Virus record (IMG/VR): IMGVR_UViG_3300031555_001469
Reading direction: 5' to 3' (one strand)
Origin: a virus
Lineage: Duplodnaviria > Caudoviricetes
Length of the DNA: 64,000 bases
The notes beneath the pieces are model-generated. The model saw only the letters and a program-made list of their open reading frames with translations. It did no database searches and was not told the origin of the DNA. Shown piece by piece: positions 1 through 64,000 of the stretch; position 1 is the first letter of the stretch, and each line of letters starts with the position of its first letter. Both the position numbers and the translations under genes were made by a program.

Positions 1-145
1 TTAAGTTATCTCTGTTTGTCTCAATAAATTCCATCACATAAGATGGATTGTTTGAATCCATAATGTCTTTACAGAGAGATTCACATACACGTTCTTTGCT
101 TCCCTCAATGGATTCAAAATTCATTATTCTTTCTAAAATATTCAT
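1..145 (-). CDS. Hypothetical protein, 5' part (runs off window)
   Basis: ATG at 145, GGAGG SD, open to the window edge (MNILERIMNFESIEGSKER...); late-type motif at 172-183. Confidence 0.7.
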   Translation of the reverse strand, partial: MNILERIMNFESIEGSKERVCESLCKDIMDSNNPSYVMEFIETNRDNL

Positions 146-263
146 AGGTATTAACACCTCCTTCGATGTATTACTAAGGTGTTCGAGTCCTAAAAAGAGA
201 AAATATATGCTATATCTTCAGAGTACACATCTATATAAATACAAATGAAAGGAGAACGTTGAT

Positions 264-1565
264 ATGGCGTTGCTTACTACTTATCAGACCCCTTGTTTAA
301 GGAATAATGATTATGCTGCAAACTATACCCCAACTTCAGGTACTCTTAATATGAGATATGGGGCATCTTCTTCGAAGTATGATATTGTAGCTACAATAAA
401 CGAAGGGGAAATTTTTACTTGTATGGGTGAATATAATGATAACAATGGTACTCCATGGTTATATGGTATGTATAACGATCAGTACGGTTATTGTCATTTA
501 CCATCTTTAACAAAGTCTTCTGTAAAATATGTTAGTGCTGAGAGAAGTGTTAGTGATATAAACACTATGCTCAAAAAGTACAGAAACATTCAGTTTGCAA
601 AAGGTGCTAAGTACAAGATTTCAACAGCATTAATTGTCCATAGTAATACCATCATTGATTTGAATGGTGCTACTCTTAGAAGATATGGAGCAGATAATGT
701 ATTAGAATCTTATGTTGATCCTGATGTTACCACAGGATATAATGGTGTACATGATGTTGTCATCAAAAATGGTACACTTGAAGGAATGAATAGTTTAGGA
801 CTTCGTTCTACTAATTTAACTTCCTTCATGCATTGTAAAAATATTGTTTTTGAAAATGTGACATTTTTAGATACCCCGGGTTGTCATAGTTGTGATGTAG
901 TTGGATGTAGTAATGTAACATTTTTAAATTGTAAGTTCTTGGGTTACTGTACAGCTGGTAATGATTTCAGAGAATCTATTCAGATTGACTATGCTTCTTA
1001 TGCTTCTTTACCATCTTTCCCAGTTGGCTCTAAGTGTTATGATATGACTTATTGTAAGAATATCAATATCATTGGATGCACTTTCGATAAGTCAGATAAT
1101 TACCCATCTCAGTATTGTGCTATCGGTGCACACTCTCAGGGTAATGATTATAATTATCATGAAAATATTGTAGTTAAGGATTGTGTTGCTACAGGTAATG
1201 GTAATACTAATACTGACCCATCTTATGGAGCATTCATAAGATGTATGAAGTTTAAGAACACATTGATCGAAGGTAATGTAATCGGAAACTACGCAAGATT
1301 CGTTTGGATTACGATGCCTGGTAGATTGATGAACCCTGATGGAAGTGGCATTCAGGCTACTGATGATCCGGATAAAGTATTTAATGTAGAGAATCTTAAA
1401 GTCTTAAATAATAAGATTATTTCTAGAGGATCTACATGGCAATCCTATGGTATGTATATTAAGGATACTTTCAATAAGTCTTCTGACATTTTAGTTCAGG
1501 GTCTTAACGTTCCTAGTACAGCCGTATATACTAAGGGTTGTAGTAATGTAACCATAAATTTATAA
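264..1565 (+). CDS. SH3-like domain plus right-handed beta-helix (pectate-lyase-like) protein, putative depolymerase/tail spike
   Basis: N-terminal LNMRYGASSSKYDIVATINEGE...WLYG (SH3b-like); repeated NIVFENVTF/NVTFLNCKF/NINIIGCTF beta-helix rungs. Confidence 0.65.
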   Translation: MALLTTYQTPCLRNNDYAANYTPTSGTLNMRYGASSSKYDIVATINEGEIFTCMGEYNDNNGTPWLYGMYNDQYGYCHLPSLTKSSVKYVSAERSVSDINTMLKKYRNIQFAKGAKYKISTALIVHSNTIIDLNGATLRRYGADNVLESYVDPDVTTGYNGVHDVVIKNGTLEGMNSLGLRSTNLTSFMHCKNIVFENVTFLDTPGCHSCDVVGCSNVTFLNCKFLGYCTAGNDFRESIQIDYASYASLPSFPVGSKCYDMTYCKNINIIGCTFDKSDNYPSQYCAIGAHSQGNDYNYHENIVVKDCVATGNGNTNTDPSYGAFIRCMKFKNTLIEGNVIGNYARFVWITMPGRLMNPDGSGIQATDDPDKVFNVENLKVLNNKIISRGSTWQSYGMYIKDTFNKSSDILVQGLNVPSTAVYTKGCSNVTINL

Positions 1566-1574
1566 AAAATAAAA

Positions 1575-1601
1575 GAGGTAGGGAAAGTAATCCCTACCTC
1601 T
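1575..1601. terminator. Bidirectional intrinsic terminator
   Basis: GAGGTAGGGA-aagtaa-TCCCTACCTC hairpin between convergent genes. Confidence 0.8.
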
Positions 1602-1607
1602 AATATT

Positions 1608-2123
1608 CTACTCAGGGTCGTAAGCAAGTTCCTCCTCCAACCATTCTTCAGGAGTCAGGTCAGGAACCTCGATTCTGTTGTCAACCTTCCAGCAGTCATC
1701 AATCTGCCATTCGATATCCCCAGCAAAATCCTCGTTGAAGTATATAATCAGATCCTGTAATACTAACCAGTCTCTGATTATTTCTATATCGTCAGTTTCA
1801 CGCTTACGGGCAACATCTATACTGTAACCTGATAATTTTCTAAGTACATTAAAATTAACGTATCTATACAGGTTACGAAATATAATATTCTTATTGATGT
1901 CGTCTTTTGGAAGAGAGTTAAGGAGTTTCTCAGCTTCATTTTTAACTCTCCGGCTATCGACTAAATAGGAAAATTCTCCTTTCTTATCGACATACATTTC
2001 GACCACATATTTATTATTGTGGTCTTTGTCATCTACCATGATACCCTCCAAAATTTTCTTTACCCCTTCAAGTCTACCCGCTTCCTTGAGGATTTTTTCT
2101 ATTGTTGTAAAATTGCGTTTCAT
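1608..2123 (-). CDS. Hypothetical protein, paralog of 2138-2575
   Basis: Start reassigned to MKRNF (GGGAGG SD); shares ILKxAGRxExVxxILxGI, VxxEAEKLL and WLVL motifs with neighbour. Confidence 0.75.
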   Translation of the reverse strand: MKRNFTTIEKILKEAGRLEGVKKILEGIMVDDKDHNNKYVVEMYVDKKGEFSYLVDSRRVKNEAEKLLNSLPKDDINKNIIFRNLYRYVNFNVLRKLSGYSIDVARKRETDDIEIIRDWLVLQDLIIYFNEDFAGDIEWQIDDCWKVDNRIEVPDLTPEEWLEEELAYDPE

Positions 2124-2137
2124 AATTTTATTCCTCC

Positions 2138-2575
2138 CTAATTCTGTTTTCTCCAACCTTCAGGAACACTCCAATCTGTATCACCCTCATAAGGGTCATG
2201 ATAACAAATTATAAGATTCCAGAGTACTAGCCAGCTTCTCAATTCTTCCATGTCGACATCAGGTTCATGTCGATGTGAGATTGCAATAGCGTAGTTATGT
2301 AGCTTTGCATTTGTATGTGTATTAATATATTCATACAAAGTCATGAAGCTATCATTCTCTTCAGCAACTCCTTCTTCGATTAATCTTAGAAGTTTTTCGG
2401 CTTCAGATCTAACTATGTCACCATCAACACGCCATAGTGTTTCACCTGTTTTAATAACATAGGCATCTACCGGATAACTATACTCAGTATCTGAAATTAT
2501 TCCTTTTAAAATACCTACTACATCCTCATATCTACCTGCATCTTTGAGAATGTTTTTAACCATACTAAATATCAT
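2138..2575 (-). CDS. Hypothetical protein, paralog of 1608-2123
   Basis: AGGAGG SD; shared motifs with neighbour. Confidence 0.75.
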   Translation of the reverse strand: MIFSMVKNILKDAGRYEDVVGILKGIISDTEYSYPVDAYVIKTGETLWRVDGDIVRSEAEKLLRLIEEGVAEENDSFMTLYEYINTHTNAKLHNYAIAISHRHEPDVDMEELRSWLVLWNLIICYHDPYEGDTDWSVPEGWRKQN

Positions 2576-2630
2576 AATATAATCCTCCTTTAAGATAATA
2601 TAGGGGTGGTTTTAAAACCACCCCTATATT

Positions 2631-2939
2631 TTAGATACCGCGCTCTAACTTTACGTTGATAGCCTTATTGATATCCTCATCTGCGATGAAGAATGCGTGC
2701 TTCAACGCTTCGATGCAGACAATAACATCGCCCATCTCTTCGATGAGATTAAGTTTATCACCCCTACCTCTAAACATTTTAGATGCGGCTTGTGCTAATT
2801 CTGCACACTCCTCCATGCAGATAACCAATCGTTCCTCTACACCGATCTCTACATTGGACTTTATAACCTCATCCATAAACGTAGGACTTAATTCGCCACT
2901 TGCCTTTTTAAACGCTGCCTCGAAATCTTCTCTTTTCAT
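2631..2939 (-). CDS. MazG-like all-alpha NTP pyrophosphohydrolase
   Basis: EECAEL...EEMGDV (ExxE...ExxD) motif. Confidence 0.8.
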   Translation of the reverse strand: MKREDFEAAFKKASGELSPTFMDEVIKSNVEIGVEERLVICMEECAELAQAASKMFRGRGDKLNLIEEMGDVIVCIEALKHAFFIADEDINKAINVKLERGI

Positions 2940-2942
2940 ATA

Positions 2943-3149
2943 TTAATCCTCCTTTGCAAACCAGGATAACGTAACCCTGCAACAATATTTGCTGGTGCCT
3001 TCTTTTTTTCTGGAGTCTGTATGATACTCCAAGATATCTAAGTTAGCAATCTTCTCGGACTTTACGAAGGTATTAACCTGTTGTAATGCATCAGTTAATG
3101 CATCGAGAGCTGTGTTATTAGTTGCTTCAAAATACTTTGTTTTAATCAT
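2943..3149 (-). CDS. Hypothetical protein
   Basis: ORF with GGAGG SD, within operon. Confidence 0.7.
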   Translation of the reverse strand: MIKTKYFEATNNTALDALTDALQQVNTFVKSEKIANLDILEYHTDSRKKEGTSKYCCRVTLSWFAKED

Positions 3150-3161
3150 AATTTTTCCTCC

Positions 3162-3608
3162 TTAGTTTTTAATAAGTTTACGACCTCTACACTCTTTACA
3201 TGTACGGGTCGGGTTTATCTTATTCTCTTCAAAGAACTCAAGTTCTGATAACTGGAATTTGAACCAGTTATTGCAGACCTTGCATTTCTGAAACGGGCCA
3301 TTATAAAAGTCATGACCCTCCGGATTGTGAATCTGGAAAACATTTCTAACTTCCTCTTCTTTGAATTTACCATCTCTGAATTTATGGTAAGTTTTTACTC
3401 CGGTTATTTCTGTAAGAGCAGGATGTAAGTTCTTCAACTCTTTACCCTTACTACACGTAAAGACGATTCTCTTGATGTCTTTACTTTCCATTTCTGCTAA
3501 GATGTTGTCTATCAACATCTTGCTTGGTTCTCCGAGGATGAGCATCTCTCCATCCTCAATAAATGCCTTAGCGCCATTTATCTTTACTTCAATAATATAA
3601 TTATCCAT
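3162..3608 (-). CDS. Protein with C-terminal zinc ribbon
   Basis: CKVC..WFKF...ELEFFEE...PTRTCKECR. Confidence 0.65.
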   Translation of the reverse strand: MDNYIIEVKINGAKAFIEDGEMLILGEPSKMLIDNILAEMESKDIKRIVFTCSKGKELKNLHPALTEITGVKTYHKFRDGKFKEEEVRNVFQIHNPEGHDFYNGPFQKCKVCNNWFKFQLSELEFFEENKINPTRTCKECRGRKLIKN

Positions 3609-3620
3609 TAATAATTCCTC

Positions 3621-4844
3621 CTATCGATATACAATATTTTCTAAAATTATCTTTTGAGTCCAATGTAATTTTATATTGCCTAAATTGAATCGGCCTAAGC
3701 CTGGATATGTATATTTAGAAAAATTACGAATTGCAATTTGCCTAATATCAGGCTCTCTTACCTCCTGAAATAAATCACAAAATCCGTTTTCATAAATTAC
3801 AGGCTTTATGATTAAAATGTCTTCATCTTTATGATAGATCAACATATATCCAAATCTAGTTGAATATACATCATTAAGTTTCAATACCACTTTTGCAATA
3901 TTGGTATTAGAATAATGATATGGCATATGAAATGGCTTAGGTTCATGCATGTGAACAGGGACATGTATAATATTTCTCTCATACCATGACGGTATGAAAG
4001 TTGTTACATTAGCCGGTTCGCCGCTAAACCCTAAGTGGTTTATTTTATATAAACACATAGCATATGCGACTTCTTTTTGATTGCTGTTATATAATTCTCT
4101 CAACAAAATTTTTCTATTAAAAGGATCTCGTATAGCATCAATCTCTTCGATAACTGCTGGAAGAACTTTTGGTGAGATACCTTCTAATATTCTTTTAGAT
4201 AATCTATTGTAAGTTATCTCTTGCAATTTTTGAGGTGATGTACGGAATATATGACCACTACTAGATTCACTACAAATTTTATTAGGTCTATGAGATTCAT
4301 CATATAGTACATCCCTCAATGTAGTATATCTTCCATTATATCGTCTGAGTTCTTGCAAGGCCTTTACTTCAATCTGACGAATTCTTTCTCTAGAAACATT
4401 CATCATCTTGCCGGCTTCCTCAAGATATAGACCTCCCCAATATCTTAATGCTAAGACTCTTTGCTGACGTTCAGTTAGGGTGGATACTGCATTCCTAACA
4501 ATTTCTTTATCAATATTCTGATAAAAATCACATTGTGTAGGATATTCCTTAACTTCAGTGATTCTCTGTGCTATATAAGTTTCTTCGATTTCTTCCATTG
4601 GGAGTTTCTCGAAGCGTTGCATAGCACAGTCTATTGGAAAACTATAGCCGTGCTGCATAAGCATTTTCTTGCAGACTGGTTCCACGATAACCCTGATTGG
4701 TTTTACAGGACCATCGTATTCTAATATTGCAATATATGCTTCCTGCCTCAAGTCTTCTACATCAATTGATGTAGGATTAAATTTGTCGTAGAGTTTATCT
4801 ACAACTTTGTTTGCGGTGTTAATCGCTTCTGGTGTTAAGTTCAT
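3621..4844 (-). CDS. Sigma-70-like protein (region 2 remnant plus region 4 HTH) with long C-terminal extension
   Basis: EDLRQEAYIAIL (region 2.2-like); LTERQQRVLALRY...LEEAGKMMNVSRERIRQIEVKALQELR (RpoD-type region 4). Confidence 0.75.
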   Translation of the reverse strand: MNLTPEAINTANKVVDKLYDKFNPTSIDVEDLRQEAYIAILEYDGPVKPIRVIVEPVCKKMLMQHGYSFPIDCAMQRFEKLPMEEIEETYIAQRITEVKEYPTQCDFYQNIDKEIVRNAVSTLTERQQRVLALRYWGGLYLEEAGKMMNVSRERIRQIEVKALQELRRYNGRYTTLRDVLYDESHRPNKICSESSSGHIFRTSPQKLQEITYNRLSKRILEGISPKVLPAVIEEIDAIRDPFNRKILLRELYNSNQKEVAYAMCLYKINHLGFSGEPANVTTFIPSWYERNIIHVPVHMHEPKPFHMPYHYSNTNIAKVVLKLNDVYSTRFGYMLIYHKDEDILIIKPVIYENGFCDLFQEVREPDIRQIAIRNFSKYTYPGLGRFNLGNIKLHWTQKIILENIVYR

Positions 4845-4914
4845 TTTGGTGACCTCCTGTTTGTGAATTGTTTGTGAAATTTTGGAGAGGAAGATTTTTC
4901 ATCTTCCTCTCCGG

Positions 4915-5268
4915 TTATACGTCTGCTAGTTCCAATACTTCGAGTATATCTTCCTGTAATGAAAGATAGTGCTCACGATACAACACTACTTCATGTCGTA
5001 CCCTTGGGTCTGGATCTCTTATCAAAGCATCCAGATATACCCCATGGCCTGCCACAGCCCTTCTTACAGAAGGTTCTGTATCTCGATAAAGTTTATCGAG
5101 ATCATATCCTTGTATTGCTAATTCTTTCCGCATATGTATATTGCGATTAGCCAGGAACTTGGCAAATCCTGGCATATCGTAGCTCAGCAGCACCAACGCT
5201 ACTGACTCTACTCTGTCAAATCCAGCATATCGCCATATGCCAAATCTCCTAATAATTTCACCTATCAT
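4915..5268 (-). CDS. Small HEAT-like repeat protein
   Basis: LDKLYRDTEPSVRRAVA / LDALIRDPDPRVRHEVV repeats. Confidence 0.6.
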   Translation of the reverse strand: MIGEIIRRFGIWRYAGFDRVESVALVLLSYDMPGFAKFLANRNIHMRKELAIQGYDLDKLYRDTEPSVRRAVAGHGVYLDALIRDPDPRVRHEVVLYREHYLSLQEDILEVLELADV

Positions 5269-5402
5269 TTTTGTTTTACCTCCTGTTTGTGATTTGCGTG
5301 TATTAATAGGTTCTATTACTACACAATTATAATATATAATAAAAATAAATTATTTTGACAAAAAAGAAAGAGGATCATAGATAATCCCCTTTCTCATGTG
5401 TG

Positions 5403-6143
5403 TTATTTGGTTTCTTCACCTAAACATCTGTTCTTAAGAAGCTTACTTAAGATAATCTCCATAGCTTCTGCAGGAATGAAAGGATTATTAAGATGGCTAA
5501 TATCTACACCAGCTTTAATACCATCTACGATAATCTTAAGCTGTGCGGAAGTATAGTCATTGATATACTCTCTTACATCGATTCCAAGATCAGTATAGTA
5601 ATTAATCAATTCTAAGAACTTTACCTGATCAAGTTCATATGTAAGACCATAACAAATAAGTTCAAAATACTTATCTTTATCATGTACCTTCTGATAGTTG
5701 TCATATATAACTGTCAACAACTGCTTAGGACCAGACATAAGCTGATAGAAAACTTCACGACCAGTTAAGTCTACCCACTTAGAAATATCAGTACTTGATT
5801 TATAATCATTTTTCAGCTGATCGAATTTCTCAGCTAAATCAGGACGTTCCTTGAAATTATTCATAGGAGTATTAAATTTATTACATAATTTATAAGTTAT
5901 AGGTACAATCTTTCTAATAGTGGCAATATATATATCGTAACCAAATAAAGCATGTCTCTTCATACCAACACATAATATACAGAATTTGTCTGGATTATTA
6001 TATATAATATTTCCATTTTCTGCATAATAATCCATTAGTGAATCTAAAGTTCCAAAGAATTTTATGTCATCTGTAATTTGAAAATAATCTCCTTCACTAA
6101 GATAAGCACAAAGTCTTTTTCTTAATAAAATATAAGCCTGCAT
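5403..6143 (-). CDS. Hypothetical protein with C-terminal QxxxIxxGxxxGxD repeat unit
   Basis: QLKIIVDGIKAGVDISHLNNPFIPAEAM, shared with the next gene. Confidence 0.7.
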   Translation of the reverse strand: MQAYILLRKRLCAYLSEGDYFQITDDIKFFGTLDSLMDYYAENGNIIYNNPDKFCILCVGMKRHALFGYDIYIATIRKIVPITYKLCNKFNTPMNNFKERPDLAEKFDQLKNDYKSSTDISKWVDLTGREVFYQLMSGPKQLLTVIYDNYQKVHDKDKYFELICYGLTYELDQVKFLELINYYTDLGIDVREYINDYTSAQLKIIVDGIKAGVDISHLNNPFIPAEAMEIILSKLLKNRCLGEETK

Positions 6144-6156
6144 ATTCTTTTCCTCC

Positions 6157-6498
6157 TTAATTATTTTTGAGTCTGGTAAGTGTTTGCCATGCTATTTTCA
6201 TAGCTTCTGATGGCAATTTAGGATGATTGTAAATCGATACATCGAGTCCATCTCTTAATCCTAAATAAATATACTTCATCTGAAGTCCGCCGTAATCATC
6301 TGGATTATAATCTGTTAAAGATACTCCATCGATGAATGCGTGTAGATATGTCTCACACATATCTGGGTCGTTCATATAGTATCTAGCATACAATGCAAGG
6401 CTATCTAAATCAATACCCTTATCTAGTGCTTCCTTCACCAGATCTATACATTCTTTGTCCATTTCGCAAATTTCCACAATAAGGTTTCTTGTGTTCAT
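6157..6498 (-). CDS. Hypothetical protein with the same repeat unit as 5403-6143
   Basis: QMKYIYLGLRDGLDVSIYNHPKLPSEAM; early-type promoter upstream. Confidence 0.7.
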   Translation of the reverse strand: MNTRNLIVEICEMDKECIDLVKEALDKGIDLDSLALYARYYMNDPDMCETYLHAFIDGVSLTDYNPDDYGGLQMKYIYLGLRDGLDVSIYNHPKLPSEAMKIAWQTLTRLKNN

Positions 6499-6587
6499 TT
6501 TTATTGCCTCCTTTATTTATTATTTCATATAAATAATATATGATTAAAAATTTTATAGAGATACCGATTACTCAGTATCTCTTTTTT

Positions 6588-6743
6588 CTACTTACTTAAT
6601 CCATCAGACCATTCCTGTAAGATAAGTAAAGCTTGAGCTTTTTCTTCTTTGCTAAAAGCTCTAACTACTTCTTCAAAGCATCTTTTTTCCAAACTAGGTC
6701 TGTTGTCATTTTTAGATATTTGTTTAAGTTCAAATTCACTCAT
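6588..6743 (-). CDS. Small hypothetical protein, 51 aa (not in ORF track)
   Basis: AAGGAG SD, MSEFELKQISKNDNRPSLEKRCFEE...; terminator hairpin at about 6557-6582. Confidence 0.6.
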   Translation of the reverse strand: MSEFELKQISKNDNRPSLEKRCFEEVVRAFSKEEKAQALLILQEWSDGLSK

Positions 6744-6790
6744 ATCTGTCTCTCCTTATTTAGTTGATTAATTATGTGTGAGAGAGATAG

Positions 6791-7123
6791 TTAAAGTTTA
6801 ATAAACCAAGCAATAGATTTAAAAATTCTTTTTAAGATTAAAATAGGTTTAGAATAAAGTTTTATTTTATACCAATTGCATGGTAGCATATCTCTTTTTA
6901 ATTCTAATAATTCTATTTCTATACTTAATTTATCTACCTCTTTTATTATATTATCTATATCAGATATCACTTCTTCTTCTGTTCTATAACTTCTACCCTG
7001 TCTTACATCGAATAATTCCATTTCTAAGAAATCTAATTTATATTCTAATATAAGAAGTTGTATAATATTTTCTTCTATATCGTAATCTATCTTTTGTAAT
7101 AATTCTTTATCGTGTTTATTCAT
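6791..7123 (-). CDS. Coiled-coil hypothetical protein
   Basis: Leu/Glu heptads; late-type motif at 7142-7153. Confidence 0.6.
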   Translation of the reverse strand: MNKHDKELLQKIDYDIEENIIQLLILEYKLDFLEMELFDVRQGRSYRTEEEVISDIDNIIKEVDKLSIEIELLELKRDMLPCNWYKIKLYSKPILILKRIFKSIAWFIKL

Positions 7124-7212
7124 TACTACACCACCTTCTATTAATTAGATGTTTCGGAGGTGTGATTAAGCAAAGTATAGAGGTGTAGATTTCTCTACAC
7201 CTCTTATGTACT

Positions 7213-8322
7213 TTACTTCTTAGAGAATTTAGAAAGAAGATTTAAAATGAAGTTGATTACCTTAGCAATGAATTCACCAAACTTAAACTTGTATGGTTCT
7301 TCAATATCAAGTAACTCATCTTCCTCTGGGTCTTCCTTTTCTTCTAATTCCTTTAATTCAGCTTCAATAACTTCAATCTGAACTTTGAGAGCTTCCATCT
7401 CTGCACCAAGTTCAATCTGAATCTCTTTGAACTTTTCAATGTTATTCATATGAGGAGTCGGATCACCATTCATTTCTCCGTTAAGCATCTTATCTACGAT
7501 CTTCTGTAACTGAGTAATAGTATTACCGATCTCATCAATCTTTTTCTGTAAAGATTCTACTTCAGCTTTATTCTTTTCGAGCCATTCTCTCTTAGCATCA
7601 AGACGGGTATGACCGTCACTAATACCCCAAGTTTCAGCTCTTTCATAGTCATATGGAAGAACACATTTACCCTGGTTACCCCACTCTTCGCCCCAAGAGT
7701 TCTGAACGAGCCAACCATGTTCATTCCAACCATAAATTACCATACAATGATAACCACTAAAATATTTCTTATTCTTGCTAGTATAGAGTACATTAGTATC
7801 AGCCATTAAAACTGCATCTCTGTACCACTTAATACTGAAGATAACAGCATCACCCTTTGTTAAAGCTGCCTTAATAGCATCGTCAGAAGAAATATCATAA
7901 TAAGAAGAAATCTTATTCTGATATGCTTCGGAACTTAACTCAGCCTTAACTTCTTCAAACTGTGTAATTGCCTGCGGTACTTCGATATTATAAGGGAAGC
8001 TTTCATGCTTAGCAGTACCATAGTTAAATACTGCCTTAATAGCATCTCTTATAATCATACCTTCACCCTTATGATCGGAGCCCTCTCTATTACCATAGAT
8101 GGTTCCTGTACTCATAAGAGTATTATCAGTTTCCTGATGATGATTAAACATCTCGATTACTTCAGCTAAAGAATGAGCTACACAGCTTCCTACAGAACCC
8201 TGGTCCTTAATAGGAGGAGTGTAAACTTCATATCTGTCCGGAAACGTAGCACCAGCTACACAAGTTGCCTTGTAATCTCTAACGTCCTTTGGTGATAAAA
8301 GAGCACCTAAACCCTTTTCCAT
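7213..8322 (-). CDS. Papain-family (C1) cysteine peptidase with coiled coil and amphipathic C-terminus
   Basis: DQGSVGSCVAHS (Gln/Cys), YHCMVIYGW (His), QNSWG (Asn). Confidence 0.85.
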   Translation of the reverse strand: MEKGLGALLSPKDVRDYKATCVAGATFPDRYEVYTPPIKDQGSVGSCVAHSLAEVIEMFNHHQETDNTLMSTGTIYGNREGSDHKGEGMIIRDAIKAVFNYGTAKHESFPYNIEVPQAITQFEEVKAELSSEAYQNKISSYYDISSDDAIKAALTKGDAVIFSIKWYRDAVLMADTNVLYTSKNKKYFSGYHCMVIYGWNEHGWLVQNSWGEEWGNQGKCVLPYDYERAETWGISDGHTRLDAKREWLEKNKAEVESLQKKIDEIGNTITQLQKIVDKMLNGEMNGDPTPHMNNIEKFKEIQIELGAEMEALKVQIEVIEAELKELEEKEDPEEDELLDIEEPYKFKFGEFIAKVINFILNLLSKFSKK

Positions 8323-8389
8323 ATAAAACACCTTCCTTTTCTTTAGATTTTATTTAAATGTTGACGGGTAAAAGAGAAAAAAAATAAAT

Positions 8390-8411
8390 GGGGAGCTATA
8401 TAAGCCTCCCC
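8390..8411 (-). terminator. Terminator of cassette 1, near-identical to 10818-10839
   Basis: GGGGAGCTATATAAGCCTCCCC followed by a U-tract on the minus strand. Confidence 0.75.
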
Positions 8412-8418
8412 CTTTATT

Positions 8419-8727
8419 TTAAGCCCAAGTTTCTCTCGTTCCGGAATAAGCTCCGAAGAAGATATTGAAGAGCACATCAAAATGCTCTTTGGTTAAAAGG
8501 AACTCTGTTCCCGCATAACCTGTTTCCCTCACAATGAGGTGATATACATCCATGTCATTCTTGCCGAAATCTACGGAAATAACTACTTCATCATACTGAT
8601 CATATACTTCAATCAGTGATGGTCTCATACTTAACTTGAGACCCCTGCGTGCTAATTCTCTACCGAATCCGAATACTTCCTTCTTTAACTCCGGCATGTT
8701 TGTAGTGTTAATTTTGCAAATAATCAT
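8419..8727 (-). CDS. Orphan ORF, cargo of structured-leader cassette 1
   Basis: 102 aa; directly follows the conserved leader. Confidence 0.75.
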   Translation of the reverse strand: MIICKINTTNMPELKKEVFGFGRELARRGLKLSMRPSLIEVYDQYDEVVISVDFGKNDMDVYHLIVRETGYAGTEFLLTKEHFDVLFNIFFGAYSGTRETWA

Positions 8728-8874
8728 ACGTCCTGCGCCCCCTTGACGCCCATGGCTTTTAATACCCCCGTAGTATTATGAGTCTTTGACTCGGATATTA
8801 AAAGGATAAGACATTGTATCCTCTTATCACTACTATAATATACAAGTATTTTTCCTAACTTTTACGGATCATAG
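8728..8874 (-). promoter_or_regulatory. Early promoter plus conserved structured RNA leader, copy 1
   Basis: Homologous to 11212-11350 (-) and 44961-45106 (+), with covarying stems. Confidence 0.8.
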
Positions 8875-9361
8875 ATAATGCCCTTTTATGTTCTTCTCTA
8901 AGCTTATAGTAAACTTCTTCAATTGGATAGAATCTACCAGTATTTATAATATCATCTTGATCACATTCTGCTACAAATCCAGTATATTCTCCATCATAGT
9001 ACCCTATAAATACTTCAGTGTAATATCCGTGCCACTGTTCTTCTTCTGGGATATTTTCTTTAACCCATGGATGTACTTTATCTCGTATGAGATAACAACC
9101 ACTATACACCACATCCTTGCAGCATATTCTAACTTCCTCCTTAGTTTCTCTTATAGCAGCATCTAAACTGCTTTCGTTTTCGTTCCAACTACCTCCTGGT
9201 AATTTATATCTGTCCTCTCCAAATGAAATGAAAACTTTGTCGTCTTTAATGACAAGCATTTCTGACCTAGCCCTTACAGGTTTATCATACCCTTTTACAA
9301 TACAACATGCATTGTAGATTCCGTTGATATACTTACCGTATACCTCTTTAACTATACTCAT
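8855..9361 (-). CDS. Nudix hydrolase
   Basis: LPGGSWNENESSLDAAIRETKEEV Nudix box. Confidence 0.85.
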   Translation of the reverse strand: MSIVKEVYGKYINGIYNACCIVKGYDKPVRARSEMLVIKDDKVFISFGEDRYKLPGGSWNENESSLDAAIRETKEEVRICCKDVVYSGCYLIRDKVHPWVKENIPEEEQWHGYYTEVFIGYYDGEYTGFVAECDQDDIINTGRFYPIEEVYYKLREEHKRALSMIRKS

Positions 9362-9430
9362 AGTATCTACCTCCTTATACTATGATAATATATGAGTGAG
9401 AAGAAAGTTGACCTTTCTTCTCACCATAGT

Positions 9431-10747
9431 TTAAAATTCTACATTCATATTGAATTTCTTGATAGCTTTGCGAATATTTGTAGCTAATTCTTTTTTATGC
9501 TTATCTTCACAGTGACCATAGAATCTGATAGCAGATCTTACATGTGCCTCATCATTCAATGGGAACTTTCTAAGTTTAGGGATACCAAATGCAGAATCTG
9601 GTAATTCGTTTCTGTCTTTCATATTTAATTTGGCTTCCATGAAGTTAACTTCTCTAGTTGCTAAATAAATATCTATAGCAGCTTTATGATAATTATTAAG
9701 CTTATCATAAACTTCTTCAATTGGATAGAAGTTTCCAAAAGCATACATAGAATCATCTCTATCTACATTTCTGATATATCCAGAATAATTTCCATTATAT
9801 TCTGCAATATAAAGATGATTAATAGACCCATGATATTCGAATGGTAAATTACGTAAATTGTCATTTCTCTTACTAAACCTTTTCATATAAGTCTTTACAT
9901 ACTTTACATTCTTAAGAATGATACGAGCTTCTTCTTTACATTCATTTCTAACCTGCTCTTCTATAGAACAAGATGTTTCAGTTCCGCCACCAGGGATTCT
10001 ATATCCATGTCCATCTTTATTCTTATAAATAAAGACTTTATTTCCATAGAATACAAGAGCCTCACAACGTTCTCTGTAGTTATTATCACCAATAACTATT
10101 AAAGAGTTCCATACCCCATCTGAATCATAAGCACCGTTTAAAGTAGCCTCAATAGGTTCACTGGAGATAATACAATCTTCTAATTCATCGTCTCGATCAA
10201 GTGCCAGTGGCTTTATACAACCATTAGGATCATAGACAATTTCCTCTTTTTTCTTCCATGTATAATGATAATTACTGAAATCTAATACATGAATTTGTCC
10301 TAAATTAATAGGCATCAGGTTACCAGATTTCACATCATAAGTCTGTACCCAGAAATCTCTATCTGTGCCATTATTTCCTTTAGCTTTAATAGCTTCTTCA
10401 ATAGTAGGATAGTATTCGTTTCTATGTACAGTATACATCATCTTATCGGTACGAAGCATATAAGCTTTAAGATTATCGAAGTCTTCTACCCTAGTATCTT
10501 CTAAAACCAAGTTACCAGATTCTTCAACTCCTGTTAAGATATAACTCAAATTTCTCTCTGTATAATAAGATTCAAAGTTTTTCTTATTAATAGTAAGAGG
10601 ATTATTCATCAAAGCATTAGAAGCTTCCTCAGACTGAGTTAATAAATAAACTGCACTACCTTTCTTTTTATCCTTATCAGAAAATGGTAAATAGAAAGGT
10701 CTCTTATAGAGCATATTATCTTTTAATTCTTCTAAACAAATAGCCAT
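9431..10747 (-). CDS. Multidomain (virion-type) protein with Nudix domain and C-terminal DUF6582-like domain
   Basis: IPGGGTETSCSIEEQVRNECKEEA; C-terminal LPDSAFGIPKLRKFPLNDEAHVRSAIRF; late-type promoter. Confidence 0.7.
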   Translation of the reverse strand: MAICLEELKDNMLYKRPFYLPFSDKDKKKGSAVYLLTQSEEASNALMNNPLTINKKNFESYYTERNLSYILTGVEESGNLVLEDTRVEDFDNLKAYMLRTDKMMYTVHRNEYYPTIEEAIKAKGNNGTDRDFWVQTYDVKSGNLMPINLGQIHVLDFSNYHYTWKKKEEIVYDPNGCIKPLALDRDDELEDCIISSEPIEATLNGAYDSDGVWNSLIVIGDNNYRERCEALVFYGNKVFIYKNKDGHGYRIPGGGTETSCSIEEQVRNECKEEARIILKNVKYVKTYMKRFSKRNDNLRNLPFEYHGSINHLYIAEYNGNYSGYIRNVDRDDSMYAFGNFYPIEEVYDKLNNYHKAAIDIYLATREVNFMEAKLNMKDRNELPDSAFGIPKLRKFPLNDEAHVRSAIRFYGHCEDKHKKELATNIRKAIKKFNMNVEF

Positions 10748-10817
10748 TTAAATTACCTCCTTCGGCAATATTATTTTATCTTACTTAATTGTTTCAGGAA
10801 TAAATGAAAAAAATAAA

Positions 10818-10839
10818 GGGGAGCTGTATAAGCCTCCCC
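10818..10839 (-). terminator. Terminator of cassette 2
   Basis: GGGGAGCTGTATAAGCCTCCCC, 21/22 identical to 8390-8411. Confidence 0.75.
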
Positions 10840-10845
10840 AGTATT

Positions 10846-11211
10846 TTACTTTTCCCTAAGCTCTGCAAGCCAAGCCTCGGTGCTGTCCCAATTTTCTGGT
10901 TTCATATCCATAATATAGTTAGAATCCTTTAACCATGGATCAAATAAATCTTTAATATCATGAACAGTGATCTCCGCTACCATAGTGATCTGATTAGAGA
11001 CTACCTCTAATCTTATTTTTTCTCTGTTATTAGTATGATATCTATACCATACTCTGACTAATCCATTAGCTGTATTTACTAAACAGCCATCGGTATCTAA
11101 ATTACGAACAGCGGTGAGTAATTTGCGGCCATTACTATCAATACCAATAAATACCTGCCCTAAGCTAAGAGCTGTTGCCTCTGTTATTCTGTTAATTGTC
11201 ATGCTTATCAT
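10846..11211 (-). CDS. Orphan ORF, cargo of structured-leader cassette 2
   Basis: 121 aa; directly follows the conserved leader. Confidence 0.75.
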   Translation of the reverse strand: MISMTINRITEATALSLGQVFIGIDSNGRKLLTAVRNLDTDGCLVNTANGLVRVWYRYHTNNREKIRLEVVSNQITMVAEITVHDIKDLFDPWLKDSNYIMDMKPENWDSTEAWLAELREK

Positions 11212-11350
11212 ATCTCTTGCGCCTCCTTAGCGCCCGTGGCTTCTATAACCCTAAAGAGTATTATAGGTTCCTTGACCCGGATATAGAAGGATAAGATATT
11301 ATTTCTTCTTATCACTATTATAATATACAAGTATATTTGTAAATTTTTAC
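11212..11350 (-). promoter_or_regulatory. Early promoter plus conserved structured RNA leader, copy 2
   Basis: Homologous to copies 1 and 3. Confidence 0.8.
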
Positions 11351-11403
11351 AATTTAACCTAAACAGGGACATTTAAGTAATATAAAAAGGAGGTGCATAA
11401 TTC

Positions 11404-11604
11404 ATGCCATCAGAAGATAAGTTCGTAAGAAAATTTAGAATTAGACACGACAAAGCATGGAGCTGGCATTTAGGAATCTTTTTCTGTGTAGAACCTAAGA
11501 GAAACAACGGAAAGAGAGATGTCTATTTGTTCTTGGCTTTAGGTACACATGATATTTCTATAGGTATGATATCCGAATATGAAGGAGACGAAGAATATGC
11601 CTAA
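11404..11604 (+). CDS. Small hypothetical protein
   Basis: AGGAGG SD; GACA-N6-TA motif at 11368. Confidence 0.7.
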   Translation: MPSEDKFVRKFRIRHDKAWSWHLGIFFCVEPKRNNGKRDVYLFLALGTHDISIGMISEYEGDEEYA

Positions 11605-11740
11605 TAAATTATCAAAAGAAAGTTTCATTCAAATACTCAACTCTATGACCGATAAAGAGATAAATGAGTATATTAAATCTAAAGGTAAACCACCGAAGGC
11701 AATTCGTCCTATCGTGGTACTTAGAGATTTACAAAAATAA
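11597..11740 (+). CDS. Small hypothetical protein, 47 aa (not in ORF track)
   Basis: AAGGAG SD; MPNKLSKESFIQILNSMTDKEINEYIKSKGKPPKAIRPIVVLRDLQK. Confidence 0.65.
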   Translation: MPNKLSKESFIQILNSMTDKEINEYIKSKGKPPKAIRPIVVLRDLQK

Positions 11741-11776
11741 AAACAAAATAGTAATTCATTAAAGGAGGTCCATAAG

Positions 11777-12310
11777 ATGGATAATTTAAAGGAAATTATT
11801 GCTGATATTAAGAATAACCTTTCTCAGACATCAGCAAGCAGAAAAGACGAAGTTACCGTAATGAGAGGCATGTTAAATGATACTACATTTACTGTTGGAG
11901 TTTACGGTAAAGATGGATTAGTAGACACCTACTGTCCTGCAGAAGATGCTAGAAGCATGGTAGCTGGTATCCTTAAGGGTGCAGCTCACGTAACTAATCA
12001 GGAAGCTATCCAGTTAGCAGGTAACTATGAATTTACAAATTCTGATGCTACCTCTATGGTTAGAATTTCTAAGGAATTTGTTAATGTATACCTTGATACA
12101 GGTAGAAAGCTTCCACTTGGTTGCAGAGAAAAGTCTGATGTTTCTCTTGCTAAGAAGGAAGTTGCAGAAAGTACAAAGATCTACCCAGTTAAGATTGGTG
12201 TAGAAGCAGATGGCTCCGATAAGTGGGGTACAGGAACTAAGACAGTACCTGCACATGAAAGCATAAAGGTATTTGGTTCTTGTCCAGATTGGTGCAAACC
12301 TACTAAATAA
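11777..12310 (+). CDS. Late hypothetical protein, possibly HU-like DNA-binding
   Basis: Own late motif and terminator; C-terminal TKTVPAHESIKV loosely resembles the HU arm. Function is speculative. Confidence 0.55.
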   Translation: MDNLKEIIADIKNNLSQTSASRKDEVTVMRGMLNDTTFTVGVYGKDGLVDTYCPAEDARSMVAGILKGAAHVTNQEAIQLAGNYEFTNSDATSMVRISKEFVNVYLDTGRKLPLGCREKSDVSLAKKEVAESTKIYPVKIGVEADGSDKWGTGTKTVPAHESIKVFGSCPDWCKPTK

Positions 12311-12323
12311 TATTTAATATATA

Positions 12324-12356
12324 TCCCGTAAGTACCTAAACTGGTACTTACGGGAC
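12324..12356 (+). terminator. Intrinsic terminator (TCCCGTA...TACGGGAC family)
   Basis: TCCCGTAAGTACC-taaact-GGTACTTACGGGA. Confidence 0.8.
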
Positions 12357-12391
12357 AAATTTTGTCTCTTCAAGCATCTATTTAAAGGGGA

Positions 12392-12403
12392 AACATTAAG
12401 ATA
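12392..12403 (+). promoter_or_regulatory. Putative late promoter AACA-N6-TA (representative of about 22 sites)
   Basis: AACATTAAGATA, 26 nt upstream of the tape-measure gene; same motif precedes most structural genes. Confidence 0.75.
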
Positions 12404-12428
12404 AATCTTAAAGAGAGGAGGAGTAATT

Positions 12429-15400
12429 ATGGCCTTAAAAGACGTAACTAGCTATATCAAGAATATGGGTAAGTCTGTTGGCTACTCGATGATTGATGTA
12501 TCCAAAGAAACTGCGCCAGCTATGGCAGAGTTTGTGGATACTAATAAGGAATTATTTAAAGACGTATATGCTGCCGTAAAAGATCATAAGAAGTTTATGG
12601 AAAAAACCAAAGCTCTTATCACTGGTAGTAAAGTATATGAAGCCGCTGATGTCGGTCTCAAAGCTATGAAAGAAGATATCAGAACTGGTAACTTCTATAA
12701 CAAAGCTAGAACTGCTGAATTTGAAGCAAAATACAGTGGTTTTAATATGGATGATATGGATGCTGATGATATAGAGTTCAGTATGAAGGACGACGATGAT
12801 GGTAGTTTCGGAAGCGTAGAAATCTCTGATGGAGATAAGTACGTTGGAAGCACTGTTGAATCTGCAGTAAAAGCTTCTGCTGACCTTACATCAACTACTA
12901 TAGCTAGATCTGCTGAATATATGGGTTCTGTTACAAAGGCAAGCACAAGTGCTATTATTGTACAGAATGAAAGATTATTCGGTAATCTTAGTAATAGAAT
13001 TGTAGCTATGCATGGTGGTATAAATGATTTATATAAACTTCATGCTACTGCTATTGAAGCTACAGGTAAGATGAACAAAGAGTTCTATGAGAACACTACG
13101 AATCTTATGCGTGAATCTAATGCTATGCTTAAAGAAATGCTTGAGATGCAGAGAAATATGTACAAGCAGGAACAGCAGAAAGCAAAGGAAAAGACTACGT
13201 ATGGTGATATCGTAGGTAGTAACGGTATGCCAGATCTTAAAGAATATGCTAAAGTTATTGGCAAGAACTTTAAAGGTGCGACTGGTCAGTTTGGTGATAT
13301 GCTCGGTATGTTTGGTAAAGACAGTAATATGCTTGCAATGATGGTAGCGAGTCCATTAATGTTTATACCTAACTTCATAGCAAAAGCTGTTATACCTGCT
13401 GCTGTAGCGTCTAATATGTCAGAACTTGATAAAAGTTTATCTGGCGTATTCGGAACGTCTATAGCAAGATTTAATAAAATGGCTAAAAAAGATAATAGTC
13501 CTATTGGAAGTTTTATAGGAAAATTATTCGGTATTAGCTCTAATGTAAAGGGATCTATAGATACTGGTAATTATAATAAGGGAGCTGTACCTTTTGATGG
13601 AATTACTAGAAAATCTATTATTGAAGTAATCCCAGGTCACCTTAGAAGAATCGAAGCTATTTTATCTGGAATGGGAGATGAAAGAATATACGATTATGAT
13701 AAGGGTAAATGGACCTCTGCAAGTAAGCTTAAATCTCAGTATGATTCTATTGCAGACCAGCACAGAAATAGTGCTTTTTCTGATCTTAGGAATCATGCTA
13801 AGAGATATACAAAGACTGCAGGATTTTCCAAATCTCAGAAAAAGAAATTCGATGATGATTTTGAATTATTCCTGAAGCAGGTATATGAAGAGGGTGGTTA
13901 TCTTCCTTCTAATCTTCGTAAGATGAAGAAAGAAGACTACAATTATAATATATCTGATATGAATTTTGAACTTATTAGAAACATCCTTACTACTATGAAT
14001 AAGGGTGATGTTATGAGTATTGCTGGTAATGTATTAGAAGCTAGAAATAGACATAACAAAACTATTTCTGATTTAGAATTATCTGGATCAGCATTATATA
14101 ACTATCTTTTTGACGGCTCTGATATGAAGAATAGTTATAAGAAATTTAAGAACAAAGATGGAAAAATTACCGGATTTGATACAGCTGTTAATATAGCGAC
14201 TGTTACCGATAATCTTGGTAATAATATTTTCTTCTACCTTCAGAATATGCTTAAGACCATGGAATGGTATAAACTTAACTGGGGAATGGGAGGAGGTTCT
14301 TCTAATTCTAGAAAGTTTAGAAATATTAAGGATTCTGATTGGGATTCGTATGTTAATCATAGCTCTTCTTCTAATAGTAGAAAATATGAAGATGAACGAG
14401 CTTATGATGAAAAAATACGTAAGAGTGTTGCGAATGGTACCTACGTTAACTTTATTGATGCAGATTCCGATGAAGACATGGCTGAAGCTCAGGCAATGCT
14501 TAGAGGTAAAGCTGTTTTAGCTGGAATCAAAGATGAAGATGATAGACGTAAGGAATATAGATCTAAACACTATGGCGCATTTTATAAAGAACAAGATGAC
14601 TTAGATATGGGCAGATATAGTCATGGTAAGCATAATAAAGGTATTGTTACAAGACTTAGAGAAGCTGGTACTTTAATGGATAAATTTAACGTTATCTCTG
14701 AAGGTATTAAGGATTTTGCTAAGTCTCCTGCAACCTTATTAGCATCCGTAATTGATAAGGCTAATCAGTCTATATTTAGTTTCTTTTATCAGGACCCTCT
14801 TTATGATGAAGATGGTAATAAGATAAAAGGATTTATGGATTTAATGACTTCTAAGATGAAGACTAGTTTCGACAAGTTTAATAAATTCTTAGATGATAAG
14901 ATTTTAGATCCGTTAAAGAAGAAACTTGGAGTTGATAGTTTCGGAGATCTCGCTGATAAGTTCCTTGGAATGTTTGGATTAGACAAAAAGGGGCGTAAAG
15001 AAAAGTGGGACAATTTATTTGGCGAGGGTACATTCTTCGGTGATTTTAAGAAAGGTTTCAAAGATGAAATTGATCGTATCACTAAAGAAGTAGCTGAATC
15101 TACAAAAGCCGCTATGAAAGCAACTTATGGTAAAGCTGGTGAAGCTATTTTTGGAACTAATTCTACTTCAAATCCAGTAGTAGATAAGAAACGTCAAGCC
15201 GAACTTGCAAGACAGGATTTATTAAATAGATCTTCTGCAAGAGCAAGAGCATATCTTACAGGTACAGGATATGATGGAGAAGACTTTGAAGCTCGTGTAG
15301 CTGAACTCGCCGGAAGTTCTAAAAATATGAGAATTGTTAGAGCTTGGGAAGATGAGAATGCTGCTAGAGAAAACGAGTATGGTAATTTATTTAATTCTGG

Positions 15401-18400
15401 CGATACATTAGATTCTTGGATTAACTCGGGGTCTATTAAAGACCAGAATGCTAAAAGAAATATGATGGCATATTATGCTAGCAGAGGTCAGGAAGCTTCC
15501 GAATATACTAAAAACGGTAACGTTCTTGACTATATTAATATGATAGATAAAGCACTTCGTACACCTAAAAAAGTTCGTCGTGCTAATAGATTCGTTAATG
15601 AATCTAACTCTCAGGTGGCTAGAGCTACTGGTAGAGAATCTGAAACAGATTCGGAGGGAGACCCCCGACAGCGTGGTATACATGCGTTTGGCGCTAGGAT
15701 GGTAACTAAAGCAGGATTAACTATGATTTCTCCTGGCGAGGCTATTATCCCTGCAAATATGAATCCTTTTAATCCTGACATGGACACTGTTGATATTAAT
15801 CAGCAGTTGGCTAATGAAAAGAGATTAAAGAATAAATTTATAGGTAGTCTTAGAGATAGAATTGCTACTAAAGCTGGCGGTGACGATGGTACAGGTGTTC
15901 CATTAGCAGAATCTAAGTCCTTAGCTCAACAGGCTGGAGGTAAGATTAAGGATGGTGCTACTGAATTAGTTACTCGTATTGTATTAGGTAGTGATAAAGA
16001 AGCTAAAGCATTTAAAGATGCTACTTCTGAAATTACTCAAAAGATTAAAGGTTATCTTCCTACAATGGCTGCTACTGGTCTTATCGGTGGTGGTGTAGGT
16101 TTATTAACTGGTATCGGTGGACCTATCTTAGGTGCAGTAGCTGGTGCCGGTTTAGGTTTACTTCAAAAATCTGATACTTTACAGAATTGGTTATTCGGTG
16201 AAGTTATTGGAGAAGATGAAAACGGAAAAGATATCCGTAAGGGAGGAGTTATCTCCCAGAAGATGCAACAATCTATGCAGAAGTATTTACCAGATTTAAA
16301 GAACTTTGGTATTGCTGGTGCATTGACAGGCTTATTCACTCCATTAGGACCTGTTGGTGGCTTAATGGTTGGATCTGCTCTTGCATATGTAAAGAACAAT
16401 GATAAATTCGCTCAGATATTATACGGCGATGTAATTGGTAAGGATGAGAACGGAAAAGATATCAGAGATGGCGGTATACTTGGTAAGAGCCATATGGATA
16501 AGCTTAAAAAGGCTGCTCCTAATATCTTAGGCGGTGCTGCTATCGGTGCTTTAGCCGGCCCATTCGGTCTTGTAGGAAACTTAGCCTTAGGTTCTGCTAT
16601 AGGCTTGGCTTCGTCTACAGAAGGATTTAAGACTCTTATTTTTGGTGAAGAAGTTGATGGAGAAAGAACTGGTGGTATCGCTGGTGCTCTTCATGATGGC
16701 TTTGTTGAACCAATGAAAGAGTTTGGAAAATCTATTAAAGATGGATTTGATAGTTTTATTAAGGATGATATTTTAAGTCCTTTAGCTGGGGCAATTGAAC
16801 CTTTAACCAAAGAAATAAGTGATATGATTAAGGGTATAGTGATGTTTGTGCCTAATATCTTCACTAAGTTCATGGAAAATAGAATCACGGCTCCATTAGC
16901 AAATTGGATGGAAGAAAGAATATTCAATCCGCTTGGAAAAGCAACCAAGTTTTTATTATCAGCTCCAATTAAATTAGCTAAAACTGTAGTGTCTGCTCCT
17001 TTTAAAGCTGTAGGCGCTTTAGGAAATGCTGTTAGAGGAAAGCATATAGCTAAGGGTAAAGCGGGATACATGACAGCTAGAGAACGTCTCGATTTTAGAG
17101 CAAAGCATAAGGTTGGTATGGCTTTATCTATTCATCGTGACAAGTATAGAGAAGAAGATGAAGTTATTGCTAACTTAGACGCTTCTTCTGTTCAGAAACT
17201 TAAGGATGTACTTGATGCTCAGCTTACTGGAGGAAAGAGTCTTACTCAGAATATCGAAAAGACTAAGAATAAAATCTATGTAGCGGTTGACAAGTACTTT
17301 AAAGATAATGATAAAGTTCTCTTATTGAATAAAGGAACTCGTTCTAAGATACTTAAAGCTATTCAGAAAGAGAATTATAAAGAAGCTGTAACACTTATTC
17401 GTACTGGTAAGGGTAAAGATGGTAGACCTATACCTGAATCAGAAAGAGAAGCTTTATTAGAAGAACTCGTACCTCTTATTGAGACTTATGAGAATCTTAA
17501 AGCTAGAAAGAAACAGCTCGATGATCTTGGTGAAGTTGATACAGTCGCTCTTGCAAGAGAGATGGGATTCAAGAAGTTTAAAGGAACCAAGAAAGATTTA
17601 AAGAAATACTCTGATCTTCTTCGGGGTACTTATAATGCTTTTGAAGCAGAAGGTGCTTATAAGACAGATACTTTGGGTCTTAATGACTCTGAAGATACTG
17701 AAATTGTAAGCAATCAGTCACTTGAAACACAGACAGATCGTATTGTCGAATCTATTGATAATTTAACAGCAATGATTAAAGGTTTAATAGATCCTGATAG
17801 TATAACTGCTGTTAGTGAAGAACATGGTGACACATATGAAAGTAATTTAGCTAGTTTCTCTGAAGCTATAGCTAATGGTAAAGCTGAAGATTTGCGTGCT
17901 GCTAGAGCTAGAGTAACAGATTTAGCTAAAATTTATGGCTTACACGGCGGTCTCTATGGGGACGACGGTGAAGTTAAACATGATATATTAAGCGGTCTTA
18001 TTAATAATGAGGCTGGGTTTGATGCACTTATGAGAGCAAAGAATGATGGAACTAACTTAAGAGTTGGTAATATCGGAAAGTATCTCTATACGTCTCAAAC
18101 TGATAATAAGAATTTCCTTAGATTACAGGAACTTGGTAATTATACTGATCTGCCAGAAGATATGATAGATGCAGTATTAAAGCTCAATAAGTCTCAGTAT
18201 GACAGATTATTTACAGCTGTCTCTAGAGGAGCTAAAGTTGTCGATGCTAATGGAAAATTTGATAAGGATGCTTTTGATGTATTAATTAATTCTGATGGTA
18301 ATTATAATTGGGAGACTAATACAGGAAAAGCATATAAGGGCAAGGTTAACGAAATGGCTCATTATACAGTAAAATCTGTAAGAGCTATTAAGAACGCTTT

Positions 18401-21400
18401 TGCTGGAAGTATAAATAAAACCTTCGATCACTTCTTCATTCAGTTCCAGGGTCTTGGTTTAGTTGGATCAGGTCCAGGAGCTATATGTAGTGAAAAACAG
18501 TTACAATGGTTGTATAAGAATGCTTATTATGAACTGGATAGGGCCGCTTCTGCTAAAGATCCAGAACAGGCATTTATTGAGTTATATAATAAGTATAAGA
18601 ATAAATTACCAAGTACAGCTACGATACTCTCTGCAGGTGAATCTGTAGTTGATGCATCTGAAATAGAAACTCGTGCTTTTGGTAAATTTAAGAACCTTAT
18701 TACCAATAATAAATTTGTTGCCAAATTTAAAAAGATTGGTACTAGTGATTCTTCTGATTCTAAGGAATCTCAGGAAGAAGCTAATAAAAATGCCTTAGAA
18801 AATGAACGTCAGAATGTCATTGCGTCTGGTGTAACTACTGTCGCTGAAGCTATTCATAACTGGAGAGCTAAGTATGACAAAGACCAGAAAGATGAAGAGA
18901 GTGGAAATAACGGTTTCTGGGGCAAACTTCTTAAGGGATTAGTTTTAGGAGGTAGAGTTCTTGGTACTATTGGTATTGGTGCATTCGGTGCTGGTATCTA
19001 CAAGAATTATTTAGAACCTCAAGTTGCTAATATCTTCAATGATCATGTAAAACCTTGGTGGACTGATAAAGCGCTTCCTGCACTGAAAGAGTCTGCTTTT
19101 GGTAAAGCGATTATGAGAGGTATGGATTATATCACTGGTAGCGGTGAATTTGCTGAAACTGGTGGTTTAAGAGGAACCCTTGCAAAGGGATTTGACTGGT
19201 TCTTGGGAAATGGTGAATATAATGGAAACGGTTTAATCGATAAAGCTAAAGGATTTATTATGGATACAATCGTCCCTAACATGTTTACCGGTCTCGAATG
19301 GGTTATAGGAGATTTAGCTCCTAAGATTTTATCAGGCTTATTTACAGCATTACCTAAGTTATTAGGAGCAACTGTAAGAGGTATTGGTAATTTCTTTAAG
19401 TTATCTATCACTAGTCTGCTTAAGCCTAACGTTAAGACTTATGCTGCTGATGATTTTGATATATCGTACGATGGAAATATGCCTACTTCATCTGTAATTT
19501 CTAAGGGTGGTAATAGTAGTGTATTGAGTAGATGGGGCTTAGCTAAGCCAGCCACCTACGATTTTAATGGTACTGTAAGTACATCTGGAGTGAGTTCTTC
19601 TGATTCTGGAAGTATATCTGGTACTGAATATTATGTAAATGAAAGCGGAAGATCTACTGCCGCTGCTGTAGGAGAAGCTGTTACAAGAGGCACATTAACT
19701 AAAGGTGGAGGGCTTATCAAAGCATTTGCTAAGGGCGGATTAGGCAATAAAGTGCTTAAAAACACCGTTGGTAAATTAGGTATTGCCGGAAAAGCGGTTA
19801 GTGGTGCTGTAGGAGGCGGATCTACATTATTAACCAAAATTACATCTGGAGGTAATTCTTTATTAAGAAAAGCTTTAGATAAATTTGGTGTTAACCCTGA
19901 TAAGTGGTTAGGTAATGCTGCTGGTGAAGTAACCGAAGAAGCTGCAGAATCTGCAGTTAAGCAAGGAGCAGAAGCTGCTGCTAAGCAGACTGCTGAAACT
20001 GTTGGTGAAAAGGTTATGAAAGAAACTGCAGAAAATGTTACCGAGAAAGCTGCTACAGGTGCCGGTAAAGGAATCGTTGAGAAAGTAACTAAATTTGTTA
20101 CTGAGAAGCTTACCGGTTTATTTGCTAATGGAACTGTAATTAGCGCAATTAAAAAAGCACTTAAAGCTAGTGGTAAAGAGGCTACTGAAAAAGCTGCAAA
20201 GAAAGCTGCAAAAGAACTCGGTGAAAATATTATTAAGAAATTAGTAAAGAATTTAGCCGAGAAAGCTGCTAAGGCTGCTGCAAAAGCTGTTGCTAAGTTA
20301 AGTGCATCTATAGCATCTGCTGGTATTGTTACAATAGCATTCATCGTTGCAGATTTTGTATCTGGTATGAAAAATGCTGAAACAATATTAGGCGTAACAG
20401 ATGGTGTATCTGTATTAGAAAGATTGTTATGTGGTGTTATTAATGCTATCACAGAGAATCTTACCTTTGGGTTAATTCCTGCCGATACAATAGTTGATAT
20501 TGTTGTAGAATATGCAGCCCCTGCATTAGGTATTGATACTTCTAAAATAACAGCTAGAAGAGAAGCTGCTATTAAAGAAATCGAAGAATGGAACAAAGAA
20601 CACCCTGATGATCAATACGAAAGTGTTGAATCTTATAATAAGAAAGACCGATGGACTACCAAAGCATGGAAGAGTGTTAAAGGTTGGTTCGGTGGTGGAA
20701 GCGATAAGGAAGATGAAAAGCGTTTAAAGGCTTCTTCGTCTACATCATCTTATGCTGCTTCTGCTAGTGGTACTTCTTCTCGTGTTAGAGCTGCAGGTAT
20801 GTATGGCACAGGTTCTGGAAAGCATCTGAGTCAGATTGATCCTAGATATGCTAATATGAGATTTAATAGCTCTGCAGATTCTGCAAGACAGACTATCGGA
20901 GATTCCGGTTGTGGTCCAGTTGCAGCTGCACAAGTTGTTCAGAGATATTCTGGTTATGGAGCTGACCCTGTCAATGCAGCTAGATATGCAATCAAGAATG
21001 GTTATAAGGAGACTAATGGAGGTACTTATCCTGCATTCTTCAGAGACTACTTGGGAGCAAATAATATCAATACTGAATTATTGACAGATATTAGATCCAC
21101 AGTAAATAGAATTGGTTCTGGGTCTCCTGTTATCTTAATGGGTAAGGATAGTTCTAATTCTAAATCTACACCTTACGGTGCGTCACCTCACTATGTGGTG
21201 GCAACAGGATTTGATAAGAGAGGTAATATCATAATTCAAAATCCTGAATCTATGACTCCAGATTCTATATACAATGCTGGTGATGTGTTAAGCAAGTCTA
21301 GTTTAGCAATCGGAACTAGCTATGGTACAGGAAATGGATATAATAAATTAATGGGTATGCCGATGTTTGGAAGAGGTAGAGCTGCTATGACTACTAACAT

Positions 21401-22760
21401 GGTCTATGACGGTGGTAGTGGAACTGGTACTACATCTGATTATATCGGTAAACACGTTAAGAAGTTTGAATCCGGTAGTACGGGTAGTTTAACATTTGCT
21501 AAATCTTCGGGAAATGACTGGGGATTAAGCTGTGGTACTTACCAGTTTACATTACGTTGGGGAAATGCTATCAAGTTCTTGACAACTTACTTCCCTAATA
21601 TAGTAAACCAGCCTGGATATTATGTGGTATTCCACAACAAGAAGGATTTTCCTTCTAAAACATGGCCGGGTGCTACTTATTGTTCTGGCCCAGCTCAGGT
21701 TGAGAAAGTTTGGAGAGCTTGCTATAATTCGGTGGGCGCTGATGCTTTCTTTAAATATGAATGGGATCATGCAAAGAATAATTGGTACAAGGGCGCATGT
21801 AATTTACTTTCGGATATATTTAATCCTAACACTCACTCTAGATCTATGCAGGAATGTATTTGGTCTTGGGCTATTCATAGTGGTGTTGGTGGATGTAATA
21901 GTGATTTCCGTGCTGCTATTGCAGCTGCTGGAATTACAGATCCACAGAAAGCTTCTGAAGCTAAATTGCTTAAAGCTTGTTATGATTACAGATATAATAA
22001 GTATAAGTTTAAGCGTTATAGTACTGATAGTGGTCAGGAGAGAGATGTTGTGTCTTCTTTAATTGGTAAGAAACCAATTGATTATAGTGGACGAAGCCTT
22101 GGAACTTCTACTGCTGGTATTAGTACTAATGATGAGAAGAATGCATTGTTAAATGAAAATGCAAGCACTTCTTCTGGAATTAATGGTATCTTTAGTGAGA
22201 TTGAAAATATTGTTAAGGGTACTAAGTTATACGAACTTTATAACGGTCTCTTCAATGGTAGTACAACATCTGAAGATGCAACCGAAGCTACTTCTGGTAC
22301 AGGAAGTAACAGAAAGATTAATTCTGCTATTAGAGGAATTATTAAGGGAAGTTCTGGTATGGGTACAACTACAGCCACTGCTAATCTTAATAAGTCCGTA
22401 AGCGGATATAAGCTTAATACGTCTAGTATCAATACACCTAGTGTATCTATTAAACGTACAACAGCAACTAATAATTCTACAAACTCTTTAGATTACAGTA
22501 TGATATTAACAGCGATGATAGAGATCTTATCTACTATTGCTAATAATACAGCTGCTATTCAGAAGATAGTGGATTTATTATCCAATTCACTTGGTATAGA
22601 TACTTCGTCGATTAACACAAAAACTGATTCTACGGGTAAGATTAAAGCTAAGCTTAGATCTAAATTGCAAGAATTAGGTGGAGGATCTTCGGGTTCTGGA
22701 ACCAATAATCCTGATACATTAGCACTTGTTAACGCAATGGCTGCTATTGCTAGAGGATAA
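12429..22760 (+). CDS. Giant tape-measure/tail-associated lysin with C39-like peptidase and lysozyme-like domains
   Basis: 3443 aa, helical, Gly/Ala-rich hydrophobic segments; SGCGPVAAA...HYVVATG (C39-like); KKFESG...GLSCGTYQF (lysozyme-like). Confidence 0.75.
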   Translation: MALKDVTSYIKNMGKSVGYSMIDVSKETAPAMAEFVDTNKELFKDVYAAVKDHKKFMEKTKALITGSKVYEAADVGLKAMKEDIRTGNFYNKARTAEFEAKYSGFNMDDMDADDIEFSMKDDDDGSFGSVEISDGDKYVGSTVESAVKASADLTSTTIARSAEYMGSVTKASTSAIIVQNERLFGNLSNRIVAMHGGINDLYKLHATAIEATGKMNKEFYENTTNLMRESNAMLKEMLEMQRNMYKQEQQKAKEKTTYGDIVGSNGMPDLKEYAKVIGKNFKGATGQFGDMLGMFGKDSNMLAMMVASPLMFIPNFIAKAVIPAAVASNMSELDKSLSGVFGTSIARFNKMAKKDNSPIGSFIGKLFGISSNVKGSIDTGNYNKGAVPFDGITRKSIIEVIPGHLRRIEAILSGMGDERIYDYDKGKWTSASKLKSQYDSIADQHRNSAFSDLRNHAKRYTKTAGFSKSQKKKFDDDFELFLKQVYEEGGYLPSNLRKMKKEDYNYNISDMNFELIRNILTTMNKGDVMSIAGNVLEARNRHNKTISDLELSGSALYNYLFDGSDMKNSYKKFKNKDGKITGFDTAVNIATVTDNLGNNIFFYLQNMLKTMEWYKLNWGMGGGSSNSRKFRNIKDSDWDSYVNHSSSSNSRKYEDERAYDEKIRKSVANGTYVNFIDADSDEDMAEAQAMLRGKAVLAGIKDEDDRRKEYRSKHYGAFYKEQDDLDMGRYSHGKHNKGIVTRLREAGTLMDKFNVISEGIKDFAKSPATLLASVIDKANQSIFSFFYQDPLYDEDGNKIKGFMDLMTSKMKTSFDKFNKFLDDKILDPLKKKLGVDSFGDLADKFLGMFGLDKKGRKEKWDNLFGEGTFFGDFKKGFKDEIDRITKEVAESTKAAMKATYGKAGEAIFGTNSTSNPVVDKKRQAELARQDLLNRSSARARAYLTGTGYDGEDFEARVAELAGSSKNMRIVRAWEDENAARENEYGNLFNSGDTLDSWINSGSIKDQNAKRNMMAYYASRGQEASEYTKNGNVLDYINMIDKALRTPKKVRRANRFVNESNSQVARATGRESETDSEGDPRQRGIHAFGARMVTKAGLTMISPGEAIIPANMNPFNPDMDTVDINQQLANEKRLKNKFIGSLRDRIATKAGGDDGTGVPLAESKSLAQQAGGKIKDGATELVTRIVLGSDKEAKAFKDATSEITQKIKGYLPTMAATGLIGGGVGLLTGIGGPILGAVAGAGLGLLQKSDTLQNWLFGEVIGEDENGKDIRKGGVISQKMQQSMQKYLPDLKNFGIAGALTGLFTPLGPVGGLMVGSALAYVKNNDKFAQILYGDVIGKDENGKDIRDGGILGKSHMDKLKKAAPNILGGAAIGALAGPFGLVGNLALGSAIGLASSTEGFKTLIFGEEVDGERTGGIAGALHDGFVEPMKEFGKSIKDGFDSFIKDDILSPLAGAIEPLTKEISDMIKGIVMFVPNIFTKFMENRITAPLANWMEERIFNPLGKATKFLLSAPIKLAKTVVSAPFKAVGALGNAVRGKHIAKGKAGYMTARERLDFRAKHKVGMALSIHRDKYREEDEVIANLDASSVQKLKDVLDAQLTGGKSLTQNIEKTKNKIYVAVDKYFKDNDKVLLLNKGTRSKILKAIQKENYKEAVTLIRTGKGKDGRPIPESEREALLEELVPLIETYENLKARKKQLDDLGEVDTVALAREMGFKKFKGTKKDLKKYSDLLRGTYNAFEAEGAYKTDTLGLNDSEDTEIVSNQSLETQTDRIVESIDNLTAMIKGLIDPDSITAVSEEHGDTYESNLASFSEAIANGKAEDLRAARARVTDLAKIYGLHGGLYGDDGEVKHDILSGLINNEAGFDALMRAKNDGTNLRVGNIGKYLYTSQTDNKNFLRLQELGNYTDLPEDMIDAVLKLNKSQYDRLFTAVSRGAKVVDANGKFDKDAFDVLINSDGNYNWETNTGKAYKGKVNEMAHYTVKSVRAIKNAFAGSINKTFDHFFIQFQGLGLVGSGPGAICSEKQLQWLYKNAYYELDRAASAKDPEQAFIELYNKYKNKLPSTATILSAGESVVDASEIETRAFGKFKNLITNNKFVAKFKKIGTSDSSDSKESQEEANKNALENERQNVIASGVTTVAEAIHNWRAKYDKDQKDEESGNNGFWGKLLKGLVLGGRVLGTIGIGAFGAGIYKNYLEPQVANIFNDHVKPWWTDKALPALKESAFGKAIMRGMDYITGSGEFAETGGLRGTLAKGFDWFLGNGEYNGNGLIDKAKGFIMDTIVPNMFTGLEWVIGDLAPKILSGLFTALPKLLGATVRGIGNFFKLSITSLLKPNVKTYAADDFDISYDGNMPTSSVISKGGNSSVLSRWGLAKPATYDFNGTVSTSGVSSSDSGSISGTEYYVNESGRSTAAAVGEAVTRGTLTKGGGLIKAFAKGGLGNKVLKNTVGKLGIAGKAVSGAVGGGSTLLTKITSGGNSLLRKALDKFGVNPDKWLGNAAGEVTEEAAESAVKQGAEAAAKQTAETVGEKVMKETAENVTEKAATGAGKGIVEKVTKFVTEKLTGLFANGTVISAIKKALKASGKEATEKAAKKAAKELGENIIKKLVKNLAEKAAKAAAKAVAKLSASIASAGIVTIAFIVADFVSGMKNAETILGVTDGVSVLERLLCGVINAITENLTFGLIPADTIVDIVVEYAAPALGIDTSKITARREAAIKEIEEWNKEHPDDQYESVESYNKKDRWTTKAWKSVKGWFGGGSDKEDEKRLKASSSTSSYAASASGTSSRVRAAGMYGTGSGKHLSQIDPRYANMRFNSSADSARQTIGDSGCGPVAAAQVVQRYSGYGADPVNAARYAIKNGYKETNGGTYPAFFRDYLGANNINTELLTDIRSTVNRIGSGSPVILMGKDSSNSKSTPYGASPHYVVATGFDKRGNIIIQNPESMTPDSIYNAGDVLSKSSLAIGTSYGTGNGYNKLMGMPMFGRGRAAMTTNMVYDGGSGTGTTSDYIGKHVKKFESGSTGSLTFAKSSGNDWGLSCGTYQFTLRWGNAIKFLTTYFPNIVNQPGYYVVFHNKKDFPSKTWPGATYCSGPAQVEKVWRACYNSVGADAFFKYEWDHAKNNWYKGACNLLSDIFNPNTHSRSMQECIWSWAIHSGVGGCNSDFRAAIAAAGITDPQKASEAKLLKACYDYRYNKYKFKRYSTDSGQERDVVSSLIGKKPIDYSGRSLGTSTAGISTNDEKNALLNENASTSSGINGIFSEIENIVKGTKLYELYNGLFNGSTTSEDATEATSGTGSNRKINSAIRGIIKGSSGMGTTTATANLNKSVSGYKLNTSSINTPSVSIKRTTATNNSTNSLDYSMILTAMIEILSTIANNTAAIQKIVDLLSNSLGIDTSSINTKTDSTGKIKAKLRSKLQELGGGSSGSGTNNPDTLALVNAMAAIARG

Positions 22761-22765
22761 TTAAT

Positions 22766-22800
22766 TTGAGACGTAGTGATTTAATGTCACTACGTCTCAA
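22766..22800 (+). terminator. Long hairpin, terminator overlapping the next late promoter
   Basis: TTGAGACGTAGTGA-tttaatg-TCACTACGTCTCAA. Confidence 0.75.
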
Positions 22801-22832
22801 CTTTATAGTAATACAAGAAAGGATGTGATTAA

Positions 22833-24785
22833 ATGCCAACTAAATATAAATCCCTTATGTCTACTAATGTATATAGTAAACCAACTGCTTCTTCTATGAT
22901 TCTTGATATGATGAATAAAGGGGTAGAGATTAATGTATATACAACAGCAAATAGCGGTAAATGGTTATGTTTAGATAGCGGTGGAACTCAGTGGGTTCCA
23001 ATGTATAATTCTAATAGCCAGCCCATATTTCAAACAACTGAACCTATGCAGAAAAGTACTGTTTCTGAAACAAAAGCAGAAGATGTAAATAAATCAACTG
23101 GAGCTTCTAAAAGTAGTTACTTTTATATAGGTACCAATTGGAATGATGGTAAAGCTGTAAATCAAGAAGGTAATGCATTTAAAACAAAGAGTGATGCAAT
23201 GAATTATTACAATGGTCCTCTTAGTTCTAAAGGTAGTCAAAAATCTAATTATAAAATATATGACTCTAATGGAAATAAAGTATATCCTACAACTAATGAG
23301 CCTACTACAGCTACTACTTCTGTTAGTGCTATAGAAGATACTTCTGAAAATGAAGCTGATATTGATTGGATTGAAGTATATGGTTTAGAAGGAGATGCTG
23401 GTTCTTCTTATGTCAAAAGTATAGAGTCTTTGACAATAAAAAATGTTAAAGGTATTATGGGATTACCATATCAATGGACCCCATTACAAGATCCTAGAAT
23501 AACTAGCGGTAATGGTAAAAAGGTAGGTGATAATAGTGGTATAGGTAGAACTTATGGTGATAAGATTTTATCAAGAGTCCCTTTATTATTAATCACCCCA
23601 GGTGTTCCTGACTTTATGGGTAGTTATTCTGATAAACAAGCAGAAACTTTATTGGGTAAAATGCTCCAAAGTGTCGGTGACGATACAGATATTGATAAAA
23701 ATGATTCGGCTTTAAAGAGTATAATCACAAGACAGGGTAAGTACTACAATCTTAAATTTGATTATGCTAGTTATTATAGCTGCGTAAATCCTATGTGTAG
23801 GGCAGCAGCCTATTTTTTAGGTATACAAAATAAAAAAATTGATAATGAATATTTAAAAAGATATGATCATTACAAACATAATAGATCAGAGCTCGATTCG
23901 TTTCTTGGTACATATAGAGGCTGTGTTCCTTTTTATGTAAATTCAGAAACTTCTATCCAAGATTCTTTTGGTAATGATACATCTCAATCCTCATTAGCAG
24001 ATAAGATTAATGGATATTCATCTATGGCAAATGAATTAAGCTATATTTTAGGTAATTCTAAAGCTGGTGATTTATATGATGATCTTAAATCTACTGTAGA
24101 TAATAGTGTAGAAGGATTAGGAAATTTGGTCCATACAATGATGGGCGGAACTAACCTAATCAGTAGTATTACAGATGGTTTAACGTCTGTATTAGCAGGC
24201 GGTAAACTCATATTTCCAGAAATATGGTCAGATTCTAGTTTTACTAGATCTTATGATGTCACTGTAAAATTAGTGACTCCAGATAATGATAAATTATCTT
24301 GGTTCTTAAATATATGGGTACCATTAGCTCATTTAATGGCATTATGCCTTCCTAGACAGGTTGACGTAAATGGTTATATATCTCCATTCTTAGTAAGAGC
24401 TTTTTATAAAGGTCTCTTTAATGTAGATATGGGTATTATAACAAATATGAGTGTACAGAAAGGTGGAGATGGTCTTTGGACTAAGGATGGTCTCCCTACA
24501 TCAGTAGAAGTTTCGTTTACAATTAAAGACCTTTATAATTACATGGCTTTAAGTAATGATCCTTCTATAACTAATAATCTTATGAATAATATCACATTGC
24601 TTGACTATATAGGAAATAGCTGTGGTATAAACATCAATGAAACTGATGTTATAAGAAACGTTGAAATGTTTCTTATGGTAGGAGAAGTAGGTACAGTACA
24701 AGATCAAATTGTAAATGGTGTATTTACAAATCTCGATCAGTGGTTTACGAATAGAGTAGCTAAGATATTTGGATATTTTAATTAA
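22833..24785 (+). CDS. Virion baseplate/tail-tube-initiator-like protein with N-terminal SH3-like and cell-wall-binding modules
   Basis: FPEIWSDSSFTRSY...MGIITNMSV...DGLPTSVEVSFTIKDL tube-like C-terminus; follows the tape measure. Confidence 0.55.
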   Translation: MPTKYKSLMSTNVYSKPTASSMILDMMNKGVEINVYTTANSGKWLCLDSGGTQWVPMYNSNSQPIFQTTEPMQKSTVSETKAEDVNKSTGASKSSYFYIGTNWNDGKAVNQEGNAFKTKSDAMNYYNGPLSSKGSQKSNYKIYDSNGNKVYPTTNEPTTATTSVSAIEDTSENEADIDWIEVYGLEGDAGSSYVKSIESLTIKNVKGIMGLPYQWTPLQDPRITSGNGKKVGDNSGIGRTYGDKILSRVPLLLITPGVPDFMGSYSDKQAETLLGKMLQSVGDDTDIDKNDSALKSIITRQGKYYNLKFDYASYYSCVNPMCRAAAYFLGIQNKKIDNEYLKRYDHYKHNRSELDSFLGTYRGCVPFYVNSETSIQDSFGNDTSQSSLADKINGYSSMANELSYILGNSKAGDLYDDLKSTVDNSVEGLGNLVHTMMGGTNLISSITDGLTSVLAGGKLIFPEIWSDSSFTRSYDVTVKLVTPDNDKLSWFLNIWVPLAHLMALCLPRQVDVNGYISPFLVRAFYKGLFNVDMGIITNMSVQKGGDGLWTKDGLPTSVEVSFTIKDLYNYMALSNDPSITNNLMNNITLLDYIGNSCGININETDVIRNVEMFLMVGEVGTVQDQIVNGVFTNLDQWFTNRVAKIFGYFN

Positions 24786-24856
24786 AAAATATCGATTCTG
24801 AAACATAGGGGTAAGTGGAAGCACTTACCCCTAAAAAATTTGTAAGGGAGTATACT

Positions 24857-25558
24857 ATGAAAAATAGAAAACAAAAACTCGATGAATATGATATGAAGTA
24901 CAAAGATATACCAAGAGATTACTTGGAGCGACTATCTTATATGTATGATTTCTATCATGTATCAGAGAAAAAAGCTTATGAAATAATTCAGAAGAGGCAA
25001 CAACTTCTGAGTAATTTATATTATCAAGAAATTAGAATAGTTTTATATGAAGAACCAGAAGGTTCTCCGCGTCCTAGATTCAGAATAGTAAATAGGAGTA
25101 ACTTAAAAGCTAATGCAATGTCTGCAAGTCAATTTGTTCATGTATATTCTATGACAGGTGCGTCAGATAATAATTACATGAAACGGTTATTAACAGAAAA
25201 TGATTTTGAAGGGTTTGATCAAATAATATGTACTCCATGTGATGTAGAATATTGTTGTTATTTCAAAACCCCATCATCATACCCTGTTCAAGATATATTT
25301 TTAGCAGAAATTGGATTAGAGAGACCTCTAACTAAACCTGACTGGGACAACGTAGGAAAGAAATACTCTGATATGATGAATAGAAACATATGGCTAGATG
25401 ATGCATTTGTAATCGATGGTCATGTACGAAAATACTATTCAATATTACCACGTATAGAAATAAGATTACTATACGCTAACCAAGTATTTAACAGATACCA
25501 GTATAATAGTATCTCAAACAGAGTGGACTTTAAGGATGGTATGATATTAAAATATTAA
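24857..25558 (+). CDS. rusA: RusA-family Holliday junction resolvase
   Basis: PRPRF and TKPDWDNVGKKYSD...WLDDAFV...KYYS..PRIEI. Confidence 0.8.
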   Translation: MKNRKQKLDEYDMKYKDIPRDYLERLSYMYDFYHVSEKKAYEIIQKRQQLLSNLYYQEIRIVLYEEPEGSPRPRFRIVNRSNLKANAMSASQFVHVYSMTGASDNNYMKRLLTENDFEGFDQIICTPCDVEYCCYFKTPSSYPVQDIFLAEIGLERPLTKPDWDNVGKKYSDMMNRNIWLDDAFVIDGHVRKYYSILPRIEIRLLYANQVFNRYQYNSISNRVDFKDGMILKY

Positions 25559-25573
25559 GCGAGGTAAAGTGAC

Positions 25574-25927
25574 ATGATAACTGATATCATTACTATCAAA
25601 CAAGAATTAAACAGAAAATTTTATACATCTGAGATTATGGAAGAGATCAGAAGAGATATTGAAAGTGGATTAGATGCTAAAGTTGATATTATTGGAGGAC
25701 AGATTCATTTTCGAATATCTAAGAAAACAGCGAAAGCTAATGGATTTAAGTTTGATGATTCTACTTCAGTATACAATTACATAGAAGAAGAATTAAGACG
25801 TATTTATTATGGATATTCTAGAGACATAAAAGATTTAAATTTAGATATCAATACAATTGAAAGAAATATATCTTATTTATATCGTCTCAATGCAATTAGT
25901 GGAAACACATTTATATTAGAATTATAA
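25574..25927 (+). CDS. Hypothetical protein
   Basis: ORF with GAGG SD. Confidence 0.7.
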   Translation: MITDIITIKQELNRKFYTSEIMEEIRRDIESGLDAKVDIIGGQIHFRISKKTAKANGFKFDDSTSVYNYIEEELRRIYYGYSRDIKDLNLDINTIERNISYLYRLNAISGNTFILEL

Positions 25928-25932
25928 AAGAA

Positions 25933-25962
25933 TCCCCGTAAGAGATAATCTCTTACGGGGAC
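25933..25962. terminator. Bidirectional terminator (TCCCGTA family)
   Basis: TCCCCGTAAGAGA-taa-TCTCTTACGGGGA between convergent genes. Confidence 0.8.
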
Positions 25963-25971
25963 AAATTTTGT

Positions 25972-26907
25972 TTACATAGAAGCCAATAAGTCTTCAACCT
26001 TTTCAACTGTCATAGATTCGATCTTAGTGGTATTGAGCATTTCTAAGAAAGTATACATAGTATCTGCATAAGATACAATCTTATCCATACTAACTTCACC
26101 ATTCTCAGAAAAATGTTCTTTTAACTGTTCATTCTTCAATGTACTCTTCAGCATAGATTCTACGATATGATGATAGAGATTCTTAGTACTGGAAGATCTG
26201 ATCTTGGCAATGCTACGCTTAGCTGCAATATTAGCAGCTTCTTCAACGTTAGCCTTATCTGCTTCTTTAGCATGATCGATCTTATCCTTAGCATCTCTAA
26301 GAATGTCTTCGATGTTCATCTTGTCGAGTCTGTTAGAAGTAACAAATTCACTTGCTGCACTACTTACTCTCATAGCAATAGTATCAGTGATGTTTTCCAT
26401 ATCGGAAGCCTTAAGGCTATCGAAAAACTCATCTCTGATCTGAGTAGATACTACGAAAGAATCAGGTTTGTTCTTATCACAATTTTCTAATGTCTTATCA
26501 CATGCCTTTTCAACAAGCATAGACATTTCAGAAAGTAAATAAGACTTAGTCTTCCAAGAAGATAAGATACGAGTAGCACCATTCTCCTTGATATAGTTAG
26601 CAATTAAGCTTCTCATGATAGGTTCTTCTTTCTTTAAATCATGAGATTCATTCATGCACTTAGAGAATATTTCATACATACATTCTCCAAGGAAAGATTC
26701 CTTAATACTACTGACAAATTCAGTGTACTGTCTGGCAATAACAGATCTATTAGCTCCGCTTTGTAAAAGAGTCTGAACAGTTTCATTGTAAGCTTCCTGC
26801 TCCAACTTTCTCTTCTTCTCTGCCTGGAGCTGATCTTTTTTGATCATATCATTATATGATTCCTGTATCTTTATAAAATCTTTTGGACTTATAAAAGGAT
26901 TCTTCAT
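25972..26907 (-). CDS. Late, probably virion, helical protein
   Basis: Late motif at 26938-26949; structural neighbourhood. Confidence 0.6.
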   Translation of the reverse strand: MKNPFISPKDFIKIQESYNDMIKKDQLQAEKKRKLEQEAYNETVQTLLQSGANRSVIARQYTEFVSSIKESFLGECMYEIFSKCMNESHDLKKEEPIMRSLIANYIKENGATRILSSWKTKSYLLSEMSMLVEKACDKTLENCDKNKPDSFVVSTQIRDEFFDSLKASDMENITDTIAMRVSSAASEFVTSNRLDKMNIEDILRDAKDKIDHAKEADKANVEEAANIAAKRSIAKIRSSSTKNLYHHIVESMLKSTLKNEQLKEHFSENGEVSMDKIVSYADTMYTFLEMLNTTKIESMTVEKVEDLLASM

Positions 26908-26952
26908 ATAGATTAAACCTCCTTAGCTTAATTTAATTACTCTTATGTTTCC

Positions 26953-29900
26953 CTAATCAGTGACAATCTCAATACTAGGGTTACCATAAGAATCGGTAGT
27001 TATATTTAAGAACTCAGGAACAATATGGTTCGAATCTATTTCAGGTCTATAGAAATGCTGAATACCAGGTCCGTATCCGTTACAATCTAAGAACTCAAAG
27101 TAATTCAATTGCTCCCTATACTTATTAGTGATTGTAGTAATAAGATTAGGAATATGAAGATCTGTAATATCATTAATATCTTCCATGTATTCCTTAATAT
27201 TATTGACAATATCATTCATGATAGTCTTATCACTGTTTGTAACAGTAGATATTCTAAATTTCATAGAAAGATTTACACTATTAAGTCTTCTATTTTCTCC
27301 TACATAGAAAAGATTTGTAGGGCCATACGTATTAAAGAATTTGAAATCGATTCCGAAGGAGTCTTCAAGAATATCTAAACAATATTCCATATAGATTCTT
27401 CTTCTCTCAATCTGTTCAATAATAGTATCAAGTACTGTACTATCTTCTACATATGATGCTTTAATCAATGGAACTTTCTTTACCGTATAGTAAATTTCTC
27501 CATCTTCTTCAGACAATGAGATCGGACAGTACGTAAGATTGGAATAGTTGTTAAATACATCTAAACCTTTTGTTACTTTATAATTGTTACAGAGTGTATA
27601 CTTATCCACACCAGGGAAAAGCTTATAAATACTTGCATTACTTGTCTTATCTGGGGTTGTATTAAACTCAGCAAAGATATAAATAGTGGCAGAGATATTA
27701 CTCTCTAAATCACCATAAGTATCTACACCAGATCCTACATCCTTAAGACCAGTTACACGAAGTTTATTAGCATCGGTAAAGATATCATTTGTATACATTG
27801 TAAAGGTATATCTAAACGAAGCATCTTCTTCATCATAAGAATCAAACTTACCTTCAAGATAACCTATATTAGCACCTTCGCTATTAGCAAGCATAACGAA
27901 AGGTTTTATCTTAGCGTCTATTACAGTTCCATTTTCATCAGTTACTAATAATCCAGCATCTTTAGCTATATTTTGAACCATGTCAATGGAAAGTGTATAA
28001 GAACTAGTGCCTCCTATCTTAGTATTTCTAACCCATTCAATATAAGATGAAATAAACTGAATATCAGAGCTCTGGTTAATATAAGAGAACTCAAGATACT
28101 TAGTTGCATTGATATTGGTCAGGAAAGTGGAAGCATATAATGGGTTTCTATCAATTAACGTTAAGAACGGTGTTGTATAGACAAAATAACCCTTATCTTC
28201 TGCATACATGTCTAAGCTATAAATATATTTCTCTACAGCATCAGCATAGTCAGAAGTATCAAAGTATTCTTCTAATGTGAATACGTACTGAATTACTAAA
28301 CCAGCATATATATCTGTCTCATAGAACTGATCGAGACTAAATACATATGAGGTTAAGAGTGTATTATATTCACCAGTTGTTTTATAATTATCCAGTGGGA
28401 AATCAGTTTCTTCTAAACCGTTTTCTATAAGATAATTACTATAAGCATTATTTACAATTTCAGAATCTGTATTTAAAGATTCTTCAGAAGCAAATAAGCC
28501 ATTATTTGTTAAATAAGATTCATATTCCGAAGCTAATATTGTAGATTCTTTAAAATCTTCTTCTGTAGCAAATAATGTTTTTGAAGTAATATAAGTTTCA
28601 TATAAATACGAAACACTTTCAGATGCCTTAAATTCATCTTCTGTAAAATACAGTAATCTAGGGCATCTCCAAGCTCTATACTTTTCACTGAAGTGATCAG
28701 TAGCCTGATAGTCTTCGTCTGTTATAGACGATAAACCATTCTTAAGCATATAATCTTCTTTAGCATAAGTATAGAATGTTGTGGTTAAATATATATCTTT
28801 AGATGTTTCAGCATTATGCGCTTCAATGTATGCAGTAACACCAGCATTTAATTCAGCATCGGTACTAGGTACACAATATGAAGAACCCCACATACCGGTT
28901 TCAAAATCGGATGGTGGTAAGTAAAACTTAGAGCCAGGTTCTATGATCATATTGTCATAGTCTGGATATGTCAGAGTATCAGACTGCTTAACTCTGATAT
29001 CAAGAGTATTGGTTGGAATGATTACATCATTATCATCTTTTAATAAGAGATAAGAGTAGTATAATCTTTCAACCTGATTATCTCTTTTCTTATAGAAGAA
29101 AATCTTATCTGTATCGGTATCGATAGAGTTGAAGAAATTCTCTAAGTCTGTTGTATTAATGATAGATCCTCTAGAAGAAGATTCCTTAGGAATAATCTTT
29201 CTGATATCATCAACAGATTTCTTATCAATACCATACATCGCATCAGATGTAGGTTTAATAAGCATATACATTCCATTGTAATCGTATTTTTCAGACTGTA
29301 AGTCGATCTGAACTTCATCTTTGTAAGTGAAGTTACCTTTATCCCCCTGACAAGTCTTGATATGAACAGTTACATCACAGTTGATAACTGGTTCATATGA
29401 ATCGGAATTGAATTTAACTCTGATAGTATTTGCATTAAGGAAAGTATAATTACAATACTCCTTAGTCTGACCAACATCATAAACATTTAATCCGTCATAT
29501 ACTGGAGTTAAATAATGAGTCTCATCACCCTCGACACACTCTATATAGAAGTCAGCCATCTGACCATCATAAGAGAATGTAAGAGTCTTATTTTCGATTA
29601 CGTTATCTGTAAGAATTTTTTTATACACAGTATTATGCTCTACCTGTCTAAGAGTTACGGTTAATACTACAAGATTAGATGTAGCATCACCCTTTACTAT
29701 AGCAATAGGTGGAAGATAAGGATTTGTGATATCAGATAACGGGTTTTCTAAATTGATATTATACATTGCAGAATAGGTGTATCCGACTGCAAGGTTCTTC
29801 CTAGTGATTATGATATCATAATCAGTATGGAATTCATAATCTCCTATATAGATAGGAACGTCTTTATCGAAAACAAATCTATTGTTTTTCATTAAACTTA

Positions 29901-30219
29901 CTAAAGACTTTTCTGGTAAACACATTAAGACTTGCATTGTAGAAGGTGTAGCAAAAATATTTGTAATACCTAAAGACAATGCATGTGTAATTATATTCTT
30001 TTCAAACTTAGCTTTTGTAGGTATAGCTTCATTTGAATATTCAGATGCTCTTATAGCAGTATCCTGCAATAAGTTAGCAAATAAACTTCCCATATAACCA
30101 AAGAGACCCATTGCTAAAGTTTCATCAGAAGTTCCTTCGATAAACTTAGACTTTAGGCTATTGGTAAATTCGGTGAGTTCATAGATATCTGTGCTTATAT
30201 TATTCGTTGTCGTCGCCAT
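26953..30219 (-). CDS. Baseplate wedge-like virion protein with internal repeat insertion
   Basis: gp6/J-like features (EAIPTKAKFEKNIITHALSLG; VDDIRKIIP..SSRGSIINTTDLENF); position in tail cluster. Confidence 0.6.
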   Translation of the reverse strand: MATTTNNISTDIYELTEFTNSLKSKFIEGTSDETLAMGLFGYMGSLFANLLQDTAIRASEYSNEAIPTKAKFEKNIITHALSLGITNIFATPSTMQVLMCLPEKSLVSLMKNNRFVFDKDVPIYIGDYEFHTDYDIIITRKNLAVGYTYSAMYNINLENPLSDITNPYLPPIAIVKGDATSNLVVLTVTLRQVEHNTVYKKILTDNVIENKTLTFSYDGQMADFYIECVEGDETHYLTPVYDGLNVYDVGQTKEYCNYTFLNANTIRVKFNSDSYEPVINCDVTVHIKTCQGDKGNFTYKDEVQIDLQSEKYDYNGMYMLIKPTSDAMYGIDKKSVDDIRKIIPKESSSRGSIINTTDLENFFNSIDTDTDKIFFYKKRDNQVERLYYSYLLLKDDNDVIIPTNTLDIRVKQSDTLTYPDYDNMIIEPGSKFYLPPSDFETGMWGSSYCVPSTDAELNAGVTAYIEAHNAETSKDIYLTTTFYTYAKEDYMLKNGLSSITDEDYQATDHFSEKYRAWRCPRLLYFTEDEFKASESVSYLYETYITSKTLFATEEDFKESTILASEYESYLTNNGLFASEESLNTDSEIVNNAYSNYLIENGLEETDFPLDNYKTTGEYNTLLTSYVFSLDQFYETDIYAGLVIQYVFTLEEYFDTSDYADAVEKYIYSLDMYAEDKGYFVYTTPFLTLIDRNPLYASTFLTNINATKYLEFSYINQSSDIQFISSYIEWVRNTKIGGTSSYTLSIDMVQNIAKDAGLLVTDENGTVIDAKIKPFVMLANSEGANIGYLEGKFDSYDEEDASFRYTFTMYTNDIFTDANKLRVTGLKDVGSGVDTYGDLESNISATIYIFAEFNTTPDKTSNASIYKLFPGVDKYTLCNNYKVTKGLDVFNNYSNLTYCPISLSEEDGEIYYTVKKVPLIKASYVEDSTVLDTIIEQIERRRIYMEYCLDILEDSFGIDFKFFNTYGPTNLFYVGENRRLNSVNLSMKFRISTVTNSDKTIMNDIVNNIKEYMEDINDITDLHIPNLITTITNKYREQLNYFEFLDCNGYGPGIQHFYRPEIDSNHIVPEFLNITTDSYGNPSIEIVTD

Positions 30220-31387
30220 CTTTCTTTACCCACTTTCTCCATTTTAATTTCCATGGCATCTTTTTATACATGCCACTTATTTTCTCTGTGTCATAGCCGA
30301 TATAAGGCATAACTGGCCATTCACCTTCAACAACATCATATGTCTTATTATACACTGGTAGTGTATTACTCTTTTTAGCACCTACGACTCTATTAAAGTC
30401 TGCTAATATATCAGGATTCATATCCTCTACAAAAGCGCATTTAAAGCTTACAGAGAATTTAATGTCTCCTGGTTCTAAAGTTGAAAAACTATCTCTTGGT
30501 ACGCTGGTCGGATATACACCAGTTAACTTAGCCCAATAGAGTATAGTCTCTCCATCATCAGCAACTATAAATTTATATATAGCCATCTGGTCATGGAGTA
30601 TTTTGTTTGTGATATAACTATCATCTGGTGGTGTAATATCACCATTAAATTTTTTTCTCTCATATTCATCATACAATTTAAATAACATGTACACATCTAA
30701 ATTTTTAGTATCTTTGAACTCAAGAGAAAAGTCAAAGTCTGTATCGCTTTTAATCGAATTACCTCTATAGGTAATTACAGATCCATAGATATTTCTTGCA
30801 GTTTCAATTGTATCTGCAGATATACCTGGTAAGTCTAAACTAGAAGATACCGTATTGGACAGGATCTTCATAAATGGACTCTTTGTTGCTGAAGCTTGTA
30901 ATTGTTTAAGTACAGATGGATACCTTTTCTTAGCATCAGTAAATATAGTCATAGCAGCGTATGTTTCTTTTACTGGCTCTAACTTTTCTTTACCAGCTTT
31001 ATCTTTAACAAATCTGTACTCTTGGTCTGATTCTACAGAACCACCACCAAGTTCAGGATTTAATTTTGATAAATTCTTATCTTTAAATATATGCAAATCT
31101 GGTTTTACAAAAAACAAATACTCTCTGCAACCTGTAAGAGTATTGTATGGGTCGAAATATCCGAATCTATTAAATCTATCGAATAATCGAATTTCACTCT
31201 TTTTGTAGAAGTTATTACCCCTCATAAGAGCATTAATTCCTTTGGAAGTTTCAAGACTTCCAAAATTATCTTTTTCATATTTTAATGCTTCTTCCTTAGT
31301 CATAAGTACTCCTTTCTTTAACTTTTTAGCTTTTGTAGAAGACTTCTTAGATAGTGTTTGTATAGCTTTAATATTGGTTTTAGCCAT
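30200..31387 (-). CDS. Tail-tube-fold virion protein (gp19/gp54-like)
   Basis: ILYWAKLTGVYPTSV...IKFSVSFK tube-protein pattern; late motif at 31415-31426. Confidence 0.5.
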   Translation of the reverse strand: MAKTNIKAIQTLSKKSSTKAKKLKKGVLMTKEEALKYEKDNFGSLETSKGINALMRGNNFYKKSEIRLFDRFNRFGYFDPYNTLTGCREYLFFVKPDLHIFKDKNLSKLNPELGGGSVESDQEYRFVKDKAGKEKLEPVKETYAAMTIFTDAKKRYPSVLKQLQASATKSPFMKILSNTVSSSLDLPGISADTIETARNIYGSVITYRGNSIKSDTDFDFSLEFKDTKNLDVYMLFKLYDEYERKKFNGDITPPDDSYITNKILHDQMAIYKFIVADDGETILYWAKLTGVYPTSVPRDSFSTLEPGDIKFSVSFKCAFVEDMNPDILADFNRVVGAKKSNTLPVYNKTYDVVEGEWPVMPYIGYDTEKISGMYKKMPWKLKWRKWVKKDGDDNE

Positions 31388-31476
31388 AGTACCTAATCGC
31401 CTCCCTTCTTGATTTACTCTAATGTTTTCGGGGCCAAAATCTATTAAGATTATATACTATATTTATGATTATAGAA

Positions 31477-31808
31477 ATAAAGGTAACCATTTTTAAAGCT
31501 TAAACATTCCGAATCTATCTGCTATCCAACTTACTAATTTTAATTACTATAATTTAAATAGCGGGGGTAGATAGGAATGAGAAATATTAAAAATGGAGAT
31601 TATTGTGGATTGTCTGGATTTATCACAGGAATGATGTTTGATGATATGAGAAAGGAAAACAGCAGACCAGTTGTAGTTGAGGAACCTAAGACGATCAATG
31701 TAACTATAAATATCAACCTGAACAAAGATGAAAATTTTAGCTATAAGAGTCTAATTAAATCTATTGTGGACAGTTTAAGTTAAAATCTTTAACAGTGGTA
31801 ACCTTTAT
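31477..31808 (+). repeat. 22-nt imperfect inverted repeat enclosing ORF 31577-31783
   Basis: ATAAAGGTAACCATTTTTAAAG (31477-31498) vs reverse complement of 31787-31808, 19/22 identical. Confidence 0.7.
31577..31783 (+). CDS. Small orphan protein (68 aa) with sequestered RBS
   Basis: Early-type motif at 31453; leader pairs with the SD and AUG. Confidence 0.55.
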   Translation: MRNIKNGDYCGLSGFITGMMFDDMRKENSRPVVVEEPKTINVTININLNKDENFSYKSLIKSIVDSLS

Positions 31809-31856
31809 TTTTTCCCAACATACAAGTAAAATTTAAGAAAAGGAGGTATTACTACA

Positions 31857-33332
31857 ATGCCAAATTGTGAAAGAATACATGAAACAGTAATCAGAGATAT
31901 TGTAGATATCATCACTGATATTAAAGATACCGATGAAGTTGACTTTTTCAAGACAAAAAGAAACAATTTGAATTACAGTTCTATTGCAAGCGGAAGTAGC
32001 AATCTTACTCTTGTATTCCCTGTCATTGTTTCGAAAGCAATGGATATCAATACAGCAGCAATGATTTCTAAAGCAATAGAGCGTAAGTGTGTAACTATGT
32101 TACAGATTTTATTTTCAGCTATAAGTGTAAGCGATGCTGAATCCGTAGCAGACTATGTGTCTCAGTTCCATACAAATCTTAAGGTTAAGAATAGTATGGA
32201 TGTAGATGAATTTATTCATATTATGGATAAAATCACTGAAGAATCTGCTGGACTTGTAAAAGTAACAGACAGAGACTTATATGAAGCAGCTAGGGCTGAC
32301 TTAAAGAATCTTAGTATGACTCTTCCTGATAATGTAAACGAAGCTTCTCTTAACGATTTTAAGATCATGGGATCTGGAAACTTAGGTCAGAGAACTATTA
32401 TGCAGGAAGCACCGACATTCCTTGGTGACCTTGCATCACATGGATTACAGGGTGACATATTAAATAAACTTGGTACTGGTGTAGGTAATAGTAACTCAAC
32501 TAATGCAAATACTAGAAGTAATTCTGGTCGAAATAATTCTGGTAGAGGTACTACTAATAATACCCATAATACTACTATCAATAATTATAATGGTGGTGGT
32601 AGAAATGATGGAAATAATGCCGTTAATGTAGCTAAAACGAATATGGACATGATGAGAAACCAGATCGTTGATACAGAGATTAAGAAAGCTAACGAATTAA
32701 TTCCAACGATGATGATCGTAAACTTTGTTTCTAAACAGAAAGATGGTTCTGCGATTGCTATTGATAATGCATATATTGGTGTCAAAGCTAAAATGTATGC
32801 TGTAGATTCTATGGATATTTGTAATAGAATCACTGTTAAGAATAAAGACAGAAATGGATTATTTAATTTAGTAAGAGCAACAACAAGAGAAATTTCTTTC
32901 TTTAGAGATTTCTTATTTGCTATTGACAAAGCTAAGTTAGATGCTTTATCTAGTTCTGGTAGAGGAGAGTCTTCTAAGTTATGGAAGGTTCTTGAAAGAC
33001 GTTCTACTAAATCTAAGATTCGTAGAACAATCGGTAGAACTGCTAATGATGCTTCTGCTATTTCTACTCTGGTAATTACTCAGAATGAAGTAGAATATCT
33101 GAAGACAACAGAATCTATTGATATGACAAATCCTGCAACTGTTAGAGGAATTATGGAATCATATAATCTCATGGGATTTGTAATTGCTGACGAAGCTGCA
33201 GAATCTGTTGATTTCCTTTTTGATACTGGTGATGATGTGTTCGAAACTCTTTCTTTCAACCACTTAGAAAGAGAAACATCTGACGGTTCTTATAAGAAGG
33301 TAGTCAACCTTATGACTAAATTTGCAAGATAG
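31857..33332 (+). CDS. Virion structural protein with Asn/Gly low-complexity insert
   Basis: Late motif at 31817; head-protein cluster. Confidence 0.6.
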   Translation: MPNCERIHETVIRDIVDIITDIKDTDEVDFFKTKRNNLNYSSIASGSSNLTLVFPVIVSKAMDINTAAMISKAIERKCVTMLQILFSAISVSDAESVADYVSQFHTNLKVKNSMDVDEFIHIMDKITEESAGLVKVTDRDLYEAARADLKNLSMTLPDNVNEASLNDFKIMGSGNLGQRTIMQEAPTFLGDLASHGLQGDILNKLGTGVGNSNSTNANTRSNSGRNNSGRGTTNNTHNTTINNYNGGGRNDGNNAVNVAKTNMDMMRNQIVDTEIKKANELIPTMMIVNFVSKQKDGSAIAIDNAYIGVKAKMYAVDSMDICNRITVKNKDRNGLFNLVRATTREISFFRDFLFAIDKAKLDALSSSGRGESSKLWKVLERRSTKSKIRRTIGRTANDASAISTLVITQNEVEYLKTTESIDMTNPATVRGIMESYNLMGFVIADEAAESVDFLFDTGDDVFETLSFNHLERETSDGSYKKVVNLMTKFAR

Positions 33333-33344
33333 GAGGATTAGGAT

Positions 33345-34367
33345 ATGTATGATACATTTAGATCTCCTGAGTTTACAAGAGCAATGAATGAATACTTTGA
33401 TCTTCAGGATAGTAAGACAAGAAAAATTCTCCTTGCTGTAAACGAAGCTGACCAGAATAAAATTCTTACATCATTAACCTCCAAGTTGTATGATAATATC
33501 ATCGACAAGGTTGATGAGATTGACTTTGGTGATATTCCTGCTACTAAGGGTGATATCACTAAGTTACTAAACTACACAAAGATCATTGAATCTGCTAATC
33601 TTATTAGAAGCATTTTGCAGAACTATGGAGAGAAGACTGATTCGGTTGATACATTAATAGACGCTATTGCTAATATTGAGTCTAGAAAAGCTATGTTTAC
33701 CAGAGCTTACCAGCTCAATGTAGAAATGCCTATTATTTTTTATAACACAATGGCACTGTCTGCAGTTAATGGTTTATCCTATTTGATTGCAGCTGTTATT
33801 GATTATATCAAAACACCTAATGAAGATGGCTTTAAGATTTCTTTAAATAAGGTTGCTATTGCTAAAGTTCAGCAGGGCATTTTATTTGAAAATCTTGAAA
33901 AGTTCAATGCTTCTTGTAAGAAGGGTGAATTTGATAAGGCTATGGACTATGTAATTTCTCAGAATGTGAAGAACTTTACTGGTGTAGAAATTGGAGCAGC
34001 GGCTGGGATTGCTCTTGCAATTGGTTTGATTTTGAATATCATTCCAATCATTAGAGAACTCATCTTCTTCTTCTATTATACCAGAACAACAACTGCACAG
34101 TATTTTGAAGCACAGTCCAAATTACTTGAGATGAATGCTTATTCTCTCGAATTAAGATCCACAATGGATAAAGAAAAGAGAGATAGAGTTATTAAGAAGC
34201 AGCTTAGAGTAGCTGACACATTTAGAAAGATTTCTAACTTCTTTATGGTTGATGCTAAGAAGGCTGAACAGCAGGCTACAAAGGATTTAGTAGCCACTAA
34301 TAAGAAAATGAAAGCAGATGATGTAATGGATTCCGTACCAGATTCTGCTACAGATACGTTATTTTAG
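33345..34367 (+). CDS. Virion structural protein with hydrophobic segment
   Basis: IGAAAGIALAIGLILNIIPIIRELIFFFYY segment; cotranscribed with 31857. Confidence 0.55.
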   Translation: MYDTFRSPEFTRAMNEYFDLQDSKTRKILLAVNEADQNKILTSLTSKLYDNIIDKVDEIDFGDIPATKGDITKLLNYTKIIESANLIRSILQNYGEKTDSVDTLIDAIANIESRKAMFTRAYQLNVEMPIIFYNTMALSAVNGLSYLIAAVIDYIKTPNEDGFKISLNKVAIAKVQQGILFENLEKFNASCKKGEFDKAMDYVISQNVKNFTGVEIGAAAGIALAIGLILNIIPIIRELIFFFYYTRTTTAQYFEAQSKLLEMNAYSLELRSTMDKEKRDRVIKKQLRVADTFRKISNFFMVDAKKAEQQATKDLVATNKKMKADDVMDSVPDSATDTLF

Positions 34368-34470
34368 ACTTTGTTAGAAGTCAAATATTAAACATAAAAG
34401 TAAATCTAGGGAAGCCGATCACTAAGGCTCTTAGAAAATATCTTATATCAATAAAAGGAGGACAATTGTA

Positions 34471-35550
34471 ATGGGACTTTATTCCAACAATAGAACTTAT
34501 TTAAGTGATGTTGACGTTCCTGCATTAGAAGGATACAACGGTAATGTTGGTATTGCTACTGCTATGCTGGAAGCGACACAGGAAGATTTAAAGTTCTTCG
34601 ATATGATTATCGCAAGAGATTTCCAGGAAGCTGAAATGAATGTTTCTGGTTATACAAACGAGGCAGAGATGTCCGTTATTACAGAAGGTGCTTTAGCAAA
34701 TGCTTGGACTAAGATTAAGGAATTCTTAAAGAAGTTACTTGCTAAGGTTAAGGCTATTTTCTCTTCTATCATGGCTAAGATCAATGGTACTATTATCAGT
34801 GATAACAAGAAGCTTGTAGAGAAGTATAAGAAGGCCGTATTATCCAAGAACCTGAAGGATATGAAGTATAAGTGGGCTAATGAGACTGGTAAAACATTTG
34901 ATTACATGGCATGTAATAAAGAGTATAGCCAGGATTTAGCTCATATTGCAAATGCTAGTACCGTAGATGCAGTTACTGCATATATGGAAAAGCATGAAGA
35001 CGATATGATTGACGCATATTACAGTGCTCTTATTGGTAGTAATATTGAAGCAGGAGATTTTGCTAAGGAAGCACATGAACTCTTCTTTGATGAAGTAGAG
35101 GAAATGGATGAAGGTGCAGAATCCCTTAAGACTACCGTTATGTCTGATTTGATGAGTTGTAAGAAGGAACTCTCTGAATTAGAAAAGAAACAGAGAGAAA
35201 TTGAAAAGAAGATCGCAGATGAGATCAAAGCTGCAGATAAGAGAGCTTCTGAAGCAGCTAAAAAGGTTCCTGCGAAGGATGGTTCTGCATCCGATGCCGA
35301 TAAGCTTGAATTGGCAAAGGCTAATGCAGAATACAGAGTCCATGTTAAATATCAGACTGTTATATTAGCAGCAAATAGAGAATTAATCAATGCATGTAAG
35401 TTTAGTATTTCTCAGAATAGAGCATTCTTTACAAAGGCTGCAGCTTATAACCCAAAGGCTAAGAATGAAAGCGTTGAATTATTCGATGCTATCGACGAAG
35501 CTGTTGAATTTGATGTAGAGTCTACATTTGCAGACTATACATTAGCATAA
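34471..35550 (+). CDS. Internal head (ejection-type) protein, paralog 1
   Basis: Acidic N-terminal propeptide, VITE|G, then amphipathic helix AWTKIKEFLKKLLAKVKAIF. Confidence 0.65.
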   Translation: MGLYSNNRTYLSDVDVPALEGYNGNVGIATAMLEATQEDLKFFDMIIARDFQEAEMNVSGYTNEAEMSVITEGALANAWTKIKEFLKKLLAKVKAIFSSIMAKINGTIISDNKKLVEKYKKAVLSKNLKDMKYKWANETGKTFDYMACNKEYSQDLAHIANASTVDAVTAYMEKHEDDMIDAYYSALIGSNIEAGDFAKEAHELFFDEVEEMDEGAESLKTTVMSDLMSCKKELSELEKKQREIEKKIADEIKAADKRASEAAKKVPAKDGSASDADKLELAKANAEYRVHVKYQTVILAANRELINACKFSISQNRAFFTKAAAYNPKAKNESVELFDAIDEAVEFDVESTFADYTLA

Positions 35551-35570
35551 TAAAATAGGAGGTAACAGCA

Positions 35571-36659
35571 ATGGGATTATATTCTTCTAAGAATAATTAT
35601 AGCTATAGCGATGCTGTAGCAATTGATTTAGATACAGTTGAAGAATCCAAGTTTGGTTCTTTCGACGAAGCAGCTATTATGGCTGTAGTAGAGTCCGAGC
35701 AGAACTACAATAGCCTTATGAAGGCTGTAGGTATTGCAGAACTCAATTTCCTTGAAGAAAATGGTACAGATATGGTTTACACCGAAGGTACTGTTGGTGG
35801 ATTCTTTGCAAAGCTCAAGGAATTCTTCAAGAAGATTATCGCAAAGGTAGCTTCTGTATTGAAGGCTTTCTTTGCTAAGATTGATTCTTTCACTAAGAGT
35901 GATAAGGATTTCTTAAATAAGTATCGTAAGGATTTAACTAAGTTAAACCTTAAGGATATGAAGGTAAATGGTTATACATTTACAATTGGTGCAAGTGCTG
36001 TTAAGTCTAAAGATGATATTGCTGGTGCAGTTAAAACTAAGTTAGGTGTAACTGGTGATCTTAAGACTGCTGCTGATGGTCTGGATGATGCTAAGCTTGA
36101 AGCTCTGCTTGCTGCAGATGACGATGATGCTTACGAAACATTCTTAGACAACTTTAGAAAAGGTTTAATCGGAGCAAGTTCTGCTATTGAAGCTGGTGAG
36201 TTTGCTAAGGAACTGTATGAGCACTTTAGAAATGGTGAATCTTCTAAGGAAGAGATCGATGTTGATATTGTTGCTCAGATGCAGGTTCTTGCTAAGTATG
36301 CTGATACTAAGAAGCAGGCAGAAAAGGCATTTAGAGATATTGAAAAGGCATGTAACGAAGTAGTTAAGGATCTTGAGAAGGCAGAAAAGGCTCTTCTTAA
36401 TGAGAAGAAGTCCGATGCTGCTGAACAGAAGTCTCAGGGCTTAAAGGTTCGTGCTGTTAATACTATCACTAAGTACTTTAAGGGTGCTATGGGATGTAAT
36501 ACAACTTACTTTGGTGCTTATCTTCAGGCTCTTAAGGATGAGTCCAGACAGGCTAAGGCTATCTGTGTTAAGGCTCTGACTTATAAGCCAAAGAATGAAA
36601 GTGCTGGCGTTGACTACGGTACTACAGGATCTTTCCTGGAGAACGTTGAGTTCAACTAA
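35571..36659 (+). CDS. Internal head protein, paralog 2
   Basis: MGLYS start, VYTE|G...FFAKLKEFFKKIIAKV, IEAGEFAKE and KNES shared with paralog 1. Confidence 0.65.
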   Translation: MGLYSSKNNYSYSDAVAIDLDTVEESKFGSFDEAAIMAVVESEQNYNSLMKAVGIAELNFLEENGTDMVYTEGTVGGFFAKLKEFFKKIIAKVASVLKAFFAKIDSFTKSDKDFLNKYRKDLTKLNLKDMKVNGYTFTIGASAVKSKDDIAGAVKTKLGVTGDLKTAADGLDDAKLEALLAADDDDAYETFLDNFRKGLIGASSAIEAGEFAKELYEHFRNGESSKEEIDVDIVAQMQVLAKYADTKKQAEKAFRDIEKACNEVVKDLEKAEKALLNEKKSDAAEQKSQGLKVRAVNTITKYFKGAMGCNTTYFGAYLQALKDESRQAKAICVKALTYKPKNESAGVDYGTTGSFLENVEFN

Positions 36660-36681
36660 TCAGTAAATTAGTACCTTATTG

Positions 36682-36710
36682 GTGAGGATGTACTAAAGGT
36701 ACATCCTCAC
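36682..36710 (+). terminator. Intrinsic terminator
   Basis: GTGAGGATGTAC-taaag-GTACATCCTCAC-ttta. Confidence 0.75.
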
Positions 36711-36738
36711 TTTATTATACTATAGGAGGTAAATAAAT

Positions 36739-39108
36739 ATGTCTACAATTTTAGGAGCAAACCCTTTAGGATTTGTAGTAAATGAATCCTCCTTGTTAGA
36801 TCTTGATTCCGTTATGCTTTCTGAAGAAAGTACCTATTTGTCTGAGACACTTAGATTTATTCAGGAATGCAATAGAGAATTTGACGAAGCTAATAAGGGA
36901 TGGTATAAATCTATATTAGAATCTGGAAATGACCAGGAAGTTATTACTGAATCTTTCCATAGTTTCTTTGTAAAGGTTAAAGATATCATTGATAAGTTTA
37001 TTGCTTACATTAAGTCTTTAGCAGAAAGATTCGTTACTGCTATTATGAGTATCAGTAAGAATGATAACTATATCAAGAAACACAAAGATGATTTAAAGAA
37101 GTTCGTTAACTCTAAAGACGAATTTGATTACGAAGGATACAAATTTACATTTGATCCTAACGTTCCTGTATGTGAAGTCGGTGCACAATTCACTCAGGAA
37201 TTTATTGAGTTAAAGATGTTAGGTGATGAAGTACTTAATGCTGATGACATTGCAGTTTCAATGAAGACTGTATATGATAACTTAATTAAGAAATTAGAGA
37301 ATGGTTTCTATGATGCGTTTAGAAAAGAAGTGCTGAATGTATCTAGAGATATATCTCAGTCTGACTTTGCTAATGAATGCTTCAGTGTATTTAGAGACAA
37401 TACTTCTGATAAGGAGAATATTACAATAAATGCTGAGTATGTAAATTCTGCATATCTTAGATTTACTAATTATTCTGATATGAAGAAGGATGTGGAAGGT
37501 ATCAAGAAGAGACTTGTAAAAGAGTATGAAGCTGTAAGAAAGCAGATTCTTGAAATCTCTAAGTCAAACTACACAGGTACCACAACTACAACTGATATTA
37601 ATCTTCCTGGTAACCAGATGACAGCTGTAACCCTTGCTGCAGAATCTGCTAAGTATTTAGATCTGTATATTAAGGCTAAGTCTGATCAGGTTCAGGAAAT
37701 GTCTAATATCCACGCAATTGCATTTGCATGTAAGTTAGATGCTATGAAGGCTGCTTTTGTACAGGATAAGACTATTCTTTATAAGGCTTTATCCAAGTGC
37801 CAAAGAGTTCATAACGAAGCTAACTATACTGACTATACCAAGGAATTCGAATATGCTTCTTTCTTAATGGAAAGCTTAGAGAATCAGAAGAGTATGGAAA
37901 GATATATTAAAGAATGCTGTATTATCAGTGAGGGTGTTGATGTATATGAAAGAATTCATGCTCTCAATGAAGGTGTTATTGGTGATAAGTTTAAGAAGTT
38001 TGTAGATTGGATTAAGGGCTTAATTGCTAAATTCATCGAAAAGCTTACTGGCTTATTTGCTAAAGATAAGACTTACCTTGAGAAATATAAGAATATTATC
38101 TTAGGTAAGAAGTTTAAGGAAACTACATTCTCTATGCCTGATTATTTTACAGGTATTCAGAGAATTGTTAAGACCGGTGTGCCACAGTTCAATTATATGT
38201 CTCAGGAAAAACTCTTAGCCGGTGAAAATGGAGAATTTGCTAAGTCTATTATTCAGGAATATAATCCTGCTAATTATGACTCTTTCTCCGCTTTCTGTAA
38301 GGAGTACTTCCAGGGAAGTAAAGAGAATAAGGATTATACTGGTGCTCAGATTGGGGCAAATATTAAAGATATTTATGACTTCTGCTATGACTATAAGAAG
38401 ATTGAAGATCAGATTAAGAAAGATCAGAACACAATTCTTAGTGGTGCTAAAAAGGCAGAAGATGTTTTAGTTAAAGCTTCCAAAGAAAATGAAGCTAATA
38501 GAACTCAGGCAGCTAATACAAATCAAACACAGGACAATGCTGCTAAACAGGAATCTATCACATACTCTGCGGTATATGATAGATTCTTTACTGAAGCAGA
38601 TGATGAAAAACCTGGTTTAGATATTAAAGCTCCTGAGAATAAACCAGAAGAAACAAGTAATAACAATGATAAGAGTGCTAAAGCTAACCTTAACAATATA
38701 TCCGATAAGGGTACAGAAGTTAAGAATGATAGTGATGAAGCTAAGGCTAATGCAGCTGGTCAGGAAGTTAAGCAGATTACTGAAAATACTAAGAGATATA
38801 CAGATGTCTGCGGTTCCTTATTGACAGCTAAATTAACCATCATTGAAAAGATTAGAGCTGACTTTATGAAGATCATTAGATACCACGTACAGAGCTATGT
38901 TGGTACTAAGGATGATAGAGGCGATAACAGAGGTGCGGATGCAGCCGGATCTGATTATCGTTCCGATGAGAAGAGACAGCAGAGCCAGGATAGCTCAGAT
39001 AATACTGAAAAGTCTGGAGATGCAGGCGAAAAGAAAAAAGGTCTCATCGATAAGGTTAAAGACGCACTTCCAGGAAAAACAAAAGCTACAAAACAGGCTG
39101 TTAAATAA
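36739..39108 (+). CDS. Internal head protein, paralog 3 (two tandem domains)
   Basis: VITE|SFHSFFVKVKDIIDKFI and ALNE|GVIGDKFKKFVDWIKGLIAKF repeats of the same module. Confidence 0.6.
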   Translation: MSTILGANPLGFVVNESSLLDLDSVMLSEESTYLSETLRFIQECNREFDEANKGWYKSILESGNDQEVITESFHSFFVKVKDIIDKFIAYIKSLAERFVTAIMSISKNDNYIKKHKDDLKKFVNSKDEFDYEGYKFTFDPNVPVCEVGAQFTQEFIELKMLGDEVLNADDIAVSMKTVYDNLIKKLENGFYDAFRKEVLNVSRDISQSDFANECFSVFRDNTSDKENITINAEYVNSAYLRFTNYSDMKKDVEGIKKRLVKEYEAVRKQILEISKSNYTGTTTTTDINLPGNQMTAVTLAAESAKYLDLYIKAKSDQVQEMSNIHAIAFACKLDAMKAAFVQDKTILYKALSKCQRVHNEANYTDYTKEFEYASFLMESLENQKSMERYIKECCIISEGVDVYERIHALNEGVIGDKFKKFVDWIKGLIAKFIEKLTGLFAKDKTYLEKYKNIILGKKFKETTFSMPDYFTGIQRIVKTGVPQFNYMSQEKLLAGENGEFAKSIIQEYNPANYDSFSAFCKEYFQGSKENKDYTGAQIGANIKDIYDFCYDYKKIEDQIKKDQNTILSGAKKAEDVLVKASKENEANRTQAANTNQTQDNAAKQESITYSAVYDRFFTEADDEKPGLDIKAPENKPEETSNNNDKSAKANLNNISDKGTEVKNDSDEAKANAAGQEVKQITENTKRYTDVCGSLLTAKLTIIEKIRADFMKIIRYHVQSYVGTKDDRGDNRGADAAGSDYRSDEKRQQSQDSSDNTEKSGDAGEKKKGLIDKVKDALPGKTKATKQAVK

Positions 39109-39118
39109 ACAAAATTTA

Positions 39119-39148
39119 TCCCGTAGGATCATAGAGATCCTACGGGAC
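39119..39148. terminator. Bidirectional terminator (TCCCGTA family)
   Basis: TCCCGTAGGATC-ataga-GATCCTACGGGA. Confidence 0.8.
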
Positions 39149-39151
39149 ATT

Positions 39152-40351
39152 TTATGGTTTAATTCTAAATGAAAGCAAAGTATTCAATTCAAAATCCTGA
39201 TCGTCTCTTGTAAAGATGTCTACTTTCCTAGATAATAAAAAGTCTCCATCTAAATCAGAATGAGAATCAAAGTTTCTGATTACATATCTCTTATTAATAT
39301 TCAGTACAGATGTATCTAAGCCTACTTTATTCATAGTAAAAGTAATAGCTGCAGAATCAATATCTCCCTGAATATTAGCAAGCATATTTGTATTATTATT
39401 GCTTATCCTTACAATAGATTTCTTTTCATTAGAATACTGGGACTTATTTACTTTAAGTTCAGTATCCTTCTTATCACCTGCTGTTGTTGTAGCAGTTAAA
39501 GACGTATAAGACTTTTCTAATGTTTGATTCCTTTTCAAATCAGTATCTATTGATGCTACATTAATCTGGTAATTCTTTTGTGACTTATTGATATACATTC
39601 CGTCATGTTCCTGTGTATCCTTCAATACATCTTCTACTACAATAAGAACAGAAGTAATCGTTTCGCCTGCTGCTGGAACCTCCTTATTAGCAGAAGATAC
39701 GAGATAGCTTCTATCGAAATCCATAAAGAACCTATATGATGTCTTATAGAGTACACATAAAGAATTTAAATAGCTTATTAATTCAGATATACTATTTACT
39801 GACTGAATTAACTGCTTATCATAAGCTTCATTATAATCTAACTTTTCCATTACTAAATTTAATTTTTTAGTATAGAGTTTGATTATGTCATTAGGAGTAC
39901 CTGATATAGATGTACCTAATGCAAGAGCTTTGTTATTATTAATTACATCTAAAGGCATAAGTCCTAATGTAATCAATTTATATTTATCGCCAGTATTCTC
40001 ATCACCTGCATACTGTAATTTGTCAAGATAGTTTAAATCTTCATTTAAGAAGTATGTGCATTTACATTCTAATGCTTTTTCTTTCAGAGTTATATCAGCT
40101 TCTACCTTCTTATATATTCTAAGAATGATAGTATCTGTTTTATAATTCTTAATCAATTCGTCTATTGTTTTTGTTTCTAGAGCTAAATATGCGAATATCA
40201 TTGGCATATTGAATTTGTCGTAGTCTCTATCTATAACAATAGACTTCACTTGTTCTGGCATAAGAGTAGTAGACTTATTAGTTTTTTCGTTTATATAAAC
40301 CACTTCAATCTCATATCTATACTCAAGTAAAACAGCTTTACTAGCAGCCAT
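39152..40351 (-). CDS. Putative baseplate hub-like structural protein
   Basis: Beta-rich 399 aa with gp27/gpD-like layout (IDRDYDKFNMPM...YRFFMDFDRSYL...GDFLLSRK); weak evidence. Confidence 0.4.
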   Translation of the reverse strand: MAASKAVLLEYRYEIEVVYINEKTNKSTTLMPEQVKSIVIDRDYDKFNMPMIFAYLALETKTIDELIKNYKTDTIILRIYKKVEADITLKEKALECKCTYFLNEDLNYLDKLQYAGDENTGDKYKLITLGLMPLDVINNNKALALGTSISGTPNDIIKLYTKKLNLVMEKLDYNEAYDKQLIQSVNSISELISYLNSLCVLYKTSYRFFMDFDRSYLVSSANKEVPAAGETITSVLIVVEDVLKDTQEHDGMYINKSQKNYQINVASIDTDLKRNQTLEKSYTSLTATTTAGDKKDTELKVNKSQYSNEKKSIVRISNNNTNMLANIQGDIDSAAITFTMNKVGLDTSVLNINKRYVIRNFDSHSDLDGDFLLSRKVDIFTRDDQDFELNTLLSFRIKP

Positions 40352-40412
40352 AATTTAACCTCCTTTACAAAAAATAAAAGGCAATGAAAGTAAACTCTCA
40401 CTGCCTCCTATT

Positions 40413-41507
40413 TTATAATCTTTCTAAATCCAATGGACAGTTTTTGAACCACTGATTGTTAATGGCTTTAACTTCTTCTGGATTCTGTAAGTCAATAATA
40501 TAACTCAACTTACTCTCTGGATTATCCATATAACACATGTGGTTAAACTTCAAATCGATAGCTTTAAATCTATGAATCAAAGTCTGACATGCTATAGGGA
40601 ACTTACCTTCTTTATTCAATAAAGCATAATATACTTCATTCATATCAGCATTATATCCATTAATGATAGAATGGTCTGATGTGATTAAGAGAAGTTTATT
40701 TATTGCGGTATTGATATTTAATATGGTTATTATACCTCTAGCTGTTAGGTTAGTAATAGCCATCAGAAGAGATAATAACTCAGGGCTTAAAGAATAAGAT
40801 TTGACAAGAGCTTTATTAGAACTATTGTCTTCCTTGATGTTTCTTGAGTTTGCTATAAATGACTGTAATACATTATCATAGTTAACTAACCAAGACCCAT
40901 CGACCCCATTTGATTTTTTAGGTCTGAAGATTACAGTATCTCTTCTCATAGATGGTAGCTGATAAGCATACAGGTCCTTTGTCAATACAATATTAGGATT
41001 TGTATTACCACTAGCTTCTTCTCTATAAATGATATCAAGAGCTTTTACTGCAAATTCTTCATTTGTCTTAATAAAATAGATTCCGTGTAAGTATGGACAC
41101 AAAACTTCTAATAACTCCAAATTGTGATCTATCATGTCTCTAATCTTACCATTACTGGACACCATAGAAAGGTACTTTTCATAATATCCAGGATAAAATG
41201 TAGAATGAAGATAGTTCTTAGTCATATCGGAATATATTATAAATATTTTCGTATTCACGTTACAATATCTTCTATAGAATGCTCTCATATGAGCACATAG
41301 ATTTATAATACCAGAAGTGACAGAAGAATAATCTCCAATAACAACTCCTGAATTATAAAAGCTTTTAGTTATATTAGCCATATCAATATAGATATTGACA
41401 TTATTACAATTAGCATACGGCGTATTCACAAACGCTGCTTTAGTAAGATTCATCAATTGTTCGTTCTTAATATAATAAGATACTATCAATTGTTCTATTG
41501 AAACCAT
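40413..41507 (-). CDS. Putative 5'-3' exonuclease/RNase H (PIN/FEN-like)
   Basis: IYIDMAN...FYPGY...EEFA...IVLTKDLYAYQL pattern. Confidence 0.45.
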   Translation of the reverse strand: MVSIEQLIVSYYIKNEQLMNLTKAAFVNTPYANCNNVNIYIDMANITKSFYNSGVVIGDYSSVTSGIINLCAHMRAFYRRYCNVNTKIFIIYSDMTKNYLHSTFYPGYYEKYLSMVSSNGKIRDMIDHNLELLEVLCPYLHGIYFIKTNEEFAVKALDIIYREEASGNTNPNIVLTKDLYAYQLPSMRRDTVIFRPKKSNGVDGSWLVNYDNVLQSFIANSRNIKEDNSSNKALVKSYSLSPELLSLLMAITNLTARGIITILNINTAINKLLLITSDHSIINGYNADMNEVYYALLNKEGKFPIACQTLIHRFKAIDLKFNHMCYMDNPESKLSYIIDLQNPEEVKAINNQWFKNCPLDLERL

Positions 41508-41519
41508 TTAGATCCCCTC

Positions 41520-42032
41520 CTAGTACTTTTTAATTACTTTTCTTAAAATAGAAGCACAACTGCTACATATATTAGTTAACGGGACCGGCATCGATGTATG
41601 GGATGAACTACATAAAGGACAAATTCTTGGCTTAGACGTAAGCACCGAAGTCAATCTTGTTCTACATGTATTACATATTCCTGTTTCCCATAAATCTGCT
41701 TTCTTAGGGTCCATTGGTCTAGAGCATATTTTACATGCTTTAAGTGAACCCATTTCTTTCATACGTTGCAAACAATGGTCGCATACTTTCAGAACTGCAT
41801 TTCTACTATCTCCAGTAGTTTTAGTACTGCATATACGACACTCATACTCAAAGGTTTCTTTCTGTAATTTAAATTCTGTATCGTCAAAGAAACAAAATTC
41901 TAAACTACATCTATCTCCTTCGGTATTAAATATACAAGATTTTTTATCACATTTTAAAAACTCTTCATTTACGGAAGAATTTCCAGCACTACTAGATGTA
42001 GTGCTGGAACTATTGTTATTTATAAAAGCCAT
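41520..42032 (-). CDS. Cysteine-rich multi-zinc-finger protein
   Basis: Six CxxC pairs (CRIC, CDHC, CKIC, CNTC, CPLC, CSSC). Confidence 0.7.
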   Translation of the reverse strand: MAFINNNSSSTTSSSAGNSSVNEEFLKCDKKSCIFNTEGDRCSLEFCFFDDTEFKLQKETFEYECRICSTKTTGDSRNAVLKVCDHCLQRMKEMGSLKACKICSRPMDPKKADLWETGICNTCRTRLTSVLTSKPRICPLCSSSHTSMPVPLTNICSSCASILRKVIKKY

Positions 42033-42093
42033 AGAAATAACCTCCTTAAACACTATTACTATAGTGTCAAGAACTTTTTAACAAATTAAGATG

Positions 42094-42483
42094 TTACTCT
42101 AATAAACAGCTAGGATCATAGATTTCTTCCTCTCCTACCTCTTCATCATAGAACTCAGATTCTTTTCCAAGTACTATATTAAGAGATTTCTGGAAGTCTT
42201 CTCTATCCTTAAGAGATCGGAGTACTTCTTTAGTATGCCCATACCCCTCTCTTACCATTACGTCTACAAGCTCATGAGGACCTTCTTCTGTAAGGAAAGA
42301 TACACCCTTACCTAAGACTTCTCCTTCAGCCTGCATCCAATATTTTCTTAAGTCTAACGAAACCTTTTCTCTATCACCCCATCTAATCTTTCTAAGGGCA
42401 ATAAACTGATTTCCTGATTCATCAATAGTATGGTCAAATTCATCGACTATACTATACTCTATTTTCTTGTCTCCAAAAGCCAT
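42094..42483 (-). CDS. PC4/YdbC-family ssDNA-binding protein
   Basis: LRKIRWG...LDLRKYW...LGKGVSFLTEE; acidic tail. Confidence 0.7.
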   Translation of the reverse strand: MAFGDKKIEYSIVDEFDHTIDESGNQFIALRKIRWGDREKVSLDLRKYWMQAEGEVLGKGVSFLTEEGPHELVDVMVREGYGHTKEVLRSLKDREDFQKSLNIVLGKESEFYDEEVGEEEIYDPSCLLE

Positions 42484-42555
42484 AATATTTACCTCCGTTA
42501 AAAAATAAAGGCTAGGTCGAAATTAATCAACCTAGCCTTTATCATATTGCTGTAA

Positions 42556-43284
42556 TTAAGCGGTTGGCATGATCTTAGAGATCTGTCCCTGAGTTGGGAT
42601 AATACCAACAGAATTGCAAAGTCTTGCAACTTCTACGTTGTCAAGCTGCATAACGTTTACTAAGTAGTTTACATCATTGCCTACACCATTGATAGGACGA
42701 ACCGGCTGAATCATGTAATCTACCATATGCTTAACGCCATCAACCATTACGAAGTTACCATATACTTCACGGATAATCTTATTAAGGTCAAGACCTGTAA
42801 CCTTCATATAGATGAACTGTCCGTTGTAAGTATTTTCAGCAACTTCTGCACAGCACTGATTCCAGTTAATCTGGGCATTACCCATCTTAACCATATATGG
42901 TTCAAGAGCGCTCTTAACTTCTTCAGTCAGAGTGATGTTCTTAGAACCATTAACTGCATTCATATTACGGATACGATCCATAATATTGTCATTACGTCCG
43001 GTCTTGTTTGCAATTGTGTTACGAACTGCCTTATACTGACCTTCACCAAGCTGCTTGTCTTCAACCTTGTCACGGAAGTAAACAGCTACCTGGAACTGAC
43101 CGTTAACGATCTGCATGTAAGCGCCATCATAATCCGGGAATACCGGTAATAAGAATTCACCTACAAGCTCACATAACTTAGCGGATGTAGTGAGATCTGT
43201 CTTGAGAGTACCAGGAAAAGTAACCTTATCCTTGATTGCGATTTCCACTACATTCTTTTCATTTTCATTCTTTGCTGTACTCAT
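42556..43284 (-). CDS. Early hypothetical protein, apparently highly expressed
   Basis: Start MSTAK with AGGAGG SD; own early promoter (43374) and terminator; C-ending codon bias (AAC, ATC, CGT). Confidence 0.7.
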   Translation of the reverse strand: MSTAKNENEKNVVEIAIKDKVTFPGTLKTDLTTSAKLCELVGEFLLPVFPDYDGAYMQIVNGQFQVAVYFRDKVEDKQLGEGQYKAVRNTIANKTGRNDNIMDRIRNMNAVNGSKNITLTEEVKSALEPYMVKMGNAQINWNQCCAEVAENTYNGQFIYMKVTGLDLNKIIREVYGNFVMVDGVKHMVDYMIQPVRPINGVGNDVNYLVNVMQLDNVEVARLCNSVGIIPTQGQISKIMPTA

Positions 43285-43396
43285 TGTGAAGTACCTCCTT
43301 ATTATATTATTTTTACTTTTAAGTTGAAGAATTAGTAAATTATTATTAATCATTTACTCCTTCTTACACGTTTATAATATATATCTAAATCCTTTT

Positions 43397-44338
43397 TTAG
43401 GACTTCGATTTTGTAGCTAAGATAGCTTCGAGAGTTTTGAGTTCTCTCTTATCATCTATCTGTGCATATCCAGGGTTATAATAATCACCCTCATCATAGA
43501 TTAATAAATAGATACTTCCCTTTAAATCTGCAATCAAAAGGTAAGATCTCTTAATCTGATTAAAATCTATATCATATCCGTACTTCATAATCTGTACAGA
43601 AGAGATATGTGTTTTAACGATATTCTCCACTAATGGAATTAATGGATTCCCGTTATACAATTCATCCTGATCATCAGACATTGTGAACTCCAGATCAACA
43701 GGCTTAATATTAAAAGCTCTATAAATATTGTGAATAAACTGATTCTGATCTATAAGATCATATACTGTATTACAATATCCTTTAAACTTAGTCTTATTAG
43801 CTATATTATACATATAGTCTAATACACTATCGTAGTAAGATAACTTAGTCCAAGAGAGTAACTCCTTAATATCGTCTCCAATATAATAAGCTACTAACTC
43901 GCTCTTATCTACTGCATTACAAGCAATCATCATCTTGTAATCTACATCTTCTGGACAACTGTCTTTATCTACTGCTACCCCTACATATGTGAAATTATCA
44001 ATATTTCTATTTGTAAGATTTGCATAGATATCCATAACAGACTGTCTACAAATTGCATAAGGTACATTATCACCTTTTTCAATATCTTCTGTCTTGTGGA
44101 AACCTACAATTACGTCATGTAAGTTCTGCTCAAGAATAACAGATGAAATTGTTAAATATCCGTTTGGTCTTAAAAGAATGTACTCATAATCTTTTAAGTC
44201 CTGTTCAGATAACTTTAAGATTTCTCCTTTATTATCTTTACAATGATACTTATTGGAAGATTTTACATATTTAGTTATTCTAAGTTTATGGAGTTCATCA
44301 CCCAAAAACTTATAATAAATTTGTCCTATCATTGGCAT
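43397..44338 (-). CDS. Hypothetical protein
   Basis: Start MPMIG after AAGGAGG; early motif at 44370. Confidence 0.7.
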   Translation of the reverse strand: MPMIGQIYYKFLGDELHKLRITKYVKSSNKYHCKDNKGEILKLSEQDLKDYEYILLRPNGYLTISSVILEQNLHDVIVGFHKTEDIEKGDNVPYAICRQSVMDIYANLTNRNIDNFTYVGVAVDKDSCPEDVDYKMMIACNAVDKSELVAYYIGDDIKELLSWTKLSYYDSVLDYMYNIANKTKFKGYCNTVYDLIDQNQFIHNIYRAFNIKPVDLEFTMSDDQDELYNGNPLIPLVENIVKTHISSVQIMKYGYDIDFNQIKRSYLLIADLKGSIYLLIYDEGDYYNPGYAQIDDKRELKTLEAILATKSKS

Positions 44339-44385
44339 AGGAACTACCTCCTTTATTTTATTCATAAGTATAATATATGAATATT

Positions 44386-44898
44386 CTATCCTTTGAACAT
44401 TCGAGAAGTTTCTGCTTCTCTCTGACCCTGGTATCTACCATTATAGAAAGGACCAGGTTCTCCATCAATAGTCTGATAATAAACCTGACCTATTTCCATG
44501 TTAGGATATACCTTAACAGGTTTTACTACTGTAATCTCTAATGTCCAATTACCATCGAATCCGTTATCTCCGAATCCTGCTGTAATATGAACAGAGATAC
44601 CTAATCTACCAGAAGACGATCTACCGTCAATACATGGTACTAATCCACGAGTTTCAGTATACTCATTAGTAGAGCCTATGTATAACTCGCCAGGATATAA
44701 AATCATTCCTTCTTCTGGAATGATAATCTCTTTGTAAGGGTTATCTCTTCTACTGTCTAATACTTCTTCGGTATAAACCTTAAGTTTCTTATTTAAAGTG
44801 ATATTATAAGAATTAGGATTAACCTTACTCTTATCAAATGGCAAGATTAATATCTCACCGGTTTTTGTTCGGTTCATAATTTCATTTCCTGAAAGCAT
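44386..44898 (-). CDS. dcd: dCTP deaminase
   Basis: NPNSYNITL, GRSSSGRLG, TAGFGDNGFDGNWTLEI, YQGQ. Confidence 0.9.
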   Translation of the reverse strand: MLSGNEIMNRTKTGEILILPFDKSKVNPNSYNITLNKKLKVYTEEVLDSRRDNPYKEIIIPEEGMILYPGELYIGSTNEYTETRGLVPCIDGRSSSGRLGISVHITAGFGDNGFDGNWTLEITVVKPVKVYPNMEIGQVYYQTIDGEPGPFYNGRYQGQREAETSRMFKG

Positions 44899-44960
44899 TT
44901 TCTAATCCCTCCTTATTTGATTACTATTAAGTTTATGAGTTAATAAATTACAACAATTTG

Positions 44961-45106
44961 CTATGATCCGTAAAAGTCAATGTAATTACTTGCATATTAT
45001 AATAGTGATAAGATGAAATAATATCTTATTCTTCTATATATCCAGCTCAAAGAAGCTACAATACTACGGGGTTATAAGAAGTCATGCGCAGGAGGCGCTT
45101 TATATA
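44961..45106 (+). promoter_or_regulatory. Early promoter plus conserved structured RNA leader, copy 3
   Basis: Homologous to 8728-8874, including an identical upstream 17-mer CTATGATCCGTAAAAGT. Confidence 0.8.
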
Positions 45107-45256
45107 ATGAGTAACGAAAATGATATTATTGCACAGAGACTTGCAACACTTTGGCAAGAAATGAACAACCGCCATGAAAATGAAAACATTGATAAAATTT
45201 CGGCTAGAATTAAAGCTGCTCTAGTCGAATTAAACAAGGCTCATGGTATAGCTTAA
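45107..45256 (+). CDS. Orphan ORF (49 aa), cargo of cassette 3 (not in ORF track)
   Basis: MSNENDIIAQRLATLWQEMNNRHENENIDKISARIKAALVELNKAHGIA; AGGAGG SD; terminator at about 45259-45290. Confidence 0.7.
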   Translation: MSNENDIIAQRLATLWQEMNNRHENENIDKISARIKAALVELNKAHGIA

Positions 45257-45293
45257 ATAAAGAGGGAACCAATTAAGGTTCCCTCTTTATTTT

Positions 45294-48269
45294 TTATCTC
45301 AGAATATCTTTTATTAATTTAAATGCTCCCTTGATAGTACTATTATCTATCTTAATATAAGAATCAGAAAATGGTGACTGTTCAAAGTATGCATTGAAAT
45401 TAAAGTCTTTCTCAGCTTCTGTAACCATCTTCAAATACTTATGGAAATCATTAAGCACTCTTGCTCTGGTCTTAGTAAGCTCGACTTTATTTTTTACATT
45501 AGAAGAGAGTCTACTTTCAATGTAATTATTCAGGAACCATAATCTACATAACTCGTATTTCATTCCTTCATAATTCTTATTCTCTTCATAAGTTCTTAAT
45601 AACTTATGAGATCCCTGATATTCATTTTCAGGATTGAATCCTTTTATAGGTTTGATATAGAGATTGCCTGCATCATCTAACTTAACCGGCAATTCTTTTA
45701 CTTCTAATAAAGGATTTAAGACATTCTTCAAAGCATCAGGTACAGCATATTTACTTATAAACTCAACAGCCTCTTTAATAGCTTTAGCTCTGTTACTAAT
45801 AGCTTTAGTTAATAAAGCAGCTTTACTGGATTTAAAGTCTTTTACTTTACCCTCATATATCTTATAGATCTTATTACTGTATTTGGAAGCTTTGTAGAAA
45901 TCATTAGGATTTACTAAAGAGCTCGCTTTTCCAGTAAGATCGATATCAGTAAGTTTTAAGATGTTATCTACAAACTCAGAGCAGATCATATTCATATCAG
46001 ACTTAGTAGGAATCTTAAGAGCTAACAATATACACTTAACGAAATTATAGCTGGTTTCCTTAGCGTTATTAAGATACTCAGTAAGAACCTGTTTAATCTT
46101 TTTATAATCCTTCTCTTTAACAAATATTGTATATACACCTAATGTATTTTCTTTAGGATAAGCATCAATCGATTCGATAGACAAACCTCCTAAAGAACCT
46201 TCACTGTTTAATACATTGAAAGAATATAACTTCTCAAAATCCCTATCAAGACATATAGCAGCATGGGAAAATGGTCCTTTAGTAACTGCTTTAATAGTTT
46301 TACTAAATAAGGTTTCTCCTTCTACTAATACAATATGAATAGGATGAAGTTTCTTTCTATCAGCAGCTTCCATCAAGATTTCACAACAGTTTTCAGTATA
46401 ACCCTTATAACGCTTAGGGAGATCTATAATTGTATCATTGAATCTATTCTGAAGTTGCTCTAATACTCTTTTTCTAGCAGCCATTCTATTAGCGTCAGAG
46501 AATTCAATATAAGGATTCCAACCTAACTCTAAGATAGACTGGTTCAGCTTATTAAGTTCATCTTCTGGTGCAGTAGTTGCTTCTAGTATTTCTTTTTTAT
46601 ACATAAGATTTCTTACAGCCTTAACCCATTCAGATGGATTGTAAGACTCTGTTCTAAAACCGTGCATAAGCATCTTATACTGTTCATACCATTCTTTAGA
46701 ACTCATATCCCCAACCATATTCTTTTCATCTGAAATAGGGAAGAATCTGTTGTTCTCATCATCAAATACACCAAGATTATCTAACTCAATAGGAGTATAG
46801 AATGGCATATCTAATGGGAATATCTCACTGTCAATTACATTGACAATATCATTTGGGTCTTCGTCTTTATAGATATTTCTTACATCCATAAGAGATGACT
46901 CAGTAACTACCATACTACTCTCAGATAAAGCATCTTCTAAATCTAAGATCTTATCTATTGTAGTATCATGATTCTTAGAAAGAATAGTATTTGTAATAAT
47001 ATCTTCCTTAGATATCTCATCATAGTCATCAAGTTTGGTTTGAATTGCTAAGAAATAAGACTTCTGGAATTCATAGAAATCCTGATTGGATACGCCAAAG
47101 ACTTCTAAAGATTTCCAGTCAGAAACTCTCTTATGCTTTCTAACCATAGAGTTATATTTATACCACATAGTCTCTAACTCCTCTAAATTCTTAGCTGGAG
47201 TTACGATATTGATATTAGAACCTAAAGCCCAGGTAATGACAGATTCTACATCATCTTCGGTATATTTCTTGATATTATACTCTTTTTCAGGAGCATCCAT
47301 AAACTCTTCATCAGCGGATTCAGTATATGCATATATACGATCCTTTAAGAAATTAAATTGTTTTACCTGTTTCATATAATGCTTATTTGTAAAGATAGTA
47401 AAAGCATTAAACCAATTTACATAAGCATCATAATACCCACTCCGAGTTATATCTCTAGATAAGTCTCTATTACTTCTTCTAAACATAGTTGTGCTCACAG
47501 AAGTACCTTTAATAATACATGGTTTACAGGATAAATACTCTGGTGTATAAGCTCTAAATAAGTGAGTCCCCTCAATTACATATTGCTTACCATTATTAGC
47601 GTGCTCACCAATAAACCAATTTAAGAAATGTATAGCCTGATCTACTATTACTTTATCTTCCCAAGTATATTCCTTTGATATAAAAGGAACGTCTTTTCTT
47701 TTAAAATATTTAGCAGCATCAGCACATTCAGATTTAAGCTGTTCGAACTTTCTCTTTCTCTTTTCATCAGTATAACTTTCCATACATACAATGGTTACGT
47801 TATCCAAATGAATTAATTCAGCTTTATAATTCTTAGCAACAGACTCACTGATTGTAGATTTACCACTACCAGATAATCCTGTTATGAATAAAATATTATT
47901 CTTTTTCTTGATCCAATCTTCAAAGTTTAAGATTATGTCATTTTTCTCTAAAAATTCAGAATCTAAATCAGCTTCTAAATTAATAGTACCCTGAGGGGTA
48001 ACAATAATCTCTTTATCATCAATAGGTTCCTTAAGAAACTTAGATTTAGTATCATCATAAATCTGCTGATTAGTTTTACCATATTTATGAATAGCAGCTG
48101 CATCAGAATCCTTCTTCTGAGCATTAGGCTGAGATTCGTATTCATCCATATCCCGTTCTAATTCTTCTTCAGAACTATTAGGATCTAAGACTATAGTATC
48201 TTCACTTAAAGTGAATTTATCTGTATAGAATTCATCAAAAAATGTAGAATTACTTCTATACCCGTTCAT
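45294..48269 (-). CDS. Multidomain virion-type protein with P-loop domain and permuted papain-like (YiiX/NlpC-P60) domain
   Basis: FITGLSGSGKST; FSHAAI...YNF...MICSEFV (His before Cys). Confidence 0.65.
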   Translation of the reverse strand: MNGYRSNSTFFDEFYTDKFTLSEDTIVLDPNSSEEELERDMDEYESQPNAQKKDSDAAAIHKYGKTNQQIYDDTKSKFLKEPIDDKEIIVTPQGTINLEADLDSEFLEKNDIILNFEDWIKKKNNILFITGLSGSGKSTISESVAKNYKAELIHLDNVTIVCMESYTDEKRKRKFEQLKSECADAAKYFKRKDVPFISKEYTWEDKVIVDQAIHFLNWFIGEHANNGKQYVIEGTHLFRAYTPEYLSCKPCIIKGTSVSTTMFRRSNRDLSRDITRSGYYDAYVNWFNAFTIFTNKHYMKQVKQFNFLKDRIYAYTESADEEFMDAPEKEYNIKKYTEDDVESVITWALGSNINIVTPAKNLEELETMWYKYNSMVRKHKRVSDWKSLEVFGVSNQDFYEFQKSYFLAIQTKLDDYDEISKEDIITNTILSKNHDTTIDKILDLEDALSESSMVVTESSLMDVRNIYKDEDPNDIVNVIDSEIFPLDMPFYTPIELDNLGVFDDENNRFFPISDEKNMVGDMSSKEWYEQYKMLMHGFRTESYNPSEWVKAVRNLMYKKEILEATTAPEDELNKLNQSILELGWNPYIEFSDANRMAARKRVLEQLQNRFNDTIIDLPKRYKGYTENCCEILMEAADRKKLHPIHIVLVEGETLFSKTIKAVTKGPFSHAAICLDRDFEKLYSFNVLNSEGSLGGLSIESIDAYPKENTLGVYTIFVKEKDYKKIKQVLTEYLNNAKETSYNFVKCILLALKIPTKSDMNMICSEFVDNILKLTDIDLTGKASSLVNPNDFYKASKYSNKIYKIYEGKVKDFKSSKAALLTKAISNRAKAIKEAVEFISKYAVPDALKNVLNPLLEVKELPVKLDDAGNLYIKPIKGFNPENEYQGSHKLLRTYEENKNYEGMKYELCRLWFLNNYIESRLSSNVKNKVELTKTRARVLNDFHKYLKMVTEAEKDFNFNAYFEQSPFSDSYIKIDNSTIKGAFKLIKDILR

Positions 48270-49429
48270 TATAACTCACCCCCTATATTAATTATAGGCA
48301 TTGTAAAATCTATAAACTCGAAATTCTTATCATATGCAATCTGATCTTTAGAAAGCATCGCTTTTCCAGATAAGATTTCATAGATATCATTATCAGAACA
48401 ATCTTTTCCATACTGCTCTAATAACTTCTTGTAGTTGTTTCTATCTCCAATGAACTTAAATAATGCTACACTAGTATTTTCATCTAATGTAATATTAGTT
48501 AAGATTCCATCTTCAATACCTAAAGTATCATTATCAAACATGCCTTTAGTAAGACACATCTTTTCATAATCGCTGCTATCAGCAAAGATATTCTTTTTGT
48601 ATAAGCCTACATAAATATCTCCCTCAGCCGCACTAGCAATTCCTCCAATCGAAGCTATACCCATAGCTTCATGGATTCTTGAAATAGGGCTTATTTCTCC
48701 ATTCATAGCCTGTTCTTTTAACTCAGCTAAGATGTCGATTAACTGTACAAACTGATTGTCTGTAAGACGAATATAATTATAAACTCCTAAGTTTGTAATC
48801 ATCTTCTCTTTCTCAATCTGTTTTTCTCTATAAGACTGCATCTGTCTGTTATTAGGATTAGAACCACCGTCCTTAATCTCAATAACAAGATTAGCTGGAA
48901 TGTAATAAATATCAGTAATCCATTTATGTTTCTCACCCTGATAATCATACTCAAAAGTAGGACCAGGACACATAACGTCTTTACTGGATATATTTAACAC
49001 AGTATCCATAAACTCTAAGCATTTCTTTTCATAAGTACCTGTATATGTAACAGCTCCCCCATCGGAGAATTTATACTTTCCAGATATCTTTCTATTAGCA
49101 AGCATATGTGCCTGCCATTCTTCATCATCTAATAAAGTAGGTTTATTATAAACCTTAATCATATTCTTAGTAAACTGCTCTCTAGCAGATTTTCTACAAG
49201 ATTCTTTATCACAAATCTTGTTATATTTACCAGCTTTTTCATTCCATGGAGTCTTGCCTTTACATACCATACAGACACCATATTCTCTTTTATTTACAAT
49301 ATTAAATACTACTCTCGTTGGAGTATAGTCTTCAGGGATAAGTTCTTCGTGATTATCTGCTACATGATCAATCAACTTATCTCTTTCAGAGGAAAAATTA
49401 CAATATGGACACTTATAGTGTTTAGCCAT
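48269..49429 (-). CDS. Zn-finger plus PD-(D/E)XK nuclease (TnsA/gp4-like)
   Basis: CPYC..H...H, CMVC..C; YTGTYEKK...WITDIYY...VIEIKD. Confidence 0.6.
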   Translation of the reverse strand: MAKHYKCPYCNFSSERDKLIDHVADNHEELIPEDYTPTRVVFNIVNKREYGVCMVCKGKTPWNEKAGKYNKICDKESCRKSAREQFTKNMIKVYNKPTLLDDEEWQAHMLANRKISGKYKFSDGGAVTYTGTYEKKCLEFMDTVLNISSKDVMCPGPTFEYDYQGEKHKWITDIYYIPANLVIEIKDGGSNPNNRQMQSYREKQIEKEKMITNLGVYNYIRLTDNQFVQLIDILAELKEQAMNGEISPISRIHEAMGIASIGGIASAAEGDIYVGLYKKNIFADSSDYEKMCLTKGMFDNDTLGIEDGILTNITLDENTSVALFKFIGDRNNYKKLLEQYGKDCSDNDIYEILSGKAMLSKDQIAYDKNFEFIDFTMPIINIGGEL

Positions 49430-49545
49430 AATAAACACTCCTTTCCTATTTAAATTCGGTTATTAATTGAATGTTTTCGGTGTAGTTTTGGTAAACTTTA
49501 AAAGCCTTAACTTATTAGTAAAATGAGAAAGGAGTTGATTTTAAA

Positions 49546-49932
49546 ATGGCTAAACACGTTGCCGAAGAGCATTTGCTATCGGTTAACTCCTATGAAGAAC
49601 CTAAAGTTCTTTACGATAACAATGCTGTCTATACTTTGATTATAAGGCTACTTTTATTAGAGCCTGGCAAAGATAAAGATAGACCAGAAATGGGAGTAGG
49701 ATTAGTATCTAAATATAGATATATTACTACTGATAAACTTGAAACTCTGAGAACTGAGATTAAAAATCAGATCAGGACTTATCTGCCAAACTTTAGTATG
49801 GCGGAGGTAAACATTGAAGCCTTTGATACCACATTGGCTTTATATGTAAAGACGGAAAATGTTACATATGGTATCAAGTTCGATTCGAATAATGGTACTG
49901 TATCGCCATTAACAATTGATGATATTAAATAA
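49546..49932 (+). CDS. gp25/gpW-like baseplate wedge subunit
   Basis: LLLLEPG...RPEMGVGL signature; size. Confidence 0.7.
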   Translation: MAKHVAEEHLLSVNSYEEPKVLYDNNAVYTLIIRLLLLEPGKDKDRPEMGVGLVSKYRYITTDKLETLRTEIKNQIRTYLPNFSMAEVNIEAFDTTLALYVKTENVTYGIKFDSNNGTVSPLTIDDIK

Positions 49933-49945
49933 GGAGGAATTAATT

Positions 49946-51523
49946 ATGGCACTTACATTAGACGAACTTAAGGGAACAACGCCTGAAGCAGAAGCTACAC
50001 CAGCAGTTGAAACCGAAAAGGGAACTGTTGTAGAAACTCTCTCAGGTCAGAAGATTAAGACATTTACTCCAGATGAAATTGGAGCTCCAAGAAAAGTAGA
50101 AAATTCTCTTGCTGATAATATGGCAAAGGAATTAAGTGTATTGGATGAAGGTATTCAGAGAAATAAAGAAAAGCTTTATGCTGAATACGTAGCACCTCAG
50201 ATTGAAGCTGAGGCTGAAGCTGCATTAACAGGTGAGTTAGATTTCGAAGAATCTGAAGAAGCTGTATCTGGTCAGATTAGTGCTGATGATATTGATGATT
50301 TAGATATCGAATTAGATGAATCTACTCCAGCAACAATGGATGATTACAAGGTTGCTGCTCCTATTGAAAAAGTATCTGAAGCAGTAGCTGTTGCAGCTCC
50401 TGAAGTAAGTACAACTGCACCTGATATGACAAGTCTTAAGGAAGACTTAGGTAAGGACTTCTTCGAAGATGACGAAGAAGAAGATACTATTCTTGAAGGT
50501 GATGATGCTGAAGAAGAATTAGAACAGGTTAAGGCTGAGATTAAGAGTAGCATTAAGCCAATCAACAATGTAGTTGATTTGACTAAGTTTACTATCTCTA
50601 AGAAGCCGGCTTCTAGTTCTACATTATTAAAGAGTGTAAATGCTGTTTCTAAGGCTGCAGACTGGGTTCTGTATGCTGCTAAGAAGCCGATTACAATGAC
50701 ATCTCTTAACGGTGTTGAGTTGGATCATTTCAATCCAAGAAATATTTCTAGTTCTAGAAATAGACTTAATACTTATAAGCAGCTTTATACAATCATGTAT
50801 AAGCATCTTGAGGATGAGAATAAGCCTGCTACATTAGAAGCATGGACTAAGACCATCCCATTCTATGATATCAACCACTTATTCTTTGCAGTATATCGTG
50901 CTTGTTATAGTGATAACAATATCGTACCTTATACTTGCCCTAAGTGTGGTAAGACATCTATGATTAACGTAGATATCGATAAGATGGTTAAGTTTGATAA
51001 GCCTGAAATTGAATCTGAATTCTGGAAGCTTTACAATAAGGATACTACATCTGTAGATACTTATAAGCCTGAATTAGTTCAGATTTCTGATGATTTCGTT
51101 GCTGCTATCAAGCTTCCTACAGTATTTTCTGTAGTATTTGAGAATGCTGCATTAGACGAGAACTTCTTAAACAAGTACTCTGATCTTCTTGGTTTAATTA
51201 CTTATATTGATGCAATGTATTTCATCAATAGAGAAGCAGGAACCTTAGAAGAAATCAAGGTTAAAGTAGAAGCTAATGACTTTGTAAAGACAACCAAGAG
51301 AAAGATTGGTACATTTGCAAAGGTACTTTGCTCTCTTAACTCCGATCAGTACAATAACTTTGTTGCTAAAATGCAGGGTCTTATGGATTCGAATGATGGT
51401 ATCTCATACATTCAGCCTACCGCTACGTGTACACATTGTGGAGAGGAAATTGCAGAAAATGCAGTTGAGCCTTTAGACATGGTTTTTACACGGCATCAGT
51501 TGGGAGCCATCAGCAATTTATAG
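49946..51523 (+). CDS. Baseplate hub assembly/tail chaperone (T4 gp26-like) with acidic N-terminal region
   Basis: DINHLFFAVYRACY...CPKCG and CTHCG; follows the gp25-like gene. Confidence 0.6.
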   Translation: MALTLDELKGTTPEAEATPAVETEKGTVVETLSGQKIKTFTPDEIGAPRKVENSLADNMAKELSVLDEGIQRNKEKLYAEYVAPQIEAEAEAALTGELDFEESEEAVSGQISADDIDDLDIELDESTPATMDDYKVAAPIEKVSEAVAVAAPEVSTTAPDMTSLKEDLGKDFFEDDEEEDTILEGDDAEEELEQVKAEIKSSIKPINNVVDLTKFTISKKPASSSTLLKSVNAVSKAADWVLYAAKKPITMTSLNGVELDHFNPRNISSSRNRLNTYKQLYTIMYKHLEDENKPATLEAWTKTIPFYDINHLFFAVYRACYSDNNIVPYTCPKCGKTSMINVDIDKMVKFDKPEIESEFWKLYNKDTTSVDTYKPELVQISDDFVAAIKLPTVFSVVFENAALDENFLNKYSDLLGLITYIDAMYFINREAGTLEEIKVKVEANDFVKTTKRKIGTFAKVLCSLNSDQYNNFVAKMQGLMDSNDGISYIQPTATCTHCGEEIAENAVEPLDMVFTRHQLGAISNL

Positions 51524-51534
51524 AACGTGTAGAG

Positions 51535-51708
51535 ATGGTTGCGACCTTCTACAGAGGTCGCACCACCTTTAAGGAACTGATGGAAATGCCTATATCAGAC
51601 TTTAACTTATTATTCAATCTAGCACTTAAGCAGAATGAAAAAGATGCTAAAGATGGTAAGGCAGGAGAACGCCAACTGGCAGAAGCAGTAGAAGATGAAA
51701 TGGGGTAA
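51535..51708 (+). CDS. Small chaperone-T/gp51-like ORF, probably reached by -1 frameshift (not in ORF track)
   Basis: MVATFYRGRTTFKELMEMPISDFNLLF...; -1 frame open from 51487. Confidence 0.6.
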   Translation: MVATFYRGRTTFKELMEMPISDFNLLFNLALKQNEKDAKDGKAGERQLAEAVEDEMG

Positions 51709-51714
51709 ATTAGA

Positions 51715-52026
51715 ATGAAAGATATGATTAATTTTACACAAGGTTTATTATCTGACGTAGACAATCTTCAATCTGTATTTACCAAATTTTTTGATCAACA
51801 TGTAGCGATGTACTATTTAGCTTCAGATTATCCTGTATCTGTGACATCTGAAGTACATAGTGCAACGATCATATATATTGTCAAACCTAACAGGGTTGAA
51901 GAATTGAAACACATAATTGAAAGTATGTCAACTCCAGTCTCTGTGGGTAATAAAACTTATTATCCAGAGCTTGACATTAGAGGAGACAATTTATACGTTA
52001 CTTTGAGGGATACTAGGGCAACCTAG
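51715..52026 (+). CDS. Hypothetical protein
   Basis: ORF ending in terminator hairpin 52007-52032. Confidence 0.65.
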   Translation: MKDMINFTQGLLSDVDNLQSVFTKFFDQHVAMYYLASDYPVSVTSEVHSATIIYIVKPNRVEELKHIIESMSTPVSVGNKTYYPELDIRGDNLYVTLRDTRAT

Positions 52027-52084
52027 TATCCCTTTTTTAACGTTTTGACATATGATTAATAATAAAAAGGAGGTGTTATTCGAA

Positions 52085-53854
52085 ATGGAAAATGATATCC
52101 TTTTTCCAGATGCTAGGTCTTCTTATGATAGATTTGAAGACACTGAAGAAAACATGATGTTTGTAAGAGGTCTTAATCCTACTCAAAGAATAGTACAGGA
52201 AGCTGGTTCGAGAAGATTCCATATTGAACCATTAGATCCAGATAAACTTATTAAAATTAATGATTTAAAAGAAATAACTAACCCTACATTCTTTAGTGGT
52301 AATAATGTACCTACTCCAGATGGATTATTATCTAATGAAATATTTGGTTATTCTAAAGAAGATAGAGGTAATACTTTTGCATACATATCTTTATCAGAAT
52401 GGTTTATGCATCCATTGCATTATAAGATATGGTGTAAGATTGACTCAAAGATTAAATCTGTTATCCATGAAGTGGATACCTTCTCCATAGTTGGAGGAAA
52501 GATTACTCAAGATCCAAATGGTAAATCGGGTTTAAAATGGTTAAGAGAAAATATAGATCAGATTAAGTTTGATTTATATGAATCTAAGCAGCGTGATAAT
52601 GTAGAGTTCTTAAAGAAGTTTAAGGATACTATGTTTATCAGAAACTTTATAGTTATACCAGCATATTACAGAGACGTCAATAGTACAGGGGGATATGTTG
52701 GTGTAGGTGAAATAAATCAGATGTATGCTTCTCTATTAATCGCAGTACGTGGTCTGAGAGAATCGAAAGATTACGGATTGAGTTTATCTGGAGCAACCAG
52801 GGGAAGAGTACAGGAGACATTGGTAAATATATATAAATGGTTTGCTGATGGCTCTACATCAACTGGTTCTAAAGATGGTGTAGGTATGGCAGGTAAGTAT
52901 GGTATTTTAAGAAGAGCTAATCTTAATAAAACTACAGACTACTCTTCTAGATTAGTATTATCTGCTCCGATGTTAAGATGTGAAAACTTAGAAGATATGA
53001 TGGTAGATACAGATTATTCTGCTTTACCATTAGCTTCAGCGTGTGTAAACTTCTACCCTTATATGCTTTATTATATAAGATCTTTCTTTGAAAAAGAATT
53101 AGGTGGAAACCCTCGCTATGATTATATTGATAAGAATGGCAAACTGCAGTCAATTAAATTAAAAGACTACAGAATAGAATATTCTGATGAAAGAATCAAA
53201 AAAGAAATCGACAGATTTGTTCATGGTTATGCGAATCGTTTCATTCCTATTGAGGTTCCAAATGAAGAAGGCAAAAAGATCTACATGCAGTTTAAAGGTC
53301 ATTTGACCACTTCAGAAGAATTTTTAAAAGGCGAAATAGATCCTGCTTCACATACTATGGTCGAAAGAGACTTAACGTGGTGTGATCTTTTATATATTGC
53401 AGCATGTGAAGTATCTAAAGATAAAATGGTTCTTATAACAAGATACCCTATGGACTCATATTATAACCAGTTCCCATCTAAAGTAAGAATATCTTCTACT
53501 AAAGAAACAGAACCAATGGTTATAGATGGCGTATTCTATAAATGGTATCCAAAGATCAGGCAGGAAGATATGGGAACCCAAACATCTAATAAATTTATTG
53601 ATACTTTAAATATAAGTAACGTATTGCTTAAAGCTATTGTCGGAGATTATGATGGTGACCAAGTTTCAGTTAAACCATTATATTCTATAGAAGCTAATGC
53701 TGAATTAGAAAAGCATTTAGATTCTAAGTCACGCTTTATTTCGCTCGGTGGTGAAAACGTTCGTGTTACTACTAATGAAGGAATTCAAACATTGTATAAC
53801 CTTACGATTCATATGCCTAATAGTAATCTCGGTGGCCCTAAGTTCAAAAAGTAA
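52085..53854 (+). CDS. Multisubunit RNA polymerase beta' subunit, N-terminal half with catalytic motif (probably virion RNAP)
   Basis: DGLLSNEIFG, VIPAYYRD, GILRRANLNKTTDYSSRLVL, LITRYP, GDYDGDQ. Confidence 0.9.
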   Translation: MENDILFPDARSSYDRFEDTEENMMFVRGLNPTQRIVQEAGSRRFHIEPLDPDKLIKINDLKEITNPTFFSGNNVPTPDGLLSNEIFGYSKEDRGNTFAYISLSEWFMHPLHYKIWCKIDSKIKSVIHEVDTFSIVGGKITQDPNGKSGLKWLRENIDQIKFDLYESKQRDNVEFLKKFKDTMFIRNFIVIPAYYRDVNSTGGYVGVGEINQMYASLLIAVRGLRESKDYGLSLSGATRGRVQETLVNIYKWFADGSTSTGSKDGVGMAGKYGILRRANLNKTTDYSSRLVLSAPMLRCENLEDMMVDTDYSALPLASACVNFYPYMLYYIRSFFEKELGGNPRYDYIDKNGKLQSIKLKDYRIEYSDERIKKEIDRFVHGYANRFIPIEVPNEEGKKIYMQFKGHLTTSEEFLKGEIDPASHTMVERDLTWCDLLYIAACEVSKDKMVLITRYPMDSYYNQFPSKVRISSTKETEPMVIDGVFYKWYPKIRQEDMGTQTSNKFIDTLNISNVLLKAIVGDYDGDQVSVKPLYSIEANAELEKHLDSKSRFISLGGENVRVTTNEGIQTLYNLTIHMPNSNLGGPKFKK

Positions 53855-53943
53855 ATCTTTGTATTTTTAAGTATATATTATATCTGTGACATCATAGAAT
53901 AAAATAAAATTTATTCTTGTAGACAAGAAAGGAGACAGATAAT

Positions 53944-54036
53944 ATGAGCATTAAAACATCGTTGATTTATTTGAAAGATGAGGACAACGCGGGAGGAAAC
54001 AATACCGATAGGTCCACAGTAGGCAGAGAAAGATGA
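53944..54036 (+). CDS. Possible 30-aa peptide in a short early transcript
   Basis: AAAGGAG SD, early motif at 53874, downstream hairpins. Confidence 0.4.
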   Translation: MSIKTSLIYLKDEDNAGGNNTDRSTVGRER

Positions 54037-54281
54037 TGAAGGACAAAATAAAAGGAAGTACACTTAAGAGTGTACTTCCTTCTTTCTCTGCCGATAACTT
54101 TTATTTTTTTGCAAATGAAACCCGTATAGATTTCTCTATACGGGTAATCATCTTCTCTTCCATTAACTTAGTATCCTCCCCGACATAAATAAATATGCCG
54201 GATTCCTTTAATAAAACCCTCCAAATAATATTAAAGGCTTCTAGACTAATTTAGTCTATTATATTAAAGTTAATACTATAA

Positions 54282-54671
54282 TTATTTATTTTTCTTTTTT
54301 CCAGAGTTCTTAGACTGGTTAACCTTTTCCACTTCCTCAACCGGAGCTTCGTCTTCAGCTGGAGCAGTTTCTTCAGGTGTTTCGTCTACTACTTCTTCTG
54401 GAACTTCAGGTTCCTGAACTTCTTCAACTACTTCTTCTACAGGAGTTGGTTCTGGTTCCTGAGGAGCTACTGGTTCTACTACCTTAGTAGGTTCTACTAC
54501 TGGAGCAACTTCGACCTTAGCAGGCTGAGCTCCAACGTATTCTACGGTAGCACCATATAATTTACAGATTCTAATTTCATCTTCTGTAAGATTAATGTTT
54601 TTCTTATTTCCGACAAAAGGTCTTCTTAAACCTCTAATTGTCTTCTTTGCATATACGTTAACAATAGGCAT
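54282..54671 (-). CDS. Pro/Glu/Val-rich protein
   Basis: Low-complexity EPVAPQEPEPTPVEE tract; AGGAGG SD. Confidence 0.7.
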   Translation of the reverse strand: MPIVNVYAKKTIRGLRRPFVGNKKNINLTEDEIRICKLYGATVEYVGAQPAKVEVAPVVEPTKVVEPVAPQEPEPTPVEEVVEEVQEPEVPEEVVDETPEETAPAEDEAPVEEVEKVNQSKNSGKKKNK

Positions 54672-54690
54672 TATTTTATCCTCCTTTACC

Positions 54691-54927
54691 TTACATTAAC
54701 TCTATACCTTCATATGGATCATAGTCATCTTCATCTGGTTCGATTTGGGCTAAGAATCCAGGTATATCTTCGAATTTGTCTGCTTCTGCCTCAAGTAATG
54801 CCATGTCTGCTTCTTCAAGACCAGCTTCAAGTTCAAACTCAGCATCTTCGAGTTCATCTACAGCAGCGTCGATCATGTCATATACAGGATCATTTAAATC
54901 GAGCATATCTTCGATAAAATCATTCAT
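54691..54927 (-). CDS. Small very acidic protein (78 aa)
   Basis: Start reassigned to MNDFIEDMLD (GGAGG SD; overlaps upstream stop). Confidence 0.7.
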   Translation of the reverse strand: MNDFIEDMLDLNDPVYDMIDAAVDELEDAEFELEAGLEEADMALLEAEADKFEDIPGFLAQIEPDEDDYDPYEGIELM

Positions 54928-55093
54928 CGTCTTCATCCTCCATTTCTTCTTCGTATGGATCGGAGAAAATAGAAACAGTTTGTCCATCCATGACAGCATC
55001 TATCATTTCTCCATCGATATCATCATAAGTCAAGTTATCAATGTGATCTTCAGACTTCATTTCATTCAATAACATCTGCTCTATTTCAGTCAT
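54920..55093 (-). CDS. Small very acidic protein (57 aa; not in ORF track)
   Basis: AGGAGG SD; MTEIEQMLLNEMKSEDHIDNLTYDDIDGEM...EEEMEDEDDE. Confidence 0.7.
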   Translation of the reverse strand: MTEIEQMLLNEMKSEDHIDNLTYDDIDGEMIDAVMDGQTVSIFSDPYEEEMEDEDDE

Positions 55094-55115
55094 ATAACTA
55101 CCTCCTTTTTAATAT

Positions 55116-56315
55116 TTACTTTGATGTTGCTCCCATTATATCCCTAACATGGTTATCTAAGATATAGATAACGGCTGGTATATGGTAAAATGAGATACTA
55201 TTGGGTAATAAGTCCATATTATCAATAAGCTCTTCAATATCGTTAAACATAGGCTCATTATTATAGTACCGCACAATAATATTGAGAAATTTCATGTTAG
55301 GTTCTGTGAATTCAACGTTATTTGTTATATTAGAAACTAATTGAGGAAGTAAAGTTTCTACTGGGTATTTGAATGGAGAACCCTTAGCATAATCTACACA
55401 ATAATAGTCTTCATATCTAGAGGTGAATAATGAAGCATAGTCGTCAATTAATACAGCACCACTAGCTCCTACCCCTAACTTATTCTTGTCTTTCTTTTCC
55501 AACGAACGCATAAACGTTCTATTATAATCAATAGGAAATGTCTTTTCCAAAGGAATCTGATGTCCTATGTAGATATAGTCAGTTCCAGATAAGATATTAT
55601 TGCGTCTTAAGAACTCAATCATATAAGGATCATAGATAAGGAACCCATTATATTCATATATAAAGGTCTGTACCCCATGATCATAAAATAAGCTTTTAAA
55701 GTAATTCTTTAAAGCTATGGAATAATCATCCAACTTCTTAGCCAAGTCAAAGGTTTCTTCTCTTACAACTAAGCTTAAGTTAGTACCCTGATTACCCATA
55801 ATAAACTTCCAGGTTTCTTGTACCTGGCCTTGTAAATCCTCATCAGTAATTCTGTCATACTTCCAATTGATCTTGTAGAAGTTAGCTCCATTATCGAAAG
55901 TATCAATATTTACATCGTTTACTTTAAATAAATAACGCCCTTTAGCATGATCAATTACAAAGAAGTCTCCAGGATATGGGATCCATGAATTAGGAAGAAC
56001 AAAAGATTCAGATTCTAATCCTTCAGATTCTAAACCAAAATCTCCCTGATTTAAATCTACTTCTAATCTAGAAGTACCGTATAAGACAGCATCCTTAATC
56101 AAATTATACTTAATAGGAGAATCGTCTCCAATATCCGTATAAGGTGTTCTAGTTGCTTCGTCTAATGTAGTGTGACCTTTGTTGATATTATAATATTGGA
56201 CAACGAAAGGTTTCTTATCAATAAAATTATAGTACGGATTATCTAATCTATTTTCATAGCCTGTAGTTAAGGCGTTAATAGTATCCGTATACTTCGTGTT
56301 TTGGAAAGAAGCCAT
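55116..56315 (-). CDS. Late virion structural protein, possibly neck/head completion
   Basis: Late motif at 56340; PYPGDFFVI...LFKVNDV beta pattern. Confidence 0.5.
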   Translation of the reverse strand: MASFQNTKYTDTINALTTGYENRLDNPYYNFIDKKPFVVQYYNINKGHTTLDEATRTPYTDIGDDSPIKYNLIKDAVLYGTSRLEVDLNQGDFGLESEGLESESFVLPNSWIPYPGDFFVIDHAKGRYLFKVNDVNIDTFDNGANFYKINWKYDRITDEDLQGQVQETWKFIMGNQGTNLSLVVREETFDLAKKLDDYSIALKNYFKSLFYDHGVQTFIYEYNGFLIYDPYMIEFLRRNNILSGTDYIYIGHQIPLEKTFPIDYNRTFMRSLEKKDKNKLGVGASGAVLIDDYASLFTSRYEDYYCVDYAKGSPFKYPVETLLPQLVSNITNNVEFTEPNMKFLNIIVRYYNNEPMFNDIEELIDNMDLLPNSISFYHIPAVIYILDNHVRDIMGATSK

Positions 56316-56393
56316 ATCAGCACCTCCTTTTTATTTAATTACTTGAATGTTTTCCGTTTAACCTCTTAAGGGGAGATTATCGAGAAGAATGGT

Positions 56394-57452
56394 TTACATT
56401 CTTCTCGACACTGGATAACAGTTATCTATAATTTTAGTCTTCGGTACACCAAAATCCTTTTCTCCTTCATATCCATTTCTATGGATAAATATATCCACAT
56501 TTAATCCTTTTAAATAGTTTACTATCTTTTGTACTTCATATTCATCAACATCACCATCTACGTAGATATGCAATATAATATTGATTAATCCTAATTCTTG
56601 TACAAAAAATTTAACCAGATTAATATATGAACGACCTCCAATAGATGCTATGATTCTATTAGTCTTATCGCCATCTAATACATTATATAAAATACTTAAT
56701 GCATCAAATGGACCTTCTGCTAAATGAATCTCTATTGGATTAGGATTTAATAAATCAACTTGAGTTGGAATTACATAATGTCTCTTAGAATTATCTGTAT
56801 TATTAAAGATATTATAATTGACATATCTCTTATCCAACGCTTCATATTTAATTTCTCCAGGTTTTCTTATATTTCTCATATTAATAAATCCATTATCATA
56901 TGATAAGAATCCTAAGAAATTATTCTGTAGAATATCTCCTACATATGGTTGCCTAGTAAGGTTATGAATTCCATTTCCTCCTAGCAACTCATATAGATTA
57001 AATACTATCTTATTATCTAATGCTTGTCTGTAAGTCATAGTAGTACCTAATCTATCATTAATATATTTTAACTTCTGTTCCGCTAACCGCATATCAGAAA
57101 TATATAAATTATTAATCTTATGAATAGTATTAGTTCTATAGATTCTGTTACCAGGTCTAGATAAGATACTCTTATTATGAGCAGTCAATTCTATTGTCAT
57201 ATCAGAATCATATATATCAAACATTCTCAATGTTTTTGCATCAAATATACCAGCCTCTTGACACTTCTGACAGAAGTACATTGGCGGTTTGTCAGTTGTA
57301 TTTACCGAAATATAAAAATGAGCAGATCTTGGGTCTCTGGAGTCTAAACAAAATGGGCATCTACATAATACCTCTTTTCCTCCAGCTACAGCTTTTGCTC
57401 TAGGTATTCTTGCTACTAAGAATTCTTTAAAATTCTCAAGAAAGTTATCCAC
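56394..57452 (-). CDS. DNA primase (Zn finger plus TOPRIM)
   Basis: CPFC..D.....H...CQKC; LAEGPFDALS; YVDGD; KDFG. Confidence 0.85.
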   Translation of the reverse strand: MDNFLENFKEFLVARIPRAKAVAGGKEVLCRCPFCLDSRDPRSAHFYISVNTTDKPPMYFCQKCQEAGIFDAKTLRMFDIYDSDMTIELTAHNKSILSRPGNRIYRTNTIHKINNLYISDMRLAEQKLKYINDRLGTTMTYRQALDNKIVFNLYELLGGNGIHNLTRQPYVGDILQNNFLGFLSYDNGFINMRNIRKPGEIKYEALDKRYVNYNIFNNTDNSKRHYVIPTQVDLLNPNPIEIHLAEGPFDALSILYNVLDGDKTNRIIASIGGRSYINLVKFFVQELGLINIILHIYVDGDVDEYEVQKIVNYLKGLNVDIFIHRNGYEGEKDFGVPKTKIIDNCYPVSRRM

Positions 57453-57569
57453 TTATATAACCCCCTTTCTTTATTAATATAATGTCTAAACGTACGTAAA
57501 ACCGAATAATTAGAAAAAATAAAGGGAAGAGATTTTACTCTCTTCCCTTTTAATTATCTACTTTTGTAA

Positions 57570-58475
57570 TTAATTTTTCTTAGTAGCAATCTCTCTGTCA
57601 ATCTTATCCTTGTATAACTTAGCCGCAGATTCATATATTTTTTCAAGTTCCCAGCTATCAGGAATGAAGAAATGAGTAGGCTTTTTAATTACACCCATGT
57701 TATGATCGTCTGTAAGCCAGCCAAATAACTTGTGCCAATCTTCAGGAGCAACGCTAACAGTAAAGATAGGATAGCCATTGCCACCTCTTACTATTAAATC
57801 ATAGTAATCTTCGCAACCCTGTACATGAACTGCGTAAGCAATATCCTCTTCAACAATAATTTCTTCAAGAGAGAATAAGTGCTTAATTCTGTTTAAAGAA
57901 TACTTAATTGAATCATACTTATTGGATATTTCTTCGAAAGTATTCTTCATAATCTCGATAGCTTCATCAATCAGCTCTCCATCAGTTGCGTCGATAAAAG
58001 TAACAGATTCAGTCGGAGTATCAACTTCGTCTTCCGTAATAAAATTCATGAAAGGCGCAGTAATCTCTGTTTCATAGATGAATGCTTCGCTACACTCATA
58101 GCCGACGAATTCGTTAATATTAGTGAATCCGAGCTTCTCTACATATTTAGCCTGCCATTCCAAAGTGCCAGCATACTGTTCTGCTGTAGGCTCTATTGGG
58201 AAATAATCTCTACTTAAGCAAGAGTTTAATGCAATAGGCATCTTGTCTTCGAAGTAGCTAATAAACTTATCAACCGCTTCCTTAGAAACTAACTTACCTC
58301 TACAGCTAAACTCAGTAAAGATATCATGAATTACTACAACATTCTTACAATCTGGTAAGATAGCAAAAATGTCATCTACCAAGAAACTGTTTCTGCAAGG
58401 TGAATCTGCACCCTGTCTTTCATAAATAATGTAACTGATTGTTGTTGGTCCGTAGACAAACTTTCTTTTTTCCAT
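57570..58475 (-). CDS. Hypothetical protein with GNAT-like N-terminal domain
   Basis: IHDIFTEFSCRGKLVSKEAV (motif A-like), YVEKLGF (motif B-like). Confidence 0.5.
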   Translation of the reverse strand: MEKRKFVYGPTTISYIIYERQGADSPCRNSFLVDDIFAILPDCKNVVVIHDIFTEFSCRGKLVSKEAVDKFISYFEDKMPIALNSCLSRDYFPIEPTAEQYAGTLEWQAKYVEKLGFTNINEFVGYECSEAFIYETEITAPFMNFITEDEVDTPTESVTFIDATDGELIDEAIEIMKNTFEEISNKYDSIKYSLNRIKHLFSLEEIIVEEDIAYAVHVQGCEDYYDLIVRGGNGYPIFTVSVAPEDWHKLFGWLTDDHNMGVIKKPTHFFIPDSWELEKIYESAAKLYKDKIDREIATKKN

Positions 58476-58546
58476 AATGGAATCCTCCTTTAAAAATATT
58501 AGTAGTGTAAACCGTCATTGGTTTACACTACTATAATATACAATTG

Positions 58547-59077
58547 TTATTGATTTTCTAAATCGTATAAAACGATTTCACCTTTCTCTAAAGATTCCTG
58601 AACACAAATAGTTCTCTGGTTACTAGAACCTTTGAATCTGAGAGATAAGTCTTTTAATTCTTCTACAAATTCCCCATCAACTAAAACGTCTATGTAAGAT
58701 AAGATTTCTTTAGTTTCTGGAATTTCATCTACCATTCTGCCAAGAATATCTTTTTCAAAGTCATATCCAGAGAAGAGCCAAATGCTCTTCTCAGGATATT
58801 TCTTTCTTACTTTTCGTAATAATTTTAATACTCCAGGCTGATTATTTGGATCAATTGGTTCACCACCGAGTATTGTAAGACCAGTAATATATGAAGGTTC
58901 CATATATGAAATAATCTTACCAATAGTAAATTCGGTAAATGGCTCACCATAATTAAAATCCCATGCTACTTTATTAAAGCATCCTTTACAATAATGAGTG
59001 CATCCACTAACGAATAATGATACTCTAATACCAGGTCCATTAGCTACATCATATTGTTTAATATCAGCATAGTTCAT
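58547..59077 (-). CDS. nrdG: Anaerobic RNR activase (radical SAM)
   Basis: NGPGIRVSLFVSGCTHYCKGCFN, GGEP, DVLVDG, GSSNQR. Confidence 0.95.
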   Translation of the reverse strand: MNYADIKQYDVANGPGIRVSLFVSGCTHYCKGCFNKVAWDFNYGEPFTEFTIGKIISYMEPSYITGLTILGGEPIDPNNQPGVLKLLRKVRKKYPEKSIWLFSGYDFEKDILGRMVDEIPETKEILSYIDVLVDGEFVEELKDLSLRFKGSSNQRTICVQESLEKGEIVLYDLENQ

Positions 59078-59091
59078 AATAATTACTCCTT

Positions 59092-59159
59092 TTAGATATG
59101 AAGTACTCTTGAATTAATTTCTTTTGTCTTACCGACATTCCAGAAATTCTCTCCTAAAT
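59092..59159 (-). CDS. nrdD: nrdD exon 2
   Basis: (Y)LGENFWNVGKTKEINSRVLHI* completes the RTCGYL motif. Confidence 0.9.
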
Positions 59160-59456
59160 CCTTTCTACCCTCGGTTTCCCGATACTTTAATACGGGAGTA
59201 GACTATCCCATCTAATTATCTATTACTCTACTAACAAATCTGCCAGTGATATAGATAATTAGTCGATATTATAGTCGTTGAACGTCCTTCTGTTCTAGAA
59301 GTTTCGCTGCTTTTGATTGTCCAATCCTTAACGATGTCACCATACCGAGTCCGTTACTACTCGCCGCAATTGTATCCCTACAATTGTTTGGTTGTTAAGG
59401 CTCTAAGGAGTTCCCAGCAATTTAATCGATTTAACGTGGACTAGTTAGTTTAGTCA
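59160..59456 (-). ncRNA. Group I self-splicing intron (IA-like, no homing endonuclease), 297 nt
   Basis: 5' splice site after U (GUGGAU pairs with GUCCAC, U.G wobble), terminal omega-G, AAUUGCUGGGAA, GUUCAACGACUAUAA, AUAGUCU. Confidence 0.92.
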
Positions 59457-61515
59457 ATCCACAAGTACGTCTTGATACGTTCATCTTATTATGGTTTTTA
59501 TTACCACACTGTGGGCATTCCCATTCAAGATTATCATTTATAATAATTTCTCCGTCAAACCCACACTCATGACAGTAATCAGATTTGGTGTTGAATTCAG
59601 CATACTGAATATTATCATAAATAAACTTAACAAGTTCTTCTAATGCTTCGAGGTTATGACGCATATTAGGAATCTCTACATAAGAAATTGCACCACCAGA
59701 AGAAATAACCTGGAAGTCAGATTCAAACTTGAGCTTACTGAATGCATCAATCTTTTCTCTTACATCTACATGGTAAGAATTAGTATAATAACCCTTATCA
59801 GTTACATCTCTAATCTCACCAAACTTAGCTTTATCAATACGAGCAAAACGATAGCAAAGAGATTCTGCAGGGGTGCCATATAATCCAAAATGAATTCCTG
59901 TTTCTGCTTTCCAACCATCAGTTGCTCTACGAAGGCGATTCATAATCTTCAAAGCAAATTCTTTACCACCTTCTTCTGTATGACTTACACCAGTCATTAA
60001 CTTAGTAACTTCATATAATCCAATATAACCAAGGGAAATAGTGGAATAACCATTATGAAGTAACTTATCAATCTTTTCACCTGGCTTTAATCTTGCAATT
60101 GCACCGTGCTGCCAATGAATAGGGCTTACATCAGATAATGTACCCTCTAATGCTTTATGACGACACATTAATGCTTCAAAACAGAGACCAAGTCTTTCTT
60201 CTAATAACTGCCAGAAGTATTCTTCATCTCCATCTGCAATAATACCAATCTGAGGAAGATTAAGAGATACAACACCCTGATTAAATCTTCCTTCGAATTT
60301 ATATACACCATGTTCATCCTGCCATGTTGTCAAGAAACTACGGCAACCCATACAGCTGAATACGTTACCTTCATAGTGTTCTCTCATCTTCTTAGCAGAA
60401 ATATAGTCTGGATACATTCTCTTAGCAGAACAACGTACTGCTAACTTAGTGATATAATCATACTTACCACCCTGTAAACAGTTGTGTTCATCTAATACAT
60501 AAATAAGTTTTGGGAATGCAGGGGTCACATAAACACCCTTCTCATTCTTAATACCTTCTAAACGCTGACGAAGAATCTCTTCGATAATCATAGCGTTCTC
60601 TTCGATGTACTCATCATCTTTATCTAAATTTAAAAATAAAGTGACGAATGGAGATTGACCATTTGTAGTCATCAGAGTGTTAATCTGATACTGAATAGTC
60701 TGAACTCCAGATCTTAATTCATCTTTTAAGCGATCATCTACCAATTCACGTAATGTGTTTTCTGTAATCTGATCACCAAACTGAGTTCTATATTTAGCCT
60801 CATACTTTTCTCTACTCTTGCGTAAGTACTTACCTAAATGATGTGTATCTACAGACTGCCCACCATACTGACTACAAGCAACAGCAGCAATAATCTGAGT
60901 TACAATAGTACAAGCAACCTGAAAACTCTTAGGGCTTTCAATAAGTTTACCATTCATTACCGTACCATTATCAAGCATATCTCCAATATTAATTAAGCAA
61001 CAATTGAAAATAGGCTGGATAAAATAATCTGAGTCATGAAAATGAAGGATTCCATCTTCATGTGCTTTTGAAATCTTCTCAGGAAGGAGAAGACGTTTTG
61101 TAATATCTTTAGATACTTCACCTGCAATCAGATCTCTCTGAGTGGATGCAGCTGTAGCATTTTTATTTGAATTCTCTTCCATAACATCTTTGTTCTTGTT
61201 ACGAATAAGACTTAAAATAGATTCATCTGTTGTGTTAGATTTTCTAACTAATTCACGATTATATCTGTACTTGATATAATGCTTAGCCAAAGCAATCTTA
61301 CCAAATTCCATTAATTTTGTTTCGATTAAGTCCTGAATTTCTTCCACCTGAATCGTATCACAACCAAGTGCTTCGATATCAAGAATAATCTTGTTGATTC
61401 CCGATTCTTCAATACGTTCATTCTCGCCAAAATGTACATTAGCCTTGCTAATTGCAGAAAAAATTTTAGTTCTGTCGTAAGGAACTACCCTACCATCTCT
61501 TTTAATTACATTCAT
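59457..61515 (-). CDS. nrdD: Anaerobic (class III) ribonucleoside-triphosphate reductase, exon 1
   Basis: ATP cone VIKRDG, MGCRSFL, YYTNSYH, CHEC/CPQC, RRTCG. Confidence 0.95.
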
Positions 61516-61786
61516 AATTTTTAACCTCCTGTATTTTTATCGGTTTAATAATATGTCCGATAGGTGATTTAATTGTAGTAAAACTGTATCCTACCGCATT
61601 AGCGTATCTTATGATAGACTCTAATGTAGGGCTTCGATCAAAGTTAGATTCAATAGCTGAAATAGTACTAAGGGCTAGCCCCGATCTCTCAGCAAGTTCC
61701 TGCTGAGAGATGTGGGAGCTCTTTCTAGCACTTAATAAATTCATTCGAATCATACGATCTTCGATTTCATAATCAAGCGCTTCCAT
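61502..61786 (-). CDS. XRE-family HTH regulator
   Basis: ARKSSHISQQELAERSGLALSTISAIES...PTLESIIRYANAVG. Confidence 0.85.
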   Translation of the reverse strand: MEALDYEIEDRMIRMNLLSARKSSHISQQELAERSGLALSTISAIESNFDRSPTLESIIRYANAVGYSFTTIKSPIGHIIKPIKIQEVKNYECN

Positions 61787-61789
61787 AAT

Positions 61790-62626
61790 TTATTTCTCCT
61801 TCAAACTATTTAAACAGTTCTTCATAAGCATTGCTATAGTCATTGGGCCTACTCCTCCAGGAACAGGTGTAATGGCTCCAGCAATCTTTTCTACTTCATC
61901 GAACTTTACGTCGCCACAAAGCTTGTTATCTGATAATCTATGTATACCTACATCAATAACAGTAGCCCCTGGTTTGACATAATCAGCTGTAATAAATTCT
62001 GGCTTACCAATTGCTACAATCAGAATATCAGCACGCTTTGTTATCTCTTTAAGATTCTTTGTCTTAGAATGACAAATCGTAACTGTAGCATTTTCTTGTA
62101 GCATTAAAGTAGCCATAGGTTTACCAACAATATTTGATCTTCCGATTATTACACATTCTTTACCTTCAATTTCGATATTAGAACGATGTAATAACTCAAT
62201 AATACCGGCTGGTGTACATGGTAAGAATTTACCCTTACCAATAACCAGATTACCTACATTTACAGGATGGAAACAATCCACATCCTTTTCTGGTAAAATT
62301 ACAGATAATATTCTTTCCTCATTAATATGGGAAGGTAACGGAAGCTGAACTAAGATTCCATTAATATCATCATTATCATTAAGACAACGAATGATATTGA
62401 TTAATTCATATTCCGTTGTAGTTTCATCCAGATTATAATCTGTATACTGGATACCTGTATATATACAAGCATTCTTTTTATTCTTTACATATGTCGTAGA
62501 GGCGGGATTATGTCCCACCTGAACGACTGCAAGATGAATATACTTATCCTGTACTCTTAATCTATTGACAGAGCTTTTAATTTCATCTTTAATATCTTTT
62601 GAAATCTGTTTGCCATCAATTATCAT
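61790..62626 (-). CDS. folD: Methylene-THF dehydrogenase/cyclohydrolase
   Basis: MIIDGK, GILVQLPLP, KDVD, PCTPAG, GRSNIVGKP, TPVPGGVGPMT. Confidence 0.95.
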   Translation of the reverse strand: MIIDGKQISKDIKDEIKSSVNRLRVQDKYIHLAVVQVGHNPASTTYVKNKKNACIYTGIQYTDYNLDETTTEYELINIIRCLNDNDDINGILVQLPLPSHINEERILSVILPEKDVDCFHPVNVGNLVIGKGKFLPCTPAGIIELLHRSNIEIEGKECVIIGRSNIVGKPMATLMLQENATVTICHSKTKNLKEITKRADILIVAIGKPEFITADYVKPGATVIDVGIHRLSDNKLCGDVKFDEVEKIAGAITPVPGGVGPMTIAMLMKNCLNSLKEK

Positions 62627-63206
62627 TATTATCTTCCTCCTTCTTGGAAGGTATATATTTCGCATTGAAGTCACGGGTAGTCTTTTCCATAGCTTCGTAA
62701 AGCTCAGCTACTAGTTCATCAAATTTACCTTCCATATTCATATACTGCTGCATACAAGATACATGCCATATACAAATAGGCATCATACTGAAGTTAGAGT
62801 TAGACATATATTTATCCGCAACTGCAATAGCAGCAACCTTTCTACCCAAACCTTCAGCAAGTACCATAGTTATCAATTCGAGCATATCACAATTATACAT
62901 ATTTGCAATATCTACGAATCCTAATCCAGAGAATATTGTTTCAAGAGCACGACGATGCAAACCTTCTCCAGATCCAGGCATAACGATAAATATAATTTTA
63001 TCATTATGAAGAGTTCTAAAGGCTTCAATCGTTGCGCCCAGATTATCAACCTCGTAAGCATTATATCCATACTTAGTGCTTACAATATCAGTAATTATAA
63101 TTAATTCCTTATCTCCGATGATATCATCAATATCAGATACAAAATCGATATTGCTACCCCAATCGGCTTCATAAGTAATTTTGGTATCTCCAATAGAAAA
63201 TTCCAT
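62616..63206 (-). CDS. Hypothetical protein, paralog of 63208-63813
   Basis: MEFSIGDTKITY...IFSGLGFVDI. Confidence 0.75.
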   Translation of the reverse strand: MEFSIGDTKITYEADWGSNIDFVSDIDDIIGDKELIIITDIVSTKYGYNAYEVDNLGATIEAFRTLHNDKIIFIVMPGSGEGLHRRALETIFSGLGFVDIANMYNCDMLELITMVLAEGLGRKVAAIAVADKYMSNSNFSMMPICIWHVSCMQQYMNMEGKFDELVAELYEAMEKTTRDFNAKYIPSKKEEDNNDN

Positions 63207-63207
63207 A

Positions 63208-63813
63208 TTATTTTTCCTCCTTATTAGAACGTGTATTAAATTCGTGAATGACTTCTTCAAGTCTATCACATAACTTAGTAGCCATTGTATCACGATCTTC
63301 TCTTAATACCTGTCCGGATTTGACAAGATTGTCTACGTGATATTTACATAATGGGAGCAAACTGCAGTCAGAGATTATCATATAATCAATTGCACTACAA
63401 TACTCAATCACCTGAGCTCCTTTATTATCTGGAAGGATGAAAGGTCTAATATCAAGACAGTCATAATGATATAACTGATTAATATTAAAGAATCCTAATC
63501 CGTCGAAGATATTACTCTTTACTTCATATAACGTATTAACCTGCACATCAGGTTTTCCCTTGCGCTCATGCTCAGGAACATAGACTCTAGCAGCGATAAT
63601 ACAATTTTCAGTGTTTAACTGTCTGAATGCGTTTAAAGCATTCTTCATCATAACTAACTTCTCATAAGGTAATCTTCCTCCAGTAATCTCAATGGATTCG
63701 ATCATTATGAGTTCTTTCTCACCGGTGATGTCAAGGATTTTCTTGGACATCTCGTACTGCTTACCATCATCATAATAGTAAGTAATTTTTACATTTCCTA
63801 AACTGAATTCCAT
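63208..63813 (-). CDS. Hypothetical protein, paralog of 62616-63206
   Basis: MEFSLGNVKITY...IFDGLGFFNI; identical RBS region AAGGAGGAAAAATAATATGGAATT. Confidence 0.75.
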   Translation of the reverse strand: MEFSLGNVKITYYYDDGKQYEMSKKILDITGEKELIMIESIEITGGRLPYEKLVMMKNALNAFRQLNTENCIIAARVYVPEHERKGKPDVQVNTLYEVKSNIFDGLGFFNINQLYHYDCLDIRPFILPDNKGAQVIEYCSAIDYMIISDCSLLPLCKYHVDNLVKSGQVLREDRDTMATKLCDRLEEVIHEFNTRSNKEEK

Positions 63814-63814
63814 A

Positions 63815-64000
63815 TTATTTTTCCTCCTTTAATTCAACTATTCTAAGTGGTTCATGACAACATGGGCAAGTACCAGTGGTGCTTACAAATGCATAATCCT
63901 GGTCATCGTTACATGTACAACCACATAAACCGCATTTACCAAATGTCCCCGAATTAATAATTCTTATCAATTGGGGCATTGAATAGACTGTTACGGTTTT
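63815..64000 (-). CDS. 3' end of a Zn-finger protein (partial)
   Basis: ...GKCGLCGC...GTCPCCHEPL...*. Confidence 0.6.
   Translation of the reverse strand, partial: KTVTVYSMPQLIRIINSGTFGKCGLCGCTCNDDQDYAFVSTTGTCPCCHEPLRIVELKEEK

Follow-up and report, generated by a model that had tools for sequence, protein, structure and literature searches.

A repeated structured RNA leader with helix-preserving substitutions behind predicted early promoters of an AR9-like jumbo phage

The early promoters of phage AR9 are served by an injected virion RNA polymerase (RNAP). The study that mapped their starts gives the consensus AAATATATATTAT-N6-G(+1) and small early genes driven from such promoters, and in the passages searched the words "hairpin" and "stem-loop" do not occur (Lavysh et al., 2017; PMC5312081). 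In T4-type phages, PeSL is described as a small composite terminator/promoter sequence (PMC4122927), repeated beside variable, mostly orphan ORFs in plastic genome regions (PMC2839356, PMC4122927). PeSL repeats also lie at the borders of indels that distinguish close relatives. Their promoter is a host sigma-70 early promoter. Hairpins at the 5' end of Firmicute mRNAs act as stabilisers and roadblocks (PMC3997798), and comparative genomics has yielded orphan structured cis-regulatory RNA motifs, recognised by covariation, conserved unpaired nucleotides and a place in the 5' UTR. The early RNase III sites of T7 and SP82 are repeated hairpins with internal loops.

The element analysed here occurs three times in a 64,000-nt stretch of phage DNA (the window), as an AR9-type early promoter followed by a leader with four predicted helices (P1 to P4) and a small gene. 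It shares with AR9 the promoter core TATATTAT and the G start 6 nt downstream (PMC5312081), and the phage has its own gene for a beta' subunit homologous to that of the AR9 virion RNAP. No copy of the leader was found in the AR9 genome. Like PeSL, it is a repeated early regulatory sequence beside variable ORFs, and its repeats likewise mark an indel edge, as the whole unit of copy 2 is missing from the related contig L004. Unlike PeSL, it is not a terminator-then-promoter composite (a terminator abuts the promoter only in contig L016), and its conserved structure, about 100 nt behind a phage-RNAP promoter, lies downstream of the predicted +1, inside the mRNA, with helix-preserving substitutions around a fixed bulge. 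The Firmicute stabilisers resemble it in that pairing within P1 is predicted to begin at the very first nucleotide of the transcript, but they cover P1 only, leave P2, P3 and the bulge unexplained, and P1 is itself absent from contig L011. The features of orphan RNA motifs are all found here, but what the leader accompanies is a class of promoter, not a family of genes, and it is absent from Rfam 15. We regard it as a new family within a known kind, the cis-regulatory leader RNAs.

The source of the window is an uncultivated gut jumbo phage of AR9-like type. Positions 52052-53854 match PHROG 2986 at 4e-70, and the RNAP beta' homologue encoded there shares about 33% identity with its counterparts in BpSp, Goe21, AR9, PBS1 (Bacillus), LPJP1 (Listeria) and S6 (Staphylococcus). 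The AR9 gene that aligns to it, the one subunit examined, is annotated as a virion RNAP subunit. The longest contig carrying the gene downstream of copy 2 (P0002) measures 229,809 bp, and blastn and megablast searches of a phage collection returned nothing alike at the DNA level.

The three copies lie at 8725-8874 (minus strand), 11209-11350 (minus) and 44961-45109 (plus). When aligned, they show a mean column identity of 79% over about 190 nt; the similarity extends from 20-52 nt ahead of the predicted +1 to the start codon. A 26-nt consensus spanning the promoter and the first hairpin matches the window at these copies only and was absent from all 100 shuffles, while a covariance model run with filters off over the 64 kb returned exactly three copies, the next best match having an E-value of 0.3. 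A preliminary description had reported three copies with this layout and had proposed the covariance search; the copies lie where it placed them, their parts follow in the order given, and the search added no further copy. The motifs it quoted also read as described in all three copies, namely GTAAAA-N11-TACTTGYATATTAT, the GAUAAG/CUUAUY hairpin, the outer stems, the inner helix in three versions (GAGU/ACUC, GGGU/ACCU and AGCU/AGCU) and an unpaired AYAAUACU.

The promoter core of copy 1 (TACTTG plus TATATTAT) occupies 8835..8848 on the minus strand, that of copy 2 lies at 11320..11333 (minus), and copy 3 carries a CATATTAT variant at 44987..45000 (plus). All seven full copies, including four from related contigs, contain [T/C]ATATTAT-N6-G and thus fit the AR9 early consensus (PMC5312081). 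The element had been said to begin with a promoter, which is supported by analogy with AR9; on the same analogy, the starts are predicted at G 8828, G 11313 and G 45007, in each case the first base of P1. A start there would include the entire element in the transcript. Elsewhere in the window, about eight TATATTAT-N6-G/A sites lie immediately upstream of a Shine-Dalgarno (SD) sequence and start codon and are without this leader, the leaders of several being only about 15-25 nt long. Therefore, the long leader is special to a subset of the early genes. A sigma-70-type scan of the region stayed at background level (20 found against 15 ± 4).

Further upstream, a box consisting of CTATGATCCG and an A-rich tail is found about 36-51 nt before the +1 in four copies at different loci. 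In copy 1 it lies at 8859..8874 (minus) and overlaps the last codons of a NUDIX gene; the others are at 44961..44976 (plus) in copy 3, at L016:415-430 and in L026 upstream of 9910. This box may be a cassette boundary or the site of a regulator. Separately, an early promoter at 58526-58546 (minus) is identical to that of copy 1 from -17 to +1, and a different 7-bp hairpin begins at its +1, upstream of the gene at 58475. Early mRNAs of this phage may more widely carry such a 5'-terminal hairpin.

Relatives were reached via the 438-aa gene that neighbours copy 2, by a full HMMER search with P0002 and by a metagenome motif scan. These gave four further full copies, L009:5039-5140, L011:3280-3374, L016:459-565 (from the motif scan) and L026:9789-9893, and three cut-off copies, all in related phage contigs. 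The L026 copy is the positional orthologue of copy 3; the 51-aa ORF behind it and the 49-aa ORF of the window share 80% identity. The cut-off copies sit at the extreme ends of contigs L005, L008 and L012, a placement explained by assemblers breaking at repeats; L010 gave only a weak contig-end match (E 0.5). The leader is lacking in L013 and L015, which carry more distant P0002 relatives, and was found in none of five cultured AR9-like phages (AR9, BpSp, LPJP1, S6 and Fusobacterium phage JD-Fnp1). Viral contigs yielded no match to pattern scans with four motif versions or to a protein-based scan. The first metagenome motif scan found none and the second one true copy, that in L016. A first motif scan of a genome collection was without a match, and the Stygiolobus and Chitinophaga matches of a second were rejected by the RNA model as chance.

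The preliminary description had not recognised a known RNA family, and Rfam comparison leads to the same view. The window has no match in Rfam 15 at gathering thresholds, copy 1 has none even at E <= 10, and the two matches of the L016 copy are at chance level (E 6-8, scores far below gathering). The papers that we consulted contain no description of the leader.

The leader folds into four predicted helices. In copy 1 (minus strand), P1 is a hairpin at 8805..8828 that begins at the predicted +1, and the central domain of P2, bulge and P3 occupies 8756..8804. Here the outer stem P2 has 12 bp (8793-8804 with 8756-8767; 11-12 bp across copies), and P3 is a 4-bp helix with its loop (8780-8792), stacked on P2, the loop measuring 5-8 nt across copies. 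A one-sided bulge of 10-13 nt separates P3 from the 3' strand of P2. It reads AUAAUACUAC in most copies, including the 10-nt bulge of copy 1 at 8770-8779, and its AAUACU is invariant in all nine sequences. P4, at 8735..8749, is a GC-rich hairpin (4-5 bp across copies) with the SD in its loop. Copies 2 and 3 have the same four helices at 11212..11313 (minus; P3 GGGU/ACCU) and 45007..45106 (plus; P3 AGCU/AGCU, P4 at 45086-45098), respectively. The CAARG loop described earlier for P3 holds for the window copies but is less conserved in the relatives, where CAAUGA and CAUUGG occur. P1 is predicted at the +1 in six of the seven full copies and, being absent from L011, is dispensable.

RNAalifold recovered P1 to P4 unaided from six full copies. 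Minimum free energy folds of the four relatives' copies tested share this architecture (z -1.9 to -2.9); within the window, copies 1 and 3 show the shared helices, the z-score of copy 1 is -2.7, and those of copies 2 and 3 alone are weak (-0.8 to -0.9). Across nine aligned sequences, 97.9% of pair cells are standard pairs, against 41-52% when the 3' partners were slid by 1-3 columns, and both partners differ in 10 pairs, where the slid controls give 0-3. None of 500 shuffles reached the observed pair values, and an eight-sequence alignment gives the same result. These figures come from a small alignment that is fitted to the model and so leans towards structure, and its copies are partly related by recombination. 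All four pairs of P3 and five of the 11 pairs of P2 vary, so that compensatory change maintains these two helices. P3 exists in six versions, each fully paired, as GAAC/GUUC, AGGU/ACCU and AGAC/GUCU join the three of the window; L016 and L011 have a different sequence in the lower half of P2 that still pairs, and P4 of L009, in its proper register, shows a C-G to U-A exchange. A U.G pair kept in six of seven copies would be C.A on the opposite strand, which assigns the structure to the sense strand. Leader identity at the locus of copy 2 is 70% (L009) and 63% (L011), compared with 79-89% in the flanks and 55-58% in the gene behind it. Together with the kept pairing, this low identity indicates that the fold has been retained through considerable sequence change. 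At the locus of copy 3, the leader is 85% identical and the neighbouring coding DNA 77-79%. The covariation behind the selected RNA fold proposed in the preliminary description thus persists once orthologues from other phages enlarge the alignment, and we consider it highly probable that the element is a selected, transcribed leader RNA.

Another explanation would be a role at the DNA level, for instance an attC-like recombination site that works as a single-stranded DNA hairpin, or a second promoter. The cassette-like association with variable ORFs would suit such a site, and as DNA the bulge reads [T/C]A[T/C]AAT, which is TATAAT-like. However, the structure spans exactly from +1 to the start codon with the SD included. 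Copies 1 to 3 show no consistent -35 at 17 bp upstream of the TATAAT-like sequence, the sigma-70 scan was at background as described above, and no recombinase was identified next to the cassettes. We regard a DNA-level function as extremely unlikely.

The last hairpin had been thought to wrap the SD as a translational switch. A GCG...CGC hairpin is indeed present, but the AGGAG core of the SD sits in its loop rather than in the stem. Partition-function folding gives this core an unpaired probability of at least 0.94 in six of the seven full copies, and only the last one or two G residues are paired. No conserved alternative or anti-SD pairing was found in the alignment of copies, and the CUUCU-like anti-SD stretches of P2 are gone in L016 and L011. 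The predicted ensemble therefore shows an SD that is displayed, not sequestered, and an on/off switch is not supported.

The same observations bear on a riboswitch, in which the P2-bulge-P3 domain would bind a small molecule and set translation. The position in the 5' UTR, the covarying stems, the conserved unpaired nucleotides and the lack of an Rfam match would all be in keeping with one. However, riboswitches hide or free the SD or a terminator by mutually exclusive pairings, and the leader has no such expression platform, as the predicted ensemble leaves its SD open. The genes downstream share neither function nor family. The ligand-responsive switch suggested earlier is thus very unlikely.

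Several other devices were sought in the leader and rejected. A conserved upstream ORF fails since its ATG is found in some copies only, and the second site of a CsrA-type pair of GGA sites is not conserved. Neither the bulge nor the P3 loop has a conserved pseudoknot partner inside the leader, and competition of the bulge with the 5' strand of P2 works in copies 1 and 2 only. A terminator within the leader was dismissed because its stem has only 4-5 bp, which is too short, and copies 1 and 2 have no U tract. No antisense or complementary RNA partner for the leader was found in the window.

The leader could also be a processing or decay signal, cut by an endoribonuclease that times the decay of the early mRNA or releases a small RNA. 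The cut could be made by RNase III in the stacked P2/P3 helices, by RNase Y within the AU-rich bulge or by a RegB-like enzyme at GGAG. The stacked stem of 15-16 bp with its asymmetric, sequence-conserved, AU-rich bulge of 10-13 nt next to helices invites comparison with T7 R1.1 and SP82-type sites, and GGAG is exposed in the P4 loop. RNase III sites are typically about 20 bp, and the stem here is shorter. RNase Y reportedly cleaves single-stranded AU-rich RNA close to structured elements (PMC3997798). As a separate explanation we find processing unlikely, and it is really a special case of the reading that we prefer, with a nuclease as the trans-acting factor.

In this preferred reading, the element serves as a structured, cis-acting 5' untranslated leader, about 100 nt long, for immediate-early messages of the AR9-like jumbo phage and is read by a trans-acting factor; overall, we think this reading is probably correct. 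The leader would be fused to the virion-RNAP early promoter and common to a set of unrelated small early genes. Transcription starting at the G six bases after TATATTAT would let P1 close the 5' end of the mRNA, where it would most likely protect against 5'-end-dependent decay. In Firmicutes, 5' roadblocks are known to slow such decay (PMC3997798). A single trans-acting factor would dock at the P2-bulge-P3 domain; it is most likely a protein of the phage or its host, possibly a nuclease, or else a phage RNA. This factor would jointly control the stability, processing or translation of these early messages, possibly as a timed shut-off or boost, and P4 would present the SD to the ribosome or to the factor rather than hide it. 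That the bulge keeps its sequence while the stems around it vary freely points to sequence-specific recognition, and since many unrelated messages carry the bulge, one common partner fits best. We nevertheless hold the trans-factor step tentatively, as somewhat less likely than the reverse.

A bolder version is that the leader defines a post-transcriptional regulon, in which one dedicated factor reads both the bulge and the SD loop and switches host-takeover messages on or off together. The factor may be a phage protein, either delivered by the virion or made early, an anti-SD small RNA of the phage, or a signal from host defence or a second messenger. We offer this as speculation that is more likely wrong than right by some distance; if true, the leader would represent a novel class of regulatory RNA in phages, one coupled to a virion-RNAP promoter. 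In the papers that we consulted, post-transcriptional control of jumbo-phage early genes is not described. These genes, transcribed by the injected polymerase, probably include host-takeover and anti-defence functions, and a shared leader would be a handle for finding the factor that times their expression. The leader model (R2) can also serve as a sequence tag for spotting immediate-early genes in uncultivated phages.

The genes behind the leader are a 102-aa ORF (P0001, 8419..8727, minus), which belongs to no family, the 121-aa P0002 (10846..11211, minus) and the 49-aa ORF (45107..45256, plus). They bear no similarity to one another, and their proteins gave nothing significant against Pfam and PHROG. 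P0002 belongs to a small, fast-evolving family of 97-128 aa with eight clusters at the 50% level (P0017-P0023); a word-based homologue search recovered only P0002 itself. Its AlphaFold model (pLDDT 83) is of alpha/beta type and has no match in the PDB with E <= 0.001. Each gene is followed by a terminator, read from the sequence in copy 1 as a hairpin and T run at 8375..8412 (minus), and located at 10807..10839 (minus) in copy 2 and about 45258-45295 (plus) in copy 3. Between the cassette terminators and the next genes, AACA-N6-TA motifs are found at 8351-8362 (minus), before a peptidase C1 gene, and at 10782-10793 (minus), before the 438-aa gene. This motif is the AR9 late-promoter consensus (PMC5312081), and with late-type motifs on the following genes, each unit appears as a self-contained early gene set among later genes. 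In L004, an AACA-N6-TA motif also precedes the 438-aa gene.

Promoter, leader, small gene and terminator together behave as a movable cassette, a unit of gene gain, loss and exchange. L004 lacks the complete unit of copy 2 between the same, identical flanks and has no leader copy in 21 kb around that locus, while it keeps the unit of copy 3. The terminators of copies 1 and 2 are nearly identical. The cargo genes are unrelated or fast-diverging, as seen in L005, where the P0002 orthologue is 40% identical at the amino acid level beside an 89% identical neighbour, and the 3' half of the L005 leader is closer to copy 3 than to its positional counterpart, copy 2. These findings, and the breaks of relatives' contigs inside the element, would also be expected of a PeSL-like recombination module and nothing else, in which the element serves homologous exchange of small genes and its similarity reflects recent duplication or gene conversion with no function at the RNA level. 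However, exchange needs identity and not pairing, and the stems differ, in six P3 versions, yet still pair; P2 has a new sequence in L016 and L011, with the bulge left unchanged. We judge recombination as the sole role to be quite improbable. A recombination role and an RNA role can coexist. The leader also illustrates how gene cassettes in phage genomes can carry a regulatory RNA along with them.

Some minor observations concern neighbouring genes. In contig L002, a single 364-aa ORF (509-1603) stands where the window has the 438-aa gene and a 168-aa NUDIX gene, as a strain variant; both window genes encode NUDIX domains, so the L002 ORF may be a deletion between them. The window also contains a 3443-aa ORF at 12429-22760 (plus), whose 3592-aa homologue in L004 gives Pfam hits to Peptidase_C39_2 and to a VgrG3-like C-terminal domain. 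Finally, the 407-aa protein encoded at 3621-4844 (minus) has Sigma70_r4 Pfam hits in identical-strain contigs and could be a phage transcription factor.
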